Source: an uncultured Planctomycetia bacterium
Lineage (GTDB): Bacteria; Omnitrophota; Gorgyraeia; Tantalellales; Tantalellaceae
Assembly (NCBI GenBank): GCA_964572255.1
Contig: CAZNEE010000002.1
Location: 121,129 to 185,128 of the forward strand
Length of the DNA stretch: 64,000 bases
Direction of reading: 5' to 3'
In this document: piece after piece, positions 1-64,000 of the stretch
Numbering within the stretch: the first letter of the stretch is position 1
Layout of the letters: every line of letters begins with the position of its first letter
The notes under the pieces: generated by a model
Seen by the model: only the letters and a program-made list of their open reading frames with translations
The model's database searches: none
What the model was told of the DNA's origin: nothing
Program-made: the position numbers and the translations under genes

Positions 1-309
1 CACGAAAACGCTTTCTGTCGCTCCAATAATAGATGATTTTATATGCGCGGGCGAATTGCCTTCGGAGTGATCATACCCCAAATTAGAAGGCACTATATGA
101 TTAAGACCTTTTATGATATCCGTCACAACATCAGGATCGGCATTCTCGTTTATGGTAACAGCGGCAGTAGTATGCGGGACATAAACATGACATACCCCTG
201 ATGTGACGCCGCTCTTACTGACAAAATCGGCCACTTCGGAAGTTATGTCGATTAATTGGTTCTGTCCGGATGAGGAAACGCTTATTGTCTTGTGAGATCT
301 ACTTGGCAT
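1..309 (-). CDS. YjbQ/UPF0047 family protein (secondary thiamine-phosphate synthase-like); C-terminus runs off the window edge
   Basis: Minus-strand translation from ATG at 309-307: MPSRSHKTISVSSSGQNQLIDITSEV...HSEGNSPAHIKSSIIGATESVFV. The EGxxNxxAHIKSSxxG motif is the YjbQ hallmark. Overlaps the aroB 3' end in a different frame. Not in the ORF track (partial). Confidence 0.5.
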   Translation of the reverse strand, partial: MPSRSHKTISVSSSGQNQLIDITSEVADFVSKSGVTSGVCHVYVPHTTAAVTINENADPDVVTDIIKGLNHIVPSNLGYDHSEGNSPAHIKSSIIGATESVFV

Positions 310-1429
310 ATTTCTTGAGAACCGTTTTTATGAGAAGCCCCGGTATATCTTCTATGATCTCAACCCGGCCTATGCGCTTGGGAAGAACAAACCGGTTAAT
401 ACCGGTTATGAATTTTTTATCGTATTCGTGCGAACTCAATATTTTATTAAGAGGTATGCCTTTAATATCTGATGGTAAGCCTGCCCTCTTTATGAGATCT
501 TTCATCCTGTCAAAATCAGACCCGCGCAGCATGAGCAGGTTCAACGCTATCTCTCCGGCGAGAAGCATCCCCACCGCTATCGCTTCGCCATGATTAAATC
601 TTTTTGAGTACTCACAAGCAGTTTCAATCGCGTGTCCCAGGGTATGGCCGAAATTAAGAGCTATCCTTATATTTTTATCATCGTATTCATCCTCTTCGAC
701 GATCACCGCTTTAATGGACACGCATTCATGAATGACCTCTTCGAGGACCTTCTTGTTCAGCGCCAAAAGCGCTTTCATGTTGTTTTCAAGATACCTGAAA
801 AATGACGGACTTGAAATTATGGCGTATTTTATCACTTCACCGAGCCCGTTCCTTATTTGCCTTTTGGGAAGATATTTAAGAAAATCCGTATCAATGATAA
901 CCGCGTTCGGCTGATAAAAAGCTCCTATTAAATTTTTTGCCTGAGGAAGATCTATGCCTACTTTCCCCCCTACCGATGAATCTACCTGCGCGAGAAGTGT
1001 AGTGGGCACCTGGATCAGCGGAACCCTTCTTCTGTATGTAGCCGCAACAAACCCCGCCAGGTCCCCTATCACTCCGCCGCCAAGCGCGATGATCAAAGGT
1101 TTGTGTCTCTTTGTATTTTTGCATATCTTGTGTACGGTATCTTCGTATACTTTTATAGATTTAGATCTTTCGGAGGCAGGCACAACGATCTGGTGCACTT
1201 CATTTGAAAGTTTTTTAAAAATCGGATCTACGATAGACTTGGTTTTAGCGGCTACGATCTTATCGGAAACAACAACTACGGGACCGGTGAATTTCATTCC
1301 TTCTATAATCCCAGGCAATTTCTTTATAGCGCCTGATCCGACATAGATGTTATAACTTCTGCCATCCAGCTTGAGTTTCACCTTTTTCATATATGAGCAA
1401 AATATATCATATGTATCTGTAAAAGGCAA
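299..1429 (-). CDS. aroB: 3-dehydroquinate synthase
   Basis: Motifs LIIALGGGVIGDLAGFVAA, VPTTLLAQVDSSVGGKVGI and NFGHTLGHAIE; length 376 aa. Confidence 0.85.
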   Translation of the reverse strand: MPFTDTYDIFCSYMKKVKLKLDGRSYNIYVGSGAIKKLPGIIEGMKFTGPVVVVSDKIVAAKTKSIVDPIFKKLSNEVHQIVVPASERSKSIKVYEDTVHKICKNTKRHKPLIIALGGGVIGDLAGFVAATYRRRVPLIQVPTTLLAQVDSSVGGKVGIDLPQAKNLIGAFYQPNAVIIDTDFLKYLPKRQIRNGLGEVIKYAIISSPSFFRYLENNMKALLALNKKVLEEVIHECVSIKAVIVEEDEYDDKNIRIALNFGHTLGHAIETACEYSKRFNHGEAIAVGMLLAGEIALNLLMLRGSDFDRMKDLIKRAGLPSDIKGIPLNKILSSHEYDKKFITGINRFVLPKRIGRVEIIEDIPGLLIKTVLKKYAK

Positions 1430-1454
1430 ATTTGGGCCTAAAAATGGCTATTCT

Positions 1455-1946
1455 TTAGCTGTAAAACGCAGAAATCAGATCCAGATGGCTTTGGAAAGGG
1501 ATTTCAGGCAGGTTTTCCTTGGAAAAATACGCGACTTCCGCTGCATCGTCCCCGGGGGCGGGATCGTCCTTATCGGTAATAAATTCAACCCCTATCACCA
1601 TGACATACTCATAAGTGCGGCTTTTCTGAAGATAGATGCCTAATAAACGGCCGGGCCGACCTTTAAGATTGGTCTCTTCCAACAATTCACGCTCTCCCGC
1701 CTCCTCGACAGTCTCGTCTATCTCGACAAATCCTCCGGGAAGCGACCAGTGGCCCTTGTATGGCTCGACACCTCTTTTAATGAGCAGAACTTCCCCATTT
1801 TTATTTGAAACAAGACATTGAATAACAGGGATCGGGTTGCGGTAATTTATCCAACCGCATTCGGGGCAGTTTAGGCGTTTTCTACCATCTATTTGATCCC
1901 ATTTAAGTTCGGAAGAACAAATAGGGCAAAATTTAAATTCTTGCAT
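1455..1946 (-). CDS. NUDIX hydrolase with N-terminal zinc ribbon (NudC-like)
   Basis: CPICSSEL...CPECGW zinc ribbon followed by Nudix box GGFVEIDETVEEAGERELLEETNL. Confidence 0.6.
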   Translation of the reverse strand: MQEFKFCPICSSELKWDQIDGRKRLNCPECGWINYRNPIPVIQCLVSNKNGEVLLIKRGVEPYKGHWSLPGGFVEIDETVEEAGERELLEETNLKGRPGRLLGIYLQKSRTYEYVMVIGVEFITDKDDPAPGDDAAEVAYFSKENLPEIPFQSHLDLISAFYS

Positions 1947-3610
1947 TATTGCTTCTTGAATATCGCTCCGGTTGCGGCAGAAGTTACTTGCTGGGCATAT
2001 CTATAAAGATATCCCTCTTTTATCTTGTAGTCAGGATGCTGCCACTTTTCGAGGCGTTTTTTTATTTCATCTTCGTCAACTAAAAGTTCCAGTTTTTTAT
2101 TAGGTATATCTATCCGGATCTTGTCCCCTTCTTTAACGATAGCTATGGGACCGCCTTCCTGAGCTTCAGGAGAGATGTGTCCGATCGCTGCACCGCGTGT
2201 GCCGCCCGAAAATCTCCCGTCAGTGATAAGAGCAACGTCTTTATCCAGACCTTCACCCACAATTGCTGAAGTAGGGCTTAACATCTCACGCATTCCCGGT
2301 CCGCCTTTAGGCCCTTCATAACGAACGACTACAACATCGCCCTTTTTTATCTTTTTCCCCAGAATAGCTTTCATGGCATCTTCTTCCGAATCGAACACCC
2401 TTGCGGGACCTTCATGAACGAGCATGCTTTCATCGACCGCGGCTTTTTTGACCACGGCGCCGTCCGGACAAAGATTACCGAAAAGTATGCTTAACCCTCC
2501 ATCCGGTGAATACGGAGAATCTATCGGATGAATAACTTCCGGATCCAGGTTCTTTACATTCTTTATGTTGTCTTTTACTTTCTCTCCGGTAACGGTCATA
2601 GCATCAGTATTTATCAGATTTTTCTTGCTTAGTTCCAATATCACGGCTGGAATACCGCCAGCTGCATCAAGATCCTCTATATGATAAGTCCCCGCCGGTG
2701 ATATGCGGCACAGGTTCGGCGTACGTTCACTTACCTTGTTAAAAAGCTCAAGATCGAGTTTTATGCCGGCCTCGTTGGCTATCGCGGGGAGATGGAGAAC
2801 AGTATTTGTGGAACTCCCGAGCGCCATTTCAACAGCTACCGCGTTCTCAAAAGCCTTTTCGGTGGCTATATCCCTGGGTTTTATGTCTTTTTTAACAAGT
2901 TCCACTATTCTCTTGCCCGCTTCCACGGCAAGAAACCGTCTTTTTTCGGAAACCGCCGGGTAAGTCCCGTTGCCGGGCAGGCCCAGGCCCAGGGCTTCGC
3001 TTAGGCAGTTCATGGAATTGGCGGTAAACATTCCCGCGCATGAACCGCACCCGGGGCAAGCTGTATTTTCCAGTTCTTTCAGTTCTTCCTCGGTTATTTT
3101 TCCGGATGAATGCGCACCGACGCCTTCAAAAACAGTAATAAGGTCGATCGCCTTGCCGTCTTTTTTACCCGCGAGCATGGGGCCGCCGCTAAAGAAAATA
3201 GCGGGGATATTGAGCCTCAGCATCGCCATCATCATGCCGGGAACGATCTTGTCGCAGCTGGCCATACATAGAAGGCCGTCAAACGCGTAAGCCATACCCA
3301 TGGATTCAACGGAATCGGCGACTATCTCCCTCGAAGGAAGAGAATATTTCATGCCTTTATGCCCCATGGCTATACCGTCGCATATCCCTATCGTATTGAA
3401 TTCCATGGGAGTGCCGCCCGCCTCCCTGATGCCTTCTTTAACGGCTTCAACCAGGCCTCTGAGATGAATATGTCCGGGGATGACTTCATTAAAAGAATTC
3501 GCGATCCCTACTATGGGACGCGACAGATCCTCATCCGTGTAACCCATCGCCTTAAAAAGTGAGCGATGAGGAGCCCTTTCAATGCCTTTTTTCATTTGGT
3601 CTGAACGCAT
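1946..3610 (-). CDS. ilvD: dihydroxy-acid dehydratase
   Basis: 554 aa; [11 protein letters not shown] and [16 protein letters not shown] motifs typical of IlvD/EDD family. Confidence 0.9.
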
Positions 3611-3624
3611 ATCCTTCTCCTTTT

Positions 3625-4593
3625 TTACTTATATGCAATCCCTTTTAATTCTTCCACATATTGCTGAGCTGAATAAGCGGCCGTTGCCCCGTCTCCGCAG
3701 GCCGTTACGACCTGGTGTAAAACTTTTTTCGTGCAGTCTCCGCACGCGAATATACCGTTCTTTGAAGTTTTCATCGCCTCATCGACTATGATATTGCCTT
3801 TTTCCCCAAGCTCGACTACTCCATCAACAAAATCCGTACTCGGATGCCATCCGGTAAAAATAAAAACCCCCTCGCACGTGATCTCTTTCTTTTCGGCTGT
3901 ATCCACATCTCTAATGATAACTCTATTAACTTTCTCGTCGCCCTCAATACTTCCCACAACGGATTTCCATACAAATTCTACTTTTTCATTAGCCGAAATT
4001 TGTTCCTGCAGTATTCTGGCCGCGCGCAGGCGATCTCTTCTATGAATAAGAGTTACCTTGCTCGCAAAACGCGTAAGATAAAGCGCTTCTTCAACTGCGG
4101 TATCTCCGCCCCCCACAACTACAATTTCTTTATCTTTGAAAAATGCAGCGTCACAAATTGCGCAATAGGAAATACCTTTTCCCAAAAATTCTTTCTCGCC
4201 GGGAACATTCAACTTCTTCGGCCTGGCTCCGCTGGCGACTATAACAGAAAGTGCTTTATATGTTTTGTCTTCAGTCTCTGTTTTGCAAAGCAGGCAATCG
4301 TTTTCTTTTTCTTGATCAATGGATCTCACTGTCCCTGTCGTGCATTCAAGACCAAAGTTCTGAGCCTGTTTTTTAAATATATTTACAAGTTCAAATCCCC
4401 CGACACTTTCGATCCCGGGATAATTCTCTATTTTTTCCGTCATTGTCGCCTGGCCTATAACAGAAAAACTCTCAATTAAAAGAGTTTTCATGCGGGCTCT
4501 GGATGCATAAATCCCCGCTGTTAGCCCTGCCGGACCGCCGCCGACAATTATTATGTCATATACTTCTTGAGGAATATTCAACTTCCTATGCAT
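3625..4593 (-). CDS. trxB: thioredoxin-disulfide reductase
   Basis: FAD motif [14 protein letters not shown], redox CAICDA, NADPH motif [14 protein letters not shown]-terminal GDCT. Confidence 0.85.
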
Positions 4594-4595
4594 TA

Positions 4596-5249
4596 TTATT
4601 CTCTTTCGCCAAATATCTTTGTTCCTATTCTAACAATATTCGCGCCTTCTTCAATAGCTATCTTATACGAATTTGTCATGCCCATGGAAAGATACTTCAT
4701 CTCAACATTCGGCATGTTCCCCTTTTTTATTTGATCGAATACTTTTTTTGTTTCGGTAAAGTACGGCCTTGCACCCTCGGGGTCTCCCGAAAATGGCCCC
4801 ATGGTCATGAGTCCGGCAACTTTTATATTCTTAAACGCGGATATTTCTTTCACGAGATCTGTCGCTTTTTCCGGAAAAACACCGAATTTCTGCTCTTCCC
4901 TCCCGCTATTAATTTCAACAAGAACCGGCATAACTTTATTTATCGCTTCGCATCTTTTATTGATCTCGTCCGCCAATTCTATTGAGTCCACCGTCTCTAT
5001 TAGATCGAAGACTTCAACAGCTTTTTTTACCTTCCTTCTCTGAAGATGCCCTATAAAATGCCACTTGACCTTCTTGCCGACCGCATTATATGCTTCAAGG
5101 GCTTCCTGCACATAATTTTCCCCGACAATTTTAATGCCCGCTTCAACGGCTTCTAAAACTTCATAAGGCGTTCTTGCTTTAGCCGCGGCAACAAGCTCTA
5201 CGCCTTGAGGAAGCTCGTCTAATATTCTCTTCACATTCTCTTTGATCAT
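4596..5249 (-). CDS. yggS: YggS family pyridoxal-phosphate homeostasis protein
   Basis: 217 aa; LVAAAKARTP...IVGENYVQE...HFIGHLQRRKVK...GMTNSY pattern of the YggS/PLPHP family. Confidence 0.8.
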   Translation of the reverse strand: MIKENVKRILDELPQGVELVAAAKARTPYEVLEAVEAGIKIVGENYVQEALEAYNAVGKKVKWHFIGHLQRRKVKKAVEVFDLIETVDSIELADEINKRCEAINKVMPVLVEINSGREEQKFGVFPEKATDLVKEISAFKNIKVAGLMTMGPFSGDPEGARPYFTETKKVFDQIKKGNMPNVEMKYLSMGMTNSYKIAIEEGANIVRIGTKIFGERE

Positions 5250-5315
5250 AAGTAAAAGTCATTATAAGGCGTAAGCATCTTTTAGGCAAGGTTCTTATGC
5301 GGAAAACAAGAAATA

Positions 5316-8300
5316 TTAAGCCGCTGCTCTGACTCCTAATTCCCTGTAAAATTCTTTCTTGAGGAGTTCTCTATCAATGGGCTCTGCTTTTGGCATGAAA
5401 GTAAATACCCTCGGGCTATCTTCATCAAACTCCAGCCCTATCTCGGGATAACTCTTCTTCAGTTCACTGATCAAGACTTCGAACGGTAAAACTTTATTAA
5501 AGGCAAGCTCTAAAGCCATGTTAATCATATCAACGATCCTTATGTAATTTTCTTCATTCCCATTCTCCGGCCGCTTATTGATCTGTTCAGGATCGATCCT
5601 CACCAAAAGCGCCCTGTCTCCCGTTTTAGGATCATGTAAAGGCTTGAACGCTTCTTCTTTTACTATATCCTCATGCCCTAAAACGATGATGTTCGAAAAG
5701 TTGACTTTTTTATTATCTGCTTCTTTCAGCAGCTGTCCGGCGAAATCATCCCCCTCTTTCCTGACAATATGGATATTTTTGATCCCGAGGCTTCCGGCGA
5801 TCCTGTATATCTCGCTTAAAAGCGGTTGTATTATATCGGCCTGTTCTTTTGGTATCCAGCTGGTCTCCAGCCCGATCATAATATTTTGTTCGTCATTTTT
5901 GACCCCCCCGCCAAGATCCCCATTTTTAACTTTATCGGCATAAAACCTGAGCATATCCATGAAAAGCATTGCCATCTCCTGAGCCCTGGTAAATTTGCCT
6001 TCTGTCCGCTTCCCTGCGGAAGGTTTATGTCTGATAAAATATAACGCGCTGTTATACACATGCTTGCTGTCCTTATAACTCGTTTCGACATCCATGATAT
6101 CGCCAGTGATCCCGCTCAATATTCTATATTTTCCGGCCGATCTGAGTATCTCGGCCACGGCGTCAATATCGCCCAGCTTTTCATCACGGGTTATGCACGG
6201 ATCATTCCATATCATCGCTATTCCATCATCATGGAGCATGACCGGCAATGCGCGGGCAAAGCGACTTAATGCGTCTCCCCCGATATCGCCGTCCCAATAG
6301 CTTGCAAGTTTTTTGTGCCAGGCGGGCACACTCTCTCCCGGCGAATCGATCAAGTTAGGCATGTTCCAGATGATCCTGTCGAAAACGCCGTCAAAAACAG
6401 GTTCTCCGTTTTCTGAAATTATATTATCATGGGTCACGGTCTCGATATCAAACCCGGCTATCTTAGCGGTCAGGCGAGTGTTTGCCGCTGCAAGCGGATT
6501 TATATCAACGGCATAGATCTTTCTGCCTGTTTTAAGATACGCTATCCAGCTGTCTATGCCCGAACCGGAACCCGCGATCAAGACCCTATGCCCCTTATCC
6601 AATCCTATATCATTCCACATAGCAGGGATTATCTTGGCATCAGAAACCGTCATTTCCGCCGGCGTATATACAGTGGGAAATACCGGGATAATGATCTTCT
6701 TTTTGCCTTCTTCTTCTTTAAAAATTCTTTCAAAATCCTGGTCGGATAATGTTTCCGGGGTAAAGGTCTGTATATCTATTTTTCCTGTCAGGGTATCAAC
6801 CCCGATATAATTATAGATATCTGTTTCCTGGCGGTTGAAATTTGAAATAAGCTGGCCTTGTCTTCTTCTCTCAGCGGCAAAAGAAAGCAGCAGCTTCTTG
6901 TCCGCATTCCTTCTTGTTATGAAATCTTTCCATTTCTGCGCGGCCTCAGGATCGGTCATATCGGGAAAAACAAAATTGTAAGGCGTAAGATCCAGATAAT
7001 AGATTTCATCCTGTGCGGGAGCGCCTTTGACAACAGGAAATATCCCTATTAAAAGACCCTGTTCATTATGTAAAAACTCGAATTCCCTTGTTTTCTCTCC
7101 GGCAAGTTCTCTATAAAGCACATCTAATCCGCGCGGAGTTCCGTACATCATAGATGTTTCGGGGATCCTTATCGTGCGAATGATGGTATTACTCCACCCT
7201 TGTCTTTCGGAAATTATACCGGCCTTATTGATCTCCAATGCCTGCAGGAACTCCCACGAAGCCATGTCTTTATAAAAAGCTGCGTCAGCCTCCTGCGCCT
7301 TGACCAATTTTGTTCCCGTTGCAACTGCTTCTTGTTTCTTGCCTGGAATGAAACGAACTTCAGATCTTATCTTTCCCTCGATATTGTCCAGTTCATCCAA
7401 AACATAATCACCAAAGATTTTTACTGCCTTTCCTTTTATGGGAACATCCGATACAACAAATGTACTGTCATCAAAAACTTTTATGAACTTATGAAAACGT
7501 TCTTTATTGTCAGTATCTTCGATATATACAGGAATTTTTTCCGCAGAATAAGCCTCTCCGACAACGGCTTCGAACGGTTTAAATCCCCTGTTTTTCCTTC
7601 TGAAATCAGGCCCTATATACTCATCTCCTTTCAGTTCAAAACCCAGATCTTCCACAACACTCACCAGGAAAGGATTCTGAACAAAAATGCCAAATTCTAT
7701 GTAGTAAGAACCGTTGTAAATAGCCCCCTGTTTCAGTCCGGACAACAGAACTTCCAGGAATGCCCGGGCGTACCCTCTATTCCTGTAAAGATTATCAACA
7801 AAAATACAATCGATTTCCGTGTCATTAAATCTGATATAACCAACAGGATCCCCATCCCCGCCGTAAAAATCCAGACTGCCATGATTCTCGGAAGACATGG
7901 GGAAATATTCGAAGAACAGTTTTTCATTATTGGGTGTAATAACATGCCCTGAGTAGCCTTCTTCTTCGAAAATGCTATTGCAGACTTCAGTTATTTCAAT
8001 AACCTCAGGATATTCCTCGGCAAAAGTCGCTGCTGTCAACCTTCTCTCTTTTAATGACCTCAAATAAGGCCCGACCATGATAGAACCAGTGTGATCGCCT
8101 TTCATCCAATAAGCGCCATCAATATAAGTAACAGGGGTATTATTCTCTAAAATAGCGACCCAATTATGCGTATAAGGCTTATCAAAGCCCCAATAATATC
8201 CTCCGACAACTTCCACTCGGCTGGGCGAATCCCCTCCCAATGGTAATCCATATTTCCTGGAAATGATCTCCGCCAGAGCTAAGGCGGAAATATAGCATTC

Positions 8301-11300
8301 TTTTACCGGGTATCCTTTTTTCACTTTTTGCCGCATAAGTTCCGTAAAACGATTTTCAATAGCTTTGAGATGCAAATACAAATTATCATCCGATGGCAGC
8401 ACTGAATGCGGATCTTGAACCTTGCCGTCACCGTAACCCGGAGGTCCGGGTTCGGATTTTAATTCGTTCTCTCCATCATACACCCTTATGCCCGAAGCCC
8501 AATCACTCTTATCGTACGGCCAAACTGTTACTTTCTTTCCTCCATGCCTAACTCCGATATAATATGGTTGCCCCATTAACGTTATGCTTCCATCTTTTCC
8601 GATCTTTCTTTCTGCAGGTATTGAGGGTTTTTTACGTACCACCTTTTTTCTCGGCTTTTTGACCATCTCATGCTTTTTACGTTTCTTTGTTCCTTTATTA
8701 TGGGAATTATAGCTCTCGATCAATCTTTCTACGGAATATTCTCCTGCAACTTCTTCCTCACTTTTTTCTTCCCCCTTCATCCTGTACCCAAGATGCGCGA
8801 CTTCATGGTTAAGCCATCTGGCATAAGAAACTAGATCATTTCTTCTGATCATTCCCAGAAATTCAAGAACTTTGCGCGGGATCAGCAGATTGCAGGAACG
8901 CGCAGCGCCATTTTCATCTCTCCAGGACCCGGGGTGAGTGATAAGTCTGAACGAACCTTTTTCCGGAAAAGAGATATTGCTTGTTTCTGCAAATTTATAA
9001 AGAACATCATAGAAATATTTCTCGGGGGGGCTATGTATATGGATCTCTTCTTCTATGCCCCTGCTTCTCATCTCGCTTAAGATATCTTGCCCTAATCCTT
9101 TTTCTGTTGAGATCTTATGATCTCTTTCAAATACATCCCAATAAACCCCCCATGTTTTATTGATAACGGCGTGCTGCTGGGCATTTAACACATACTGAAC
9201 CCATCTGCCGTCTTTTTTTACTAAAGCAATCGCGGGCGGATCATCGGAAGGAATGCCTTTTTTCTTATCCGATAACCTTGGCGATTCAGGCATTTTCCGT
9301 CCCCGGGAATAATTAAAACCTCTTCCATATCTGTCTCCGCTTCTTCTTTCTCCATCAATGTAAAACGTCAATTTCGGGCTGACTTCCTTGACTTTCACTG
9401 AGACAGCTTCACCTTCACTAAATCTTTTGCCTCCGCAAAGACTAAGGGGCATGAAACCTTTAACTTCTCCCTCATAAACAAGTTCATATCCCGCCAATGA
9501 ACCATCGCTCCTGCGGCGAGACTCTCTATTTACGAACACCTTAACTTCCTCTCCCGATCTCTCAGCTGCCTCCAATTCATACAATAGATCTCTTTTTCTT
9601 TCATTCGCCATCATCTGTCTTCGGCGAATAGAGAACCTGGGTTCGGGAATTATCCCCCTCCATTTACAATCGACGAGAACAACGTTCACTTTTCTGCCAA
9701 GCATATCATCAGGATTAGTTCCATAGGGGCATTCTCTCGAGCTAATGCGTCCTTTTATCTCCTTGAATTCAACCACGTAGTAGTCAAATTTGCCTCTATA
9801 ACTGTAATGATCTTCCACGATCTTGACCCTAAAAACTTTTTCAGGATCATCTTCCCCCTGCTTTATCTCTCTGATACCTAAATGATAATTAAAGACGGAT
9901 TTTGCTTTTTCGTCCAACTTGTCCAAAATAGCCTTTGATATTTTTTTATATTCATCTTCTTCTTTGCTGACCAAATAAGAAAACTCTGCGGGTTTTTCTA
10001 TTCTGCGCCTTGCATCAACAAACCTGTTCAAGTCCGCTTCTGCAATACAGTTTTCCGCTTTTCTTTTTGCTTTTGGCAAACCATGTTTTTTTAAATATAA
10101 AAAAGCCTCCAGGCTTGACAGCCTGCCTAAGCCGTCTATTTTCCCTTCAGCAGCCAACTTCATTCTTTCTTCGATCCTTTCATCTAAAAGGACTATTATC
10201 CTAATCTTTTCCCGGAAAAAAGCTTCCCTCTCTCCGAGCTTTAGGGCTTTCCATGCCCTATCGGAAAGTTTGAACTTATCACGTCTCCTGCTGTCGCTTT
10301 TCAGTAATTTACGTTCTTCCAAAAGGTCAATGACGTCTATAAGTTTGATCCGCTCATCATGAATCTTTTTCCTTACATGATCTCTCATTTCCCCTAAGAC
10401 ACGATCGGCTTCTTTCTTTGCATCTATTTCCGGCAATAATTCCGGGCGTTCATCCAAAACTTTATCGAGAAACACCGTAAAATGATCCGCCAGATCATCA
10501 TCACCCATGCTCCTAAGCTCTCCCAGGCGCCTGCGCATTTCATCAACCGCATAAGATGCTCTTTCAGGTTTCTCTTCACGTATAATCTCAAGGATATCAT
10601 TGAGCTCATCTCTCGTTCTTTCTCCCGAAGAATGAGTATCTTCACTTCCTTTATCCTTATCCGCGGGCTGGTCTGTGTGGGGCGTACCCGGGCCGAAACC
10701 GTCGGTCTTATCTTTATTGTACAAAACCTTAATGCTGAAATTTGGACTGCCCCCCTTTAAGGGGCCTGTCCTTCCGCTCAACATTATTTCTTTCACATCG
10801 GCGTTAAACTTTTCAGGAGCATCTCTCGGTATCCGCGGCTTGCCTCTTATTTCTATTAATACGTCTTCAACCGACTGAGCCACAACGCCGATTACCTTAT
10901 TCCCGATCTTAACGACCAGTTTTTCGTCTATTGTAATAACGGTGCCTTCCCTTAACTCTTTGACAAGCTCCAGTTCCTCTGTCCATTCATTACGTTCTAT
11001 CTTATATTTATTCTTTGTTCCTTCAACATGCTTTAAACGGAGATAAGCCAGCGGAAATACTGTTTCTATGTCTCTGATCTCGATCTCGCCCATCACATCA
11101 TAACTCCAGAAGCCTTCACCTGTCTTAGCGTCATTAATATCCTCGAAGCTTTGCCACTCCCGGCTTTTTTCGTAATTAAGAAGATCTCCGGAATAGAAAG
11201 TGACCTTTATTTCGTCAGCGAAATATTTTTTGAACACGTGTAGGTTATATAGCCAGGGTGTATCTATATAAATTTCATTGATCCCGTTTGTGACAGCAAA

Positions 11301-19095: not shown

Positions 19096-20264
19096 CATAT
19101 CCCGGCAATGCTGCCTGAACAAAAACCGCATTTGCCATCTTTAGAAACATGATTTTCCAGGACCTGGTATCCCATTCTTCTTATAACAACTTTTTTACAC
19201 TTCGGACAGATCGTATCTTCATACCCCATCCCGGGAACATTGCCGATATAAACATAATGAAGCCCCTCTTCAAGGGCGATGTCCCTCGCCTTCTTCAGCG
19301 TCTCAACAGGGGTGGGATAAAGAGATCTTAATTTGTATTGCGGCCAGAAGCGCGAAAAATGCAAGGGGACATCAGAGCCGACATTGGATCTTATCCATTT
19401 GACCATCTGCCTGATCTTGCTCATATCATCATTAAGAGTCGGAACTATTAAATTTGTCAGCTCGATCCACATACCGCCTTGTTTCATGGTGAGTATACTG
19501 TCTAAAATATTATTAAGACTCTGGGCGCATACTTCCCGCAAATATTTATCGTCGAAGCCTTTAAAGTCGATATTCGCAGACTCCACATATTTAGCAGCAA
19601 GTTTCGCGGGTTCTTTATTTATTTTTCCGCCTGTTACCATTACATTATATATACCTTTTGTTTTTGCGAGTTTCGCCCCCTCGATCATATACTCATAAAA
19701 GATAACAGGCTCAGTATAAGTATAAGCAATGGACCTGCATCCGTTCATTGCTGCGCTATCGACAAGATTTTTCACGCTTAAACGATTATTGATAGTCTCT
19801 TCAGGCGAGCGCTGCGATATTGTCCAGTTCTGGCAATATTTGCAGCGGGAATTACAGCCGGCAGTAGCTATGGAAAAAGACTTGCTGGCCGGGAGCACAT
19901 GATACATGGGCTTTTTCTCGATAGGATCAATATGCGCTGAGCAAACAAGTTCATATACAAGAGAGTATAACTTTCCGTCGACAGGTTCCCGAACGCGGCA
20001 AAACCCTCTCTGCCCGTTCGAAAGCGTACAATAATTGGGACACAGAACGCATCTTACCGCTTCATCCCCCATCTTTTCATAAAAAAGGGCTTCATGCATT
20101 CCGCGTTTTTCACCGATAGCGGATAAAGCCTGATATTTTGAAAGAGCGCCAAATGCGTAGAGCGATGCCCCTATACATACACCGGCTTTCGCGCATTTAG
20201 CCAAAAACTCGCGTCGGGTAACTTTCTTATGCCAGATGTTCTCAAGATGTTCAAATACTTTCAT
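19056..20264 (-). CDS. amrS: AmmeMemoRadiSam system radical SAM enzyme with twin-arginine (Tat) signal peptide
   Basis: CPNYCTLSNGQRGFCRVR and GCNSRCKYCQNW motifs typical of the AmrS family. N-terminus TRREFLAKCAKAGVCIGASLYAFGALS is a Tat-type signal. Confidence 0.8.
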   Translation of the reverse strand: MKVFEHLENIWHKKVTRREFLAKCAKAGVCIGASLYAFGALSKYQALSAIGEKRGMHEALFYEKMGDEAVRCVLCPNYCTLSNGQRGFCRVREPVDGKLYSLVYELVCSAHIDPIEKKPMYHVLPASKSFSIATAGCNSRCKYCQNWTISQRSPEETINNRLSVKNLVDSAAMNGCRSIAYTYTEPVIFYEYMIEGAKLAKTKGIYNVMVTGGKINKEPAKLAAKYVESANIDFKGFDDKYLREVCAQSLNNILDSILTMKQGGMWIELTNLIVPTLNDDMSKIRQMVKWIRSNVGSDVPLHFSRFWPQYKLRSLYPTPVETLKKARDIALEEGLHYVYIGNVPGMGYEDTICPKCKKVVIRRMGYQVLENHVSKDGKCGFCSGSIAGIWGTPHQGTPRKIE

Positions 20265-20292
20265 TCTGGCGCCTCCTGCACTTGTACTAGTA

Positions 20293-22023
20293 TTATATCC
20301 ACAAAATATAATTTAATAAAGTACCGACGACGATCGCAGTTATGATCATTAAGCACGCCGATTTAAACATATCCTTAGCGCCGAGTTCGCGCACCATCAC
20401 CATAAAAGTCGCCATGCACGGAAAATATATAGCAAGTATCGTACAGGCAATAACAAGCTGCTTTGTGGTAAGCTCAAGCGGCGCGAGCATCCCTACCGCT
20501 ACATCTTTTCTTAAAAAACCTACAAGCAAGGATGATATGGTCTCTTTAGGAAGCCCCCATAAACCGGTTAATATCGGAGAAAATGCCGCTGCTAAAAAAT
20601 CAAACACTTTAATAATATATAAAATATTAACCACAAGAACGCCCAATAGGACCATCGGCAAAGCTTCTTTTATGAACTCCGAGACCCTCATCCATAATTT
20701 TTTCAATACTGCCATAGGCTGAGGCAGTCTATACGGCGGTATCTCCCATAATATTTCAGGGCTTTTACCCTTGATGAAAAAATTCATTAAAAGCCCTTTC
20801 AAGATAAGGATACAAAAAAGGATCCCGAACACAAGCGCGACATACTGGCCTCCCCTCTGGCCGACAAGACCGGTGATCATGGCGATCTGAGCCATACAAG
20901 GAACAGCGATGGCCATTAAGGTAGCGGCGATAAACTTCTCTCTTCTTCCTTCTAATAGTCTCAATGCCATTGCCCCGGGAACATTACATCCGAGGCCGAG
21001 GATCATCGGGATTATCGCATAACCGTGAAGCCCCAAGCGGTGCATAAGATTATCAACTTGAGTCGCAAGCCGCGGAAGGTAGCCAAAATCTTCAAGCAAT
21101 CCCAAGGCAAAATAAAAGCTCAAAATATAAGGGAAAACTGCCGCGATCGGCACGTATAGACCTGTTGTCAATACACCGAACGACTGTCCGAAATCTATCC
21201 CTCCGTTAATAAGTTTTCCTATCAAAATATCATGGATCACGCCTCCGCTTCCCAGCAAGGAACTTAATTTTATCATTAAAGGAGACCATATATTTTCGAA
21301 AAACGGATCAAATATGTATCCTATCAGGCTTTCGCCTATAAACCTTATGACTAAAAAAGAAATAAATATTACTACAATAGCCAGAGGAAGACCGGTCGTG
21401 GGCCTTGTGCTGATATCCTCAAAACGTTCGAGCAGCGTATGATGGTGATGGTGAAGTGTCTGTGATGATTCAACGATCCTTCCCATCTCCTCCCACTTCT
21501 CGTCTTTTGACAGAACCGGAAAGGTCTTCGCCTCAGCAAGCTTTAATCTTTCGACTAACTCTTTGATGCCTTCACCTGTTAACCCGCATGTAGGGACAAC
21601 CGGAACTCCCAATTCCCTCTCCATTTTATTAACATCTATCTCTATGCCTTTATGATGGGTTTCATCCCACATATTCAAAGCAACAATAACCGGAATGTTT
21701 CTTTCTCTCAATTCTAAAGTCAGAAAAAGATTCCTCTCTAAATTGGTCGCGTCAACTATATTTATGACCATATCCCCTTCTTGGAGCATTTCGATAGCGA
21801 CCTGATCGGCCCTTGAAACAGGCTCAAGATTATATACACCCGGTACATCCACCACAAGGGCCATCTCTTTTTCTCTTAGCTTAAGATATCCTTGAGAAAA
21901 ACCGACTGTTGTGCCGGGATAATTTGATACCGTCACTCTCGCGCCGGTAAGCCTTGAGAAAATAGCGCTCTTCCCCACATTAGGGTTGCCCATTAGCAAT
22001 ATTTTTTTTTCATCTCTATTCAT
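20293..22023 (-). CDS. feoB: ferrous iron transport protein B
   Basis: G-domain MGNPNVGKSAIFSRLTG and DVPGVY, followed by a polytopic membrane domain. Contains an HHHHH run. Confidence 0.9.
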   Translation of the reverse strand: MNRDEKKILLMGNPNVGKSAIFSRLTGARVTVSNYPGTTVGFSQGYLKLREKEMALVVDVPGVYNLEPVSRADQVAIEMLQEGDMVINIVDATNLERNLFLTLELRERNIPVIVALNMWDETHHKGIEIDVNKMERELGVPVVPTCGLTGEGIKELVERLKLAEAKTFPVLSKDEKWEEMGRIVESSQTLHHHHHTLLERFEDISTRPTTGLPLAIVVIFISFLVIRFIGESLIGYIFDPFFENIWSPLMIKLSSLLGSGGVIHDILIGKLINGGIDFGQSFGVLTTGLYVPIAAVFPYILSFYFALGLLEDFGYLPRLATQVDNLMHRLGLHGYAIIPMILGLGCNVPGAMALRLLEGRREKFIAATLMAIAVPCMAQIAMITGLVGQRGGQYVALVFGILFCILILKGLLMNFFIKGKSPEILWEIPPYRLPQPMAVLKKLWMRVSEFIKEALPMVLLGVLVVNILYIIKVFDFLAAAFSPILTGLWGLPKETISSLLVGFLRKDVAVGMLAPLELTTKQLVIACTILAIYFPCMATFMVMVRELGAKDMFKSACLMIITAIVVGTLLNYILWI

Positions 22024-22255
22024 TTACAACCTCTACCATTATCTTCTCGGCCATGCCGTGACCAATAGCTACTTTGGCCTTCCCCACCAGCACTGTCACA
22101 GGCCCATGCCAAAAATGCGAGCTTATTTTCGTGATCTCTTTGCCCGGACGTATGCCCAGCGCTTCGAGTCTCCTTGAAACTCCATGCCCTCCAAGGATCT
22201 CCCTAACTATTGCCTTTTGATCTGCTTTTATTTTTGTTAAATGCATCAAGCCCAT
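22016..22255 (-). CDS. feoA: ferrous iron transport protein A
   Basis: 79 aa SH3-like FeoA; gene overlaps the feoB start. Confidence 0.8.
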   Translation of the reverse strand: MGLMHLTKIKADQKAIVREILGGHGVSRRLEALGIRPGKEITKISSHFWHGPVTVLVGKAKVAIGHGMAEKIMVEVVNE

Positions 22256-22281
22256 TATCTTCCCTCATTTCAACATGTAAA

Positions 22282-22611
22282 TCACAACTTTTCCAAAACA
22301 TGTTCGAGCCCCTCTTTAAAGAGTACCTCGATATGTTCATCGTTCAAAGAATAATATGTGCGCCTGCCCGCTTTTCTGTATCTCACAAGATCCAGATCTT
22401 TAAGCGCACGCAGCTGATGTGAAATGGCTGAATGGTTCATCTCCAAAAGCCTGGCCAATTCTACAACACATAGCTCCGCTTTGAACAAGGCAAAAATTAT
22501 CCTCGCCCTTGTAGGATCGCCTAGTACGCTGAACGTACGGGATAATTTATCCATTACTTCTTGAGAATTCATGCTTTTTCGTATATCGTCTATAAGCTTT
22601 TTTCTGGTCAT
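22282..22611 (-). CDS. ArsR/SmtB family metal-responsive transcriptional repressor
   Basis: wHTH ELCVVELARLLEMNHSAISHQLRALKDLDLV. Start moved to the internal Met because GGAGG lies 5 nt upstream of ATG at 22611. Confidence 0.8.
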   Translation of the reverse strand: MTRKKLIDDIRKSMNSQEVMDKLSRTFSVLGDPTRARIIFALFKAELCVVELARLLEMNHSAISHQLRALKDLDLVRYRKAGRRTYYSLNDEHIEVLFKEGLEHVLEKL

Positions 22612-22636
22612 ACTGCCTCCATGTATATATAACAAT

Positions 22637-22656
22637 ATATGAACAACTGTTCATAT
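22637..22656. promoter_or_regulatory. ArsR/SmtB-type 9-2-9 inverted-repeat operator ATATGAACA-AC-TGTTCATAT
   Basis: Perfect palindrome immediately upstream of the arsR-feoA-feoB start. Resembles the TGAACA-N-TGTTCA cores of SmtB/CzrA operators. Confidence 0.5.
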
Positions 22657-22730
22657 ATTAACATATAAAACAGATTTTGTCAATACAATTTTCGGGAAAT
22701 CTACTTCTAATATAGGGTCTTATCGGCTGA

Positions 22731-23576
22731 CTATGCCTTCTGCCGCTTTAGTATTATATCCCCTACCCTGCAGCCCACATGTTCAGCAATAACAGGGCAT
22801 TTGGCTTTAAAAATGAAAAATATCGGTTTCTTCTCATCCGCAAGCGTCTCGAAGTTCCCCTGCCCTTTACTTATCACCAGATCCGCCTTATTGAAGTACT
22901 CTAAGAATTCTTCGGCACACTTCTCAGGTACTGTCCCCGGAATATCTGAGCCGCTTGATATGACCTTGGTGACTTTATCAAGTCCGACCTGCACCGCATC
23001 TTCCATGGTCACATCATTTATTATCGGCTTTTCTCTGACCACACATATCACGTTACTCTTAAGTTCCTCTACTAAAATTTTGTCAAAAACTATTTCGCCA
23101 GCATTGTCCAGGATATATAGGATCTTCTCAGCCTCATTAACTTCATTTTCAAAATCCTGAAAATCAAATACCGCGAAATCCTTTTGAAGACACTCGTCTA
23201 TCTCTTTTTCTATATCAAAAGAATACGGCACACCATAATCGATAACATTCCCGGCGACTGCCAGCCTTACAGCGTTAAGAAGTATATTCTCCGACCCTTC
23301 GATCCTTTTCTTTAGATGCGGGTACAGCTCCATCGCCATAAAGTTGCTTTTCTCCTTTATCTTTCTATAAGCATCCACCCCGCCGGTATATTTGTCGACT
23401 ATTCCATAAACCGTCTTGGCTATTTCAGGAGGAGAAACGTCAAGCTTGAAATCCGGAAGGATCTTTGCAACTTCATCCAGAATTATTTTCTGAGTTTTTT
23501 TATCCGCTCCGGCAAGTTTTGCCGCATCAAGTGATTGGCGGAGGAAACACGGTATGCATTCAAGGTATGTTTTCAT
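22731..23576 (-). CDS. DUF89 / ARMT1-like damage-control phosphatase family protein
   Basis: N-terminal CIPCFLRQ signature of the DUF89 family; length 281 aa. Confidence 0.65.
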   Translation of the reverse strand: MKTYLECIPCFLRQSLDAAKLAGADKKTQKIILDEVAKILPDFKLDVSPPEIAKTVYGIVDKYTGGVDAYRKIKEKSNFMAMELYPHLKKRIEGSENILLNAVRLAVAGNVIDYGVPYSFDIEKEIDECLQKDFAVFDFQDFENEVNEAEKILYILDNAGEIVFDKILVEELKSNVICVVREKPIINDVTMEDAVQVGLDKVTKVISSGSDIPGTVPEKCAEEFLEYFNKADLVISKGQGNFETLADEKKPIFFIFKAKCPVIAEHVGCRVGDIILKRQKA

Positions 23577-24463
23577 TTTTTGAGTTTACTTTTATATAAA
23601 GAAGCGTCAGGAAAAAGCTTATTCAAACGTTTGTAAAACAAAAAGCTCTTTTCTTTTTCCCCGAGCATTTCATGGCTATGAGCAAGATATGAAAGGACAT
23701 ATCTTTCCTGGAACTTGTCATGAGGCCCTTGCTTCATAAGTTCATACGCTCTGGTTAAATAACGGATCGACGCCTGATAATCTTTTTTATACTGAAAATA
23801 AAATCTTCCCAGCTCGGCATTTATCTGCCACGAATCCGGATTTTTGCTGAGTCCTTCCTTGAGGAATGCAACTCCTTCTTCAGTCTTTCCGAACACGTCG
23901 GTAACATAATAAAATGCCAAAGTATAAGCCAGCTCATTGTGCGGGTCCACCTTTGCGGCGTAATACAGCCATGGAATTATCTCCTTGATCTCCTCTCCCT
24001 TAAGGTGCACATGCTCGCTTACCTTCAGCTGTTCGTCCAGTTTTAAAAGTATATTAAATTTGCCTGCCGCCGGCTCTTCTTTCTTTTCATGGAGGTCTTC
24101 TCCCTTATAGACTACCTCTCTGTCGAGAACCGCCATTCCTTCTTTGTGTTCTTCGTCAAAATGCCCAACTCCGCCATGCAGGTACAGATCGGCCTGAAGT
24201 ATGGAAAGATTTGAAAGAATGGATGAACTTTCACCGGCTATGCGCAAGATTAGCGGCATATCGCCGGTTGAATGTTTCATCGAAAACGCGTGGTTATAGG
24301 TATCGATACCGGGAGCGATAAAAAAGGAGGCGACCAGCCACAATATGATAAAAACAACGGCTGTATTTCTCAAAGCTGTTTCCTCTGGAACATCTTTCCG
24401 GAAATATAAAGAAGGAACAAACAATAGCAAACTGTATATGTGACAACAGCCGCTATCACCCAT
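23573..24463 (-). CDS. TPR-repeat membrane protein (start uncertain)
   Basis: N-terminal hydrophobic helix followed by TPR-like AYTLAFYYV...AELGRFYFQYKKDYQASIRYLTRAYEL. Overlaps the upstream gene end by 94 nt if the annotated start is used. Confidence 0.45.
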   Translation of the reverse strand: MGDSGCCHIYSLLLFVPSLYFRKDVPEETALRNTAVVFIILWLVASFFIAPGIDTYNHAFSMKHSTGDMPLILRIAGESSSILSNLSILQADLYLHGGVGHFDEEHKEGMAVLDREVVYKGEDLHEKKEEPAAGKFNILLKLDEQLKVSEHVHLKGEEIKEIIPWLYYAAKVDPHNELAYTLAFYYVTDVFGKTEEGVAFLKEGLSKNPDSWQINAELGRFYFQYKKDYQASIRYLTRAYELMKQGPHDKFQERYVLSYLAHSHEMLGEKEKSFLFYKRLNKLFPDASLYKSKLKK

Positions 24464-25140
24464 ATAGCAAGAGGGTCCCAGGAATGAGCCAAGCGTATCC
24501 TGAGATCATAAAAATCAAGGTGCGGCAATATATAATAAATGAATCCCAATGAAACAGATAAGGGTTTCTCCGAATACAGAATAGCCTGCCTGAATTGATC
24601 GGAGAAACTTATCATCACAAAATACAGAATGATCGATATGCTCACATTTGCCGATACCGTAAGGAAATTGGAGAAAAATACCGCAAGAGCGCAGACCATG
24701 CAGAGAAAGAGAATACCGAAAATAAATCCCTGGATCAAGAGGACCACAGAGATGCTTTCTCCCCCCGAAAGGTAAAAAGCGGCAAAAAGCCCGTAATACA
24801 AGAGGAAGGACGCCGTTGAAACTATAATCCCTCCCAAAAACTTGCCTGCAACCAGGTTAAACCGGCTTACCGGTTTGGCCAAAAGAGGATAAATGGTCTT
24901 TCTTTCTATTTCTTCCGGTATCTGTTTGGCGGAGAACGTTACAGCAATAATAAAAGAAAAAAGCATGACAAGAGTATAGCCAAAGTCCCTTACATACCTC
25001 GTTATACCTTCAATATCAAAAAAGTTCTGGATCGAAAGAAACCCGAGCATGACCAGCATGAAAATAAAAAGAACGTAAAAATCCTTCTTCCTTATGAGTT
25101 CATTTATTGAAACTTTTGCTATCGCCCAAATTGTGCGCAT
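24370..25140 (-). CDS. ABC-2 type transporter permease
   Basis: 256 aa with about six hydrophobic helices; lies immediately downstream of the ABC ATPase gene. Confidence 0.6.
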   Translation of the reverse strand: MRTIWAIAKVSINELIRKKDFYVLFIFMLVMLGFLSIQNFFDIEGITRYVRDFGYTLVMLFSFIIAVTFSAKQIPEEIERKTIYPLLAKPVSRFNLVAGKFLGGIIVSTASFLLYYGLFAAFYLSGGESISVVLLIQGFIFGILFLCMVCALAVFFSNFLTVSANVSISIILYFVMISFSDQFRQAILYSEKPLSVSLGFIYYILPHLDFYDLRIRLAHSWDPLAIWVIAAVVTYTVCYCLFLLYISGKMFQRKQL

Positions 25141-25146
25141 GCCCCT

Positions 25147-25881
25147 CTATTCTCCGATTATCTGTAAGAAATATTTCTCAAGTGTTTGCTTCTCTTCCTT
25201 GCCTTTTAAAAGGTCCTCAACCGGCCCTGAAATAACAAGTTCGCCTTTATTCAAGATGCCCACCCTGTCGCTCACAAGCTCGACTTCCGAAAGCTCATGT
25301 GATGAAAAGAAAACCGTTTTTTCTCTTTCTCTCTGGACATTTATCACTTCTCTCATATTTTTTCTTGCGACCGGATCAAGCCCTCCCGTCGGTTCATCCA
25401 GGATCAATAGGTCCGGATCGTTTATAAGGGCCTGGGCGAAACTCACCTTCTGCATCATTCCTTTCGAAAAAGTCCCCATTGCCCTCCCGGCAGCTTTCTC
25501 GAGATCAACAAGCCTGATAAGTTCATCTATTCTTTTTGTTAATAAACTTTTTTCGATACCAAAGATCGCCCCATACATACGCAAAAGTTCGACGGGAGTG
25601 AGATATTTATAATAATCCGCGGTTTCCGGCATGTATCCAATGGACAACCTCGTCTGGCTTTTGTGCGGATCGCCGCCAAAGACCTTTACTTCGCCTTTCT
25701 TCGGCGTAAGAATCCCGAGTATGAGTTTGATAGTAGTGGTCTTGCCGGCACCGTTCGGGCCTAAAAACCCGAAGATCTCGCCCTTTCTTACGGTGAGATA
25801 TATCCCCTTGAGAGCTTCGATCGAAGCCTTCCCTGAAACATACGAATAATGGAGATTATTGATCGATATGATCTGATCCAT
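25147..25881 (-). CDS. ABC transporter ATP-binding protein
   Basis: Walker A GPNGAGKTT, signature FSKGMMQKVSFAQAL, Walker B LLILDEPTGGLD. Confidence 0.85.
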   Translation of the reverse strand: MDQIISINNLHYSYVSGKASIEALKGIYLTVRKGEIFGFLGPNGAGKTTTIKLILGILTPKKGEVKVFGGDPHKSQTRLSIGYMPETADYYKYLTPVELLRMYGAIFGIEKSLLTKRIDELIRLVDLEKAAGRAMGTFSKGMMQKVSFAQALINDPDLLILDEPTGGLDPVARKNMREVINVQREREKTVFFSSHELSEVELVSDRVGILNKGELVISGPVEDLLKGKEEKQTLEKYFLQIIGE

Positions 25882-25904
25882 AGAAAAAAATATATCATGC
25901 TCAT

Positions 25905-26260
25905 CAAAGCAGATCTATAAGCCGGGTTCTGTAGGCGGAATTCACCGCCCGGCGATCATCCATCTGGGGCTTTCATTACTGAAAACCTCGTGCGGCCTAC
26001 CCGGAAGTTGTGACGAAGCTAGCCGCTTCGTTATCAGTCAATCCGCATGATTTTTCGGATTTTCCTGATTCCTCCCCTATTTGGCCTTGCTCCGCGTAGA
26101 GATTGCCGCGTTTCACTTCCGCATGCAAAAGCACGCTTACTCGTCTCTGTGGCTCTGATCCTCACCTTTTGGTGGACGGGCATTACCCGCTACGCTGCTA
26201 TATGGAGCCCGGACTTTCCTCCCCCTGCAAAAAGCAAAGAGCGATCACCCGATCTGCTTC
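25905..26260 (-). ncRNA. rnpB: RNase P RNA, bacterial type A
   Basis: The minus strand carries GGGGAGGAAAGUCCGGGCUCC (P4 5' strand), CGGAGCAAGGCCAAAUAGGGG and ACAGAACCCGGCUUAU (P4 3' strand). The P1 strands GAAGCAGAUC / GAUCUGCUU pair at the two ends. Confidence 0.85.
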
Positions 26261-26273
26261 AATGAGCGATTAT

Positions 26274-26702
26274 CTATAAAAGCGATCTCAAATTGATCGC
26301 TTTATTAACAAGAGCATCCGCGTCTTTATTCTCTTCACGCGGTATCTGGCATATGTCCACTTTATCAAATCCGCGGAACAGGTTCAAGGCGATATCAAAA
26401 AATTTCCTCATCTTCTCGTCTTTGACCCGATATTCGCCCTTTAACTGCCTCGCGACCAGTTCACTATCAAGGTTAAGCGTAACCTTTTTTGCCCCCTTAT
26501 ACATCGCCTCCTGCAAACCGTAGATAACGGCAAGATACTCGGCTACATTATTAGTGGCATTGCCTATATACTTTGATATCTCCTCTATCTTCTTTCCGTT
26601 CTTATCTAAAAGAACAACCCCGATCCCCGCAGGTCCCGGATTGTTTCTTGCTCCTCCGTCGGCAAAGATCGAAATGGAATCTATTTTTTTACTCTTCGGC
26701 AT
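26274..26702 (-). CDS. rnhA: ribonuclease HI
   Basis: IFADGGARNNPGPAGIGVVL...NNVAEYLAVIYGLQEA...ENKDADALVNKA. Confidence 0.85.
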   Translation of the reverse strand: MPKSKKIDSISIFADGGARNNPGPAGIGVVLLDKNGKKIEEISKYIGNATNNVAEYLAVIYGLQEAMYKGAKKVTLNLDSELVARQLKGEYRVKDEKMRKFFDIALNLFRGFDKVDICQIPREENKDADALVNKAINLRSLL

Positions 26703-27417
26703 ACAGTATCCTTGAACAGGTTTCGCAAAAAGTGATTTTTTTCTTCATTTTAGCTTCATTGATCACCTGCGGACGCAGTGTCATATTACATTCACCGCAC
26801 AAGGATCCATTAATCTTGGCAATAGCGATCTTCCCGCGATTTTCACGTATGCGTTCATATGTCGCCAAAATCTCTTTATCTACTCCCTGCAAGAACCCTT
26901 CCCGTTTGCCCGTGAGTTCACTAAGCCTTGCATCGACTTCTTTTTCTTCAGCTTTTATTATTTCTTTTTCTTTATCGGTTTTTGCCTTTTCTTCATCAAA
27001 GATCTTCTTCTCTTCTTCTATTTTCGCCTGTGCCTCATCGATCCTGTCAAGAATAGCTATCACCCCATCCTCTATCACGGAAATATCCGCTTTGATATTA
27101 TTGATCTCATCAAGAAGCGCCTTGTATTCCTTGTTTGTTTTTATCTGATTAAGATCGGCCTCATGCTTGGCGATCTGCTCTTCTTTTCCCTTTATCTGAT
27201 TCTCTTTATCGTTCTTCTCTACCTGTATTTTCTTAAGTTCTTCTTCGGCAGCCTTGATGCCCGATGTTTTGGTCTCCAAAGAACTGTCGATCTCGCTTAT
27301 TCTCGCAGGAAAATACTCTTTTTTCTCCTCAAGATCATAGATCTCAGCGTCAACTTCCTGAAGCCGTATCAATTTCTCGATCTGTTCTTTTACATTTGCA
27401 TTACTTTCATCCGCCAT
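26689..27417 (-). CDS. zinc-ribbon/coiled-coil protein (COG1579 family)
   Basis: Long coiled-coil N-terminal region and a C-terminal CGECNMTL...CETCSRILY zinc ribbon. Confidence 0.65.
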   Translation of the reverse strand: MADESNANVKEQIEKLIRLQEVDAEIYDLEEKKEYFPARISEIDSSLETKTSGIKAAEEELKKIQVEKNDKENQIKGKEEQIAKHEADLNQIKTNKEYKALLDEINNIKADISVIEDGVIAILDRIDEAQAKIEEEKKIFDEEKAKTDKEKEIIKAEEKEVDARLSELTGKREGFLQGVDKEILATYERIRENRGKIAIAKINGSLCGECNMTLRPQVINEAKMKKKITFCETCSRILYAEE

Positions 27418-27465
27418 GATATTCTCTTTCTATTTTTATCGGCCGAAATTCCTTCTCTTTCCAAA

Positions 27466-27542
27466 TGGTGGGCGCAGGGGGACTCGAACCTCCGACCTCA
27501 TGCATGTGAGGCATGCGCTCTAACCAGCTGAGCTATGCGCCC
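27466..27542 (-). tRNA. tRNA-Val (anticodon CAC)
   Basis: Cloverleaf GGGCGCA-TAGCTCAGCTGGTTAGAGC-G-CATGC-CUCACAU-GCATG-...-TTCGAGT-...-TGCGCCC-A-CCA; 77 nt with CCA encoded. Confidence 0.8.
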
Positions 27543-27584
27543 AGTTCCAACTAAGGGCAGGAAAGTTGTTTACCGCATTTTTCA

Positions 27585-27661
27585 TGGTGGGGGCACATGG
27601 ACTCGAACCATGAACCTACTGATTATGAGTCAGTTGCTCTAACCACTTGAGCTATGCCCCC
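27585..27661 (-). tRNA. tRNA-Met (anticodon CAT; elongator type, tRNA-Ile2 not excluded)
   Basis: GGGGGCA acceptor, anticodon loop CUCAUAA. The anticodon stem ACTGA/TCAGT lacks the three G-C pairs of initiator tRNA. Confidence 0.75.
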
Positions 27662-27667
27662 ACCTGT

Positions 27668-27698
27668 TATTTGAATGCGTATTATAGCACAGCAATTT
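27668..27698 (-). promoter_or_regulatory. sigma-70-like promoter for the tRNA pair (TTGCAA-18-TATAAT on the minus strand)
   Basis: Read on the minus strand just upstream of the tRNA-Met 5' end. Confidence 0.4.
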
Positions 27699-27787
27699 TT
27701 ATATTTGCAAGTAATAAAAAATAAGAAAAAATTTGACTTCTTTAGAAAATATGGTCCATTTTAAGAGAATATAAAGTTGTTCTTTCT

Positions 27788-27946
27788 AGCAGATTTTAAT
27801 CGTAAACTGTTCGCAAGAGCAGGACACAAAGCCAAAGGGGCTAAACAATGCTTTCAGCCAGCCGGCTGCCGATTGACACATCGTTAAAGTGTTGGCATAA
27901 GTATTGATCAGACCCAACCTTTCGATGGTTGGGTTTTTTGTTTTTT
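27788..27946 (+). promoter_or_regulatory. c-di-GMP-I (GEMM) riboswitch-like leader with intrinsic terminator, upstream of the first PEP-CTERM gene
   Basis: AAACUGUUC-GCAA-GAGCAGGACACAAAGCC...GGGGCUAAACAAUGC closely matches the Vibrio Vc2 aptamer (AAACCAUUC-GAAA-GAGUGGGACGCAAAGCC...GGCCUAAACCAUUGC). Followed by hairpin CCCAACC-UUUCGAU-GGUUGGG plus a U-tract. Confidence 0.7.
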
Positions 27947-28056
27947 ATAAGTAAAAAGTTTTTAAAAGGAGGTGATGAAAAATATTTCTTGCAAGTTTTT
28001 TTGCAGTTATATATAGGTAAGTTTTAAAAATCTAAGAAGAAAGTGAGGTGATAACG

Positions 28057-28659
28057 ATGAAGAAAATGTTGATCTTGATCTGTTTTGTATTAGCTATAGC
28101 GTTTATGGTAATACCATCGAAAGTTGAAGCTAGAACCATCGAAGATGATGAAGATATAGGCCCACCTCCTGGAACAGTACTCGAATATTGTGAGTGGTGG
28201 CCAAGTGAAACGGGTGACCCGGATTTTATAGATCTGAATTCTGGTGACAATTATTATGACCCTGAAACTGAAACTATCGTTTCAATGACAATCTCTGTTT
28301 GGGGAAGATCTAGCGATCAGCATGATGGTCAAGACAGCACAATTGAAGTATATATAGGCAGTACTGCTACTCCGGGGAGTCATTTGCAGCACGAGACCAT
28401 AACTCATGGCGATGAACTGGAGACAAAAACTATCACATTAAATGCTGCTGCTCTGGCCGATATCTCTGGAGACGGTAAAATAAACCTTAGATGGCACGGT
28501 CTTTCCGGAGGCGCAGGTGATCCTGACGGAGACACATTTGCTTTGGCTGGCTACCCTTCCTACGAAGCACATACCCCCGAACCGGCAACAATTATATCAC
28601 TACTTCTGGGCGGATTGGGAATGGCAGTAAAGAGGAAAAAGTTGTTCTTTAAGCAATAA
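28057..28659 (+). CDS. secreted PEP-CTERM sorting-signal protein
   Basis: GAGGTG sits 6 nt upstream of ATG at 28057. Signal peptide MKKMLILICFVLAIAFMVIPSKVEA, acidic mature region, and C-terminal TPEPATIISLLLGGLGMAVKRKK (PEP motif, hydrophobic helix, basic tail). Confidence 0.75.
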   Translation: MKKMLILICFVLAIAFMVIPSKVEARTIEDDEDIGPPPGTVLEYCEWWPSETGDPDFIDLNSGDNYYDPETETIVSMTISVWGRSSDQHDGQDSTIEVYIGSTATPGSHLQHETITHGDELETKTITLNAAALADISGDGKINLRWHGLSGGAGDPDGDTFALAGYPSYEAHTPEPATIISLLLGGLGMAVKRKKLFFKQ

Positions 28660-28707
28660 TTATATTTATTAAAAGAAATATTTAAAGGAAGGAGTTGTGA
28701 CAATAAA

Positions 28708-28741
28708 AAAGCGGCTTCCGATGGAAGCCGCTTTTTTATGT
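28708..28741. terminator. bidirectional intrinsic terminator hairpin (AAAAAGCGGCTTCC-GATG-GAAGCCGCTTTTTT)
   Basis: Perfect GC-rich stem flanked by an A-tract and a T-tract. Lies between the convergent PEP-CTERM gene and the small polylysine ORF. Confidence 0.7.
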
Positions 28742-28760
28742 AGAAAAAATTACAAAAGCG

Positions 28761-28874
28761 TTACTTTTTCTTTCTCTTTTTCTTTGCAGCTTTTTTCTTT
28801 TTCTTTACAACTTTTTTCTTTTTCTTTGCTACTTTTTTCTTTGCAGCTTTTTTCTTTTTCTTCTTTACTACCAT
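28761..28874 (-). CDS. 37-aa polylysine micro-protein (MVVKKKKKKAAKKKVAKKKKKVVKKKKKAAKKKRKKK)
   Basis: Minus-strand ORF with strong RBS GAGGAGGGG 5 nt upstream of ATG. Built from a ~21-nt tandem nucleotide repeat and followed by the terminator at 28708-28741. Too short for the ORF track. Confidence 0.45.
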   Translation of the reverse strand: MVVKKKKKKAAKKKVAKKKKKVVKKKKKAAKKKRKKK

Positions 28875-29272
28875 TATCCCCTCCTCTTTTTGTTTAAAAA
28901 CTTTTTTTTATTTTTCTCTTCGAAAATCTTTTCTTGTAAAAAATATACATTATTATTTTTATTTTGCAAGTCTATGAAAAACTTTTTTTGCTCTGTATTA
29001 AAAAAATTTTTCGCTTTGAGAATATTTTTTCGGGAAAATATCATTCACTTTCGGCGTGAAAGATGAAAAATAATACACACGCTATACCTCTTTAAAATAA
29101 GGGGCTGTAGCGCTATGGATTTTTCTTCTTTTTTATTTTACTTTTCAACCTTGGAGATGTTGGGTGAGTTTGATCAAAAATATTTTATAAAAAATTTTCA
29201 AAATGAAAAAAAATTCAATATTTTTGCTTTTTAAAAAAAATAAATAAAAATATTTTTAGGATTTATTTGCGC

Positions 29273-29710
29273 TCAGGTGAAGTGGATCAGGTTGCACTTT
29301 GATGCTTCATCTTTTTTTCTTGAGACATCTATGCCCTTGACCTCGGTGATCAAGACCTCGACCGTGAGAAAAACTTTCCCTCCCTTTCTTAAACATCCGG
29401 TCAGAGAACTGTCTCCCCTGCCATACGAGGAATGAAGGTGAACCGACGGTGAGCCTTCCTGTTTTATGATGGTTCCGAATCCTATTATCTCTCTGCCGTC
29501 ATCGAAAGAAACAAAGTGCGGATCAGGAGGGATTTCTGCTTTCTCGGGGCCGGTAACTATATCGCCTTTTTCAAGCGCGCCTAAAATGAGGATCGTTGCG
29601 GCCGGAAGATCTTCTTTTTCAGCAATTTTTTTGATCTCGCTCAGCAGATCCTCGCCATGATCAAACCTTGCAAAGTAAACCCTGCCTATCGAACCTTTAG
29701 CATATTCCAT
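29273..29710 (-). CDS. PPC-domain (DUF296) DNA-binding protein
   Basis: 145 aa with the DUF296/PCC pattern RVYFARFDHGEDLLSEI...ILGALEKGDIVTGP. Confidence 0.6.
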   Translation of the reverse strand: MEYAKGSIGRVYFARFDHGEDLLSEIKKIAEKEDLPAATILILGALEKGDIVTGPEKAEIPPDPHFVSFDDGREIIGFGTIIKQEGSPSVHLHSSYGRGDSSLTGCLRKGGKVFLTVEVLITEVKGIDVSRKKDEASKCNLIHFT

Positions 29711-29734
29711 GTTTTTTACTCCCGGATCCGCCGG

Positions 29735-30949
29735 TCACATGTATCTTTCCGGAGTTCTTTTCACTTCTTTGAAGACAGGAACGAACGCTTGCGGTTTTCT
29801 CCCGAAACATACCCCCATCTGTTCGTGAAGCGCGACCTGATCCAGGTCCACATGTCTTTGTTCAATAGCTTTTTCCGAAGGCATATATTTTACATCTTTT
29901 CCGGAAACGCCGACTATAGTCACGCCTTTAATGCCGTTCTTAAGCAGTACCACAGCGCCGGCTCCTGCTTCTTTACCGAAATTCACGTCATATGCCGAAC
30001 TTCGGCCGCATCTTACCAGATGGCCGGGAACCACACTGCGCACTTCCGGTATCTCATACATTTCTTTTACATACATGTGTGTCTTATGCATAAATTCATC
30101 GATCACCGGGTCGGCTTTCATTCTCTTCGTTATCTCCTGGCAAACATATTTCCCCGCTCCCGCGAGTTTTTTATGCCCGAACGCATCAACGCCCGCGCTC
30201 TCATCCACTATTTCACTGCCGCTGGCGTCTTTCAACCCTTCAGCGACCATTACCAGATAAGTGCCGGCATGAACATCGCTTGATGTGATCCTGTGCGTCA
30301 GCCTTTCTTTTACATGATCATACAGAATATCAAAATCGACAGGTATCTCCGGGATCAATATCGCATCGACGTCGCCCGCTATGCCGCCGCGCAGCGCGGT
30401 ATGCCCCGCATATCTTCCGAAGACTTCCAGCACGATAACCCTGTTATGCGTTTTTCCGGTAGTCTTGAGTTCGTCCGCAAAAACAGCGATCCTGTTTATG
30501 GTCGAATCTCCGCCGACCGAGTATGTCTGAAGATCGAGATCCATCGTCTTGGGAACATGCACACAGGAAATCCCGTTCTTAAAAAGATCCACCATAACGC
30601 TGCCGGTATCATCCCCCCCGCTGATGACAAGCGCATCTATTTTGAATTTTTCAAGCCCCTTTTTGATACGTTCATATTTTTGCTCATCTTTGATCTTCCT
30701 GATCTTAACGCGGGAGTGACCCGCTTCGGACCCCGCCGGATTCGCATTGATGGCATCCTGCCTGTCAAGCGTCAATTCCGTCAGTTCGTCAAAATCAATA
30801 AGATTATAAAGGCCGGCGTATCCGTTCGGAATGACGAAACATTTTATTCCCATATTGTTCGCCATCTCGGCAGCGCCCTTCACAACCGCGTTAAGGCCGC
30901 CGCAATCACCGCCGCTTGTAATTACCCCGATTTTCTTGATATCTGGCAT
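29735..30949 (-). CDS. pfk: 6-phosphofructokinase (probably pyrophosphate-dependent: GGDD motif)
   Basis: GVITSGGDCGGLNAVV and VISGGDDTGS. Asp in place of the Gly of GGDG is the PPi-PFK hallmark. Confidence 0.75.
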   Translation of the reverse strand: MPDIKKIGVITSGGDCGGLNAVVKGAAEMANNMGIKCFVIPNGYAGLYNLIDFDELTELTLDRQDAINANPAGSEAGHSRVKIRKIKDEQKYERIKKGLEKFKIDALVISGGDDTGSVMVDLFKNGISCVHVPKTMDLDLQTYSVGGDSTINRIAVFADELKTTGKTHNRVIVLEVFGRYAGHTALRGGIAGDVDAILIPEIPVDFDILYDHVKERLTHRITSSDVHAGTYLVMVAEGLKDASGSEIVDESAGVDAFGHKKLAGAGKYVCQEITKRMKADPVIDEFMHKTHMYVKEMYEIPEVRSVVPGHLVRCGRSSAYDVNFGKEAGAGAVVLLKNGIKGVTIVGVSGKDVKYMPSEKAIEQRHVDLDQVALHEQMGVCFGRKPQAFVPVFKEVKRTPERYM

Positions 30950-30970
30950 ACGTCCCTCCTGATTCTTCCC

Positions 30971-32347
30971 CTACTTTTCATCGAAATGCGTTAGATCGCG
31001 TTTTCCGACAGCATAAACATTAAACCCTAGATCATGCAATTTTTTACGATCGAGTATGTTCCTCCCGTCAAATATAAAAGCCGGTTTTTTCATGGAATCA
31101 TAAATGCGCTGATAATCCAGATCCCTGTATTCTTCCCATTCAGTAAGCACGACCACTGCATGAGCTTTCCGGCAAGCTTCATATGGGTCTTCTATGAACC
31201 ATATGGTGTCAGCACCGAACGCTAGATCATTTTTAGCGTTATCTAATGCTTGAGGGTCACTGACAACTATTTTGGCTTTTTCTTCGTACAGCCACTTGCA
31301 TATATCTATCGCGGGGCTTTCGCGGGTATCGCCCGTATCGGCTTTAAAGGCAAAACCCAAAACAGCTATCTTTTTGTCGGCAACATTATTGAACATGCCT
31401 GAGATTATGCGCCTTAAAAAACGTTTTTTCTGGTAATCGTTCATTTGAACGACCTGCTGCCAGTAATTCGCCACCTCGATAAGCCCGAAATGTTCGCAAA
31501 GGTAAACAAGATTTAAAATGTCTTTTTTGAAACATGACCCGCCGAAACCAATGCTTGATTTAAGGAATTTAGACCCTATACGTGAATCCATGCCTATTGC
31601 CCTGGAAACCTCATCGACGTCCGCTTCTGTAGCTTCGCATAAAGCGGAGATACTGTTTATCGAACTTATTTTCTGGGCAAGAAAAGCGTTTGCGGTAAGC
31701 TTGGACAGTTCGCTTGACCACAGATTGGTCGTTATTATGCGTTCTTCAGGGACCCAGTGCTTATAAATTTCCGCAATCTGCTGTACAGCCTTCTTCCCTT
31801 TTTCTGAATCATGGCCGCCTATCAAGACCCTGTCAGGATTCTCCAAGTCGCTGATCGCCGTCCCTTCCGCGAGAAACTCAGGATTGGACACGACTTCAAA
31901 ATGTACGCCTGATTTTCCGGAGTTAAGTATGTGCTCCATAGCTTCGGCTGTTCTTACGGGCAGGGTGCTTTTCTCGACAACTATTTTATCCTTTGTGGAC
32001 CGTTTAAGTATTTCTCTGGCGGTTTTCTCCCAATACTGCAGGTCCGCTGCCATCCCCGCGCCTTCACCGAAAGTCTTTGTGGGCGTATTCACGCTTACGA
32101 AAATGATATCCGCTTTATCGATATTCCCCGGCACATCCGATGAAAAGAAAAGGTTTTTGTTCAACGTCTCCTGCACGGCTTCCTTGAGACCCGGTTCATA
32201 GATCGGGGGGTTGCCGGATTGCCACTGGTTTATACGTTCTTCATTTATATCCACAACTATCACTTTATAATCCGGGCACTTTTTGGCGATAACGGCCATT
32301 GTGGGGCCGCCGACATAACCCGCTCCGATACACACTATAGTTTTCAT
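30971..32347 (-). CDS. ugd: UDP-glucose 6-dehydrogenase
   Basis: NAD motif [11 protein letters not shown], catalytic [10 protein letters not shown]; 458 aa. Confidence 0.85.
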
Positions 32348-32363
32348 ATATCGATCCTTTCTA

Positions 32364-32855
32364 TCAGAAATAATTTTCCGCTGACTTTTTAAAAACGGAA
32401 TTTCTTGCAGGCATGATTATCTTGAATGTCTTTCCGCTTATGAGCATTTTTTGCGTATCTTTATCCCCGTCTTTATAATTTCCGTAACTTAAAATAAACT
32501 CAAAATCATCTCCCTTTTTGGCGACAGAACTTATTTTATACTCCTTGAACTCGAGCATCATGAGGTCAAACCTGGCCTGCTCAAAGGTATAATCCGTTTT
32601 ACTGTCATCATCGATGTAATAGTACATGGTTTCATAATCGCCTCTTTGCCATGCTTCCAAAAAAGCGATGATAACGTTCGCGCCTTGAGGGCAGATCTCA
32701 AGATCCGCTTCTTGCATCCCTCCGCCGAGAGGTATCCCCGGCATGAGGCTTCTTATATCAGATGAAACTTCATCCTGAGAAAAAGATGCGCTCGAGAAAA
32801 ACAAGCTGATCAAAATAACAAATGCCAGTTTATAAATACTTTCTTTTAGATGCAT
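32364..32855 (-). CDS. hypothetical secreted protein
   Basis: Signal peptide [19 protein letters not shown]; no recognisable domain. Confidence 0.45.
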
Positions 32856-32871
32856 AAAAATCCCGATATTT

Positions 32872-33144
32872 TTAACTGAATTTATAGTGTTTCCTTACGG
32901 GCTTCCTGATATCCCAGACACATTTCATGCCTTTAGGAAAAGTTACCAGGTCGCCGGGGCCGAATTCTACAGCTTCGCCGTTTTCGGGCTCCACTCTTAC
33001 TTCCCCCTCGAGAATATAACATATTTCATTGGTGTCATAATACCAATCAAATTTTGATACTTCCTTTTCCCAGATCGGCCATGAATCCACTCTAAGCGAT
33101 TCTAATTTTTTTTCATCCGGTCTTTCTATCAATATTTTATCCAT
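32872..33144 (-). CDS. cupin domain protein
   Basis: 90 aa; GEVRVEPENGEAVEFGPGDLVTFPKG cupin beta-barrel motif. Confidence 0.55.
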   Translation of the reverse strand: MDKILIERPDEKKLESLRVDSWPIWEKEVSKFDWYYDTNEICYILEGEVRVEPENGEAVEFGPGDLVTFPKGMKCVWDIRKPVRKHYKFS

Positions 33145-33168
33145 GGTGCCCCTCCTGAAATTTTCTCT

Positions 33169-33630
33169 TTACCCCTTCACGGCTTTGATCCCCATAAGAA
33201 GAGATACCCTCGCGTTCTCCTTTATATTGAATCCTGACTTTCCCACCTGCAAAAGCATTTTTCTCACCTTCTCACCCGGTGTAAGCACGACAGTCGGATG
33301 TATCACGCCGGCTTTCAGTGTTCGCTGTAAAGTTTGAATGATCGCCATGCATCCTTCCGGTACTTCTATTTTTTCATTATATTCGATCAAGTACTCGCCG
33401 GAAGTAAGCGCCCACCATCCATATTTGTCCCCGGGAGACCTCTTGCCAGGTTCCAATTCCTCTATCAACGCTTCTTTCTCTTCACTTCCTCCAAAATCTA
33501 TATCGCCCTCCTTCTTTACAATGAAAACCTTTGCAACAGTAAGTTCAAGACCGTAAGGCTTAACTTGATGTTCTTCTGACACTAACCCCGTTGCGAACCC
33601 CGCTATTTCTCTACCGGAACAAAAATTCAC
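33169..33630 (-). CDS. hypothetical protein, possibly dUTPase/dCTP-deaminase-like fold
   Basis: Weak resemblance (IIQTLQRTLKAGVI vs the RSxLxxxG motif of dUTPase); not secure. Confidence 0.3.
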   Translation of the reverse strand: MNFCSGREIAGFATGLVSEEHQVKPYGLELTVAKVFIVKKEGDIDFGGSEEKEALIEELEPGKRSPGDKYGWWALTSGEYLIEYNEKIEVPEGCMAIIQTLQRTLKAGVIHPTVVLTPGEKVRKMLLQVGKSGFNIKENARVSLLMGIKAVKG

Positions 33631-33631
33631 T

Positions 33632-34081
33632 TTATCCCTCCTTGCTTTGATCTAAAACAAATGTTACCGGACCATCATTGATGAGCTTTACATCCATATG
33701 AAGGCCAAAAGCACCTTCCTCCACCGCGATATCTTCCTGCCGTAAAAATTCATTGAATTTCTTCCACAAGTTTTCTGCAACTCCCGGTTCTGCCGCATCG
33801 TCGAAGCCGGGTCTATTCCCTTTCTTAGTGTCCGCAAAAAGGGTAAATTGCGGAACACTCAAAACTTTCCCTTTTACTTGTTTTAAATCAAGGTTCATTC
33901 TACCATTTTCGTCTTCAAAAATCCTCATTTTACTTATCTTCAGCGCCATATTCAACACGGATCCGGGATCATCATCTTTACCGATACCGGCAAGAAGAAG
34001 TGCTCCTTTGCCGATTGACGCTATCTCTTTTCCCTCGACCGAAACCGAGGCTCCTTTGACGCGCTGCATTACAATCTTCAT
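33632..34081 (-). CDS. dtd: D-aminoacyl-tRNA deacylase
   Basis: Start at MKIVMQRV (Dtd typically begins MRAVIQRV); PQFTLFAD corresponds to the SQFTL motif; GPVTFVLD C-terminus. Confidence 0.85.
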   Translation of the reverse strand: MKIVMQRVKGASVSVEGKEIASIGKGALLLAGIGKDDDPGSVLNMALKISKMRIFEDENGRMNLDLKQVKGKVLSVPQFTLFADTKKGNRPGFDDAAEPGVAENLWKKFNEFLRQEDIAVEEGAFGLHMDVKLINDGPVTFVLDQSKEG

Positions 34082-34101
34082 AATTATAATAAAATTATAT
34101 A

Positions 34102-34247
34102 ATGCTTGAACTGTTTCTCGCAGGGACGTCAAATTTTCCCAGCGAGAAAATTTGACTCAAAAATCTCCTCGCTCTCGCTGCAACTTAGGCGCCAGCGAAC
34201 CATGCCCGCTCGTCGATTTGATGCCCTGCTCTAAACAGTTCAAGCAT
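34102..34247. repeat. ~146-nt palindromic repeat element with 14-nt perfect terminal inverted repeats (ATGCTTGAACTGTT / AACAGTTCAAGCAT), copy 1
   Basis: Nearly identical (inverted) to 59238-59399. Fills the dtd / FAH intergenic region and overlaps the FAH stop codon. Confidence 0.65.
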
Positions 34248-34983
34248 TACCTGCTTTTACTATATTCCTGAGCTTGCCGATTCCCTCGATCTCAACGACG
34301 ATCTCGTCTCCGGGCTGCATTGGTCCGATCCCGGACGGCGTACCGGTCGCTATTACATCTCCGGGCAGCAATGTCATGATGCCCGATATGAAACTTACTA
34401 GCTTCTCAACACCAAAAATAAAATTCGACGTGCGTGAATCCTGCTTTTTCTCGCCGTTGAGATACGCTCTTATATAAAGATCATCAGGGTCAACATCCGT
34501 TTCCACCCACGGGCCTATCGGCGCGAAAGTGTCAAAAGATTTCGCCCTGGTCCATTGACCGTCCCTTTTCTGCAGGTCTCTTGCAGTGACATCATTAAAA
34601 CATGTATAACCCAGGATGTGAGATCCTGCTTCATCGGGGGTTATTCCCCTGATCCTATCCTTTATAACTATCCCCAATTCCGCCTCGTAATCTACCCTTG
34701 CAGATGAAATGGGGTACATTATCTCTTCATCCGGCCCTATAACCGATGTCGAAGGTTTAATGAAGATGATGGGCTCATCAGGTATATCCATGCCCAATTC
34801 ATCGGCATGATCTCTATAATTCAGACCGACTGACACGACCTTCGAAGGTACGGCGGGCGTTAATAATTTAACTTCTCTAATATCGAAATTTTTTTGATCA
34901 TCCGGTAACCCGGTCCTTATTTCACTCCCCCCTAAAACCCCGTTATAAATATTTTCTTTATGTTCAAACCGTACTAACTTCAT
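34240..34983 (-). CDS. fumarylacetoacetate hydrolase (FAH) family protein
   Basis: LNYRDHADELGMDIPDEPIIFIKP and DYEAELGIVI motifs. Confidence 0.8.
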   Translation of the reverse strand: MKLVRFEHKENIYNGVLGGSEIRTGLPDDQKNFDIREVKLLTPAVPSKVVSVGLNYRDHADELGMDIPDEPIIFIKPSTSVIGPDEEIMYPISSARVDYEAELGIVIKDRIRGITPDEAGSHILGYTCFNDVTARDLQKRDGQWTRAKSFDTFAPIGPWVETDVDPDDLYIRAYLNGEKKQDSRTSNFIFGVEKLVSFISGIMTLLPGDVIATGTPSGIGPMQPGDEIVVEIEGIGKLRNIVKAGNA

Positions 34984-34989
34984 CCCAGC

Positions 34990-35391
34990 TCATTTGTTTT
35001 TGGCATGCGCTATACATGAGATCTCGATATCTGCATCCTTCGGCAACTTTGACGCTTCGATCACCTGTCTTGCCGGCTTAACATCATCAGTAAACATAGT
35101 TTCATATACCTCGTTTACCTGCTTAAAATCATTCATATCTTTTAAGAAAACCTCAACTTTAACGACATTGTCCAGCCCCAGGCCCGATGAAGAGAGAATT
35201 GCTTCCATGTTCCTGATAACAAGCTCTGTCTGGCTTTTTATGCCTTCCTTTAACACTTCTCCCGTGCCCGGATCAATGGGTATCTGGCCGGACACAAAAA
35301 CATAATCACCTGCGGAAACAGCCTGAGAATAAGGACCTGCCGCTTTAGGAGCTTTGTCGGTTTCTATTTTTCGGATGGGTTCTTGAGGCAT
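34990..35391 (-). CDS. ridA: RidA family reactive-intermediate deaminase
   Basis: YjgF/RidA signature AGPYSQAVSAGDYVFVSGQIP... Confidence 0.85.
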   Translation of the reverse strand: MPQEPIRKIETDKAPKAAGPYSQAVSAGDYVFVSGQIPIDPGTGEVLKEGIKSQTELVIRNMEAILSSSGLGLDNVVKVEVFLKDMNDFKQVNEVYETMFTDDVKPARQVIEASKLPKDADIEISCIAHAKNK

Positions 35392-35404
35392 GACCGGGTT
35401 TCTT

Positions 35405-35644
35405 CTAATCCTTCAGTTCTACAGTGATCCCTTTTTCTTTGAGATATTCAAAGACTCTCGCAATTTCGTTCTTCTCCCCGCTGACAATAAGATACGCCCA
35501 TCCGCTTTCGGTGGAAAAAGAAGCTTCTATTATCTTCATATCTATATCAAAATCTTTTATCATATGACAGATTACAGGTTCGTCCTTAAGTTCTCCGGGT
35601 ATGAAAAGCTCGACTTTTAACTCTACCATCACCTCTCCCTTCAA
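35405..35644 (-). CDS. small ACT/NIL-like hypothetical protein
   Basis: 79 aa ORF only; no specific motif. Confidence 0.35.
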   Translation of the reverse strand: MKGEVMVELKVELFIPGELKDEPVICHMIKDFDIDMKIIEASFSTESGWAYLIVSGEKNEIARVFEYLKEKGITVELKD

Positions 35645-35652
35645 ATCAAAAC

Positions 35653-37308
35653 TTATTCAAGAAAATTCATCTCCAAGAAATTCTTGAGCTGCCTTGCCCT
35701 TATAGGATGCCTTAATTTCTTCAGAGCCTTGGCCTCTATCTGGCGCACTCTTTCTCTCGTAACATTAAATATCTTGCCCACCTCTTCGAGGGTCCTGGGG
35801 TAGCCGTCCCCTATACCGAACCTGAGTATGAGAACTCTTCTTTCGCGTTCGGTAAGAGTCGAAAGCACGCCTTCCATCTGTTCTTTAAGCATCGCATACG
35901 CCGTTGCGTTCGCGGGTGAGACAGCTGATTTATCTTCGATGAAATCCCCGAAACTCGTATCGCCTTCATCTCCTATCGGTGTTTCAAGAGAAATAGGATG
36001 CTGGGCTATCTTTATGATCTCTTTTACTTTAACGACAGGGATCTTCATCTCTTTAGCGATCTCTTCCGGGGTGGGTTCTCTCCCCCGTTCCTGTACAAGC
36101 TTGCGTGAACCTCTTACAAGTTTATTGATCGTTTCGGTCATGTGTACCGGGATCCGTATCGTTCTCGACTGGTCAGCTATGGATCGTGTTATGGCCTGTC
36201 TGATCCACCATGTCGCGTATGTACTGAATTTGTATCCTCTTTCATATTCAAACTTGTCCACCGCCTTCATGAGCCCCATGTTCCCTTCCTGAATAAGATC
36301 AAGAAAAGACAACCCCCTGTTTGTATATTTTTTGGCAATACTTACGACAAGCCTGAGATTGGCGGCAACAAGTTCTTTTTTGGCTTTTGTATAATCTCTT
36401 TCAATAAGTTTAACAGCTTCCAGGTCTTCCAATATCCTGCCCGGCGACTGGCCTATTTTTCTCGCGAGTTTGCGCAGAAGATTCTGGTTCTCTTTGAGCT
36501 CTTTCTTAGCCCTTCCCTTCTGAAGCCTTATAATGCGGTTATTTGCCCTTCTTACTTCCTCCATCTCTTCCATTATCTCATCAGCCACTTTCTCAACAAG
36601 GACTATAGCGACTTTTAGTTTGCCCATAAGCGGCTTGACCGTACTTTCTTTTTTTGAAAGTTTGACCCTTTTTATGAGCGCTTCTTTTCGCTCTTTCAAT
36701 CTTTCCACATTCGCGCTCGGATCGACATCAAGAACTTCATCCAGGTTGTAATCATTATCTATTGCATCTTCTATAGCTTCAAGGATTTTCTCGCGGGCAA
36801 GTTTTATGCCGAAAACTATCTCTTTAAAGTCCTTTTCCTTATCCTTGATCCTCTTTGCAAGTTCCAGTTCTTCATTCCTGCTTAAAAGCGGGATCTGCCC
36901 CATCTGTTTTAAGTACATTTTCACGGGGTCATCTATCTGCACGAAACTGCGGGTCTTTACCTTTTTTCCGCCCCTTTTTACCACAAGAGGTATTTTCTCG
37001 AGTTCCTCTTCGGATTCAACGACCTTTATATCCGCGGAATGCAGCATGGTTATGACTTCATCTATTTCATCCGCGGAAGCCACTTCTTCAGGAAGAACAT
37101 CATTAACATCATCATAGCTCAAATAACCTTTGTCCTTGCCGGCTTTTATCAGCTTCCGGACAATGGCCGATCTGCTTTTTTCCCCTTTCCGGATATCTTC
37201 AACAGGAATGATCGCTTCGGGTTCTTTTTTCTTCCTGGGAGCTCTCTTGGCGGTTTTCTTTTTAACTTTCTTTATTTTCTTCGGCTTTTTTGTTTTCTTC
37301 TTCGCCAT
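35653..37308 (-). CDS. rpoD: RNA polymerase sigma factor RpoD (sigma-70)
   Basis: [37 protein letters not shown] and a region 4 HTH. Lysine-rich N-terminus. Confidence 0.9.
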
Positions 37309-37310
37309 AT

Positions 37311-39068
37311 TTACGCCACCCTCTCCTTGTGTATTTTATTTATCTTCGAAAGCAGGTCTTTTATTTTTATACCATTATTGGATCTCTGTGCTTCTTTTAA
37401 CCTGAAAGTAAGATCTTTGAGCTTGGCGTCCCTATTCTCTTTTTTTAAACTCAATATGCAGTCTGCCAGCATTTTTTCTTTATTGCTGTTCTCTATATCG
37501 ACTTTTTCAACGGCAGCTACTACTGTTCGCTTCGCGTTCTCATCATTTTCCAATCTGCTCAACAACTTGCCGGGGCTGATCTCATCCAGCTTTTTGAACA
37601 TCTCTCCTGCCGCCATCATGGCTTTTTTTACATTTTCATCGTGGAACAGGTCAAGCCCCACCTCGCTCTTTATTTTGTTGTACATTTTCTTATCAAGTAT
37701 TGCCAGCCCCAGAAGATACGACTCGCTGGAGTTTAAATTATTATTTTTAGGCATGCCGGCTTTAGATGTATCTTCATGATGATAGGAGTAACCCGGCTTC
37801 ACTTTTTTAACCTCAATACGCAGGGATTGTTCGTGCACTCCCAGACGTTCCGCCATCTTCTTTAGATATGAAGACTGGACCACAAGATTGCTGATGCGGG
37901 ATATTGTGGGAAGCATCTCATCGGCTATACGCCCGATATCTCCCATGCCGTATTTTTCAACTAAAAGATCCAGTTTGTAATCAAAAAGGTCCTTAGCCTG
38001 CTCTAGTGCGCCCTCAAAAGCTTCTTTTCCTTTTTTCCTGACAAAGCTATCGGGGTCATCACCTTTCGGCAGGGCAGCTATCCTTACCCTCATTCCTTTT
38101 TCTATGAGAACGTCCAGCCCTCTCAGACTCGCGGCTTCACCCGCCTGATCAGCATCAAAGACCATTACCGCGGTATCGGTATACTTTTTCAGCATAGCGA
38201 CCTGGGCTGGAGTAAGCGCGGTTCCTGAAGCCGCCACAACGTTCGTGACACCATGCTGGGAAGGGATGATCACATCCAGATATCCTTCCGCGATGATCAC
38301 ATATCCCTTTTCTCTGGCAAACTTCCGGCTAAAATTCAAGCCGTAAAGAATATTGCTTTTGTTATAAATTACGGTTTCGGGAGAATTGATATATTTTGGA
38401 AGAGAGTCATCCATTACCCTCGCGCCGAACCCCACGATATGATCCCTTTCATTGAATATCGGGAACGTTATGCGGTTTCTGAACCTGTCGTAATCTCCCT
38501 TCCCTTTCTCGCTGGGTATCGCCAGCCCCGCTTTCCGCAATAAGTCAGCCGGGATCTTTTTTGAAGTGCAATATTCCCGCAGTGATTCCCACTCATCCAA
38601 AGCATAACCTATCCTGAATTTTGAAATGCTGGATGAATCTAATCCCCGTTTTTTTAAATACTCCAAAGCCCTTCTTCCCTTTTCGCTATGCAGATTGTTC
38701 TGGAAGAAAGAAGCGGCTATTTTGTTCACTTCATAAAGCTGTCCGGCCAATGATACGGTCTCTTTTGACCTTTTTTCATAAACAGGCAGTTCCACCCCCG
38801 CTTTAGCTGCAAGCATTTTCACCGATTCAGGGAAATCCATGTTTTCATATTTCATTACGAACCCGATAGCGTTACCGCCTGCGCCGCATCCGAAACAATG
38901 GAAGATCTGTTTATCGGGACTGACCACGAAAGAAGGGGTTTTCTCGTTATGGAACGGACAGCATGCCTTAAAATTCCTGCCGGTCTTTTTAAGAGGCACA
39001 AAGCCCGAGATAACCTCCACTATATCGACCCTATCAAGTATCCTGTCTATTATTTCCTGCGGTATCAT
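37311..39068 (-). CDS. dnaG: DNA primase
   Basis: Zinc ribbon [11 protein letters not shown]...CFGCGAGGN and a Toprim domain. Confidence 0.9.
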
Positions 39069-39074
39069 TCGTTT

Positions 39075-40028
39075 TTACCTTCTGATGCGTTTAAACCCCG
39101 AACATTCAACAAACTTCAATTTTTCTTTTTTCTCCAGCTCATCAAACACAATATTAAGACCAAGAGTATCACTGGACATGTGCCCCGCTATTACATAATT
39201 TAAAAATTCGCCTTTCGCAAGTTTAAATGCCGATTCCCTGCAGTGCATGCCCACTATCGTCTTAATGCCGGATTGGGATAATCGCGGAAGCACTTTATCC
39301 GGTCCGCTGGTTCCCCCTGTCATGTCAACCAATATCCTGCCGGCATCGCTTTCTTCTTTTCCCGTTAAAATAACAGGACCTGCCCCCATTTTCATTCCGT
39401 ATTTATATTCCGGGATCCTTTTCAGGATGCTTAATATGTTCCGGAGTTTCTTCGGTTTTTCTTTATTGAAAAGCCTCTGCAAATAACTTGTAACGCAATT
39501 GTCGGCCGCTGTGTGTATGCACATCATAGGGATGCCCAAAAGTTTCGCAGCGTCCACGGCTCTTGTGTGATTCCTTGCGGCGACCCCGCGGGCGACTTCA
39601 TCCATGCGGTCCTTCATCAGACTCTCGGCTATTTCTTTTTTCAGACCGTGTTTTTCCCATATGCCGGGCTGAATGTCCATTACCCTGTAAAACTCCGCGT
39701 ACGCTCTTCCGGCGGGATGATGCGATATGACAAGATCTATTTTCTGCCCTTTCTCGCGCAGCTTATCCGCAAGTAATATCTCCTGGACATCAATATCGAT
39801 GCCGACAAGAATATTCTTGATGTTTTCCTTTCCTGTGCCGTTTAAAATGCGGGTATCGGCATACGGATGCTTTAAACGCTCCGTATCAAATGTTCTCTTG
39901 TCAATCCCTTTTGCTTTACGATATTCTTCTTTCGTCTTTTTCATCGCTTCATCAATAGCACGCTTTGCCCTGGGGTCTTCCCGGAGGCCTTTTCCGGTGA
40001 CAATATCATATATTTCTTTCAGTTTCAT
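39075..40028 (-). CDS. Nif3-like dinuclear metal centre protein
   Basis: LVISHHPAG and VIAGHMSSDT resemble the Nif3 HHP and GHxxSE metal motifs. Sits upstream of dnaG-rpoD as in Firmicutes. Confidence 0.5.
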   Translation of the reverse strand: MKLKEIYDIVTGKGLREDPRAKRAIDEAMKKTKEEYRKAKGIDKRTFDTERLKHPYADTRILNGTGKENIKNILVGIDIDVQEILLADKLREKGQKIDLVISHHPAGRAYAEFYRVMDIQPGIWEKHGLKKEIAESLMKDRMDEVARGVAARNHTRAVDAAKLLGIPMMCIHTAADNCVTSYLQRLFNKEKPKKLRNILSILKRIPEYKYGMKMGAGPVILTGKEESDAGRILVDMTGGTSGPDKVLPRLSQSGIKTIVGMHCRESAFKLAKGEFLNYVIAGHMSSDTLGLNIVFDELEKKEKLKFVECSGFKRIRR

Positions 40029-40032
40029 GTTA

Positions 40033-40587
40033 TTACCTTTCCTTGGTTGGTGTCCTCATCATTTCGTTAATGATCTCTTCCTTATCCGCCTTTTTCACAA
40101 ATGCAACATGTTCGCTTATCCAGCTGTAAATACCCGCATCAATATCCACGAAAAATTTCCCGGTTCTGGATCCATCCAGAACACTGTCCCTCGTGTAATC
40201 AAGAGGAACGATCAATAGCTGCATTCCGATAAGCCCGAAAAACAGGCATGCTCTCAAGCATGCCACTAATGCGCCCCCGACTCTTTCAACCGGAGGCAAT
40301 TCCTCACTTGAACCGATAACGTTAAAAACTCTTTCGAGTGTCTTAATTACCGTAAATCCTATAGCTGTTATCCCGAAAAAAGATATGGGCCTGGACCATT
40401 TTTGCAATAAAAACCCGAAGATCGCTCTGGATACAATATCGTAATAAGTTATCGAAAGGAATACCAATATAAGCCAGCCGGTAAGGGATATTAACTGGCC
40501 GCCGACTCCCGTACGGGAACCTTTGTAAATCATTCCAACTAAAAGAATTACGAATAATATGTCCAGCCAGTTTATCCCGAATGCCAT
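40033..40587 (-). CDS. CvpA family membrane protein
   Basis: 184 aa with four hydrophobic helices: MAFGINWLDILFVILLVGMIYKGSRTG. Confidence 0.55.
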   Translation of the reverse strand: MAFGINWLDILFVILLVGMIYKGSRTGVGGQLISLTGWLILVFLSITYYDIVSRAIFGFLLQKWSRPISFFGITAIGFTVIKTLERVFNVIGSSEELPPVERVGGALVACLRACLFFGLIGMQLLIVPLDYTRDSVLDGSRTGKFFVDIDAGIYSWISEHVAFVKKADKEEIINEMMRTPTKER

Positions 40588-40709
40588 AAATTGTAAAAAT
40601 GGTTATATTGAGTCCAAAAGTATATCATATAAATATAGCAAAGTCAATTTAACGCATAAAAAGACTTTAAATTTTTCAAATGAAGTTTTTATTCTTTTAA
40701 CATATTTAC

Positions 40710-42002
40710 CTAAACACTTGTAAGTTCTTTATTTTTAATAACTAATGTTGCTTCTTTATCCGCGCTTTTTGGAGTAAAATAAATTATTTGCCCCTTAGGA
40801 AGCATAAAATCCATCGATCTTACTCTTACATACTCCCTCGTATATCCCTCAATAAAGTCATTCCCTGCTTTATTCTCCAGCAAAACCTCAACCTCTTTGG
40901 ATAAAAATTTACGGCAAAATCGATCTTGAAGTTCCTCCCCCAATTTTATTAATTTTTCCACCCTCTCTGCGGAAATCTTATCAGGAAGTTTATTTTTCAT
41001 CTTTGAAGAAAGGGTCCCCTCCCTGTCGCTATACTTAAAAACATGCAATCTTGAAGGTTCTAATTCTTTGACTAACTTAAAAGTGTCCTCAAAATCTTCT
41101 TCTTCCTCGCCGGGAAATCCCGCAATAACATCCATAGTTATGCCGGCAAAAGGCATTCTCTCTCTGATACGATAAACTAATTTTCTGAACTGATCAGCAT
41201 CATACCTTCTTGCCATGGATCTTAAGATCCTGTCCGATCCGCTCTGAAGAGGTATGTGAAGATGATGACAGATCTTGCCTGAAGCGGCTACGGTCTCTAT
41301 CAGCTCGTCTGTAATATGGTTTGGCTCTATCGAACTTATTCTAAACCTGTAATCGCCTTCAATGGCATTGATCTCTTTTAAAAGATCCGCAAGCGTCTTA
41401 CCTCCTTCGCCTTTCCATGAACCGATACAAATGCCTGTAAGCACGATCTCTTTATACCCATGTTCTATAAGCCTTTTTGCTTCTTTGATTATCTCCTCGG
41501 CCGACCTGCTTTTTGACGGTCCTCTTACGAGCGAAACTTTACAATATGAACAATTTTGGTCACATCCATCCTGTATCTTTATAAAAGCTCTTGTGTGTGA
41601 ACTGAAATTTGTTATCTCTTCTTTTAAATCACTTCTTTTGCACTCTAATCCGTAATGCGCACCGATAAATAGCGGAAGATTCATCTTTTCGCTATTTACG
41701 ACGATCTCGTCAACCTCCGTCATCTCTAAAAGAGACTTGATATCCCCGTCAAATACCGCCTTACAGCCTGTTACAACGACCGTCGCGTTGGGATTTTCCT
41801 TTTTCAACCTCTTTATCAGCCTCCTTGTCTTGGCATCCGCTTTACCGGTAACAGTGCAGGAATTAACAACAACAATGTCCGCCGGAGCTGAAGGGGATTC
41901 CACAAATCCCACTTTCACAAGATTTTCTCTTAAGACCTGAGATTCATATTGGTTGACTTTGCAGCCCAATGTCCTGATCGTAAATTTATATGTTGAATTC
42001 AT
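40710..42002 (-). CDS. radical SAM methylthiotransferase (MtaB-like)
   Basis: N-terminal UPF0004 domain with CKVNQYES, radical SAM GCDQNCSYCKV, and a C-terminal TRAM-like domain. Confidence 0.75.
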   Translation of the reverse strand: MNSTYKFTIRTLGCKVNQYESQVLRENLVKVGFVESPSAPADIVVVNSCTVTGKADAKTRRLIKRLKKENPNATVVVTGCKAVFDGDIKSLLEMTEVDEIVVNSEKMNLPLFIGAHYGLECKRSDLKEEITNFSSHTRAFIKIQDGCDQNCSYCKVSLVRGPSKSRSAEEIIKEAKRLIEHGYKEIVLTGICIGSWKGEGGKTLADLLKEINAIEGDYRFRISSIEPNHITDELIETVAASGKICHHLHIPLQSGSDRILRSMARRYDADQFRKLVYRIRERMPFAGITMDVIAGFPGEEEEDFEDTFKLVKELEPSRLHVFKYSDREGTLSSKMKNKLPDKISAERVEKLIKLGEELQDRFCRKFLSKEVEVLLENKAGNDFIEGYTREYVRVRSMDFMLPKGQIIYFTPKSADKEATLVIKNKELTSV

Positions 42003-42729
42003 AATCCAAAACAGAAATTAAAAACAGGCCTGCTGTATCGCTTTTTAAAACCCTCCATCCAAGCGATACATGCCTGCAATTTTTCCCGGAAGCGAGACTG
42101 ATCTCTTCCGGCGTAAAATCCCCTTCCGGCCCAACAAAAACAATGATCTTGCCGGACTTAAAATCCCCTACTGCTTTTTTCAGGGAAACAGTTTTCCCCG
42201 ATAAACACGCAAAAAGAGCAAGATCGTACCTCTCTATTTCTTCAATCGCTTTCTTGAACGGTGTGACCTCGCTTACCGCCGGTATATCGGCTCTCCCGGA
42301 TTGTTTCGCGCTTTCAATAGCAAGTTTTCTCCATCTTGAAACTTTTTTTTCTCCCCCGCCTTCGTCAGGCCTCACAATGGTTCTACCTGTAACAAGAGGG
42401 ACGATCCTTTTAACTCCCAATTCGGTAGCTTTTTCAACGATATAATCCATCTTGCCTTTTTTAGGAATCGCCTGAGCCAAAACTACTTCCGATGTTTTTC
42501 CTGAAGAAGGAGTTTCGATCTTTACTACTTCAACAGTGGCTTTTTTACTTTTTGGATCTATTTTGTTAATAAAACCGGTATATTCATTCCCGGTGCCGTC
42601 AAAAATAATTACCTTGTCGGAATCTTTCAATCTCATCACATCGATCGCATGATGGAATTCTTCTCCCTCTATAAGGATCTCATTTTTTTTTGTATTGATC
42701 TTCTCTTTTGAAACGTAGAATCTGCTCAT
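41986..42729 (-). CDS. rsmE: 16S rRNA (uracil1498-N3)-methyltransferase
   Basis: RFYVSKE...GEEFHHAIDVMRLK N-terminal PUA-like domain plus SPOUT fold. Confidence 0.8.
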   Translation of the reverse strand: MSRFYVSKEKINTKKNEILIEGEEFHHAIDVMRLKDSDKVIIFDGTGNEYTGFINKIDPKSKKATVEVVKIETPSSGKTSEVVLAQAIPKKGKMDYIVEKATELGVKRIVPLVTGRTIVRPDEGGGEKKVSRWRKLAIESAKQSGRADIPAVSEVTPFKKAIEEIERYDLALFACLSGKTVSLKKAVGDFKSGKIIVFVGPEGDFTPEEISLASGKNCRHVSLGWRVLKSDTAGLFLISVLDYEFNI

Positions 42730-44207
42730 TATTCTTTTTCACCAAAAACTTCAGCCGTAAAAATGTATATTTCACACCCTCCGGTTTTCCAGGCATCCAT
42801 TGGCATCCCGGCTTTATGCGCGCAAAGGCTATTCATGAACTCTTCCCTGGTCCATCCGGTTTCAGTAGCAACCTGTGGAAGATACACGCCGCTCCTCCAT
42901 CCCGTGCGTACCATCACCCCATGTTTACCGACTTCGATCCTTTCATAATCATCGATCCTTTCCATCGGAGAAAGCGCGGAGATCTCGATATCTATATCAT
43001 CCATTTCCTCAAGCCTGACAGGCGAAAATCTGGGATCTTCCACAGCAGCTGCGATCGCCATATCGCGTACAGCCAAGTAAAGAGGTCCTCTGGCAACCAT
43101 GTTGCCGATGCATCCTCTAAGCTGGCCGCCTTTATGCAGCGTAACAAAAGCTCCCATATCCTGCTTGAGGGCCTCATCATCAACTTTCACTGCCAGGGTT
43201 TTGCCTGTTTTGAGATGATGAATAATCGCATCTCTCGCGATCTTTAACAGTTCTTTTCTCTGCTGGTGGTTGAACATGCCGGTCTCCTTTTCCTGTAACT
43301 CGTGACCCGTATCTTGTGGTTTTCGTTTTATGAACGCCGCGCTGAGATATCCTACAACACTTTGCTTCATCCCGGAAGTATCGCCGGAATTTGCGTACTT
43401 AAATATTTGAACTTCATCGGCGCCGAGCTTCTGCGATGCAAGCATGGTCGCATAAACCGCACCAAACCCGCACATGAGTTCGTGACGTTTCCTCTCGCTC
43501 TCATCATACAATAGGTCCGGTTTGAATCTTTTTATATTGCTGATGGTCTCTTTATCCCTTCTATTCGCTTCATCGTAAGGCAAATAATGGCACATGTCCG
43601 TACTTCCGATCATGAGATAATCGTCTCTTCCTTTGACCGCATCATAAACGGCATCGGCAATTATGCGGCTGTTCTCTCTTGTCTGGTTCCCTATCGCAAG
43701 TAAAACCGCTTCAGCATCCTTAAAAGCCACCTGAATGAAAGGTGTTAACATCTCTACGGAATTTTCATCCGAAAAAGCCTCGGGAAGACTGAATATCTTT
43801 TCGCTCGAGGAAATAAGCTTTTTTGATATTTCCTTGTTAATTTTCAAAGAGCCCAACGGAGTCACAAAAGCGTCTTCAGTAAAAACAGATATCCCGTCAT
43901 AATATTTCCTATGCGAAAAACCCACTACGATAACAACTTTGGGCGACTGCGGCATGGCTGCTTTATATCCATAAGCTGCTACATGGCCTGAAAACCTGAG
44001 ACCCGCGTGAGGTGAAATGAAACCGATGATTTTTCCGTCAATCTTGGCGGGTGTTGCCGCTTCAAGATAATAGTTGATCTCCCGCCTCAAAACATCCGGA
44101 TCAGCTGAATACCATGTACCGGCAAGATCCGCTTTTTTCTCACTGGCTTGCGAACAAGAAAAGCTGAAAACAGTAATGAATATCACCAAAACAAAGCGTT
44201 TTAACAT
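42729..44207 (-). CDS. AmmeMemoRadiSam system fusion protein: AmrB (Memo-like) fused to AmrA (AMMECR1), with Sec signal peptide
   Basis: ISPHAGLRFSG and STDMCHY are Memo motifs. LRGCIGN marks the AMMECR1 core. N-terminus MLKRFVLVIFITVFSFSCSQA|SEK is a signal peptide. Confidence 0.8.
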   Translation of the reverse strand: MLKRFVLVIFITVFSFSCSQASEKKADLAGTWYSADPDVLRREINYYLEAATPAKIDGKIIGFISPHAGLRFSGHVAAYGYKAAMPQSPKVVIVVGFSHRKYYDGISVFTEDAFVTPLGSLKINKEISKKLISSSEKIFSLPEAFSDENSVEMLTPFIQVAFKDAEAVLLAIGNQTRENSRIIADAVYDAVKGRDDYLMIGSTDMCHYLPYDEANRRDKETISNIKRFKPDLLYDESERKRHELMCGFGAVYATMLASQKLGADEVQIFKYANSGDTSGMKQSVVGYLSAAFIKRKPQDTGHELQEKETGMFNHQQRKELLKIARDAIIHHLKTGKTLAVKVDDEALKQDMGAFVTLHKGGQLRGCIGNMVARGPLYLAVRDMAIAAAVEDPRFSPVRLEEMDDIDIEISALSPMERIDDYERIEVGKHGVMVRTGWRSGVYLPQVATETGWTREEFMNSLCAHKAGMPMDAWKTGGCEIYIFTAEVFGEKE

Positions 44208-44249
44208 GAACCAATCCCTTCGATTTCGCCACAGCGGCGGAACAGGTTA

Positions 44250-45173
44250 TTAATAGCTATGGGTCTTAACGAAATCTATCACTTCATCTATCTTCGCATC
44301 TGCGATCGATATGCATGTATCAGCACAGCCGTAATAGATCCTGATATTCCCATCTTTCACTATTGCGGAACTCGCAAAAACAACATTCGGCACATCCCCT
44401 ATACGCTCATAAGGCTCTGTCGGAGCTAAGAGATAATCTTTTGTTCTGTAAAGGACCTTCCACGGTTTTTCAATATCAAGAAGCGCGCCTCCGACATAGT
44501 AAAGATATCCGTTACAGCTTGTCCATACGCCGTGATAAATTAATAGCCATCCTTCATCCGTTTCTATCGGTGCCGGGCCCGGGCCTATCTTTGTTGACTG
44601 CCAGCTGCTTCTTGTCGTGCCGAAAACAAACCTATGGCATCCCCAATGCGTGAGATCAGGGCTTGTCGAGTAGAACATATCGCCGAAAGGCGTGTGCCCT
44701 CTGTCGCTGGGCCTGCTTAACATGGCGAATTTACCGTTTATCTTACGCGGGAAGATCACGCAATTACGGTTCGCGGGAAGAGTCAGGTTCTCTTTCTGGC
44801 TGAATGTTTTGAAATCCTTTGTGGTCGCCATGCCGATCATCGGCCCCTGGGGCGAATCCAGACACCAGGTAAAATAATAGGTGTCGTCTATTTTTGTCAA
44901 ACGCGGGTCATACGTCCTCTCTTTCACCTCAAGGTCAGGATCGCTGTTTTCCAGTTTCAGGATATCCGGGTCTATATCCCATTTGATCCCGTCCTTGCTG
45001 AACCCGACATGCATCGTGAAATTGAAATCGATCTCATCCACACGAAAAATACCGGCATATCCGTCTTTAAAGGGAACGACGGCGCTGTTGTGAATACTGT
45101 TCGCTCTTGGCACCGCTTTTGCGGTAATGATAGGATTGCCTTTATAACGTTTAAATACTGTTTCATTTGCCAT
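44250..45173 (-). CDS. glycoside hydrolase family 130-like beta-propeller protein
   Basis: GNPII...YDPRL... pattern shared with GH130 mannoside phosphorylases/hydrolases. Confidence 0.5.
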   Translation of the reverse strand: MANETVFKRYKGNPIITAKAVPRANSIHNSAVVPFKDGYAGIFRVDEIDFNFTMHVGFSKDGIKWDIDPDILKLENSDPDLEVKERTYDPRLTKIDDTYYFTWCLDSPQGPMIGMATTKDFKTFSQKENLTLPANRNCVIFPRKINGKFAMLSRPSDRGHTPFGDMFYSTSPDLTHWGCHRFVFGTTRSSWQSTKIGPGPAPIETDEGWLLIYHGVWTSCNGYLYYVGGALLDIEKPWKVLYRTKDYLLAPTEPYERIGDVPNVVFASSAIVKDGNIRIYYGCADTCISIADAKIDEVIDFVKTHSY

Positions 45174-45208
45174 TTTTCTACCTCACCTTTCTATTTTTGT
45201 TTATGCAT

Positions 45209-45571
45209 CTATTTCGTGAAAATCATATGAATTGATATAGCTAAAAGAACAAACCCGAATATTTTTCTTAATAATTCATTTGAAAGACCCACGGCAAATT
45301 TCGCGCCTATGAGACCGCCCACAAAAAAACCTACACACACGAATGCCGCTATGGGTATATTTACCGCGCCCTGTTTATAATATGTCCATGCCGCTAAGAG
45401 GCCTATCGGCGGCAGCATGAGCGCAAGACTTGTGCCTTGCGCCTCTTTTTGAGTGAGACCGAAGATATATATAAGGGCCGGAATAACGACTGTTCCTCCT
45501 CCCAGCCCGATCAATCCGCTGTAAGCTCCCGCGAATAATCCGATCGAAAGTGATAAAATGATCTTGAGCAT
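45209..45571 (-). CDS. TauE/SafE (DUF81) family membrane protein, half-size
   Basis: GLIGLGGGTVVIPALI motif; four hydrophobic helices. Confidence 0.55.
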   Translation of the reverse strand: MLKIILSLSIGLFAGAYSGLIGLGGGTVVIPALIYIFGLTQKEAQGTSLALMLPPIGLLAAWTYYKQGAVNIPIAAFVCVGFFVGGLIGAKFAVGLSNELLRKIFGFVLLAISIHMIFTK

Positions 45572-45573
45572 AA

Positions 45574-45987
45574 TTAAATCCCCCTTATAAACTTACTAAC
45601 ATTATCCTTTATCTGGTCTCTGATCTTACGAAACACCGCCAGTCTTTCTTCTTCACCGCCCTTAGCTTCAGCGGGATCTTCAAGGTCCCAGTGAATATTT
45701 TTATATTCACCGGGGAATACAGGACAAGTCTGTTTTGCGTTCTCGCAAACAGTGATAACGTAATCAAATTTTTGTCCGATAAATTCATCGGCTGACTTTG
45801 AACTTTGACCTGATATATCTATCCCCTCCTCATTCATGACTTTAATAGATAAGGGGTTTATTTTAGTGGGATCCACCCCTGCGCTTTCAGCTTCATATTT
45901 TTCTCCGGCAAAACGCTTTAAGAAACCTTCCGCCATCTGGCTCCTGCATGAATTTCCCGTACATAAAAACAAAACTCTTTTTTTCAT
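45574..45987 (-). CDS. arsC: arsenate reductase / low-molecular-weight phosphotyrosine phosphatase family
   Basis: P-loop VLFLCTGNSCRSQMAEG (CX5R). Confidence 0.75.
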   Translation of the reverse strand: MKKRVLFLCTGNSCRSQMAEGFLKRFAGEKYEAESAGVDPTKINPLSIKVMNEEGIDISGQSSKSADEFIGQKFDYVITVCENAKQTCPVFPGEYKNIHWDLEDPAEAKGGEEERLAVFRKIRDQIKDNVSKFIRGI

Positions 45988-46027
45988 TTCTTTTCTTACG
46001 GTCGGCCATAGGCCCGAATTTTAATAG

Positions 46028-46103
46028 TGGTGGAGCTGAGGGGGATCGAACCCCTGACCTTCTGATTGCGAACCAGACGCTCTTCCAGCTGAGCTACAGC
46101 CCC
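46028..46103 (-). tRNA. tRNA-Ala (anticodon CGC)
   Basis: GGGGCUG acceptor with the G3:U70 identity pair; anticodon loop UUCGCAA; CCA encoded. Confidence 0.85.
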
Positions 46104-46140
46104 ACACAGAAAAAAGCTTGCGTTTTATATCATGGATCTT

Positions 46141-47067
46141 TCACCTCGCAAATATCTCGATACATTCCTTGATAGTACCGTAATGTATATCTACGGTATC
46201 TCCGCGATTATAGGCATATCCTCCGGCAAGCGTTACAGCAACCGGTATGCCGAAATTATGCGCCTGCGTGAGCACAAAATTATCACGCTTACGCAGACCG
46301 TTTTTTGTAAGCATTAAGTTCCCTAACTGATCATCTTTATACGGATCAGCGCCGGCAACGTATATAATCAAATCGGGCTTATGTGCGGTAATTATATCAG
46401 GCACATTATCATGAAGATGTTTCAGGTAAACATCATCGCCCGTAAAATCTCTTAGTCCAATATCCATATCGCCCTCGGGCTTGTGAAAAGGATAATTATT
46501 CTGCTGATGTATGGAAAACGTATAAACATTCGGATCATTTTTAAAAATAAATGCTGTTCCATTGCCCTGATGCAAATCACAATCCACAACAAGAGCTTTT
46601 TTGATCAACCCTTCAGACTGAAGCACTTTTATGCTAACGGCAACATCATTAAGCACGCAAAAACCTTCACCATGATCCGGAAACGCGTGATGGAAACCTC
46701 CTCCAAGATGGACCGAAGCTTTCACCTCAAGAGCTTTTCGCGCGACGGTAATAGTGCCTCCGCATGTCATGAATGATGCTTCGACCAATGCTTCAGAGTA
46801 AGGCAGCTCTAAGGTGAATATCTCTTCCGTATCAAGCGTCCCGTTTTTTAATTTGTCTATATATTCCGGGGTATGCACGGTCAAAACCTGTTCCTCTGTA
46901 GCGGTAATAGGCGCTACGATCTCGTATTTATTCTTTAAAGATACATCCAGATCCAATCGTTCTTTAATGATCTTATACTTGGAAGTAGGAAATACATGAT
47001 CCCCTATTTCCACATAATAAGAATCGGAATAGACTATGGGCATCTTCTTCGATCCTTTACCAATCAT
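46141..47067 (-). CDS. histone deacetylase family protein (AcuC-like)
   Basis: HLGGGFHHAFPDHGEGFCVLNDVA, DCDLHQGNGT and YVAGADPYKDDQLG motifs. Confidence 0.8.
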   Translation of the reverse strand: MIGKGSKKMPIVYSDSYYVEIGDHVFPTSKYKIIKERLDLDVSLKNKYEIVAPITATEEQVLTVHTPEYIDKLKNGTLDTEEIFTLELPYSEALVEASFMTCGGTITVARKALEVKASVHLGGGFHHAFPDHGEGFCVLNDVAVSIKVLQSEGLIKKALVVDCDLHQGNGTAFIFKNDPNVYTFSIHQQNNYPFHKPEGDMDIGLRDFTGDDVYLKHLHDNVPDIITAHKPDLIIYVAGADPYKDDQLGNLMLTKNGLRKRDNFVLTQAHNFGIPVAVTLAGGYAYNRGDTVDIHYGTIKECIEIFAR

Positions 47068-47087
47068 GTGTTAACCTCAAAATAGAA

Positions 47088-47369
47088 TCAGCTCAACTCA
47101 TTCACGTATGACTCTACGGCTTTTTTCATCACTTGCCAGTCTTCTTTGGAATGTATACCGAATTTCTGTTTGCGCTTCCACCCGTCCTCATTTTTCTGCC
47201 AGAGATAAAAACATATTTGTTTTCTGGCATAGCTTTCCAGGAGCACGACTGCGGCCCACCACCCGAATTTCTTGCTTACAGTTTGCGAGCTGATGACCTT
47301 TAAAGGCGGTTTGATCGGCATACGTTCTTCTTCGTCATGAGTTTTAACATTTTTTTCCGTTTCCATCAT
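47088..47369 (-). CDS. hypothetical protein
   Basis: ORF only. Confidence 0.3.
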   Translation of the reverse strand: MMETEKNVKTHDEEERMPIKPPLKVISSQTVSKKFGWWAAVVLLESYARKQICFYLWQKNEDGWKRKQKFGIHSKEDWQVMKKAVESYVNELS

Positions 47370-47584
47370 TCTTCCTTTTTTTTGCCCGTTAACTTAACAT
47401 CATAATTAGGAGCATCTCCTTCCAGAACAATATGCCCCTCCCTTGCCAGCCAACCAATGCTCATTAAAATGAGAGTTTGCTCTCTCTTCAGATCATTGAT
47501 CATGTCTTCCAGCCGGCTTTGTTTTCCATGGTCGTCCAGATATTCCCATATCTCTCCAGCGACAAGTCCTATCTGAGTGATCAT
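47366..47584 (-). CDS. hypothetical small protein
   Basis: ORF only; overlaps its neighbours by 4 nt. Confidence 0.3.
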   Translation of the reverse strand: MITQIGLVAGEIWEYLDDHGKQSRLEDMINDLKREQTLILMSIGWLAREGHIVLEGDAPNYDVKLTGKKKEE

Positions 47585-47871
47585 TTGTTTCCACCCCCTT
47601 CTTTCTTGCTGTCAGTATATGTCCTTTGCTTATCTATCCTTTCACTGTAACTTCCGCATCTGGGACACTGCGAAATATCATCATGCCTTGAATCAATATA
47701 CGTATTCCCGCATATATTGCAGTGCCATATATACTTTTCTTCAGAACTGTAATTTTTCAGCTTGGTACCGAAATCAAAAAATGACCACGCTATTAATATC
47801 GCCACAGCTGAAAATAAAAGATATAAAAAAAGTGCCGTTGAAATATCTATTTTGATCATTTTAAATAGCAC
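47581..47871 (-). CDS. membrane protein with C-terminal zinc ribbon
   Basis: TM helix followed by HCNICGN...CPRCGS. Confidence 0.4.
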   Translation of the reverse strand: MLFKMIKIDISTALFLYLLFSAVAILIAWSFFDFGTKLKNYSSEEKYIWHCNICGNTYIDSRHDDISQCPRCGSYSERIDKQRTYTDSKKEGGGNK

Positions 47872-48595
47872 CGGTTAATATTACCTCGACCACAACCGGC
47901 TCATTATCAGAAGCATCCGGGCCGGGTTCGAATATCCAGCTTTCAACAAACTTCGCCGCTATGATATCCAGCTGCGGATAACCGGTCGTAGTAACAGGTT
48001 CTGTTTTTAGCACATTGCCGTCACTGGCGACAAAAGCTCTCACCTTTACCGGATAAGACTCCTTATTCCCGTAAAGTTCGCTCATTATAACGGGAGCGTC
48101 CGGCTTATAGACTACTCCCCTTTTGTTATTACTTTTAAGCATTCTATCTATAAAATTTTCCCGAAAATCGTATGAAAACCCCGGTATGGCTTTAGTCCCC
48201 GAGAGAAAGTCCAGCATGTCCATGCTCACTAAATTGCCTTTAAATGAAAAACTGTACTCAGGGCTTTTTCTCGCAGGCGGTTCCACCTTTAAATGCATGC
48301 TTCCGGCATCAAACCCAAGCCGGTTGTATGTGGTCACCATTATCGGATTCGCGCTTTCGAGCATGATATCAAAAGCTGTTTTCTTTAAGATCGGCCCCAG
48401 GAAATTCACGCGGGTATATGGTTTTTTCCTTTCCGGACCGCCCGGGGTCACTATAACCACCGCCGACATCAAAAAAACATGCAAACTTAATGACGCGATC
48501 AATGCTATCCTAAGATTTCTGCTTATCATCTCTTTTATTCCTGTGTCGTTGCGATATTGAGCTGTCTGACATCCTTCTCGCGGCATATATCCCAT
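47861..48595 (-). CDS. tonB: TonB family energy transducer
   Basis: N-terminal TM helix. C-terminal YPQLDIIAAKFVESWIFEP matches the TonB C-terminal domain motif. Sits downstream of exbB/exbD. Confidence 0.55.
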   Translation of the reverse strand: MGYMPREGCQTAQYRNDTGIKEMISRNLRIALIASLSLHVFLMSAVVIVTPGGPERKKPYTRVNFLGPILKKTAFDIMLESANPIMVTTYNRLGFDAGSMHLKVEPPARKSPEYSFSFKGNLVSMDMLDFLSGTKAIPGFSYDFRENFIDRMLKSNNKRGVVYKPDAPVIMSELYGNKESYPVKVRAFVASDGNVLKTEPVTTTGYPQLDIIAAKFVESWIFEPGPDASDNEPVVVEVILTGAI

Positions 48596-48930
48596 ACATC
48601 GATGACCTTTCCTAAATTCGCTCCCTTATCAGCCTTTATAAGAAGCGATTGACCCCCTCGTGCCGCCAGCGTTATTCTTGAAACAAGCTCATCTCTTTCT
48701 ACAGGTCTTTCGTTTATGAAAACATCGTTGGTTTCCGCGATCACTACCACAAGCACTTCTTTATGCAACGCTTCGCTGGTAACCGCTTTCGGCAGATTAA
48801 CCCTTATCCCCGGCTGAAATATAAAGCTGGAGGTGAGCATGAAAAAGATAAGGAGTAGAAATACCACGTCTATAAGCGGCGCGATATCCAGGCGTCCTTT
48901 TTCGAGAAATATTTTTCTTTTAAACCTCAT
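48535..48930 (-). CDS. exbD: biopolymer transport protein ExbD/TolR
   Basis: APLIDVVFLLLIFFM signature. Confidence 0.8.
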   Translation of the reverse strand: MRFKRKIFLEKGRLDIAPLIDVVFLLLIFFMLTSSFIFQPGIRVNLPKAVTSEALHKEVLVVVIAETNDVFINERPVERDELVSRITLAARGGQSLLIKADKGANLGKVIDVWDICREKDVRQLNIATTQE

Positions 48931-49552
48931 CTTCTTCCCTCTTTGATCCGAGAATGTTCACGATATCCGTTGCGCTTTTTTCCATCTCCAAAACAAATCC
49001 GTCAACTTTACTCACAAGAAAGTTATAAGCTACATAAGTAGGAATAGCGACCGCGAGACCCGCCACAGTAGTTACAAGCGCTTCCCATATCCCTCCCGCC
49101 AGATCTCCGGGATTAACCGGCATCAGAACAACAGCTTTCTGTTCAATAACCTGAAAAGAACGGACCATTCCGGTAACCGTACCCAGAAGTCCCAAAAGCG
49201 GTGAAATGTGAGCGATCGTCGCTAACGCGCCGAGATTCTTCTCAAGCCTCGGAACTTCATGTATGCCGGCGTCCTCTATAGCCTCTTTTATCTCTCCCCT
49301 GGGGCGATCATGCTTCAATATTCCGGCTTTCAGGATATGCGCGATCGGTCCAGGCGTGGCATTACATTTATCCATCGCCTCCACGATCTTGTTCCTCCTT
49401 AACGTCTCGGCTATGTCTTCCATGAATCCCTCGGTATTGATCTCCGCGCGGCGCAGATGCCATAATCTCTCGATGACTATCGCCAAAGCTATGATCGAAC
49501 ACAAGATTATAAGAAACATCAACGGTCCGCCTTTTACAACAAGTTCCCACAT
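48920..49552 (-). CDS. exbB: MotA/TolQ/ExbB proton channel
   Basis: LGLLGTVTGMVRSF motif; three TM helices. Confidence 0.8.
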   Translation of the reverse strand: MWELVVKGGPLMFLIILCSIIALAIVIERLWHLRRAEINTEGFMEDIAETLRRNKIVEAMDKCNATPGPIAHILKAGILKHDRPRGEIKEAIEDAGIHEVPRLEKNLGALATIAHISPLLGLLGTVTGMVRSFQVIEQKAVVLMPVNPGDLAGGIWEALVTTVAGLAVAIPTYVAYNFLVSKVDGFVLEMEKSATDIVNILGSKREEDEV

Positions 49553-49606
49553 AATCAGTTACCTCCGTTTTATGTGAACCGGGATACTTCGCGAGTTAAT
49601 AGCCGC

Positions 49607-52057
49607 TCAGTGGCCCCGGTTCAATGCTTTCAATAATTTGACTTTTTCTTTCGCGATTTCCGCTTCCTCGCCTTCGCCTTCGGCAAGCTTGCGGTATATC
49701 TTGAAGGCTCTTTCACTTTGCCCCATTCTCTCCAATAATTCCGCACATTTAAGTCTTGCTCTTATAACCCAGAACTTTCCTTGCGGATATTGATACTCAA
49801 CCCTCAGATATTCTTCCACGGCTTTTTCTTCTTCGCCGCTTTTTTCCAGACACTCAGCGATATCAAACTGTATCTGCGCGTTGAGCTCCGAATTCTCGGA
49901 TGTAAGAGCGACCCTGAAATATTCCCTCGCCAGTTCATATTTGTCTTGTGCTTTCAGTATGGTCCCGATCCTATTGTTCGCTATATTTGTCGCGTCACTT
50001 TCCGGGTACTTGCGTATCAGAAGTTCGTACTGACCGATAGCTTTCTTAGTGTCTCCCCGTTTTCTTAAAATATCACCTGTCGTTAATACGGCCTTTGGAG
50101 CCCACTCGCTGTCGGGATAATCTCCGGCCACAGTTTCAAACTCTTTTATGCTTTCATCCGTCATGCCTCTGTCGTAAAGAACCAAGCCCATCCAATACCG
50201 CGCTTCTATAGACAATGAACTGTGAGGATAATCTTTCAGAAGTTCGGAAAAATATTTCTGTGATTCAGCCAGGTTGCCTTTAGTGTAATAGTATTCTCCG
50301 AACCATATTTTTATCCCCGGGATGACCTTGCTGTCAGTATTTTCCTTAAGGATGCTTTTGAACACCTCAAGCGCTTTTTTTTCATTTCCCGTCTTGTAAT
50401 AGGCCCATCCCATTTGATAACGGGATTTTAAAAGAAGTTCTTTATCCTTTGAAGATGAGACCAATGTGTTGTATATCTTCAGAGACTGTTCATAATCTCC
50501 GCTGTTATATAACGAATTGGCTTTATGCAAATAAGATTCATTAACGAGATCGCTTTGGGGAAATCCCTTAATGATGCGGTCGAACTGTTCGACCGAAGTA
50601 CGGTAATCGCCTTTTTTTGAATAAAGAAGCCCGAGCTGATAATAAGCTTTATCCAACATGCGGGAATTCGGAAAGTTTACGATCAGGGATTGAAATGCCA
50701 GTATTGCGGCATCATCCAATTCCTTCTTCTCCAGGATGGACCCTACCTGATACTGGGCATAATCAGCCCATAAACTATTCGGATAATCTTTAAGAACTAT
50801 ATCAAAAGCGTCGATCGCCCTATCATCTTCTCCGCGCATTTCAAAAATATTACCCATATTGCAGAGCGCGTTGACGATTATATCCTCGTTCCCGGAAGAC
50901 TGAGCGGTTAGCTTGAATTCCTTAAGAGCATTTTCTCCATCTCCTAAAGTGTTATATGCCCAGCCGAGAGTGTAATGTATGCTCCCCAGAAATTCGCTTT
51001 GAGGAAAATTCTCTAAAGCCTTGTTGTACAGTTTCACCACATCCTGTGTTTTTCCGTTTTTATACAATAATTCTCCAAGCAGATAATACGCATCATCCGT
51101 CCACTCGTTCAGGGGATAATCGTTTATGATCTGTTCGTATATTTCAACCGCTTTTTCGGTTTGGCCGCTTTCGGCGCGTATTTTCGCTATCCCGATCATT
51201 GCAAGACTTTTCACTTCAGGATCATTAGCTTCTTGCTCAACTTTTCCGAACCATTCCTCGCTTGAGGTGTAGTTCTTGACCTCCTGGTAAGCGTGTGCCA
51301 ATTTAAGCATGGCTGATATTTTCCAGGGCTGAGCGGTAGGAGCTTGAAGGGATTTTTTTAGATTATCCGCGGCATCCTTAAAATCTCCTTCATTGTAAAG
51401 GCTGTCCCCTAACATAAAGTAGGCATCAAATATCCTTTCATTAACCGGATAATCCTTGATAAACTCCTCAAGTTCACCCGCCGCATAATGAAACCTGCCG
51501 AGTTTATACAGAATCTCTGCTGACTTATATTTGGCTTTAACGGCAAGTTCACTATCGGGATACTTAACGGTAACTTCCTTGAATGATTCCATGGCCGCGC
51601 CATATTCACCCAATTTTTCATAACACCATGCCTGTGAATAAAGAGAATACGGCACGAATTCGCTCATCGGATACTTCTCTATTACGTCCTGATACATCGC
51701 GAGGGCCTGCTCGAAATTATTTTCCCTGAAATACACTTCAGCGATCCAGTATGCCGCCTGGGCGACAACACCGCTTTCATCAAACCCTTGAAGGATGAAT
51801 TCGAATTCCATAAGAGCTTTGCGGTAAAGACCTTTTTCAAAATACACCCTGCCCAATAATAGATGCGCTTCTATCTGGATCTCTTCGGGGGCATCCATGC
51901 CAAGCAGCATGTTGAGCTTGCTCTCAGCCATGTCATAAAAACCGTCCTTTACGGCTTTTTGAGCGACATCGATCTCTGAGCGGAACTCTTCCTGCGCAAA
52001 ACTTCCGGATATACAAATTGCGATGAAAAGAGTTGTGAATAGTATAATTTTTTTCAT
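49607..52057 (-). CDS. large secreted TPR-repeat protein
   Basis: Signal peptide followed by TPR-like repeats across 816 aa. Confidence 0.75.
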   Translation of the reverse strand: MKKIILFTTLFIAICISGSFAQEEFRSEIDVAQKAVKDGFYDMAESKLNMLLGMDAPEEIQIEAHLLLGRVYFEKGLYRKALMEFEFILQGFDESGVVAQAAYWIAEVYFRENNFEQALAMYQDVIEKYPMSEFVPYSLYSQAWCYEKLGEYGAAMESFKEVTVKYPDSELAVKAKYKSAEILYKLGRFHYAAGELEEFIKDYPVNERIFDAYFMLGDSLYNEGDFKDAADNLKKSLQAPTAQPWKISAMLKLAHAYQEVKNYTSSEEWFGKVEQEANDPEVKSLAMIGIAKIRAESGQTEKAVEIYEQIINDYPLNEWTDDAYYLLGELLYKNGKTQDVVKLYNKALENFPQSEFLGSIHYTLGWAYNTLGDGENALKEFKLTAQSSGNEDIIVNALCNMGNIFEMRGEDDRAIDAFDIVLKDYPNSLWADYAQYQVGSILEKKELDDAAILAFQSLIVNFPNSRMLDKAYYQLGLLYSKKGDYRTSVEQFDRIIKGFPQSDLVNESYLHKANSLYNSGDYEQSLKIYNTLVSSSKDKELLLKSRYQMGWAYYKTGNEKKALEVFKSILKENTDSKVIPGIKIWFGEYYYTKGNLAESQKYFSELLKDYPHSSLSIEARYWMGLVLYDRGMTDESIKEFETVAGDYPDSEWAPKAVLTTGDILRKRGDTKKAIGQYELLIRKYPESDATNIANNRIGTILKAQDKYELAREYFRVALTSENSELNAQIQFDIAECLEKSGEEEKAVEEYLRVEYQYPQGKFWVIRARLKCAELLERMGQSERAFKIYRKLAEGEGEEAEIAKEKVKLLKALNRGH

Positions 52058-52185
52058 GTTTTATGGGCTAGATAGCTTATGGGCTAAATATAGTATTATA
52101 TATAGGCTAATAATAACCTATATAACGACTATTTATAGTAGCAAATTACGGATTTTCGTTCAAGATAATTTTAATTTAGGTAGGC

Positions 52186-52229
52186 TAAAAGAAGAGAAAG
52201 GCCCATCATCCCATTGCCTGATGGGCCCT
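52186..52229 (-). terminator. intrinsic terminator downstream of the second PEP-CTERM gene
   Basis: On the minus strand: GGCCCAUCA-ggcaauggga-UGAUGGGCC followed by UUUCUCUUCUUUU. Confidence 0.55.
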
Positions 52230-52268
52230 TCTCATATTAAATCAGCATCTATAATATTGCCTTCTTCG

Positions 52269-52862
52269 TTAACTTGTAAACTTTTTTACTGCCGTTCCTA
52301 ATAAAGCAAGGCCTAACATCACCATGCTTGCGGGTTCCGGAGATCCATAAATACCTCGTGCGGCACCTCCCTCGTCACTAATTGCTGCCGCTCCGACCCC
52401 GAAATAATAGGGCGAACTGCCCGCTTCCGGTACGACAAATGTATCGAACCCTTCTTGTTTTCCGACCAAGCTCACAACATCAGAATCAACCAATGTTAAT
52501 GTGCTATCCATCAATACAAAAACAACTGCATCGCCGAACTGTTCGTTATTCGAGTACCATTTGTAATTGATTACATCCCCTACTGAAAAAGAGGTAGGTG
52601 CAACATTGAACACCCCTTCATTAACAGTGGTAATTTTAAATATCGCCATATGTTCCGTATGATCAGCTTCATCTGAATCTTCAGGTGACTTTTCAACAGA
52701 TACACTTGGTCCGTTAGGTGCCCAATTTGTCATGTCGCGCATTTCTAAAAGAATATTACTCAATCCGAGCTCCCACATATTATATGTCGCAGCTTCAGCA
52801 CAAATTGTTAACGCAAATAATAGTGCAATAAACAATATAAAAGCTAAACAACATTTCTTCAT
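52269..52862 (-). CDS. secreted PEP-CTERM sorting-signal protein, paralog 2
   Basis: Same RBS/start context as the 28057 gene (GAGGTG 6 nt upstream of ATG). Signal peptide MKKCCLAFILFIALLFALTICAEA. C-terminal SPEPASMVMLGLALLGTAVKK. Confidence 0.75.
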   Translation of the reverse strand: MKKCCLAFILFIALLFALTICAEAATYNMWELGLSNILLEMRDMTNWAPNGPSVSVEKSPEDSDEADHTEHMAIFKITTVNEGVFNVAPTSFSVGDVINYKWYSNNEQFGDAVVFVLMDSTLTLVDSDVVSLVGKQEGFDTFVVPEAGSSPYYFGVGAAAISDEGGAARGIYGSPEPASMVMLGLALLGTAVKKFTS

Positions 52863-52892
52863 CATTCTCACCTCACTTTCTTTTTAGATTTT

Positions 52893-53046
52893 AAAAAACA
52901 AAAACCCAACCATCGAAAGGTTGGGTTACTGATTTTCTCCAACACTTTAACGATGTGTTAATCGGCAGCCGGCTGGCTAATTTCTTTCCTAGCCCCTTTG
53001 GCTTTGTTGCCCCGTTCTTCCGAACGGTTTACGATTAAAATCTGTC
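52893..53046 (-). promoter_or_regulatory. c-di-GMP-I (GEMM) riboswitch-like leader with intrinsic terminator, copy 2
   Basis: Minus strand: AAACCGUUC-GGAA-GAACGGGGCAACAAAGCC...GGGGCUA..., then ACCCAACCUUUCGAUGGUUGGGUUUUUGUUUUUU. The P2 stem shows compensatory changes relative to copy 1. Confidence 0.7.
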
Positions 53047-53136
53047 AAAAAAAACACTAACTTTATAATCGTTTAAAGTATAGCATATCCTTCTAAGAAT
53101 GCAAGTTCTTATAAAAAAATAAGTTAACAGAATTTG

Positions 53137-55935
53137 TTAAGATTTATGCAGTACTTTTTTTAAGTAAGATCCGGTGAAAGAACTTTGACAGGAAGCGACT
53201 TCCTCAGGTGTCCCGCTGGCAATTATTTCGCCGCCTTTGTCCCCTCCTTCAGGTCCGAGGTCTATGATATGATCCGCGCTCTTTATGACATCAAGGTTAT
53301 GTTCTATGACCAGCACTGTATTTCCTGAAGAAACAAGTGTGTGCAGAACATCCAGCAGCTTATGAATATCGGCAAAATGCAATCCGGTTGTCGGTTCGTC
53401 AAGAATATACAGTGTCTTGCCCGTAGCAGTTCTTGAAAGCTCTTTCGATAATTTCACTCTTTGAGCTTCGCCGCCGGACAATGTTGTCGCCTGTTGACCT
53501 AATCTGATATAACCCAAGCCAACTTCATGAAGTCTTTGTAATTTACTTCTTATCGGGGGGATATTTTCAAACACTTTGAGAGCGTCTTCAACACTAAGTT
53601 CGAGAACTTCAGAAATATTATACCCTTTGTACCTTATCTCAAGAGTCTGATCATTAAACCGCTTGCCGTTACATACCTGACACTGCACGTATACATCCGG
53701 CAGGAAATGCATCTCTATTTTTTTTACCCCGTCACCCTGGCATGCTTCGCACCTTCCGCCTTTTACATTAAAACTGAACCTTCCCGGTTTATATCCTCGC
53801 ATGCGTGATTCGGGAAGTTCGCTGAACAGTTTCCTTATGTGGTCGAACGCGCCTGTATATGTCGCGGGATTGGACCTGGGCGTTCTTCCTATCGGGGACT
53901 GGTCTATTACTATAACTTTATCAATATGTTGGATCCCCTTGATGCGTTTATGTTTGCCCGGCGCGGTTTTCGCTTTATACATCTTTCTTGCCAGCGCTCT
54001 ATAAAGTATTTCATCTACAAGCGTGCTCTTACCTGAACCTGAAACTCCGGTTACGCAAATAAATAGTCCCAGAGGTATTTTTACATCAATACTTTTTAGA
54101 TTGTGTTCAGCCGCCTCGATTATTTCCAAACATTTACCAGATGCACATTTTCGTCTTTCGGACGGAAACTCTATTTTCAAATCACCTCTAAGATATTTAC
54201 CTGTGAGCGAATCTTTGGATCTGAGTATTTTTTCCAAGTCGCCTTCCGCTACTATTTTACCGCCGTGTTCGCCGGCGCCGGGCCCAAGATCTATCACATG
54301 ATCCGCGCGGCGTATCGTGGACTCATCGTGTTCAACAACAATAAGTGTATTACCCAGATCTCTTAGAGCTATCAATGTATCGAGAAGTTTGCCGTTATCT
54401 TTCTGATGAAGGCCTATACTCGGCTCATCCAGAACATAAAGCACCCCGACAAGACCCGCGCCTATCTGGGTAGCTAATCTGATACGCTGGTCCTCTCCCC
54501 CTGAAAGTGTGTTGCTTTTTCTGTCCAGGGTTAAATAATCAAGGCCGACATTCGACATGAAATCCAATCTTGCCTTTACTTCTTTCGTGACCTCTTTTGC
54601 GATGCGTTTCTCTGTCTCATTTAATTCGATCTCAGAGAAATATTTTTTCGCCGCTGAAATCGACATCTCGCACATGTCAGAAATATTCTTATCTCCTATA
54701 AGAACGGAAAGTGACTCGGCCCTCAAACGCTGCCCTTTACATTCCGGACATGGCTGGACCGACATAAATAAGCCTATCATCTCTTTCATGAAATCGCTTT
54801 CCGTCTGGTGAAATCTTCTTTCTAAATTGGGTATTACACCTTCGAATCCGGATTCATCATCACCATAAAGCACTATTCTTTTTTGTTTCGCACTTAAATC
54901 TTTGAAAGGCATGTTAAAATCAAACCCATAATATCTCGCTAAACGTCTGATCTGGCGCCTGAAATGAAGTACTATTCCCTTCCCGCCGCGTTTCCATGGG
55001 ACTACCGCCCTGAGCAAAGATTCGGATTCATCCGGCACGATCAGTTCAGGATCTATCTCCATCTTATTTCCGAGACCATTGCACGTGGGACATGCGCCGT
55101 AGGGGCTATTAAACGAAAAATTCCGCGGCGCAAGTTTTTCGAAACTTATACCGCATTCAATGCAGGAATTCTGTTCGCTGAAAAGTATGTCATTTTCAAT
55201 GCGCTTCTCATCTTCCGCCGGTGAAACGATCATGGTTCCTTCGCCTAATTTGAGCGCCATTTCAACCGAATCGGATACTCTTGTGCGTATTCCCTCCTTG
55301 ATCGTCAATCTGTCCACGACTGCTTCAATAGTATGCTTAACCTTCTTATTCAGATCCGGTATCCTGTCCCCGATATCGACTATTTTTCCGTCGAGGCGGA
55401 TCCTTATCAGGCCCTGTTTCCTTATATCCTTCATGACCTCTACATGCTCGCCTTTTCTCCCTCTTATGATCGGAGAAAGGATCAATATCTTCGTCCCTTT
55501 GGGCAGTTCTAAAACCCTGTCAACGATCTGTTGCGAAGTCTGACCGGATATCGGTTTCCCGCATTTCGGGCAATGCTGCACGCCTATCCTTGCAAAAAGA
55601 AGCCTTAGGTAATCGTAAATTTCTGTCTGCGTTCCGACCGTAGAGCGGGGATTTCTGCCTCCGGACCTTTGTTCTATACTTATCGTGGGGGAAAGTCCTT
55701 CGATATAATCGACATGAGGTTTTTGAAGCTGCTCGAGGAACTGGCGCGCGTAACTTGAAAGGGATTCTATGTACCGCCTTTGCCCTTCGGCATATACAGT
55801 ATCAAACGCAAGAGAAGATTTTCCCGAACCTGAAAGTCCCGTAACAACGCTCAGCTTGTCCCGGGGGATCATTACATCTATATCTTTAAGATTATGTTCT
55901 TTCGCGCCTTTTACAAATATATGGTCTTTTCTCAT
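53137..55935 (-). CDS. uvrA: excinuclease ABC subunit A
   Basis: 932 aa; two ABC ATPase modules ([10 protein letters not shown] and [10 protein letters not shown]) and zinc-finger cysteines. Confidence 0.95.
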
Positions 55936-56025
55936 AAGCTATGATTTTAGCACAATTGTATATACTCCACAAGCGCGTAAAAATACACGCAATTTTATAG
56001 AGAATTACAATATTTTTGCTGTTAA

Positions 56026-56103
56026 GTGTGCGGCATGTTTCCGTACAGGGAGGATCCACACTGGGCGGAGGGGCCCTGGTAGGAAATATGCCGCACACTT
56101 TAA
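56026..56103. repeat. 19-bp inverted repeat (AAGTGTGCGGCATGTTTCC ... GGAAATATGCCGCACACTT) with a 40-nt GC-rich loop
   Basis: Read from the sequence; lies in the divergent uvrA / XRE-cupin promoter region. Confidence 0.5.
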
Positions 56104-56206
56104 AATACGTATTACTATAGTAACTGTATATATAAATTTGATTATTTATCAAATTTGGTGTATATTGATGACTAAGGGATTCAAGCCGCATGCAAAGGGA
56201 GGAACG

Positions 56207-56758
56207 ATGAAAATAGGAAAAAGCATACGAAGATTGCGGAAAGAAAAGAATATCACGCTTGAAGAGCTGTCCAGTAAAAGCGGCGTTGCGTTGGCCACAT
56301 TAAGCCGCATGGAAAATGATAAAATGACCGGCACACTTGATTCTCACGAAAGAATATGCAAGGCCCTGGGAGCATCCCTTGCCGATCTGTACCGTGAAGT
56401 CGAAGATGAATCAAAAACCGTGGAAACCGTCCCGAAACATAAAAGAACGGAGCACTTTGTCCACGCGAATAAAGCGGTGTATGAACTTCTTGTAAGCAAG
56501 ACGTTCGGTAAGAAGATCATGCCTCTTATGATAAAGATCGAACCCGACGGGCACACTCAAAAAGAGAAGAATAAACCCGGTGTTGAAAAATTTGTATATA
56601 TGCTGAAAGGGGCGATTGACGTGCATGTGGGAGATGAGACCTACACTCTTAAACAAGGGGACAGCCTGTATTTTGACGCGTCGCTTGATCATTTTCTGAA
56701 AAACAGATCAAAGCAAGAGGCTGAGGCTATATGCATAGTCTCCCCTCCCGCGCTTTAA
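56207..56758 (+). CDS. XRE-family HTH transcriptional regulator with C-terminal cupin domain
   Basis: AAGGGAGG RBS then ATG at 56207. [34 protein letters not shown] and a cupin C-terminus. Confidence 0.75.
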
Positions 56759-56773
56759 ATCAAGAGGTGTAAT

Positions 56774-57127
56774 ATGGAAAAGAAAAGGCTTTTGATCTGT
56801 GACGATGAGATCGGGATAAGAGAATCCCTTAAACTTATACTCGAAAGTGATTACGATCTGGACTTCGCGTCAAACGGGGATGAAGTTATGGAAAAAATAA
56901 AGAACAGCCGGTTCGACGGCATTCTTCTTGACGTAAAAATGCCGGAAAAAGACGGGCTGGAAACACTTCAGGAAATAAAACAGTTTTCACCGGAGATGAA
57001 GATCATTGTTGTCACCGGATACAAAACGGTTGAAGCGGCCTCGAAAGCGATAAAACTCGGCGCGATGGATTATATTACTAAACCATTTGCCGAAAAAGAG
57101 GTAAGAGAAAAAGTCTCAAAGATATAG
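56774..57127 (+). CDS. stand-alone response regulator receiver (CheY-like)
   Basis: LLICDDE...ILLDVKMPEKDGLE...IIVVTGY...K REC motifs. Confidence 0.8.
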   Translation: MEKKRLLICDDEIGIRESLKLILESDYDLDFASNGDEVMEKIKNSRFDGILLDVKMPEKDGLETLQEIKQFSPEMKIIVVTGYKTVEAASKAIKLGAMDYITKPFAEKEVREKVSKI

Positions 57128-57174
57128 ATATCCACCCTCCGGCATATTTCATGTTCCGATACCGGTAAGCTGAA

Positions 57175-58533
57175 TTATTCCTCTATTTTGCTGTTCAGAT
57201 TGAATCTTCCTTTACGGTAGGCCAGAAGAAAAGCGCTCACGACTATGGGGTCAAATTGCGTGCCCGCGGCATCCTTTATTATCTGGACAGCGACCTCGGA
57301 CATGCTCCTCTGCCTGTACGGCCTGTCGCTGGTTATCGCGTCAAACGTATCCGCCACGGCTATTATCCGGGCTATGAACGGTATATCTTCACTCTTCAGC
57401 CCGTCCGGATATCCGGTCCCGTCATACCTTTCATGATGCGCGCGTATCTCATCAGCTATGTTCCCGAGCTCCCTTATGGAATAAAGGATAGAAGAGCCCG
57501 TTGAAGGATGCTCCTTGACCCTCTCGTATTCTTCTTTTGTCAGCTGACCGTTCTTGTTCAGGATGCTGTCGGGAACGCCGACCTTGCCTACATCATGAAG
57601 AAGAGCCGATAAATGCAGTGTTTCTATGAAATTCTTATATTCGTTAGCCTCAGGGAGGTCTTTCAGTTCATTTGCCAGTACCAGCGAGTACTGGGTAACC
57701 CTCTCAGTATGTCCGTGCGTGTAAGGATCCCTTGAATCTATCGCGGCGGCAAGAGAGATCGAGGTCCTGATGAACACGTCATGTTCCTTCTCATAAAGGT
57801 TGTGTATCTCGTATATCTTGTCCTCGAGGTCCTGAATGAGCTGGGTGTTGGCAAGCGCCATGGCGGCGTCATTGGCCAGGGTCGTGAAAAAGCCTATCTC
57901 CTGCCTCGAATAAGTTTCTCCCGAAAGTTTTCTGCCGAGAAGGAATATTCCGCTCAGATCTTTCCCGCAATATACAGGCACGCATATATTCGCCTTCAAC
58001 AGCTCCATCTGCCTGAGCGCCCTTTTTACAAGCTCGGCGAGCGCGGGGCTCTTTACGATATGCTCGTTCTTGTCAAAAGAATCGATAAGTTTATCATAAT
58101 CAACAGCCTGGGTAAAAGATACCTTATAGTTAATGCTTTCGTTAAAAAAACGTATCAAGGGGTCCTTCAACGTAAGTTTTATAAAACCGACGGGTATCTT
58201 GATGCCTTCCGCGCCGACACTGTCAATAAGGGTAAAAGTATCTCCCGATTTGTTCCTTAAAAGCATTGCCGTATGAGTTACCTGGACCTGCTCGTCAATG
58301 CTCTTAGTGATCATCCTGATGAGCTTTTCGGGTTTTTTAATGCGCAGCATCCCGCGCGAAACGTTCTCGAGCACGACCTGGTAGTCACGTTCGGGCTTCG
58401 GCCTCTGGAGGACCTCATGGCTTTCTATAGCCGGGGGGACATCCTCCGAATGCCTGATCTTCTCTGCTATCCAGTCCTGCAATTTAAGCCAGTTAGTATT
58501 CTCTTCGGGCATTTTCTCTTCCGATCGCTTCAA
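57175..58533 (-). CDS. HD-GYP domain c-di-GMP phosphodiesterase with N-terminal GAF-like domain
   Basis: HGHTERV...LHDVGK...HHERYDGTGYP (HD and GYP signatures). Confidence 0.85.
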   Translation of the reverse strand: MKRSEEKMPEENTNWLKLQDWIAEKIRHSEDVPPAIESHEVLQRPKPERDYQVVLENVSRGMLRIKKPEKLIRMITKSIDEQVQVTHTAMLLRNKSGDTFTLIDSVGAEGIKIPVGFIKLTLKDPLIRFFNESINYKVSFTQAVDYDKLIDSFDKNEHIVKSPALAELVKRALRQMELLKANICVPVYCGKDLSGIFLLGRKLSGETYSRQEIGFFTTLANDAAMALANTQLIQDLEDKIYEIHNLYEKEHDVFIRTSISLAAAIDSRDPYTHGHTERVTQYSLVLANELKDLPEANEYKNFIETLHLSALLHDVGKVGVPDSILNKNGQLTKEEYERVKEHPSTGSSILYSIRELGNIADEIRAHHERYDGTGYPDGLKSEDIPFIARIIAVADTFDAITSDRPYRQRSMSEVAVQIIKDAAGTQFDPIVVSAFLLAYRKGRFNLNSKIEE

Positions 58534-58910
58534 GTGTTACTATTGATCCTGATATTATCCGCCGCGCTCAGAACTGTTCTTTCAAGATGGTCGAGTAAAA
58601 GCGGTTTTGTAATGTATTCTATAGCGCCTAATTTTTTGGTTTCTTCTATCTTGCCGGCATCTCTAACGCCGCTTACAATTATGACACTGCAATTATTCCC
58701 AGTTTTCCTTATCTCTTTCAATGTCTCGATGCCGTTCATGATCGGCATATTTATATCCAAAATAACTATTTCGGGATTCTCGGCCTCGACCAGCCGTATC
58801 GCCTCTTTCCCGTTATGGGCCATGAAGGTCTGAAAATCCCTTTCCCTGAAGAAAGTTTTCAGGAAATCACATATATCAACTTCGTCATCGACGATCAATA
58901 TCTTTATCAT
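58530..58910 (-). CDS. response regulator receiver domain protein
   Basis: MIKILIVDDEV...ILDINMPIMNG...VSGVRD. Start set at the ATG that overlaps the upstream stop (ATGA). Confidence 0.75.
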   Translation of the reverse strand: MIKILIVDDEVDICDFLKTFFRERDFQTFMAHNGKEAIRLVEAENPEIVILDINMPIMNGIETLKEIRKTGNNCSVIIVSGVRDAGKIEETKKLGAIEYITKPLLLDHLERTVLSAADNIRINSNT

Positions 58911-59068
58911 CTGTTCTCCTGATCCTCGATCCATTTGTCAATCGTTTCTCTCTTGAAACGCCATTTTGACCCTACTTTGAAGGCGGGAATTTTCCCCTCT
59001 TGAGCGTGCTTATAGATCGTAGCGTTTTTCATCTTAAGATATTCAGCTACTTCTTCTACCGTCATCAT
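58907..59068 (-). CDS. excisionase-family (AlpA/Xis-like, MerR superfamily) HTH DNA-binding protein, 53 aa
   Basis: MMTVEEVAEYLKMKNATIYKHAQEGKIPAFKVGSKWRFKRETIDKWIEDQENR fits the 'helix-turn-helix, excisionase family' pattern. Its stop overlaps the receiver gene start. Too short for the ORF track. Confidence 0.5.
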   Translation of the reverse strand: MMTVEEVAEYLKMKNATIYKHAQEGKIPAFKVGSKWRFKRETIDKWIEDQENR

Positions 59069-59237
59069 TGTGCTAACAACCATAACTCCCCCTGAACTTA
59101 GTAAATATTACTATGCTTTAATACAAATTGGATTTTATTGCGCCAAATTGCGCTCTTTTGGCGTTATTTGTTACTTATTAGATAGTATAATGAGAGAAAT
59201 AGTCCAAGTCAAGTTTTGGCATTATTTATCAGATCTC

Positions 59238-59399
59238 TATATATGCGGTTTGAACTGTTTGGAGCAGGGCATCAAATCTGCGAGCGGGCAAGGTTCGCCA
59301 GCTGTTAAATCGCAGCGAGAGCGAGAAGATTTCTGAGTCAAAATTTCTCGCTGGGAAATTTTGACGTCCCTGCGAAAGACAGTTTAAACCGCATATATA
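59238..59399. repeat. ~160-nt palindromic repeat element, copy 2 (inverted relative to copy 1)
   Basis: Terminal repeats TATATATGCGGTTTGAACTGTT / AACAGTTTAAACCGCATATATA. The interior is ~85-90% identical to the reverse complement of 34102-34247. Ends 2 nt from the pgpA stop codon. Confidence 0.65.
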
Positions 59400-59400
59400 A

Positions 59401-59853
59401 TTAGTGAAAAAGGAATGCTAAGACTTGAAGGATGATATTTGTGTAAATGGCGCCTACGAGGTCATCCAGCATTATGCCCCATCCGCCCCGGACACCCTCA
59501 AGTTTAGCCATCGGAGGGATCTTTATGATATCTATGATCCTGTAAATTATAAAACCCGCAACGATATATAAAAGTTTATAAGGCACGAATAAAAAAGCGA
59601 TCAATATGCAGGCAAATTCGTCAATGACGACTTTTGACGGATCTTTCTCCCCTGTCTCGTCTTCAATAACTCCGCTCGATATAACGCCAAGGATGAAAAG
59701 AATAACAAAAGAGACGAACTGTACCAGCGGATTATTGTGAAGAATCAAATACAGCCCCAGCCCCGCTAAACTGCCTACAGTCCCCGATGCTATCGGCGAA
59801 TAACCAAGTCCGCATACTGTCGCTATAACTTCGTGCACTTTGTTTGACCTCAT
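59401..59853 (-). CDS. pgpA: phosphatidylglycerophosphatase A
   Basis: VIATVCGLGYSPIASGTVGSLAG signature; 150 aa membrane protein. Confidence 0.75.
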   Translation of the reverse strand: MRSNKVHEVIATVCGLGYSPIASGTVGSLAGLGLYLILHNNPLVQFVSFVILFILGVISSGVIEDETGEKDPSKVVIDEFACILIAFLFVPYKLLYIVAGFIIYRIIDIIKIPPMAKLEGVRGGWGIMLDDLVGAIYTNIILQVLAFLFH

Positions 59854-59868
59854 ATTTGAGCCCCTTCC

Positions 59869-60453
59869 TTATCCTTTCTTGATCTGGTAATTCCTGTTCC
59901 CTATTAGATATGAAGCTCCGCTTATTACTGTTAAAGTCACTGTTGCAAGCATCAAGATAAATATTAATTGCCTATACCAATACTCGAACTCGGCGTTCCA
60001 AAAACCGAACTGTCTTACACCCATCTCCTTGAATATTATAAAAAGCAATATAACAAAGATCGAGAACATCTGGAAAACGGTTTTATGTTTCCCTCCCTTA
60101 CCGGCATAAAGTACATCATTGTTTTTCATGGCTTTCAATCTTATGCTCGTGATCAAAAGTTCTCTCATTATTATGATGAATACCATCCAGGCGGGCACAA
60201 GTTTCATCTCAACGAACGCAAGAAATGCCGCTATCGTCAGGACTTTATCCGCTATGGGATCCATTATCTTCCCGAAATCCGAAGTAATATTGTATTTTTT
60301 CGCTATAAAACCGTCGAGATAATCGCTGAACGCGGCCACCAAAAAAGTAGCCAACGCCAGAATTTTAAAAGTCACTCCCCGCGAAAACAGGAATACCATA
60401 AATAAAAATGCAAGTGCGATACGCGCCAGAGTTATTTTATTCGGCAGGTTCAT
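59869..60453 (-). CDS. pgsA: CDP-diacylglycerol--glycerol-3-phosphate 3-phosphatidyltransferase
   Basis: CDP-alcohol phosphatidyltransferase motif DYLDGFIAKK...GKIMDPIADK. Confidence 0.8.
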   Translation of the reverse strand: MNLPNKITLARIALAFLFMVFLFSRGVTFKILALATFLVAAFSDYLDGFIAKKYNITSDFGKIMDPIADKVLTIAAFLAFVEMKLVPAWMVFIIIMRELLITSIRLKAMKNNDVLYAGKGGKHKTVFQMFSIFVILLFIIFKEMGVRQFGFWNAEFEYWYRQLIFILMLATVTLTVISGASYLIGNRNYQIKKG

Positions 60454-61793
60454 GCAACTTCCCCCATAAGGTCATACTCTAAAGTGCCCGTTATTCTTAC
60501 GTTACAAAAATTATACAGCTCTGCGTTGCCTTTAACATAAATAACACCGTCCACCTCGGGGGCTTCCATCTGGCTTCGTCCTATAAAATGTTCTCTGCCG
60601 GAAGGGTCTTTTTCATCAATAAGAACTTTCACCTCTTTATTTAACCATTTAAGGTTATTCTCATGTGAAATTTTCTGTTGAAGACTCATCACTTTATCGA
60701 ATCTCTCTTTTTTTAATTTTTCCGGAACTTGACCGTCAAAATTCGCGGCCGGAGAACCTTCTTCGCGGGAATATACAAAAGCCCCTAACCTCTCGAACCT
60801 GGTATCTTTTAAAAACTTGAGCAGTTCATCGAACTCTTCTTCGGTTTCGCCGGGGAAGCCTACAATAACCGAAGTTCTGATCGTAACATCTTTTATTTTT
60901 TTTCTCGCTTTTTCTATCAATTTCTCTATTTCGGATCTCGTGACACGCCTGTTCATCGCCTCTAAGATATTATCATTTATATGCTGTATGGGCAAATCAA
61001 TATATTTGCATATATTGCCTCTATCAGCGATCATATCTATCAGTTCATCTGTAAAGTGCGCGGGGTGCGCATAAAGGAGCCTTACCCAGCCGTCCTTCAT
61101 CGTCTGGCTAGCCTTCTTAATAAGCTCGATGAGTTCTCCTTTTCCCGTTCTTTCAATGCCAAATGATGTAATATCTTGTCCTATAAGAACGATCTCCTTC
61201 ACGTCACATTCATTTTTTAATTTTTCGACTTCCTTCACGACAGAATCTATCGTCCTGCTCCTATGTGGGCCTTTAATTTGAGGGATCACGCAATACGAAC
61301 ATCTGTTTGAACATCCTTCCTGGATTTTTACATACACGTAATGCGGCGGCGTAAGAAATTTTCTCTCGTGAAAGCTTGAACTGAACGAACTGGGAGGATC
61401 TGCCACCTTCTGAACCTTTTTCCCCGCAAGTATCTCTTCGATCATATCGGGCATAGAGCCGAATTCTGCGGTTCCGAATATGCCGTCTATTTCTTTTATC
61501 TCGCTCGCAAGTTCGGCGGGATACCTCTGGGAAAGACAACCACAGACGACCAGTTTCTTCAGCTTGCCTTCTTTCTTCAGCTCTGCAAGATGCAGTATCA
61601 TTTCGATCGATTCCTGCTTGGCATCCTGTATAAACCCGCAGGTATTGATTATGCCTACATCTGCTTCTTCAGCTTTTTCAGTGATCTGGAATCCTTTTTT
61701 TTCGAGGGAAGCGAGTAAAACTTCACTATCGGTAAGATTGCGGGGACAGCCCAGACTGAGAAGATAAATTTTTTTCAAAGACGAGATACCCAT
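60450..61793 (-). CDS. rimO: ribosomal protein S12 methylthiotransferase
   Basis: UPF0004 N-domain LGCPRNLTDSE, radical SAM GCSNRCSYCVIP, and a C-terminal TRAM domain. Confidence 0.8.
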   Translation of the reverse strand: MGISSLKKIYLLSLGCPRNLTDSEVLLASLEKKGFQITEKAEEADVGIINTCGFIQDAKQESIEMILHLAELKKEGKLKKLVVCGCLSQRYPAELASEIKEIDGIFGTAEFGSMPDMIEEILAGKKVQKVADPPSSFSSSFHERKFLTPPHYVYVKIQEGCSNRCSYCVIPQIKGPHRSRTIDSVVKEVEKLKNECDVKEIVLIGQDITSFGIERTGKGELIELIKKASQTMKDGWVRLLYAHPAHFTDELIDMIADRGNICKYIDLPIQHINDNILEAMNRRVTRSEIEKLIEKARKKIKDVTIRTSVIVGFPGETEEEFDELLKFLKDTRFERLGAFVYSREEGSPAANFDGQVPEKLKKERFDKVMSLQQKISHENNLKWLNKEVKVLIDEKDPSGREHFIGRSQMEAPEVDGVIYVKGNAELYNFCNVRITGTLEYDLMGEVA

Positions 61794-62614
61794 CTGTCGC
61801 CGATTCGGACGCCTTCTGAGGAAACTATTATATTCTTAACTACCCCAAAAGCCACAACACCTAATCTTCTGGTATTGACCACGAAAACCAGATTTTCCGC
61901 TTTCCCGGTCCAAACGGTAAGCTCGCCGCTGGATTTCCATGTTTTACTTTCGCCGTCATGCAAAGTTCCGATATACAGCGCCTCTTCGCCTTCGGCCACT
62001 TTTACCCAAACATCGCCTTCGGCTCTCAAGGTAAGAACAACAGGCGCAAATTTAGAAACTTCCCTTCTTGCGGGTGCTGTATATGTTTTCGTGTCAGGCT
62101 TTTTTGCGGCAGCAGTTGATGCTGTTTTACCGGAAGACCTTGCAGGTTTTCGTTCGGCTTGGGCGGTTTTTCTCGAAACTGCCGTGACTTTCTTAGGCTC
62201 TCCGGCCGTAAACTTTGTTTTGATCTTTCCCACAAGCACAAAGATGAGGATAACAAGCACAAACGATAAGACCCCTACAAGGATCGCCTGAAAACGCTTA
62301 TCATCGATCGCAAGAGATGCTGTCTTTTTTCTTTCCTCCTCTTCGATAACATATTTCTGTTCCTGCTCGGGAATTCCCGAAGAGATCTTTTCGTATCTTT
62401 TTAAAATATCGTCTGTATCAAGCTTTAAAAATGCAGCGTACTTTTTCAGGAAACTCTTGGTATAAACCTTATTCAGCCTGTCAAATACACCGCTCTCAAT
62501 ATCTTTTATAACATTTGAATGAATGCGGGATTTTCTGGAGGTCTCTTCTACGCTTAACCCTTTTTTCTCCCGCACATCTCGAAATATTTTTCCAAGTTCT
62601 TTAGCCGCTGACAT
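61775..62614 (-). CDS. rodZ: RodZ-like cytoskeleton protein (XRE HTH, TM helix, C-terminal domain)
   Basis: HTH LGKIFRDVREKKGLSVEETSRKSRI, single TM helix ILVGVLSFVLVILIFVLV, Pro/Thr/Ala/Lys-rich linker. Confidence 0.6.
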   Translation of the reverse strand: MSAAKELGKIFRDVREKKGLSVEETSRKSRIHSNVIKDIESGVFDRLNKVYTKSFLKKYAAFLKLDTDDILKRYEKISSGIPEQEQKYVIEEEERKKTASLAIDDKRFQAILVGVLSFVLVILIFVLVGKIKTKFTAGEPKKVTAVSRKTAQAERKPARSSGKTASTAAAKKPDTKTYTAPARREVSKFAPVVLTLRAEGDVWVKVAEGEEALYIGTLHDGESKTWKSSGELTVWTGKAENLVFVVNTRRLGVVAFGVVKNIIVSSEGVRIGDRWVSRL

Positions 62615-62616
62615 TT

Positions 62617-64000
62617 TTATTCCACACTTTCAAAATCCTCTACCAATATGTCCCTGGGTTTTGATCCGTTATACGGGCCCACTATACCTTCTGCTTCCAT
62701 TATGTCTATCATTCTCGCAGCCCGGGTATACCCGACCCTGAGTCTTCTCTGCAGCATGGAAACAGATGCCTGTTTTGTCTGTATCACTATCTTTACCGCT
62801 TCATTAAAAAGTTCATCTTTTTCCTGTTCGACCCCGGCTGCTTTTGTTTCCTGTTTTTCAATCGCATCCTGCAGATATCTAGGGCCCGACTGGTCCTTTA
62901 TGAATTTTACTATTTGCCTTATCTCGCTATCCTCTACAAGACTGCACTGTCCCCTTATAATACTGGATTCCCCCGGCTCCATGATCAGCATGTCCCCTCT
63001 TCCAAGCAATTTTTCCGCGCCGTTTGTATCTAAAACCGTCCTGGAATCTACCTTCGAAGCGACTTTAAACGATATCCTTGCCGGAAAATTCGCTTTGATA
63101 ACACCGGTAATTACATTAACTGAGGGGCGCTGTGTAGCAAGGATCATATGTATGCCCGCAGCGCGCGAAAGCTGGGCAAGACGCATTATCGCGCCTTCGA
63201 TGTCCTGCTGTGAAACAGCCATAAGATCCGCCAGCTCGTCAACTATCACAACAATATAAGGTATACTTTCCCAATCATCTTTTGCTTTTTGTTTGTATGC
63301 GGTTATGTTCCTTACGCCTTTTTCGGCAAAAATATCATAACGTCTTTCCATCTCGCTTACCACCCATCCGAGAGCCGCAGCTACTTTTTTAGGATTGGTA
63401 ACGATCGGCGATACAAGGTGCGGTATCCCTTCGAAAATCATAAGTTCCACTCTTTTGGGGTCCACCATAACAAACCTGACTTCGTCAGGCGAGGAATTGA
63501 TTAAAAATGCGCTGATCACGGAGTTCAAACAAACTGTTTTACCGGAACCCGTCGCCCCCGCTATCAAAAGGTGAGGCATCTTTTCAAGATCAAGCACTAT
63601 CGGCGTTCCTGAGATGTCTTTCCCTAAAGCTATTTTCAGAGGAGAGTCCTCTTCCGCATATTCACTAGTCTGGAGTATTTCTTTTAAAAGAACCAGTTCA
63701 CTTTTCTCGTTAGGAACTTCTATCCCTATAGTTCCTTTGCCCGGAAGCGGAGCGACGATCCTTATATTAGCTGAACGCATGGCAAGTGAGATATTGTCTC
63801 CAAGCGAGGTGATCCTGTTCACTTTTGTGCCCACGGCAGGCTCAAGCTCGTACATTGTTATGACGGGGCCCCTGTTTATTTTAGTGACTTTGGCTTCAAC
63901 CCCAAATTCAAGCAAAGTCCTTTCCAAAAGCGCCGCTTTTGATTTAAGCGTTTCTGCTCTTTCTTTTTCTATCCCTTTGGGCGGGCTTTTTAATAGATCC
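62617..64000 (-). CDS. ftsK: DNA translocase FtsK (C-terminal motor and gamma domains; N-terminus beyond the window)
   Basis: Walker A GATGSGKT and the gamma domain. The reading frame stays open to the window edge. Confidence 0.85.
   Translation of the reverse strand, partial: DLLKSPPKGIEKERAETLKSKAALLERTLLEFGVEAKVTKINRGPVITMYELEPAVGTKVNRITSLGDNISLAMRSANIRIVAPLPGKGTIGIEVPNEKSELVLLKEILQTSEYAEEDSPLKIALGKDISGTPIVLDLEKMPHLLIAGATGSGKTVCLNSVISAFLINSSPDEVRFVMVDPKRVELMIFEGIPHLVSPIVTNPKKVAAALGWVVSEMERRYDIFAEKGVRNITAYKQKAKDDWESIPYIVVIVDELADLMAVSQQDIEGAIMRLAQLSRAAGIHMILATQRPSVNVITGVIKANFPARISFKVASKVDSRTVLDTNGAEKLLGRGDMLIMEPGESSIIRGQCSLVEDSEIRQIVKFIKDQSGPRYLQDAIEKQETKAAGVEQEKDELFNEAVKIVIQTKQASVSMLQRRLRVGYTRAARMIDIMEAEGIVGPYNGSKPRDILVEDFESVE

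Follow-up and report, generated by a model that had tools for sequence, protein, structure and literature searches.

The AmmeMemoRadiSam system brings together three protein families, AmrA (AMMECR1; TIGR04335), AmrB (Memo; TIGR04336) and the radical SAM enzyme AmrS (TIGR04337). In the canonical system of archaea, Geobacter and other organisms, the three families have intact motifs, their genes co-occur, and the proteins begin directly at their domains and have no membrane partner (archaeal loci L054, L055, L061, L068, L071 and L075, Geobacter-type loci L060 and L077, and Bacteroidales loci L039, L062 and L074). Conservation of Memo and AMMECR1 extends from archaea to humans, in whom both have links to disease; to our knowledge their biochemical function has not been established and the bacterial radical SAM partner is equally uncharacterised. 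The eukaryotic MEMO1 and AMMECR1 proteins are separate, cytosolic or nuclear, and lack a radical SAM partner, whereas AmrBA, the protein at the centre of this analysis, is a predicted secreted fusion of the two. It is encoded in a window of 64,000 nt (the whole stretch of Omnitrophota DNA that was analysed), which has the three canonical families with intact motifs but departs from the canonical arrangement in the fusion of AmrB and AmrA, the Sec signal predicted on this fusion, the Tat signal predicted on AmrS, a membrane protein of 14 transmembrane (TM) segments with a spermidine synthase (SpeE)-like domain, and a 22-kb split between the genes. Our main reading, to which we give a probability of roughly 0.7, is that amrBA supplies the Memo-AMMECR1 half of an AmmeMemoRadiSam system relocated to the outside of the cytoplasmic membrane.

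The amrBA gene (42729..44207; this and all other features described here are on the reverse strand) was defined from its open reading frame and from Pfam and NCBIfam matches, and encodes 492 aa from an ATG start. Its product had been predicted to be an AmrB-AmrA fusion, and both domains score far above the curated cut-offs: 179 bits against 27 for Pfam Memo (PF01875, residues 26-290), 233.7 against 26 for TIGR04336, 192 against 25 for Pfam AMMECR1 (PF01871, residues 321-488) and 180.5 against 99 for TIGR04335. The Memo/AmrB domain (residues 25-292; 43332..44135) was delimited with TIGR04336, an alignment to human MEMO1 (3bcz) and its invariant ligands. A disordered linker (residues 299-308; 43284..43313; pLDDT <50) separates it from the AMMECR1/AmrA domain (residues 319-488; 42744..43253), delimited with TIGR04335, the archaeal structure PH0010 (PDB 1vaj) and invariant columns, in an AlphaFold2 model with an overall pLDDT of 92.5. 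The ISPHAGLRFSG, STDMCHY and LRGCIGN motifs named in the original prediction were all found. Homology to MEMO1 (3bcz, 7kq8; E = 1e-13) includes the shared His/His/Asp/His/Cys metal site, as the MEMO1 ligands H49, H81, D189, H192 and C244 align in 3bcz with H67, H99, D204, H207 and C246 of AmrBA, all five of which are invariant among 62 homologues. Homology to AMMECR1 and PH0010 (E = 4.9e-35) includes the LRGCIG motif, in which R364-G368 are invariant in the homologue alignment. Judged from these alignments, the Memo metal site and the AMMECR1 LRGCIG core are intact. The same fusion is present in all of the 120 best AmrBA homologues, every one of them from Omnitrophota.

The N-terminus of AmrBA, MLKRFVLVIFITVFSFSCSQA followed by SEKK, lies ahead of the Memo profile, which begins only at residue 25-26, and in the AlphaFold2 model residues 2-18 form a helix, with the first Memo strand following at residue 23. 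It is predicted to be a Sec (signal peptidase I) signal peptide (residues 1-21; 44145..44207), comprising the n-region MLKR, the h-region FVLVIFITVFSF and the c-region SCSQA, with cleavage at SQA/SEK. The segment has the features expected of such a signal: positive charge in the n-region, an h-region of about 10-15 hydrophobic residues without charge, and small residues at positions -3 and -1. It also passes the signal-peptide heuristic used here, as do 9 of the 42 ORFs in the window. A start at the GTG of V7, as in database entry P0001, would drop the charged n-region and was rejected, because the ATG has a Shine-Dalgarno-like element (GAAGGGA) 7 nt upstream and the homologues start with MKKR or MLKR. 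The hydrophobic Sec signal of the original prediction was upheld as a prediction, being a tripartite segment outside the Memo profile, and its A-x-A-like cleavage site is corrected to S-Q-A (-3 S, -1 A). Homologues conserve the character of the extension and not its sequence: a K or R, a hydrophobic stretch and a small-x-small site are kept while the residues vary. The heuristic recognised a signal in 107 of 113 close homologues (full-length and extended by 15 residues or more), the cleavage site being no more than 8 residues from a conserved ADLAG. Among the 150 best representatives at the 50% identity level (36-54% identity), about 123 likewise bear an extension of this kind.

The amrS gene (19056..20264) encodes the AmmeMemoRadiSam radical SAM enzyme (402 aa), recognised by TIGR04337 (352 bits, cut-off 220) and by its invariant cysteines. 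The radical SAM CX3CX2C motif (C137/C141/C144; PF04055, 61.6 bits) is invariant in the homologue alignment, and further cysteine clusters are found towards the N-terminus (C72/75/79/89) and the C-terminus (C353/356/379/382). The nearest characterised relatives by HMM are the glycyl-radical-enzyme activases PflA and NrdG (TIGR02493, 2e-10; TIGR02495, 3.4e-10), but the scores are far under the family cut-offs, and AmrS differs in its extra cysteine clusters, its signal and its lack of a glycyl-radical partner. The TIGR04337 match begins at residue 61, and residues 1-48 (20121..20264) form a predicted Tat signal peptide with the motif T16-R-R-E-F-L, the weakly hydrophobic h-region AGVCIGASLYAFGAL, K43 in the c-region and cleavage at A-L-S/A. 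The N-terminal 60 residues score 19.0 bits with the NCBIfam model TIGR01409 (TAT_signal_seq), above its curated cut-off of 16.7, while a Pfam scan of the same segment listed no Tat-signal family. The motif recurs in homologues and in many phyla beyond Omnitrophota, and the Tat signal proposed before for an AmrS encoded 22 kb from amrBA is corroborated as a prediction.

Among 103 full-length Omnitrophota homologues of AmrS, the second arginine is kept as RR in 70 and appears as RK in 25, RG in two and RH in one, and the n-region is unusually conserved (L..IW.K..TR[RK]DFLKK). AmrS resembles Tat-exported Fe-S enzymes, such as hydrogenase small subunits and DmsB-type proteins, in carrying a twin-arginine signal on a multi-cluster Fe-S protein. 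The signals of those enzymes are bound by dedicated chaperones, and a conserved n-region, as in AmrS, is typical of chaperone-proofread substrates. We know of no radical SAM enzyme among the established Tat substrates. The h-regions of RR-class AmrS proteins are weakly hydrophobic (KD 1.6-2.4) compared with the AmrBA signals (2.2-3.9). AmrS is the sole convincing Tat-type protein in the window, and neither the Tat machinery genes tatA and tatC nor a second, cytoplasmic copy of amrA, amrB or amrS was found in these 64 kb; TatA was found in another Omnitrophota locus (L002).

A fourth component (16713..18989) starts 66 nt downstream of amrS and is a polytopic membrane protein in which 7 TM segments are followed by a spermidine-synthase-like SAM-fold domain and a further 7 TM segments. 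It matches NF037959 ("fused MFS/spermidine synthase"; 72 bits, cut-off 40) and PF01564 (94 bits), and its AlphaFold2 model (pLDDT 86.6, pTM 0.86) has the SAM-fold domain between TM7 and TM8. In Foldseek searches the soluble domain alone gave matches, to the SpeE structures 1uir, 7xif and 1inl with target-normalised TM-scores of 0.72-0.77, and the membrane part gave none. The sequence match to SpeE (E = 5e-19) includes the ribose/adenine-binding residues E325 and D357. The domain shares the SpeE fold, but here it is inserted between two 7-TM bundles, it is predicted to face outward and the acidic residue of the GGGDG motif is replaced to give GGGVGG, as also in the consensus of 60 homologues. 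The D-x-x-D-P amine site has become H-L-G-D-P with loss of the first Asp. Classification as a spermidine synthase was rejected, as the acidic residue that selects decarboxylated SAM (dcSAM) and the first amine-site Asp are both missing. In plant putrescine N-methyltransferase (PMT), which evolved from SpeE, the equivalent Asp-to-Ile change switches the enzyme from dcSAM to SAM, and the GGGVGG motif is compatible with binding of SAM rather than dcSAM. The outward orientation of the domain is predicted from the positive-inside topology of the 14-TM protein, with a K/R bias of about 3:1, and the positive-inside vote places the domain outside in 107 of 117 Omnitrophota homologues and in all 19 homologues from other phyla. 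It supplies a third, independent topology prediction for the membrane side to which AmrBA and AmrS are assigned.

The survey of these signals covered 80 loci, drawn from about 25 phyla. Where AmrS carries a signal, AmrBA or AmrA does so too in 25 loci but not in two, L010 and L021, which pair a Tat-AmrS with a signal-less AmrA and speak against the main reading. Three Bacteroidales loci have neither signal, while related Bacteroidales have both (Fisher p = 0.0025, a value that overstates the support because the loci are not phylogenetically independent). The membrane SpeE-like gene adjoins amrS in 38 of 63 signal-bearing loci and in none of 15 signal-less ones (Fisher p = 1.3e-5, overstated for the same reason). 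The signals on AmrS and AmrBA thus co-vary across genomes, and the predicted exported AmmeMemoRadiSam variant is widespread and not particular to this locus. A triple fusion of AmrS, AmrB and AmrA (P0472) has a single N-terminal hydrophobic segment, which shows that the three domains act on the same membrane side and favours the main reading. The idea that all three components leave the cytoplasm, put forward from this single locus, gains support from the Sec signal, the Tat HMM, the co-variation and the outward 14-TM domain, and extends to other genomes. It suggests that the substrate of the exported system is extracytoplasmic.

The proteins might reach the outer face without being released from the membrane. 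AmrBA, and perhaps AmrS, would then have uncleaved signal anchors and be tethered with their catalytic domains outward, as might be expected for partners of an integral membrane protein. The AmrS proteins of L040, L056 and L057 have clear TM anchors and no cleavage site, and in the AmrBA variants P0023, P0047 and P0083 a cytoplasmic zinc ribbon and one TM helix replace the signal. The one hydrophobic segment of the triple fusion has no obvious A-x-A site. However, in AmrBA and most of its homologues a short h-region of 12-15 residues is followed by small residues at -3 and -1 immediately ahead of the conserved mature N-terminus (homologue consensus A-x-A-K-x-ADLAG). This arrangement is typical of cleaved signals, which makes permanent anchoring rather unlikely.

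It is more drastic, and in our view improbable, to suppose that the system is cytoplasmic, with N-termini that hold the proteins at the inner membrane face (N-out, C-in) or with a twin arginine that is vestigial like that of NarG. Both SAM and the low-potential reductant that radical SAM chemistry needs are cytoplasmic, and 28 of the 103 close AmrS homologues have relaxed the RR to RK, RG or RH. In about 19 of the 80 loci the AmrS N-terminus is strongly hydrophobic and Sec-like without RR, which is hard to square with export of a folded Fe-S enzyme. The charges that flank the hydrophobic segment of the triple fusion are ambiguous and give no clear N-in orientation; the products of rsmE and mtaB, the neighbours of amrBA, are cytoplasmic. 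Against this, nearly all of the hydrophobic segments have K or R ahead of them and acidic or neutral residues behind, the c-regions carry signal-peptidase sites, and three independent predictors indicate the same side, namely the Sec signal, the Tat HMM and the topology that the positive-inside rule gives for the 14-TM protein. Truly cytoplasmic systems, moreover, have neither the extensions nor the membrane protein.

The relocated system is split in this genome, amrS and amrBA being 22,465 nt apart. An ArsR-family regulator (22282-22635), feoA (22016-22255) and feoB (20293-22023) lie directly upstream of amrS, with a gap of 28 nt, and the order ArsR-feoA-feoB-amrS is shared with two other Omnitrophota genomes. 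Downstream of amrBA comes rsmE (41986-42729), whose start overlaps the stop codon of amrBA, followed by mtaB (40710-42002). Both of these close neighbours encode cytoplasmic RNA-modifying enzymes, which speaks against the main reading. The order amrBA-rsmE-mtaB-cvpA-x-dnaG-rpoD is kept in L082-L084, with 52-62% identity for amrBA-rsmE-mtaB. In L005, L009, L011 and L018 the order is amrS-amrBA-membrane gene-rsmE-mtaB, and this contiguous cluster upstream of rsmE-mtaB in other Omnitrophota implies that the amrBA-rsmE-mtaB adjacency is inherited synteny. From the comparison of gene orders, amrS, amrBA and the membrane gene ancestrally formed one cluster, which was split in this lineage to leave the 22-kb gap, and the split arrangement is itself conserved in other loci. 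The original description of amrBA as unlinked from amrS accordingly stands for the distance in this genome, but the separation is derived and the cluster is contiguous elsewhere.

A functional link of amrBA to rsmE and mtaB was rejected, as their adjacency is lineage-specific synteny. That AmrBA serves independently of AmrS in rRNA or tRNA base modification with RsmE and MtaB is very improbable: nucleotide-base modification is reportedly among the contexts proposed for Memo proteins by Burroughs et al. 2019, and the overlapping genes, the conserved amrBA-rsmE-mtaB order and the distant amrS would fit, but cytoplasmic RNA is out of reach for a secreted protein, amrS is intact and present as a single copy in the window, the whole amrS-amrBA-membrane cluster lies upstream of rsmE-mtaB in other Omnitrophota, and rsmE and mtaB are neighbours in just 4 of the 80 loci, all from Omnitrophota.

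If the system does operate at the outer face of the membrane, AmrBA would cross unfolded via Sec, be cut after A21 and acquire its metal outside, while AmrS would receive its Fe-S clusters in the cytoplasm and cross folded via Tat. The 14-TM protein would display its adenosyl-binding domain on the side of AmrS and AmrBA, and the four domains could act jointly on an envelope substrate, for example a lipid, an isoprenoid or an envelope polymer. In the most speculative step, the 14-TM protein may supply S-adenosylmethionine to AmrS outside the cytoplasm, or may methylate the product. On this reading the 22-kb separation reflects a rearrangement and not functional independence: in this Omnitrophota clade amrS and the membrane gene lie behind feoAB, and amrBA is found upstream of rsmE-mtaB, where the contiguous cluster sits in other Omnitrophota. 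The full scheme, in which radical SAM chemistry takes place outside the cytoplasm on an envelope substrate, with AmrS exported via Tat, AmrBA via Sec and SAM exported or presented by the 14-TM protein, is tentative and we regard it as doubtful. The co-substrate SAM is not known to occur outside the cytoplasm, which sets AmrS apart from the established Tat Fe-S enzymes, and we know of no demonstration that either SAM or a low-potential reductant is available in the periplasm.

A variant that is abundant and has an export signal on every component would narrow the search for the substrate to the cell envelope, and it also recruits a SAM-fold membrane protein predicted to face outward. If the prediction is right, it would call into question the view that radical SAM enzymes are confined to the cytoplasm. 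The full scheme, if true, would represent the first extracytoplasmic radical SAM system and offer a way into the function of the Memo and AMMECR1 families. The occurrence of exported and cytoplasmic systems within one order, the Bacteroidales, together with the fused and split arrangements, makes the prediction directly testable. Our literature search, which did not take in Burroughs et al. 2019, found nothing relevant on Tat-dependent or periplasmic radical SAM enzymes, secreted AMMECR1 or Memo, or membrane spermidine-synthase-like proteins. In titles and abstracts, the term AmmeMemoRadiSam appears in passing gene-annotation mentions, and an exported version of the system is apparently undescribed so far.

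A scan for promoters and terminators around amrBA gave nothing that exceeded shuffled controls. An FMN_bind homologue was sought in the window and in the 80 loci and occurs only in L082 and L084. Anchoring of AmrBA as a lipoprotein via C18 was considered and rejected, since the residues ahead of this cysteine (S15-F16-S17) do not form the lipobox [LVI][ASTVI][GAS]C and the cysteine is not conserved in homologues. Lipobox-like sites are present in some distant homologues, for example in L030 and L070.

The amrBA gene (42729-44207, minus strand) lies on a piece of a 498-kb contig from an Omnitrophota metagenome-assembled genome and encodes 492 residues from an ATG start, with a Shine-Dalgarno-like GAAGGGA 7 nt 5' of the ATG. 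The original prediction of a fused AmrB-AmrA protein holds, as both halves far exceed the curated Pfam and NCBIfam cut-offs: Memo at residues 26-290 (179 bits, cut-off 27) and AMMECR1 at residues 321-488 (192 bits, cut-off 25), with TIGR04336 (AmrB) at residues 25-292 (234 bits, cut-off 26) and TIGR04335 (AmrA) at residues 319-488 (180 bits, cut-off 99). H67, H99, D204, H207 and C246 are the aligned counterparts of the MEMO1 metal ligands, and neither these five residues nor the LRGCIG core of AMMECR1 varies among 62 aligned homologues. In an AlphaFold2 model (pLDDT 92.5), residues 2-18 form a helix, and a disordered linker (299-308) joins the Memo domain (23-294) to the AMMECR1 domain (314-489). 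Judged by sequence, AmrBA truly belongs to both the AmrB and the AmrA family, and the locus is a genuine AmmeMemoRadiSam system. The same fusion, already annotated as such by JGI and NCBI, occurs in all 120 of the best database homologues and is therefore ordinary for Omnitrophota.

Residues 1-21 of AmrBA, outside both domain profiles, read MLKR, FVLVIFITVFSF and SCSQA and are followed by SEKK. A cleavable signal peptide had been predicted here, and the homologues support this, as the extension is kept as a property while its sequence is free to vary. The preserved character consists of an initial K/R, an uncharged hydrophobic run and small -3/-1 residues directly before a conserved K-x-ADLAG-x-WY (consensus A-x-A-K-x-ADLAG). 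Of 113 homologues whose extension has 15 or more residues, 107 pass a simple signal-peptide heuristic; 9 of 42 window ORFs pass it, mostly evident secreted or membrane proteins. Among the 150 best representatives at the 50% identity level (36-54% identical to AmrBA), about 123 have a signal-like segment and about 20 have no extension, the Memo domain standing at the very N-terminus. Three variants (P0023, P0047 and P0083) carry instead a CxxC...CxxC zinc ribbon and one transmembrane (TM) helix, the layout expected if the catalytic part lies across the membrane from a cytoplasmic N-terminus. AmrBA was not taken for a lipoprotein because C18 has no lipobox and is not conserved.

The partner radical SAM gene amrS (19056-20264, minus strand; TIGR04337, 352 bits) matches its family from residue 61 onwards. 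The 60-residue front segment contains a T16-R-R-E-F-L motif, an h-region of weak hydrophobicity in which Gly, Ala and Ser abound, a c-region lysine and an A-L-S|A site. The Tat signal proposed for this protein is recognised by NCBIfam model TIGR01409 (19.0 bits, cut-off 16.7), and a Pfam scan of the segment listed no Tat-signal family. AmrS retains CX3CX2C and two more four-cysteine clusters and is thus cofactor-rich; Tat export is the usual route for such proteins. Of 103 full-length close homologues, 70 have RR at the twin-arginine position, 25 have RK and 3 have RG or RH, and conservation of the n-region is unusually high for a signal peptide. Relaxation of the pair in one in four of the closest homologues is a problem for predicted export. 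No Tat genes occur in the 64-kb window.

A single search of species-representative genomes, with an AmrS alignment as the query, gave 80 loci from about 25 phyla, and HMMs made from proteins of the window and their homologues were run on these loci. Three classes of AmrS N-terminus can be told apart. Twin-arginine segments occur in Omnitrophota, Acidobacteriota, Thermodesulfobacteriota, Zixibacteria, Eisenbacteria, KSB1, Verrucomicrobia, Planctomycetota, Lentisphaerae, Poribacteria, Elusimicrobia, Ignavibacteriota, Chloroflexia and many Bacteroidales (mostly K-R). Strongly hydrophobic Sec-like or anchor segments without RR are found in many Omnitrophota (L003, L005, L009, L011, L017, L018, L024, L036, L037, L040, L042, L057 and others) as well as in WOR-3, Chlamydiae and Clostridia MAGs, and do not fit easily with the export of a multi-cluster Fe-S enzyme in folded form. 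All archaea, Geobacter and Desulfuromonadales, and some Bacteroidales have no extension. KD values of the h-region are 1.6-2.4 for the RR class, 2.7-3.7 for Sec-like AmrS and 2.2-3.9 for AmrBA signals; the RR-class regions are far less hydrophobic, as expected of genuine Tat signals.

Co-variation was counted only in survey loci holding AmrA or AmrB in the same locus. Where AmrS has a signal, AmrBA or AmrA carries a signal or lipobox in 25 loci and neither in 2 (L010 and L021, with separate AmrA); where AmrS has none, the corresponding counts are 0 and 3 (Bacteroidales). The association (Fisher p = 0.0025, for loci that are not phylogenetically independent) extends the predicted export of the two proteins beyond the window. 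The contrast within Bacteroidales, where L039, L062 and L074 are signal-less and L029, L043, L059, L063, L066 and L078 signal-bearing, is informative. In the Syntrophobacterales-type loci L010 (457-1138) and L021 (95-752), a Tat-signal AmrS stands with a separate signal-less AmrA, which may be exported by hitch-hiking. Tandem amrS paralogues occur within L001 (5693-6752, 6967-8140) and L051 (6952-8077, 8080-9238).

A natural AmrS-AmrB-AmrA fusion of 838 aa (P0472, P0522 [NCBI MDX9805340.1] and P0526, including a JGI entry) has a single N-terminal hydrophobic segment and none at its inter-domain junctions, which argues that all three domains work on one side of the membrane. The charges flanking the segment are ambiguous.

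When all neighbouring ORFs of the 80 loci were clustered, the commonest was not AmrBA; it was a multi-TM protein of about 710-760 aa. Of 63 signal-bearing loci, 38 have its gene next to amrS; of 15 signal-less ones, none does (p = 1.3e-5, the loci not being phylogenetically independent). The window copy (16713-18989, minus strand) starts 66 nt downstream of amrS, and its product, with 14 TM helices, matches NF037959 'fused MFS/spermidine synthase' (72 bits, cut-off 40) and PF01564 (94 bits). An AlphaFold2 model (pLDDT 86.6, pTM 0.86) has seven TM helices, a SpeE fold from residue 243 to about 500 and seven further TM helices; Foldseek aligned the soluble domain to structures of SpeE (TM-scores 0.72-0.77, normalised to the target). 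K/R-rich loops flank the helices bordering this domain (QRHVESMRAKK before TM7, NRRRRGKR after TM8), and a positive-inside vote places it outside (27 versus 9 K/R), as it does for 107 of 117 Omnitrophota homologues and 19 of 19 from other phyla. The fold and the adenosyl-binding residues E325 and D357 are those of aminopropyltransferases, but GGGVGG replaces GGGD/EG, with loss of its acidic residue, and the amine-binding motif lacks its first Asp. The corresponding Asp-to-Ile substitution in plant putrescine N-methyltransferase makes the enzyme use SAM in place of decarboxylated SAM. On these grounds the protein is not regarded as a spermidine synthase, and SAM is the more likely ligand.

Alongside the observed domain content, intact motifs, presence, conservation and co-variation of signals, and membrane-protein association, three independent predictions (Sec signal, Tat signal and membrane topology) point to one compartment. 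AmrBA would pass through Sec and be cleaved after A21, and AmrS would be loaded with its Fe-S clusters before passing through Tat. The 14-TM protein would have its SAM-fold domain on the same side, and the three proteins would jointly modify an envelope substrate; more speculatively, the 14-TM protein might hand SAM to AmrS or methylate the product. Unlike known AmmeMemoRadiSam systems, all parts here bear predicted export signals, AmrB and AmrA are fused, and a membrane partner is added whose SAM-fold domain is predicted to face outward. Our literature search found no description of such an exported variant, though earlier mention is possible, for example in Burroughs et al. 2019. The variant is widespread, not peculiar to the window, and potentially important.

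Candidate outer-face reductants or electron carriers are possible in a minority of loci. A DUF362 protein (PF04015, about 300-390 aa), in most cases with its own twin-arginine signal, is encoded just upstream of amrS in 11 of 80 loci (L016, L020, L022, L027, L032, L033, L034, L044, L045, L047 and L064) from Acidobacteriota, Zixibacteria, KSB1, Poribacteria and others, with a DUF6599 neighbour in 4 of the 11; none was found in the window. A small membrane-anchored FMN_bind protein (PF04205) with the flavinylation motif V-D-T-V-T-G-A-T is encoded directly upstream of amrBA in the Omnitrophota loci L082 (5580-5963) and L084 (5500-5892), and has no homologue in the window or the 80 survey loci.

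The description of amrBA and amrS as unlinked stands as regards their separation, which is 21-25 kb in relatives too, yet they are parts of a split cluster that is contiguous in other Omnitrophota. There the order is amrS-amrBA-membrane gene-rsmE-mtaB (L005, L009, L011, L018), and other phyla, too, generally have the genes together. The window clade has one half, ArsR-feoA-feoB-amrS-membrane gene, at 16.7-22.6 kb and the other, amrBA-rsmE-mtaB-cvpA-x-dnaG-rpoD, from 44.2 kb towards lower coordinates; in other genomes the two halves and their spacing are kept at 52-72% identity. The amrBA stop codon overlaps the rsmE start. Given the conserved split and the ancestral order, this is inherited synteny and does not speak for an RNA-modification role of amrBA.

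An ArsR-family regulator, feoA and feoB precede amrS by 28 nt in three Omnitrophota (window 20293-22635, minus strand; L086 4430-6774; L087 4459-6967), a position that may be functional, through ferrous iron supply, or an accidental by-product of rearrangement. A GH130-family (beta-1,2-mannobiose phosphorylase-like) gene (44250-45173, minus strand) ends 42 nt upstream of amrBA and is not conserved in relatives, which have an FMN_bind or ArsP gene there. Genes for tRNA-Val(CAC), tRNA-Met(CAT) and tRNA-Ala(CGC) lie at 27466-27661 and 46028-46103 (minus strand). Directly downstream of the amrS-membrane gene pair is a giant ORF (5316-16619, minus strand). Its 3767-aa product begins with a signal-like segment, and its public gene call has Pfam pentapeptide-repeat matches.

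Follow-up and report, generated by a model that had tools for sequence, protein, structure and literature searches.

Riboswitches of the GEMM-I (c-di-GMP-I) family form a well-known class, one of the commonest, and ligand recognition has been described for the Vibrio cholerae Vc2 aptamer, whose numbering of conserved nucleotides we follow here (PMC3764141; PMC5049679). In Vc2, residues C17-G20 of J1/2 contact the ligand, and G20, the last position of this junction, reads the Hoogsteen face of G-alpha (PMC5049679), while A47 intercalates between the ligand bases and C92 pairs with G-beta (PMC3764141; PMC5049679). The closing pair of P1, which uses C93, stacks on the ligand, and a J1/2 of 5-7 nt spans the three-layer ligand stack (PMC5049679, Table 1). 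A single change at position 20 can retarget the aptamer, as in GEMM-Ib (PMC6140456). Transcriptional ON switching has been shown experimentally for the c-di-GMP-I riboswitches Bc3-5 (PMC4759541), and members of the class have been annotated in front of PEP-CTERM genes whose transcripts are more abundant in biofilm (PMC12530212).

Here, we analyzed a 64-kb stretch of DNA (64,000 nt, hereafter the window) from an uncultured Candidatus Omnitrophota, in which the minus-strand element at 52893-53046 is a true second copy of a GEMM-I riboswitch. The preliminary description had regarded it as a second GEMM-like copy and had suggested a search with RF01051; when the whole window was searched against 4227 families with cmscan, this family matched both it and the plus-strand element at 27791-27873 (copy 1) over model positions 1-87 of 87 and outscored the other clan members for each. 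Copy 2 reached 48.3 bits (E=2.2e-6) and copy 1 reached 58.7 bits (E=6.6e-9), where the curated gathering threshold is 35 bits. Against a covariance model built in the present analysis, the copy 2 aptamer scored 82.9 bits. The range first given for copy 2 is right, as it covers the aptamer, expression platform, terminator, and U-tract. As an instance of its class the locus is ordinary; judged from its sequence, it is a known riboswitch with what appears to be an undescribed variant of the binding junction. The aptamers and the hairpin on which the preliminary description was centred are as follows.

52961-53043, minus strand: copy 2 aptamer with the GEMM-I / c-di-GMP-I fold (RF01051 match)
27791-27873, plus strand: copy 1 aptamer (RF01051 match), with P2 at 27807-27822, a C at the G20 position (27801), and the strands of an alternative closing helix, P1', at 27796-27801 and 27871-27876
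53012-53027, minus strand: copy 2 P2 hairpin CCGUUC-GGAA-GAACGG, with the GNRA tetraloop at 53018-53021 (read directly; 5/6 pairs covary across 16 aptamers)

The P2 sequences had been quoted exactly (53027-53012 in copy 2; CUGUUC-GCAA-GAGCAG at 27807-27822 in copy 1), and the GNRA loop class is kept, as GGAA in copy 2 and GCAA in copy 1. Two pairs had been said to covary between the copies: the second has changed on both sides (U-A to C-G), but the fourth on one side only (U.G to U-A), a step from wobble to Watson-Crick that is compatible with pairing and is not strict covariation. Similarly, the flanking AAAC and ACAAAGCC strands are retained as claimed, but between P2 and ACAAAGCC the copies are set apart by one substitution and a 1-nt insertion (GGAC versus GGGCA), the insertion following the C44 equivalent in copy 2. 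The hairpin is real; two sequences with one compensatory pair, which had been taken as direct evidence of structure, are nevertheless weak by themselves, and the case draws its strength from the covariance-model match and the covariation seen among 16 distinct aptamers (the two copies and 14 other verified aptamers). Both P2 columns stayed paired when 5, and then 14, more homologues were added, so the substitutions did not prove non-compensatory. Across the 16 aptamers, both-side changes occur in 5 of the 6 P2 pairs and in 12 pairs of the two adjacent hairpins (P2 with its GNRA tetraloop, and P3), 94.5% of the cells of the fold are paired (75.3% in shuffles), and the covariation score is 0.559 (0.216 in shuffles, with 0 of 500 reaching the observed value), falling to 0.04-0.10 in slid-partner controls. 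All that speaks for a chance likeness within an AT-rich intergenic repeat that holds no structured RNA is that the DNA around it is of low complexity; given two independent matches over the Rfam threshold (E of about 2e-6 and 7e-9), the correct orientation of both elements upstream of genes, with terminators, and the strong covariation of the fold, the likelihood of such a coincidence is practically nil, and the Rfam matches together with the covariation rule it out.

Both leaders run from the aptamer through a near-identical terminator and a conserved RBS to an orphan gene of ~200 aa.

52269-52862, minus strand: gene regulated by copy 2, a 197-aa orphan with signal peptide MKKCCLAFILFIALLFALTICAEA and a C-terminal PEP-CTERM anchor (PF07589, 20.8 bits; TIGR02595, 14.3 bits)
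28057-28659, plus strand: gene regulated by copy 1, a 200-aa orphan with a signal peptide and a PEP-CTERM anchor (TIGR02595, 24.3 bits)
52189-52238, minus strand: hairpin after the copy 2 gene, the likely end of the transcription unit (inverted repeat; 20-nt arms, 85% complementary, 10-nt loop)

The PEP-CTERM architecture, a signal peptide followed by the PEP motif, a TM helix, and a basic cluster, is present in both proteins (TPEPATIISLLLGGLGMAVKRKK and SPEPASMVMLGLALLGTAVKK), and each passes one of two curated thresholds, that of TIGR02595 (16 bits) for copy 1 and that of PF07589 (20.7 bits) for copy 2. The two proteins are alike in the anchor only; the copy 2 protein matched only itself among 5.8 billion proteins, and the search for homologues of the copy 1 protein likewise returned a self match only. 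No exosortase (EpsH/Xrt) was seen within ~84 kb (window plus flanks) and no GGDEF gene was found within the window; the neighbourhood contains PilZ genes and a homologue of HD-GYP, which indicate that the organism uses c-di-GMP.

Most nucleotides known to build the ligand pocket are in place in both copies, and the junction that closes it is reorganized, as the following features of copy 2 illustrate.

53033-53038, minus strand: UUAAUC in the place of J1/2, also the 5' strand of P1'; 53033 is the C at the place of Vc2 G20 (cmscan alignment)
53003-53005, minus strand: J2/3 AAA, the equivalents of A47-A49 (cmscan alignment; invariant in homologue alignments)
52964-52966, minus strand: 3' tail GCC, with 52965 equivalent to C92 and 52964 equivalent to C93 but lacking a G partner (cmscan alignment; comparison with 14 aptamers)
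52958-52963, minus strand: 3' strand of P1', GAUUAA, overlapping the anti-antiterminator strand CCGAUUAAC at 52957-52965 (duplex calculation)

When the cmscan alignment is compared with the list in PMC3764141, all conserved contact and tertiary nucleotides except G20 are found: A23/A25, the G and A of the GNRA loop, G42, C44, A47-A49, G83, and C92. The internal loop and tertiary set of P2 reads GUAAAC...G(A/G)C...AG bulge in both copies (A23, A25, G42, and C44, with the G83 bulge in P3), and both have the J2/3 AAA and the tail GCC with its C92 equivalent. The equivalent of G20 (model position 11, consensus G) is a C in both (53033 and 27801), which gives the pocket signature C20/A47/C92; in a small empirical sample of 14 other verified aptamers, this position is G in 12, A in 2, and C in none. 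Neither copy has a canonical P1/J1-2, with no upstream G to pair with 52964 or 27870. UUAAUC can instead pair with GAUUAA (copy 2) or GAUUGA (copy 1) in the 3' tail with no linker left; the copy 2 duplex (53033-53038 with 52958-52963) has a dG of -3.0, which 2% of shuffles reach, and shuffle fractions of 0.02 and 0.12 in the two copies make P1' little better than chance. Since formation of P1' would leave no linker for a Vc2-like three-layer stack, the canonical binding geometry is not to be assumed, and C20 together with the missing J1/2 linker probably changes the affinity or geometry of ligand recognition. Upstream of UUUUAAUC, a canonical P1 could form only 2-3 scattered pairs. An alignment that equates C11-G12 with Vc2 C13-G14, giving a 7-bp helix UUAAUCG/CGAUUAA, was rejected because G12 would be needed twice (also as G21) and the conserved lower P2 would be lost; its attraction is that CG/CG is the canonical closing step. 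The preliminary description had mentioned neither departure at the ligand junction. No tetraloop receptor was recognized in distal P3, where the cmscan alignment flags non-canonical pairs in both copies. Receptor-less "type 2" members of GEMM-I, described by Weinberg et al. in 2007, reportedly do not need one.

For both copies the fold is certain and c-di-GMP the probable ligand only. We tentatively suggest, as one possibility, that they represent an undescribed GEMM-I junction variant (C20/A47/C92), in which a helix strand replaces J1/2, the second tail C has no intramolecular partner, and the ligand would be read in a way not seen in any solved structure of GEMM-I. The two tail cytosines might form Watson-Crick pairs with it, or a C/C+ might make a Hoogsteen contact; the specificity of such a variant may be shifted to 3',3'-cGAMP, be dual, or be directed to another guanine nucleotide signal in Omnitrophota. 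That the same fold and ON platform would serve a pocket with altered specificity seems rather unlikely. The donor and acceptor of C20 (N4-H, N3) resemble those of A (N6-H, N1), so that it could read the adenine Hoogsteen face of 3',3'-cGAMP, as in GEMM-Ib, or guanine only when protonated; otherwise, the J1/2-less junction may bind a smaller guanine-containing ligand via the two unpaired tail Cs. The C for G20 stands in both copies beside a 5' tail that is identical at 12/12 positions amid saturated divergence, and it is absent from the 14 other aptamers; the core pattern with C at position 20 gave only two chance matches in the viral collection. These points favour such a pocket; C92, A47, and all else are canonical, which counts against a change of ligand. 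G20 mutants are moreover said, from work by Smith et al. in 2010, to retain nM-range affinity for c-di-GMP. A single G20A change does mark cGAMP sensors, with A20 reading G only when protonated (PMC6140456), Rfam already has families set by changes at positions 20/47/92 (c-di-GMP-I-GGC), and "snuggler" variants are widespread according to Breaker's group (PMC7266159); however, no cGAMP synthase was seen within 84 kb, the PilZ and HD-GYP genes point to c-di-GMP signalling in this genome, and the PEP-CTERM context is that of ordinary c-di-GMP-I riboswitches (PMC12530212).

Downstream of each aptamer lies an expression platform, and a short conserved box lies upstream of both leaders.

52939-52954, minus strand: copy 2 antiterminator 5' strand AUCG-uu-AAAG-u-GUUGG, which pairs with 52912-52924 (CCAAC-CUUU-CGAU, the terminator 5' arm and loop)
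52893-52927, minus strand: copy 2 intrinsic terminator, with the stem at 52903-52927 (AACCCAACC-UUUCGAU-GGUUGGGUU) and the U-tract UUUUUGUUUUUU extending to 52893 (terminator scan)
52868-52890, minus strand: copy 2 pre-RBS/RBS block AAAAUCUAAAAAGAAAGUGAGGUGA, with the SD GAGGUGA at 52868-52874 (leader alignment, motif scan)
27880-27946, plus strand: copy 1 expression platform, with the antiterminator strand at 27880-27895, the terminator at 27910-27936, and the U-tract to 27946 (terminator scan and folding)
53060-53067, minus strand: TATAAAGT box upstream of both leaders, a candidate -10 element (leader alignment)

The terminators of both copies were picked up independently by the terminator scan; they lie in the sense orientation, after the aptamer and before the gene, and have 9-10 bp (9 bp in copy 2) with 5 GC pairs, a 7-nt loop, and then UUUUU(U)GUUUUUU. 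The terminator and U-tract had been called identical, which holds for the hairpin (21/21), but the U-tracts are one U apart (UUUUUUGUUUUUU versus UUUUUGUUUUUU). The antiterminator comprises 13-14 bp, with a dG of -7.9/-8.9 kcal/mol in the two copies at the competing transcript length; in copy 2, the value of -8.9 applies before the terminator 3' arm exists, and the duplex has a dG of -10.5 that 0.15% of shuffles reach (0.0015). Only pairing in the antiterminator explains why both copies have the same terminator loop, UUUCGAU. The hairpin that competes with the antiterminator uses the 3' tail of the aptamer, which makes the platform three-tiered; the shuffle fractions of this anti-antiterminator are non-significant in the two copies (0.28 and 0.13). 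Closing the aptamer still leaves the terminator thermodynamically more stable than the antiterminator (-16.5 versus -11.8 and -18.4 versus -12.8 kcal/mol), and the ON state must therefore be kinetic. A possible long-range helix between the 5' end and the pre-RBS block was non-significant (0.05 and 0.56). Upstream of the leaders, no sigma-70 consensus promoter was found in the sense orientation, only the common TATAAAGT box.

With moderate confidence, we interpret the element as a transcriptional GEMM-I riboswitch that is switched ON by its ligand, most likely c-di-GMP. The gene whose 5' leader holds it is taken to be monocistronic and encodes a secreted PEP-CTERM (exosortase-sorted) protein of this uncultured Candidatus Omnitrophota. 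Without ligand, the aptamer 3' tail GCCGAUUAAC would be free to pair with GUUAA..GUUGG and occupy the antiterminator strand, whereupon the CCCAACC/GGUUGGG terminator would form and transcription stop in the U-tract. With ligand, the tail would be held in the pocket and in the closing helix UUAAUC/GAUUAA, and the freed AUCGUUAAAGUGUUGG could pair with CCAACCUUUCGAU, the terminator 5' arm and loop, as the latter emerges; this duplex would block the terminator and let the gene be transcribed, so that ligand binding is expected to give read-through. High c-di-GMP, as in the sessile or biofilm state, would then induce matrix or surface proteins. The opposite polarity, in which a true c-di-GMP riboswitch is turned OFF because ligand capture of J1/2 and C92 frees GAUUAA to sequester the antiterminator, with termination following, seems very improbable. 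Contacts of J1/2 C17-G20 with the ligand in Vc2 (PMC5049679) would suit it, as P1' would be the ligand-free helix if UUAAUC must be single-stranded; the ligand would, however, have to destabilize the closing helix of the three-way junction, the opposite of all P1-regulated riboswitches reviewed in PMC5049679. C92 itself sits in the anti-antiterminator strand, so the ligand should weaken that hairpin and not strengthen it, and physiologically one would expect c-di-GMP to induce matrix proteins.

The two leaders are identical in their functional segments (12/12 in the 5' tail, 24/24, 18/18 in the antiterminator 5' strand, and 21/21 in the terminator hairpin), whereas two loops agree at 4/12 (the distal P3 segment) and 4/17, the promoter-distal DNA is likewise randomized, and the coding sequences are unrelated. 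The switching strand carries a single substitution, A versus G opposite U, with pairing kept in both alternative helices. Since junctions and switching strands are identical while loops are randomized and cargo is unrelated, the pattern in these two anciently diverged leaders points to selection rather than recent duplication. The cassettes lie 25 kb apart, inserted among housekeeping genes, with no further copies within 10 kb on either side of the window. In relatives, uvrA adjoins a TPR-ExbBD operon; here, the copy 2 cassette has been inserted between the two. The closest TPR homologues share 42-45% identity, and at their loci uvrA stands beside TPR without a riboswitch. This apparent mobility would fit an improbable reading as a ligand-blind relic, in which the binding junction was lost, the leader became a constitutive or protein/sRNA-controlled attenuator, and the similarity of the copies reflects gene conversion or cassette copying; the missing canonical P1/J1-2, the degenerate distal P3 including the tetraloop-receptor region, unlike between the copies (4/12), and a terminator that is always the thermodynamic ground state would suit it as well. 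Decay would, however, be expected at A47-A49, C92, C44/G83, and the GNRA loop, yet neither copy has lost any of the other ligand-contact and tertiary nucleotides, while unconstrained loops, promoter-distal DNA, and coding regions are randomized, and P2 has undergone a compensatory change.

The C20 form is known from the two copies of one species, on which the platform helices also rest, and a strain variant carries an identical leader. DNA patterns for subfamily relatives gave six matches in genome contigs, two of them true GEMM-I and both with the canonical G20, and three in metagenome contigs, two of them true and both canonical; the C20 junction pattern had 0 matches in viral contigs, blastn gave 0 matches to plasmids and phages, and no homologous leaders were found via the regulated proteins (self matches only) or synteny. 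The pair may be regarded as a natural mutational-saturation experiment, the survivors of which mark every functional nucleotide of the aptamer and the three-tier platform, the loop of the terminator among them. Both G20 and the entire P1/J1-2 module have been replaced and the rest of the pocket kept, which, together with the GEMM-Ib precedent, makes this ~100-nt RNA an inexpensive candidate for a new mode of c-di-GMP recognition or a new ligand. For Omnitrophota, a candidate phylum in which hardly any genetic experiments have been done, it also offers a direct connection, open to testing, between exosortase-sorted surface proteins and a signal of the cyclic-dinucleotide type.

Among described systems, the c-di-GMP-I prototype Vc2 (RF01051, PDB 3IRW) shares with both copies a P2 with GNRA loop and AAA/GAC internal loop followed by P3, the J2/3 AAA, the tail gCC with C92, and the 5' leader position, in addition to the family threshold that both pass. 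Unlike Vc2, they have C at G20, no closing pair of the G14-C93 type, and no A-rich J1/2 of 5-7 nt, the six nucleotides in its place being complementary to the tail, and their distal P3/tetraloop-receptor region is degenerate. The GEMM-Ib 3',3'-cGAMP riboswitches (Geobacter Gs1761/Gm0970, A20) have the same fold and depart from canonical GEMM-I at the same nucleotide, and, building on PMC6140456, the Watson-Crick edges of A20 and C20 would have the same donor-acceptor pattern. The present RNAs nevertheless have a pyrimidine where GEMM-Ib has A20, control PEP-CTERM rather than exoelectrogenesis genes, and differ in P1/J1-2 architecture. The Rfam variant families c-di-GMP-I-GGC (RF03167, with G at 47) and c-di-GMP-I-UAU are also GEMM-I folds that deviate from G/A/C at 20/47/92, but the C/A/C found here, with A at 47, matches neither. 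The UAU family was reportedly defined by Weinberg et al. in 2017. As regards the platform, Bacillus thuringiensis Bc3-Bc5, which c-di-GMP turns on, likewise carry an intrinsic terminator downstream of a GEMM-I aptamer (PMC4759541); the two-state Bc4 terminator includes 3' nucleotides of the aptamer, whereas here the terminator is self-contained, with a separate antiterminator and anti-antiterminator. The combination of this regulator with this class of cargo, present more than once in a genome, recurs in Methylophaga nitratireducenticrescens GP59, where Ribo4-7 lie upstream of PEP-CTERM/VPLPA-CTERM genes (PMC12530212), although these belong to a gammaproteobacterium and form a cluster of 18 kb beside EPS genes, whereas the two omnitrophotal cassettes stand 25 kb apart.

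On the minus strand, positions 52893-53046 read directly, 5' to 3', as AGAUUUUAAUCGUAAAC-CGUUC-GGAA-GAACG-GGGCAACAAAGCCAAAGGGGCUAGGAAAGAAAUUAGCCAGCCGGCUGCCGAUUAACACAUCGUUAAAGUGUUGGAGAAAAUCAGUAACCCAACCUUUCGAUGGUUGGGUUUUUGUUUUUU, and the P2 sequences quoted for both copies in the preliminary description are exact. A whole-window search with Rfam 15 gave two matches to RF01051 (c-di-GMP-I; gathering score 35), both covering the full model:

52961-53043, minus strand: copy 2 aptamer, 48.3 bits, E=2.2e-6
27791-27873, plus strand: copy 1 aptamer, 58.7 bits, E=6.6e-9

Both copies score above the gathering score, which bears out the proposed second GEMM-like copy, and copy 2 is a GEMM-I/RF01051 element by fold and curated score. 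A permissive E-value Rfam scan and motif scans found no third GEMM-I copy in the window, and GEMM-I leaders of this type were found as two copies in one species, with no others.

The case for the fold had been made from two co-varying P2 pairs, one of which (U-A to C-G) does change on both sides, whereas the other (U.G to U-A) changes on one side only, and two sequences by themselves prove little. When the window copies were aligned with five canonical GEMM-I aptamers from public contigs, RNAalifold recovered P2 and P3 with compensatory changes in 13 of 21 pairs; the two P2 columns stayed paired, so the homologue comparison that might have overturned the proposed structure upheld it. A covariance model built from this alignment yielded 17 aligned matches (16 distinct). 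Across the 16 distinct aptamers, 94.5% of cells were paired (75.3% in shuffles), the covariation score was 0.559 against 0.216, a level reached by 0/500 shuffles, and five of the six P2 pairs had changes on both sides; all six slid-partner controls collapsed to 0.04-0.10. The GEMM-I fold is real, and P2 covariation is sound evidence for it.

Both aptamers are followed, in the same order, by an identical 20-nt segment (ACACAUCGUUAAAGUGUUGG), a spacer that varies between copies, a terminator hairpin, a conserved block (AAAAUCUAAnAAGAAAGUGAGGUGA) holding the Shine-Dalgarno sequence, and the ATG. The hairpin (CCCAACC-UUUCGAU-GGUUGGG, with U-tract) was independently called as an intrinsic terminator by a terminator scan; its reported identity between copies holds for the hairpin, but the U-tract differs by one U.

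Nucleotides identical between the two leaders, by segment
5' tail/J1-2: 12/12
Proximal P3: 24/24
Tail GCC: 3/3
Antiterminator strand: 18/18
Terminator: 21/21
Distal P3: 4/12
Antiterminator loop: 4/17

All four substitutions within helices keep pairing, conservation drops clearly in the DNA 5' of the leader, and the coding regions of the two copies align no better than chance. This bimodal pattern points to long divergence under purifying selection and not to recent copying, and what the two copies share marks out the functional nucleotides, among them the terminator loop, whose invariance pairing in the antiterminator would explain.

Both copies allow the same three mutually exclusive structures. 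In the anti-antiterminator (-4.3 kcal/mol in copy 2, -8.2 in copy 1), the 3' tail GCCGAUU(A/G)AC pairs with GUUA...GUUGG(C). In the antiterminator, AUCG-uu-AAAG-u-GUUGG pairs with CCAAC-CUUU-CGAU of the terminator 5' arm and loop over 13-14 bp, with -8.9 (copy 2) and -7.9 kcal/mol (copy 1) for a transcript ending just before the terminator 3' arm. The third structure is the terminator itself. Of dinucleotide shuffles, 0.15% attain the antiterminator complementarity; the anti-antiterminator alone is not significant (0.13-0.28 in the shuffle test). Because the antiterminator strand lies wholly 3' of the aptamer, the aptamer can act only via its competing 3' tail; a ligand-bound, closed aptamer would pull this tail back, letting the antiterminator form and transcription read through, and we infer that the copy 2 leader is an ON switch. 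The terminator is the thermodynamic ground state throughout, which requires kinetic control, the usual case for transcriptional riboswitches. Terminator-bearing ON-type c-di-GMP-I riboswitches have been demonstrated experimentally (PMC4759541).

A box common to both leaders (TATAAAGT; 53060-53067, minus strand, and 27770-27777, plus strand) lies ~17-20 nt 5' of the conserved leader start; no sigma-70 -35/-10 consensus was found upstream of the leaders, and the box may represent a non-canonical Omnitrophota promoter type. The leader 5' end (AGAUUUUAA) could also pair with UUAAAAUCU, which lies shortly before the ribosome-binding site:

53035-53043 with 52885-52893, minus strand: copy 2 pairing, 9 bp, perfect
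27791-27799 with ~28022-28031, plus strand: copy 1 pairing, bulged

These pairings are not significant in the shuffle test (0.05 and 0.56), and a second, translational layer of control via the leader 5' end is possible, if unsupported. Copy 1 further carries a ~75-nt insert (27947-28021) that separates the terminator U-tract from the conserved block. Within it are AGGAGG and a mini-ORF of 13 codons (27975-28016; MKNISCKFFCSYI), similar to the true RBS/start region, which may be left over from a former gene start or may be a leader peptide.

Each leader precedes one gene closed by a strong hairpin, which makes each cassette a self-contained unit:

28057-28659, plus strand: copy 1 cargo gene, protein of ~200 aa
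28703-28739: hairpin after it, 17-bp perfect arms
52269-52862, minus strand: copy 2 cargo gene, protein of ~200 aa
52189-52238: hairpin after it, 20-nt arms, 85%

The hairpins, which a simple terminator scan did not pick up, are probably bidirectional terminators. Both cargo proteins begin with a Sec-type signal peptide and end in a PEP-CTERM sorting signal, this anchor being the sole likeness between the two, and each matched only itself among 5.8 billion proteins. A T-rich tandem repeat (28771-28869; 21-nt period, ~3.4-5 copies) lies 3' of the copy 1 gene; the window and an ENA contig carry it in different copy numbers, and a strain variant has a SNP within it.

The window is part of a 498-kb metagenomic contig (ENA ERZ27256770) that also occurs in Logan and JGI samples. 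The copy 2 cassette, from the promoter through riboswitch and PEP-CTERM gene to the terminal hairpin, lies between uvrA and a TPR-ExbB-ExbD-TonB-like operon. The nearest homologues of the TPR protein belong by name to Candidatus Omnitrophota (best 45% identical), from which the organism is assigned to that phylum. In the two nearest relatives with uvrA upstream, uvrA is followed by TPR-ExbB-ExbD directly or after one CBS gene, with no GEMM-I element at these uvrA-TPR loci; the cassette (~52058-53136, compared with 9531-10001 of the relative locus L014 and 9976-10001 of L016) is therefore an insertion. The copy 1 gene is the sole plus-strand gene amid a run of minus-strand housekeeping genes, and copy 1 directly adjoins two of the tRNA genes listed here:

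25902-26260, minus strand: RNase P RNA class A, 216.6 bits
27469-27542, minus strand: tRNA gene
27588-27661, minus strand: tRNA gene
46031-46103, minus strand: tRNA gene

Elsewhere in the window are a giant ORF (5316-16619, minus strand; 3767 aa) with pentapeptide-repeat Pfam matches, AmmeMemoRadiSam system proteins B and A fused in one 492-aa ORF (42729-44207, minus strand), and an intergenic sub-threshold match to mir-BART17 (19001-19093, minus strand; 37.7 bits, E=7.6e-4), presumably merely a stable hairpin.

Just past the window's left end (14103-16822 of the flank L018), a 3-kb stretch holds three small PilZ-domain genes, hence c-di-GMP would have protein receptors besides the riboswitches. 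At a distance of ~4 kb from copy 2 there is an HD-GYP-type c-di-GMP phosphodiesterase homologue (57175-58533, minus strand), with two single-domain response regulators and one cupin-HTH regulator on its flanks, and this block (56774-58934) is syntenic beside uvrA in both L014 and L016. Judged from these PilZ and HD-GYP genes, the genome uses c-di-GMP, and together with the gene context they make c-di-GMP the most likely ligand. In Methylophaga, c-di-GMP-I riboswitches are likewise annotated upstream of PEP-CTERM genes, with transcripts mostly higher in biofilm (PMC12530212).

The binding junction is atypical. In Vc2, the Vibrio cholerae prototype, G21-C46 and C22-G45 pair, J2/3 comprises A47-A49, G14-C93 forms the P1 apex and J1/2 ends with G20 (PMC3764141); the pairs that stack on the ligand are G14-C93 and G21-C46, its hydrogen-bonding partners are C17, A18, G19 and G20, and two residues, G20 and C92, make pseudo-pairs with it (PMC5049679, Table 1). 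G20 corresponds to position 11 of the Rfam model, an unpaired G that directly precedes the GC of GGCAAAC; at this position both copies (AAUC|GUAAAC) have C with full posterior probability. In 14 other Rfam-verified aptamers this position was G in 12, A in two and C in none, a small sample that sets an upper bound of ~20%. A viral collection was probed with one canonical core pattern in which only this nucleotide varied:

G: 9 matches, 6 Rfam-verified loci
A: 5 matches, 2 Rfam-verified loci
C: 2 matches, both by chance within coding sequence, 0 Rfam-verified
T: 0 matches, 0 Rfam-verified loci

The canonical aptamers traced by eye have an A-rich J1/2 of 5-7 nt, and in them P1 is closed by the second tail C pairing with a nucleotide further upstream, usually G; the window copies, in contrast, lack this G. 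Their J1/2 equivalent, UUAAUC, can instead base-pair with the sequence right after the tail GCC, which is GAUUAA in copy 2 and GAUUGA in copy 1. This helix appears when the copy 2 aptamer is folded to minimum free energy, and it is reached by 2% (copy 2) and 12% (copy 1) of shuffles. If this helix were P1, there would be zero linker between P1 and P2 for the three Vc2 layers (G-beta/C92, A47, G-alpha/G20); if UUAAUC were single-stranded as in Vc2, P1 would be absent. Decay of the aptamer seems unlikely, because the two copies share an unchanged 5' tail and retain all remaining contact and tertiary nucleotides of the published list (PMC3764141). C and A have the same donor/acceptor order, and by analogy with A20 (PMC6140456), C20 could read adenine when neutral and guanine when protonated; that recognition or specificity genuinely differs from the canonical one strikes us as rather improbable.

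The preliminary interpretation is thus supported. The class is very common; what these copies add is the atypical junction, a clean natural map of a predicted three-tier ON platform and a riboswitch linked to orphan PEP-CTERM cargo in Omnitrophota. Against the canonical G/A/C at positions 20/47/92, their signature is C/A/C, which rules out the Rfam GGC family and also GEMM-Ib, which needs A20, as well as the UAU family. A second GEMM-I copy with an atypical junction is a variant inside a known kind.

Follow-up and report, generated by a model that had tools for sequence, protein, structure and literature searches.

A compact HTH_17, receiver, and GAF-HD-GYP gene cluster in an Omnitrophota bacterium

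Genes at the locus and their domains

The window considered here (the whole 64-kb stretch of Omnitrophota DNA that was analyzed) contains three closely packed genes on the minus strand, encoding, in order of reading, a small HTH_17-type DNA-binding protein (hereafter HTH), a stand-alone receiver (REC), and a GAF-HD-GYP protein (Table 1). All three open reading frames lie where a preliminary description of the sequence had placed them, and the ATGA reported there as shared by the HTH stop and the REC start can be read in the sequence and agrees with the public gene call. Two details had to be revised. The HTH protein had been given as 53 amino acids, with its start at 59068, but a start 15 nt upstream, at 59083, is likelier: it is directly preceded by GGGGGAG and yields a protein of 58 amino acids that matches the public call and the N-termini of the orthologues. 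The 4-nt overlap claimed between the REC and HD-GYP genes exists only if the latter begins at the alternative TTG at 58533 (452 amino acids, TTGA overlap with the REC gene), whereas the favored ATG at 58512, which follows the purine tract GGAAGAG and is backed by public calls (445 amino acids) and by the N-terminus of the closest orthologue, leaves a 17-nt spacer. REC and the HD-GYP enzyme are separate polypeptides, with the REC stop codon at 58530–58532, and the tight packing of the three genes holds with either HD-GYP start. Such packing is what an operon should show, in line with the earlier proposal, and the three genes are probably co-transcribed.

Table 1. Features of the three-gene operon and of its surroundings, in window coordinates
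Feature	Position	Strand	Basis
HTH_17 / "excisionase-family" winged-helix DNA-binding protein, leader gene, 58 aa	58907..59083	-	HTH_17 and TIGR01764 matches; public call
Stand-alone receiver (REC), 126 aa	58530..58910	-	Response_reg match; public call P0121
GAF-HD-GYP protein, predicted phosphodiesterase, 445 aa from the ATG at 58512	57175..58512	-	HD_5 match
Promoter-like TTGACT-17-TATACT, ~100 nt upstream of the HTH start	59184..59212	-	Consensus scan, 10/12
24-nt conserved motif CAATTTGTATTAAAGCATAGTAAT, presumed 5' leader	59107..59130	-	23/24 nt identical upstream of the L001 HTH gene
Orphan receiver, 117 aa, convergent to the operon (context)	56774..57127	+	Response_reg, 107 bits
XRE-HTH + cupin regulator, 183 aa (context)	56207..56758	+	HTH_3/HTH_26 + Cupin_2, public call
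c-di-GMP-I riboswitch (context, outside the operon)	27791..27873	+	RF01051, 58.7 bits (gathering score, 35)
c-di-GMP-I riboswitch (context, outside the operon)	52961..53043	-	RF01051, 48.3 bits (gathering score, 35)

The HTH protein matched Pfam HTH_17 (PF12728) at 68.7 bits (cutoff, 27) and TIGR01764 "excise" at 66.4 bits (cutoff, 28.8). Both scores exceed the curated cutoffs, and the assignment to the excisionase-family HTH proteins, for which a search with these two profiles had been suggested, was thus borne out. HTH_17 is a very large generic family, comprising 12,381 clusters at 50% identity (E ≤ 1e-3). When the HTH alignment was searched as a sequence profile against the PDB, no chain was detected, and fold comparison alone was informative: the AF2 model of HTH (pLDDT 91) best matched BldC (6ama), RdfS (8dgl), and Pukovnik Xis (4j2n), with TM scores of 0.7–0.78. 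BldC of Streptomyces and RdfS of Mesorhizobium ICEs are likewise single-domain winged-helix proteins of ~60 amino acids (TM 0.70–0.78), but the sequence identity of HTH to them is just 20–23%, and HTH scores 21.5 bits against the BldC family model NF033787 (cutoff, 77), so that the likeness is at the level of the fold only. Both BldC and RdfS are transcription regulators that oligomerize on DNA (PMC11963761).

The receiver matched Response_reg (PF00072) at 96.3 bits (cutoff, 30.2). Its residues D8, D9, D52, a serine, and K102, which align with D12, D13, D57, T87, and K109 of CheY, are all present, and the phospho-acceptor is thus intact. In the orthologous receiver of one relative (L008), a Cys replaces the acceptor Asp, implying that phosphorylation is not essential to the REC/HD-GYP pair in every lineage.

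The product of the third gene matched HD_5 (PF13487) at 138.9 bits (cutoff, 27.2) and HD at 65.3 bits. The residues of its HD-GYP motifs (HGHTERV, LLHDVGK, KEHP, and HHERYDGTGYP) align with those of PmGH and V-cGAP3, and the key residues do not vary among 22 orthologues, so that the catalytic set is intact. In Pfam, the GAF domain scored 19.7 bits, below the cutoff of 22.4; it is supported by orthologues with precomputed GAF/GAF_2 matches, by a PDB profile search that retrieved 3ci6 and 3o5y, and by the AF2 model of residues 50–235 (pLDDT ~75–92), which many GAF structures match with a target-normalized TM of ~0.7. On this basis, the GAF-HD-GYP and receiver assignments made earlier are correct.

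Among the solved structures, the PDB profile search with the HD-GYP protein found V-cGAP3 (5z7c), PmGH (4mcw), and PA4781 (4r8z). PmGH of Persephonella marina, a c-di-GMP phosphodiesterase with the same two-domain GAF-HD-GYP architecture, ranked first in the whole-chain fold comparison (E 1e-14 over 407 aligned columns) and scored 139.9 bits in the profile search, with an identity to the enzyme of only ~26%. The Glu in the DPETQNH motif of PmGH, reportedly a third-metal residue according to the paper on that protein, aligns with an invariant Tyr here (DPYTHGH), suggesting that the metal center may be binuclear rather than trinuclear. By sequence, the top solved relative was V-cGAP3 (VCA0931) of Vibrio cholerae, a 3'3'-cGAMP phosphodiesterase (168.9 bits), which has the PYT.GH motif in common with the enzyme but differs at the N-terminus, where it carries a second, degenerate HD-GYP-like domain. 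Because this relative is cGAMP-specific, c-di-GMP is named here as the presumptive substrate of the enzyme. The window contains no sign of cGAMP signaling, as opposed to two c-di-GMP riboswitches.

The neighboring genes are dut, uppP, ftsK, rodZ, rimO, pgsA, pgpA, an orphan receiver gene, a gene for an XRE-cupin regulator, and uvrA. The orphan receiver is syntenic with the receiver of a second two-component set in the relatives, the kinases of which are absent here; the order HK-(HK)-REC-XRE/cupin-uvrA is found in L164, L165, and L167, and the XRE-cupin gene is also present in L169 and L172. A histidine kinase homologue was found nowhere in the 64-kb window, whereas the orthologous clusters of the relatives do include kinase genes.

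Conservation of the cluster in Omnitrophota

Approximately 70 Omnitrophota orthologues of HTH were identified, at 68–93% identity, compared with 56–72% for the orthologues of the HD-GYP enzyme. The usual layout in the phylum is HTH-[cargo]-HK-REC-REC-HD-GYP, of which the window contains a reduced version. REC lies directly upstream of HD-GYP in all 11 orthologous loci in which the pair was compared (the window, L001, L006, L008, L164–L167, L169, L171, and L172), with a spacing that ranges from an overlap to ~100 nt, and it also adjoins HD-GYP in most homologues of 35–42% identity, including those in Planctomycetes-labeled MAGs. A search of genome and metagenome contigs with a profile built from the HD-GYP alignment returned mostly generic HD-GYP proteins, together with at least ~8 close orthologous loci.

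Nine loci, counting the window, extend to the start of the co-directional cluster, and in all nine the HTH gene comes first; the sequence of 7 other orthologous loci ends downstream of this start. Whatever the next gene encodes, it begins between an ATGA overlap and 60 nt away. In the window and L008, this next gene is that for REC; L001 and L169 have a gene for a short kinase in its place, L168 and L170 have one for a ketoacyl synthase, and L171, L172, and L006 encode proteins of 409, 183, and 222 amino acids, respectively. The variable genes behind HTH include those for a histidine kinase, a second receiver, a methyltransferase, or a ~7-kb ketoacyl-synthase/ACP cluster, and other genes separate HTH from the receiver in 7 of the 9 HTH-bearing loci. 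From L164–L167 it might seem that HTH is not conserved, but this was ruled out, as the HTH orthologues sit beyond the 5-kb flanks, before the variable cargo. Furthermore, the longest contig of 13 HTH orthologues equals in size that of an HD-GYP or REC orthologue, suggesting that they occupy the same contigs.

The preliminary description had staked its reading on the conservation of the small open reading frame upstream of orthologous REC/HD-GYP pairs. The frame is indeed kept there, usually 1–8 genes upstream instead of directly beside the pair. The same description had regarded the combination of such an HTH protein with a receiver and an HD-GYP enzyme as unusual, a view that the comparison does not sustain: HTH is conserved in Omnitrophota, it heads the related clusters whose sequence reaches the start, and single-chain fusions of HTH_17 and receiver domains exist. 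That the HTH and REC genes abut in the window is a lineage-specific outcome of the loss of the kinase, the first receiver, and sometimes the biosynthetic cargo. In the literature, searches for HTH_17 with response regulators, the excisionase family with HD-GYP, and Omnitrophota with c-di-GMP did not find the association.

Upstream region and c-di-GMP riboswitches

Promoter-like sites were as numerous in the region as expected by chance in the consensus scan. The sequence TTGACT-N16-(CTCAT)TATACT also occurs upstream of the orthologous HTH gene in L001. Downstream of the promoter-like site, in the presumed 5' leader, is the motif CAATTTGTATTAAAGCATAGTAAT, whose core TGTATTAAA lies at −42 relative to the HTH start in the window, at −88 in L001, and at −52 in L008. 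The motif is present in only 3 of 9 loci, and it is a candidate operator or leader element. The window also has two AAATAA(T/C)GCCAAAA repeats upstream of the HTH start, at 59214–59227 and 59156–59169. It lacks the palindrome GAG(T/C)ATATACTC, which occurs close to the promoters of L001 and L170. A strongly structured 160-nt inverted repeat at 59238–59399, upstream of the conserved promoter, was considered as a riboswitch, sRNA, or operator of the operon and rejected: it belongs to no Rfam family, has no second copy in the window, and is absent from the orthologous intergenic regions. It is not counted in the system.

Elsewhere in the window, two matches to RF01051 (GEMM-I), both full-length to the model, precede genes for exported proteins of about 200 amino acids, each of which begins with a signal peptide and ends in a PEP-CTERM-like sequence. 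The riboswitch at 52961–53043 is upstream of a gene (52269–52871) for a 200-amino-acid PEP-CTERM protein, whose PEP-CTERM score of 20.7 bits is exactly at the cutoff, and that at 27791–27873 is upstream of a gene (28048–28659) for the other protein, of 203 amino acids. The C-termini of the two proteins resemble each other. The earlier report of two c-di-GMP riboswitches before surface-protein genes is thus upheld, and their scores above the gathering threshold indicate that c-di-GMP signaling occurs in the organism. The local c-di-GMP circuit that had been drawn from their proximity to the operon is not supported, because the relatives do not share this proximity: 13 orthologous loci, 142 kb in total, yielded no riboswitch, and in L172, whose sequence alone extends beyond uvrA, a TPR gene lies directly after uvrA, with neither a riboswitch nor a PEP-CTERM gene. 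As c-di-GMP is a diffusible messenger, its readers need not be encoded nearby.

Regulatory interpretation of the operon

We favor, with modest confidence, the interpretation that the operon is a reduced Omnitrophota signaling cluster composed of a BldC-like leader regulator and a split RpfG-like REC/HD-GYP module. The phosphorylation state of the stand-alone receiver would modulate the HD-GYP enzyme in trans, in the manner of a split RpfG-type regulator, and the enzyme would hydrolyze c-di-GMP and so deplete a pool sensed at other sites, such as the two c-di-GMP-I riboswitches before the PEP-CTERM exoprotein genes. HTH, with its BldC/Xis fold, would be the leader-gene transcription regulator of the cluster, probably autoregulating from its own promoter and leader. 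The cognate kinase and the first receiver appear to have been deleted in this genome, in which case the surviving receiver must obtain its phosphoryl group from a small phospho-donor or from a kinase whose gene lies elsewhere.

As in RpfG-type regulators (Xanthomonas RpfG; Pseudomonas PA4781, PDB 4r8z), the receiver here is tied to an HD-GYP domain, and the HD-GYP domain of PA4781 scored 103.7 bits in the PDB profile search with the HD-GYP protein. RpfG, however, unites the receiver and HD-GYP in one polypeptide, whereas here they are encoded by separate genes, so that the module is not an RpfG member by architecture. In contrast to the RpfC/RpfG system, a GAF domain precedes HD-GYP in the enzyme itself, and the relatives of this cluster carry two receivers. 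The two-component control of RpfC/RpfG has a parallel in the histidine kinase that is also encoded in the cluster of most Omnitrophota relatives, but not in the window.

A different interpretation, to which we assign a low though appreciable probability, is that HTH has been kept at this position by inherited gene order only, and that it regulates something else or is a general nucleoid-associated or global regulator with no tie to REC and HD-GYP. The stretch pnp-dut-uppP-ftsK-rodZ-rimO-pgsA-pgpA-HTH...uvrA is syntenic across Omnitrophota, and the linkage of HTH to HD-GYP could therefore partly reflect inherited gene order rather than function. The conservation of HTH noted above is unusual for a local regulator, and BldC, which it resembles most closely in fold, regulates development globally (PMC11963761). 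On the other hand, HTH has three alternative upstream neighbors, and it still heads the REC/HD-GYP cluster where pgpA is replaced by fabD (L006) or by a gene for a TPR membrane protein (L008); the retention of the linkage despite these changes argues for a tie to the downstream genes and not to the housekeeping backbone. After internal deletions of the cargo, HTH always lies 0–60 nt before the next gene on the same strand. Moreover, in a six-frame HTH_17 screen of L001–L167 and L168–L170, the HTH-bearing loci gave no match other than the copy that heads the cluster, and the public gene calls of L171 and L172, through which these two loci were covered, list no second HTH_17 gene.

We regard it as improbable that HTH and REC together form a split DNA-binding response regulator, in which REC controls DNA binding by HTH and the HD-GYP enzyme is regulated separately via its GAF domain, which offers it an independent sensory input. 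The ATGA overlap in the window is suited to translational coupling of the two genes, and the single-chain HTH_17-REC regulators P0175 (192 amino acids) and P0176 (187 amino acids) combine the two domains in the order in which the operon encodes them, and P0175 has an HTH closely similar to that in the window (common signature EVAEYL...GKLPGFKVGxxWRF...WI). These fusions form one chain, whereas the window has two genes, which are mostly non-adjacent in the relatives: genes intervene between HTH and the receiver in the seven loci mentioned above, whereas the receiver always adjoins HD-GYP. Only 2 fusions were present among the 120 matches listed, and on the 2.6-kb contig that encodes P0175 (L174) the neighboring genes have no recognized domains, with no HD-GYP or kinase identified among them.

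A quite improbable extension would make HTH a phylum-specific BldC-like master regulator, with the receiver acting on both HTH and HD-GYP and the cluster coupling variable cargo to a c-di-GMP-degrading cassette. The most conspicuous cargo consists of ~7 kb of ketoacyl-synthase/ACP/SDR/amine-oxidase genes next to pgsA-pgpA, a putative lipid or polyene pathway. If the master-regulator reading were true, one phosphorylation event would switch gene expression and the c-di-GMP level together, for example in a decision on a surface or attachment lifestyle that is read out by the riboswitch-controlled PEP-CTERM proteins.

That HTH is a true excisionase (recombination directionality factor) or a mobile-element remnant is highly improbable and effectively refuted, as the preliminary description had anticipated: it matches TIGR01764, several PHROG excisionase families (e.g., phrog_66 at 49.8 bits), weakly and below the cutoff Tn916 Xis (19.3 bits), and a Xis fold is among its top structural matches, but the ~8 kb to each side of it are free of integrase, transposase, and phage genes, its neighbors are housekeeping genes, the GC content (0.39–0.50, against a window mean of 0.43) has no island signature, and the same chromosomal position is kept in many Omnitrophota. 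It is likewise barely credible that HTH is MAD1 of a methylation-associated defense system (MADS), a name that automated annotation might give it: it shares with MAD1 the format of a small HTH_17 leader gene, scores 80.0 bits against the NCBIfam equivalog NF047737 (MAD1), exactly the cutoff of 80, and 30.8 bits against PADLOC mad1, and is 56% identical to a bona fide MAD1 (P0353), but NF047737 spans no more than a generic HTH of 49 residues, and relatives of HTH outside Omnitrophota head quite different operons, such as a helicase/MZB and SNF2 pair in L173. All matches in the PADLOC and PHROG scans were of the generic HTH kind. In MADS, partner genes (methyltransferase, ATPase, and others) adjoin MAD1, whereas here PADLOC found no adjoining defense gene and HTH heads a signaling cluster continuing with REC and HD-GYP, and this gene content effectively refutes the MAD1 label.

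To our knowledge, Omnitrophota are uncultivated and their signaling is almost unstudied. The three-gene signaling operon described here is real but fairly ordinary: all of its components come from well-known families, and it represents no new kind of mechanism. For annotation, it carries the warning that the "excisionase" and the exactly-at-cutoff "MADS MAD1" labels both misfit HTH. For the biology of the phylum, it reveals a conserved kinase-receiver-receiver-GAF-HD-GYP cassette behind a highly conserved HTH_17 gene, which in some lineages, including this one, has been stripped to the HTH protein, receiver, and enzyme. The result is a small three-protein system, amenable to experiment, in which the possible control of an HD-GYP enzyme in trans by a stand-alone receiver can be studied, together with a candidate operator region for an uncharacterized BldC-like regulator.

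Gene calls of the operon and its upstream region

The observation made in the preliminary description holds: its three ORFs were all found, on the minus strand. Minor corrections concern the strand, the start of the HTH, and the junction of the second and third genes. By its named homologues, the window belongs to Omnitrophota. The 53-aa HTH sequence originally reported is contained within the ORF; a start at 59083, 15 nt further upstream, is preceded by GGGGGAG, fits the N-termini of the orthologues, and gives the 58-aa product of the public gene call on the same contig. As described, the HTH and receiver (REC) genes have an ATGA in common, the stop codon of the first overlapping the ATG of the second, and the REC orthologues share the N-terminal start MI(K/R)(I/L)L(I/V)VDDE. 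The supposed 4-nt overlap between the REC and HD-GYP genes exists only if the latter begins at the TTG at 58533, and the public calls (445 aa) and the N-terminus of the closest orthologue favor a start at the ATG at 58512, with a spacer of 17 nt.

Features in the window and in the orthologous or related loci
Locus	Feature	Position	Strand	Detail
Window	HTH	58907-59083	minus	HTH_17 68.7 bits (Pfam); TIGR01764 66.4 bits
Window	REC	58530-58910	minus	126 aa; Response_reg 96.3 bits
Window	HD-GYP protein	57175-58512 or 58533	minus	HD_5 138.9 bits
Window	Second receiver gene	56774-57127	plus
Window	c-di-GMP-I riboswitch	27791-27873	plus	Before gene 28048-28659 (plus)
Window	c-di-GMP-I riboswitch	52961-53043	minus	Before gene 52269-52871 (minus)
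Window	Leader motif	59107-59130	minus	24 nt
L001	Leader motif	1979-2002		24 nt
Window	Direct repeats	59214-59227, 59156-59169		AAATAA(T/C)GCCAAAA
Window	Inverted-repeat element	59238-59399
Window	Giant ORF	5316-16619	minus	3767 aa
L008	Receiver	3589-3990
L168	HTH–kinase interval	7213-14180		~7 kb
L170	HTH–kinase interval	7232-13819		~7 kb
L172	IS200/IS605-type Y1 transposase gene	6860-7339		Between XRE-cupin regulator and uvrA
L173	HTH_17 gene and helicase genes	6001-12207

A TTGACT-N16/17-(CTCAT)TATACT promoter-like element is common to the window and the orthologous Omnitrophota locus L001, and the direct repeats flank it in the window. Both loci also carry, upstream of the HTH gene, the leader motif CAATTTGTATTAAAGCATA(G/A)TAAT, the core of which (TGTATTAAA) recurs ~52 nt upstream of the HTH start in the more distant Omnitrophota locus L008; this is a candidate operator. 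In the window, the stretch from the stop codon of pgpA to the promoter-like site contains an element in which two 32-nt inverted-repeat arms (84% complementary) surround 98 nt with nested hairpins. The minus-strand RNA folds at -71.5 kcal/mol (z = -9.3) and the plus-strand RNA at -76.5 kcal/mol. The element matched no Rfam family, has no second copy in the window, and is absent from the orthologous intergenic regions, occurring only in identical public contigs. Elsewhere in the window, Pfam recognizes only a short pentapeptide-repeat stretch (residues ~430-500) in the giant ORF.

Conservation and identity of the HTH gene

A search with the HTH alone retrieved ~70 Omnitrophota proteins (56-80 aa, 68-93% identity), so that it is better conserved than the enzyme (56-72%); 13 of them match an HD-GYP or REC orthologue in the length of the longest contig. 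The idea that the HTH is absent from most orthologous loci was dropped after this search and context look-ups found it. It leads the co-directional cluster in all nine loci that reach the cluster start, the window included, and seven further loci have too little upstream sequence to show its presence or absence; no HTH_17 ORF occurs inside the 3.5-5 kb of L164-L167. The next gene, whatever its kind, begins between an overlap and 60 nt downstream. Linkage is kept across three different upstream neighbors (pgpA, fabD, and a TPR membrane protein), an argument for grouping the HTH with the genes that follow it.

Gene order at the orthologous loci
Locus	Gene order
Window	pnp, dut, uppP, ftsK, rodZ, rimO, pgsA, pgpA, HTH, REC, HD-GYP; convergent: orphan REC, XRE-cupin regulator, then uvrA
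L169	pgpA-HTH-short HATPase protein-REC-HD-GYP-XRE/cupin-uvrA
L001	pgpA-HTH-271-aa kinase-REC-REC-HD-GYP
L171	pgpA-HTH-409-aa protein-HK-REC-REC-HD-GYP
L172	HTH-183-aa protein-methyltransferase-HK-REC-REC-HD-GYP
L168, L170	pgpA-HTH-~7 kb of ketoacyl synthases, SDR, ACP, amine oxidase-HK...
L006	fabH-fabD-HTH-222-aa protein-REC-HD-GYP
L008	membrane/TPR genes-HTH-REC-HD-GYP (no kinase)
L164-L167	HK-REC-REC-HD-GYP

The HTH–kinase intervals of L168 and L170 hold three ketoacyl synthases, an SDR/ketoreductase, an acyl carrier protein, an amine-oxidase/phytoene-desaturase-like protein, and nitroreductase or FMN-reductase genes, a predicted lipid- or polyene-type pathway adjoining pgsA-pgpA. In L165-L167, genes of the same kinds (ketoacyl synthase, FMN reductase, amine oxidase, and methyltransferase) immediately precede the kinase.

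No integrase or phage genes were found nearby, in agreement with the initial view that the HTH is unlikely to be a true excisionase; that label is misleading, and the GC content of the locus is unremarkable. The AF2 model of the HTH is confident (pLDDT 91), and its top fold matches are DNA-bound BldC, the RdfS excisionase/regulator, and the mycobacteriophage Pukovnik Xis (TM 0.70-0.78, 20-23% identity). A sequence profile search detected no related solved structure, and the BldC family model scored far below its cutoff. BldC and RdfS regulate transcription via oligomerization on DNA (PMC11963761). The HTH belongs to a very large, generic family that comprises 12,381 clusters at 50% identity (E<=1e-3), many of which contain HTH_17 repeats in tandem. 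On the non-Omnitrophota contig L173, a 68-aa HTH_17 protein (66% identical to the HTH of the window) is encoded directly ahead of a 1741-aa DEAD/helicase-MZB protein and an SNF2-family helicase, in what looks like a defense-type operon. Small HTH_17 "leader genes" thus stand at the head of operons of very different kinds. NF047737, the NCBIfam equivalog for MADS MAD1, scored 80.0 bits on the HTH, exactly its cutoff, and a named MAD1 is 56% identical to it; we regard the MAD1 label as misleading. Given that score and the lack of defense genes at the locus, automatic annotation may mis-name the HTH as MAD1.

The most economical reading is that the HTH is a transcriptional regulator of whatever operon follows. 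It is also conceivable that the HTH and REC together form a split DNA-binding response regulator, since HTH_17-REC fusions occur naturally (the single-chain proteins P0175 and P0176) and the two genes are joined by the ATGA overlap; however, most relatives have other genes between the HTH and the receiver, whereas the receiver is never parted from the enzyme.

The receiver–enzyme pair and the c-di-GMP riboswitches

A REC orthologue lies directly upstream of the HD-GYP gene in every orthologous locus examined, as a receiver does for most HD-GYP homologues at 35-42% identity, and the REC of the window keeps all CheY-type phosphorylation residues. The pair therefore looks, from gene order and residues, like an RpfG-type REC-HD-GYP regulator split in two, to which a GAF domain has been added, as in PmGH, a GAF-HD-GYP protein. 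The GAF assignment, sub-threshold in Pfam (19.7 bits), was upheld by precomputed GAF hits in the orthologues, by GAF domains in the PDB profile search, and by the predicted fold, which aligns with PmGH across 407 columns and resembles many GAF domains as well. Full-length orthologues of the HD-GYP protein (56-72% identity) number well over a hundred, and the HGHTERV, LLHDVGK, and HHE..DG.GYP catalytic motifs are invariant among 22 orthologues. The L008 receiver, with Cys at the phospho-acceptor Asp position (VLCINTD) and Ser at one acidic-pocket position, is a pseudo-receiver.

The enzyme's substrate is likely c-di-GMP. Its best solved relative by sequence is the cGAMP-specific V-cGAP3, and its DPYTHGH motif (residues ~269-275) does not vary across 22 orthologues; the Tyr, which aligns with the Glu of DPETQNH in PmGH and the Tyr of SPYTAGH in V-cGAP3, may bear on metal-center nuclearity and substrate choice.

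Both c-di-GMP-I riboswitches score above the Rfam gathering threshold and show that the organism uses c-di-GMP. "Surface protein" is a reasonable label for the linked genes, which encode ~200-aa proteins with a signal peptide and PEP-CTERM-like C-termini (TPEPATIISLLLGGLGMAVKRKK for 28048-28659 and SPEPASMVMLGLALLGTAVKK for 52269-52871) and are otherwise unrelated to each other. The gene at 52269-52871 is followed by genes for an 816-aa TPR protein and MotA/ExbB. The preliminary interpretation was partly right: it is plausible that the riboswitches read a pool lowered by the HD-GYP enzyme, but their co-location with the operon (at distances of 4 kb and 29 kb), with which a local circuit was said to be consistent, is neither conserved nor needed. 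No c-di-GMP riboswitch was found in 13 orthologous loci, and in L172 the TPR gene directly follows uvrA without a riboswitch or PEP-CTERM gene.

A reduced signaling cluster

Other Omnitrophota loci have two to four kinases near the same genes (HisKA_7TM-GAF-HATPase and HisKA_7TM-HisKA-HATPase), and no histidine kinase homologue was found anywhere in the 64-kb window. Judging from these layouts, the window holds a reduced cluster that has lost its kinase, its first receiver, and any cargo, and the convergent second two-component set has lost its kinases as well; the kinases appear to have been cleanly deleted in this lineage. The operon is a streamlined form of a conserved Omnitrophota signaling cluster, the parts of which are all well known; what is modestly new is the conserved HTH_17 leader gene.

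Follow-up and report, generated by a model that had tools for sequence, protein, structure and literature searches.

Two inverted copies of a palindromic repeat in an Omnitrophota genome, probably a MITE-type mobile element

Introduction

Correia elements, the MITEs of Neisseria, are intergenic sequences that measure about 100-200 bp, end in inverted repeats of at least about 20 bp, duplicate a TA target and are co-transcribed into long hairpins. ERIC sequences (also IRU) have a length of about 127 bp and are imperfect palindromes that lie in either orientation in transcribed intergenic regions, and REP and REPIN sequences are extragenic palindromic repeats that form hairpins from short G+C-rich units. 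As a class, prokaryotic MITEs are small and non-coding, carry terminal inverted repeats, occupy AT-rich intergenic targets, give rise to transcripts with stable stem-loops and differ in presence or absence between genomes (PMC10969869). Correia transcripts are cut by RNase III at their terminal repeats, processing by RNase III or RNase E is described for Correia and ERIC transcripts, ERIC insertions at the 3' ends of Yersinia genes alter mRNA levels, and QMITE2 of Coxiella burnetii resides chiefly in ORF 3' UTRs (PMC10969869).

Among known elements, the palindromic element described here is most like Correia, ERIC and QMITE2. It resembles Correia in size, terminal inverted repeats, intergenic position and hairpin architecture, but differs from it in copy number (more than 100 copies per genome for Correia vs. 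two known here) and in host phylum; no sequence similarity between the two was detected, and no sigma-70 promoter-like site lies inside the element. With ERIC it shares the imperfect palindrome of similar size, the occurrence in either orientation and the location in transcribed intergenic regions, whereas there is no sequence relationship and the host phylum is again different. QMITE2 is likewise shorter than 200 bp, with inverted ends and stable transcript hairpins (predicted ones, in the case of the present element); however, QMITE2 has 78 copies and many truncated forms, and no truncated copies were seen in the DNA analysed here. The likeness to REP and REPIN lies in the extragenic, hairpin-forming palindromes; the short G+C-rich units of those families contrast with the long terminal inverted repeats and AT-rich flanks of this element, and no RAYT gene accompanies it in the DNA analysed.

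Interspersed repeats have hardly been described in the Omnitrophota literature, as judged by a full-text search combining the phylum name with "transposable" and "repeat", which found only three papers. This study characterized a short non-coding sequence bounded by inverted repeats, which is present at two unrelated sites and in opposite orientations within a 64,000-nt stretch of Omnitrophota DNA (the whole stretch analysed, hereafter the window). The element is probably of the MITE type, with a transposase encoded elsewhere and a hairpin that is a by-product, and most likely represents a MITE-type element new to this under-studied phylum.

Results and Discussion

Host and genomic setting

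The window sequence recurs in several assemblies that are independent of one another (JGI, ENA, Logan and NCBI), and the longest contig has 498,635 bp (ENA ERZ27256770 k141_130128, also in NCBI). The best named homologues of two window proteins belong to Candidatus Omnitrophota, and the nearest non-identical relatives show only 67-72% protein identity; the host is therefore an Omnitrophota species to which these collections contain no closely related sequenced organism. Housekeeping genes are densely arrayed in the window, and of its 54 ORFs of 90 aa or longer, 51 lie on the minus strand; among the few on the plus strand are one riboswitch-controlled gene and a response regulator (56774-57127). 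The features of the two copies and their neighbouring genes are listed in Table 1.

Table 1. Coordinates, in the window, of the two copies of the palindromic element, their parts and the adjacent genes
Feature	Coordinates	Strand	Description
Copy 1	34100..34249		150 bp, orientation opposite to copy 2; perfect 17-bp terminal repeats TAATGCTTGAACTGTTT / AAACAGTTCAAGCATTA
FAA-hydrolase-family gene	34240..34983	-	Upstream of copy 1
dtd, D-aminoacyl-tRNA deacylase (PF02580)	33632..34081	-	ATG 18 nt beyond copy 1
Copy 2, palindromic element	59238..59399		162 bp, between pgpA stop codon and promoter of next operon
Shared core	59250..59387	+	138 bp; + strand here = minus strand of copy 1
Left terminal inverted repeat, copy 2	59238..59259		TATATATGCGGTTTGAACTGTT
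Right terminal inverted repeat, copy 2	59378..59399		GACAGTTTAAACCGCATATATA; 20/22 complementary to left repeat
Left subterminal repeat	59264..59277		GCAGGGCATCAAAT; pairs with 59360-59373; same in both copies
Right subterminal repeat	59360..59373		TTTGACGTCCCTGC; same in both copies
pgpA, phosphatidylglycerophosphatase A (PF04608)	59401..59853	-	Stop codon 59401-59403, 1 base from copy 2
Promoter-like site TTGACT-17-TATACT	59184..59212	-	For HTH_17 / response regulator / HD-GYP operon
HTH_17 gene	58907..59083	-	First gene downstream of copy 2

Structure of the element

Copy 2 is an imperfect palindrome that a preliminary description of this DNA had taken for a second, inverted copy of copy 1, with an interior about 85-90% identical, while asking for a pairwise alignment of the two. 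That alignment has now been run and confirms the claim: the 138-nt core of copy 2 and the reverse complement of 34106-34243 align ungapped and are 87% identical, with 18 mismatches (12 transitions and 6 transversions), most of which fall within core positions 30 to 62, the central part that holds further small hairpins. Local BLAST of the copy 2 core against copy 1 gave E = 3e-43, and a separate repeat search of the window paired the two copies over 148 nt at 85%. The 17-mer GAGCAGGGCATCAAATC is common to both copies and occurs at no other site in the window, with a chance expectation of 0.2 at up to 3 mismatches. The motifs quoted in the preliminary description were found in the sequence, as were the extended terminal repeats that it gave for copy 2, in which, however, one base had been misread (AACAG written for GACAG).

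The terminal repeats are complementary at 17 of 17 positions in copy 1 and at 20 of 22 in copy 2. Both copies have terminal TTGAACTGTTT repeats in common, and the end pattern of the element reads TGC(GGT)TTGAACTGTTT plus subterminal GCAGGG..TCAAA; the helix formed by the subterminal repeats (helix 2) is invariant between the copies. Outside TTGAAC, the palindromic extensions are copy-specific, being TATATATGCGGT/ACCGCATATATA in copy 2 and TAATGC/GCATTA in copy 1, and the outer 12 nt of the left repeat of copy 2 (TATATATGCGGT) are absent from copy 1. The end sequences thus differ between the copies while being complementary within each, the differences comprising three double changes and a symmetric indel of 3 nt (GGT/ACC); the indel and the base changes are found in both arms of one copy and in neither arm of the other.

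Either strand of both copies folds as a single long hairpin. Predicted RNA hairpins over the two copies range from -62 to -75 kcal/mol (z = -6.9 to -10.0), with copy 2 reaching -70.5 and -75.5 kcal/mol on its two strands (z = -10.0 and -8.9, respectively); folded as DNA, copy 2 gives -42.1 kcal/mol (z = -8.1). The longest open frame in the element has 62 codons, and a six-frame peptide query of the element, concatenated and intended to catch ORFs miscalled across other copies, returned zero matches among 5.8 billion proteins.

Insertion sites and empty sites in relatives

The terminal repeat of copy 1 encodes the last two codons and the TGA stop (34240-34248) of the FAA-hydrolase-family gene. 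The C-terminus of this protein is of normal length in comparison with 15 homologues, and copy 1 was therefore inserted at or just after the original stop codon. The gene order NIL - FAA-hydrolase - dtd is conserved in three related Omnitrophota lineages, in which either the FAA-hydrolase gene overlaps dtd by 4 bp (L236 and L239-241) or 11 bp lie between the two (L237/238); the corresponding distance in the window is 157 bp, of which the element makes up 150. In the relative L236, dtd starts within the 3' end of the gene that precedes it. In the window, dtd is now preceded only by the AT-rich TATAATTTTATTATAATT (34082-34099, minus strand), with no visible Shine-Dalgarno motif, in contrast to the HTH_17 gene, which has AGGGGGAG.

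At the site of copy 2, the order pgsA - pgpA - HTH_17 is kept in L242, L243 and L244/245, none of which has the element between pgpA and HTH_17 according to BLAST and an inverted-repeat search. The spacer measures 175 bp in the closest relative vs. 317 bp here, a difference close to the 162-bp element. The sequence CTTGAC-17-TATACT is found upstream of HTH_17 in all four lineages (the window and the three relatives), and the promoter-like site of the window, 25 nt from copy 2, is hence conserved in relatives that lack the element.

The flanks of both copies are AT-rich (TTATATA / TATATAATTTTATT and TAATTATATA / TATATAGAG). Copy 2 has TATATA on both sides, and at the corresponding position L242 and L244, which include the closest relative, have a single TATATA, located in a short palindrome; copy 1 is bordered by TA at both ends. 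In an empty site 2, the flanking sequences CACTAATTATATA and GAGATCTG would be contiguous, and an empty site 1 would join the 3' end of the FAA-hydrolase gene to TATAATTTTATTATAATTATG. The doubling of TATATA and TA is a hint of target duplication that may equally be read as an extension of the palindrome, the two readings being inseparable because TA and TATATA are themselves palindromic. On this comparison of sequences, both copies are insertions at sites that appear occupied in this lineage only.

Within the population, no empty site was found at pgpA, where all of the spanning assemblies have an identical copy 2. Copy 1 is likewise unchanged in both of the contigs that span it (L235 and L277), of which L277 belongs to a strain diverged by 0.44% over 6.1 kb. 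The first 104 nt of L277 (positions 1-104) are an inverted copy of the directly following sequence (window 38621-38724), which looks like a fold-back assembly artefact at a contig end.

Probable assignment to the MITE type

The element was compared with the features by which MITEs are recognized, namely a non-coding length below 500 bp, terminal inverted repeats of about 4-30 bp, flanking direct repeats, multiple dispersed copies and a related autonomous IS (PMC10969869). The two copies are 150 and 162 bp long with no open frame beyond the 62 codons given above, both are bounded by terminal inverted repeats, their sites are occupied in one species and empty in others, and their AT-rich targets and stable stem-loops, with z-scores throughout the range given above, agree with the class. 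Combined, these observations make a MITE-type mobile element the probable identity. A transposase encoded elsewhere in the genome would have recognized the terminal and subterminal inverted repeats and would have inserted the element at (TA)n sites, presumably with duplication of 2-6 bp of target, and the long hairpin would then be a by-product of the inverted-repeat architecture. Several observations speak against this assignment: only two copies were seen in the sequence surveyed and none in that of relatives, no transposase is encoded in the window, no empty site was found within the population, and the outermost end bases differ between the copies and are nevertheless complementary within each, which simple decay of one family would not predict.

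Co-transcription with the upstream gene would produce a very stable 3'-UTR or intercistronic stem with a near-perfect duplex of 18-23 bp, which, by analogy with Correia and ERIC, could obstruct 3' exonucleases or undergo cleavage by RNase III. The hairpin may thus act passively at the mRNA 3' end, stabilizing or processing the upstream mRNA. There is no sign that the element has been selected for a host function.

Alternative explanations

The preliminary description had stressed that copy 2 abuts the pgpA stop codon, that each copy lies immediately 3' of a minus-strand gene, and that this placement suggests either an insertion-site preference or a terminator or stability module. The first point was borne out, with 1 base in between, and the second is true of both copies but carries little information: given that 51 of the 54 ORFs are on the minus strand, any intergenic element here lies 3' of one minus-strand gene and 5' of the next. 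As to the third, the insertion reading is upheld by sites that are empty in three lineages each and AT-rich, with TA or TATATA at the junctions, whereas a designed role as terminator or stability module is not supported; the absence of a T run, the opposite orientations, the split of a coupled gene pair and the lack of a replaced terminator in the relatives all speak against it.

It is accordingly unlikely that the element is primarily a cis-acting RNA module of the host, be it a terminator/attenuator or an mRNA 3'-end stabiliser, selected at gene ends. Such a module would agree with the very stable RNA hairpins, with the start of both copies at, or no more than 1 base from, a stop codon, and with the fact that all substitutions in the consensus helices keep pairing (4 changes from G-C or A-U to G-U and 3 double changes). 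However, when the structure is taken from one copy only, mismatches are not clearly depleted at paired positions (Fisher p = 0.03-0.3), and the covariation is non-significant with two sequences, being matched by 68 of 500 shuffles. No Rfam match was obtained even at E <= 10 (no gathering-score match near either copy; for copy 2 at E <= 10, a best score of 14 bits against a cutoff of 158). A G+C-rich stem-loop followed by a U tract, as in an intrinsic terminator, was found in neither copy on either strand, the stems being followed by GAGAUCUG, AUUAGUG, UAUAAUU or CCUGCUU, and a promoter-like site is also absent from the inside of both copies on both strands. Additionally, the copies are oriented oppositely with respect to transcription, so that the sequence of the element differs between the two mRNAs; copy 1 separates two genes that overlap in relatives, and a terminator there would make the pair polar; and the relatives are without any such module at either site, with no terminator at the pgpA site for the element to replace. 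An independent sRNA gene was rejected as well, since the flanks of the two copies share, by eye, no promoter-like sequence.

A second alternative is a hairpin repeat doublet of the REP/REPIN type, spread as single-stranded DNA by a RAYT (a domesticated IS200/IS605-like tyrosine transposase) rather than by a DDE transposase. The whole element forms one long hairpin as DNA as well as RNA, its two arms evolve symmetrically and it lies outside genes, all of which would suit such a doublet, but it also has true terminal inverted repeats and (TA)n flanks, and a short G+C-rich REP unit with a conserved 5' tetranucleotide is not evident. With no PF01797-type (RAYT) gene among the annotated window proteins, and with two copies in 81 kb being sparse, this origin is improbable.

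The symmetric, copy-specific ends could be explained by an unconventional mode of mobility, either targeting of palindrome centres or a hairpin intermediate that copies one arm from the other. This mode is considered quite unlikely; if it were true, the element would be a type of palindromic mobile DNA not described before, present in Omnitrophota, in place of a conventional cut-and-paste MITE, and it might also have been co-opted as an orientation-independent structure at mRNA 3' ends. In a related proposal, the mobile unit is only the 138-bp core (TTGAAC...GTTCAA), which inserts into the centres of short pre-existing palindromes, so that the extensions are split target sites. The similarity between the copies does end exactly at TTGAAC / GTTYAA, beyond which each copy has its own perfect palindrome, and the relatives have a palindrome at the place equivalent to copy 2 (GAGTATATACTC in L244 and GTATATAC in L242). 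However, the palindrome of the relatives differs from the sequence flanking copy 2, the copy 1 site consists in relatives of overlapping genes with no palindrome, and the two cases fit a subfamily divergence of the terminal repeats equally well; a mobile core of this kind is therefore very doubtful.

That the pair is non-mobile, as a relic of local duplication or gene conversion or as the boundary repeats of a 25-kb invertible or composite segment, is highly improbable: although there are exactly two copies, inverted and 25 kb apart, and a second, unrelated inverted pair (two c-di-GMP riboswitch loci) has nearly the same offset, the gene order on either side of each copy is as in relatives and indicates no inversion or island boundary, the segment between the copies consists of housekeeping genes in conserved synteny (e.g., rpoD, dnaG, uvrA), and both copies are cleanly inserted units of about 150 bp, each bounded by inverted ends of its own.

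Two further candidates were rejected. The ends GTTTGAAC / GTTTAAAC and CTTGAAC / GTTCAAG do not, by eye, fit the R''/R' core sites (RYYYAAC ... GTTRRRY) of an integron attC site, and the copies have opposite orientations and are surrounded by syntenic housekeeping genes, as opposed to the ends of cassette ORFs in one orientation. The template/variable repeat pair of a DGR does not apply to copies that are non-coding and whose mismatches are not adenine-specific.

Copy number and proposed mobilizing enzyme

For the MITE-type element preferred here, the part of this genome surveyed amounts to about 81 kb, made up of the window and of flanking sequence on its left (8.5 kb) and right (8.6 kb), and the two copies lie 25 kb from each other in it. 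In the window, neither a third copy nor a partial copy or solo end was detected by sensitive BLAST and nhmmer; the flanking sequence contained no further copy, and the element was absent from about 100 kb of sequence of the relatives. A scan for the 17-mer GAGCAGGGCATCAAATC gave 108 matches in genome contigs and at least 116 in metagenome contigs, none of them with a second motif of the element, and all of the matches listed in these contig collections are chance matches. Viral contigs scanned with four different motifs yielded chance seeds only, and plasmid and phage sequences gave no match in a distant BLAST search. No transposase is encoded in the window, and the terminal repeat, which a parent IS would share, was found nowhere else in the window or the loci retrieved.

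In one sample, two Logan contigs that overlap by 28 nt both break inside copy 2, and one ENA contig also ends there. Such breaks are frequent at repeats and lend weak support to the repetitiveness of the sequence.

The element leaves the current understanding of mobile elements unchanged. As a defined MITE family, it would be of use in typing strains and in recognizing assembly breaks in these MAGs, and it would point to an active transposase. Additionally, copy 1 would offer a natural test of the effect of a -70 kcal/mol hairpin on an operon, since it splits a formerly translationally coupled gene pair.

Other features of the window and its relatives

The two c-di-GMP-I riboswitches mentioned above are located at 27791-27873 on the plus strand and 52961-53043 on the minus strand (loci 27778-28659 and 52269-53056, respectively). 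Each precedes a protein of about 200 aa with, by eye, a signal peptide and a PEP-CTERM-like tail. The inverted duplication at these loci covers the riboswitch (78%), the T-run hairpin that follows it (87%) and the RBS/start region (91%), and the protein bodies are quite different by eye. Start to start, the riboswitch pair (27778/52939) and the element pair (34096/59250) are offset by 25,161 and 25,154 bp, respectively; no other homology was found between the two 6-kb stretches that hold these pairs, and the near-equal offsets may be a coincidence. The first riboswitch-controlled gene is closely followed downstream by a tandem repeat rich in T (28771-28922), with periods of 21 nt and 15 nt (TTTTTCTTTTTCTTTGCAACT, 3.4 copies); weaker relatives of this repeat lie at 26958 and 37253.

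The minus strand also has a single very long ORF (5316-16619, 3767 aa), which the source assemblies annotate as a pentapeptide-repeat protein of 3756 aa (PF00805); a recent preprint discusses giant genes of this kind for Omnitrophota.

Upstream of the HTH_17 operon, parts of a leader of about 130 nt are conserved along with CTTGAC-17-TATACT across the four Omnitrophota lineages (window 59084-59237, minus strand; L242 1109-1283; L244 5520-5800; L243 5890-6156), one conserved stretch being AATAAC.CC...CAAT..GTATTAAAG. PgpA is only 58-67% identical among these lineages, and the leader could, from its sequence conservation, be a regulatory one. In L243, the spacer between pgpA and HTH_17 is 700 bp long and holds a different repeat at 5618-5764, a 34-nt unit (GTCATCCCGGAATTTGACAAAGGACCCAAGCCAT) in 4.3 tandem copies; repeats seem to be tolerated in this spacer, or attracted to it, in more than one lineage.
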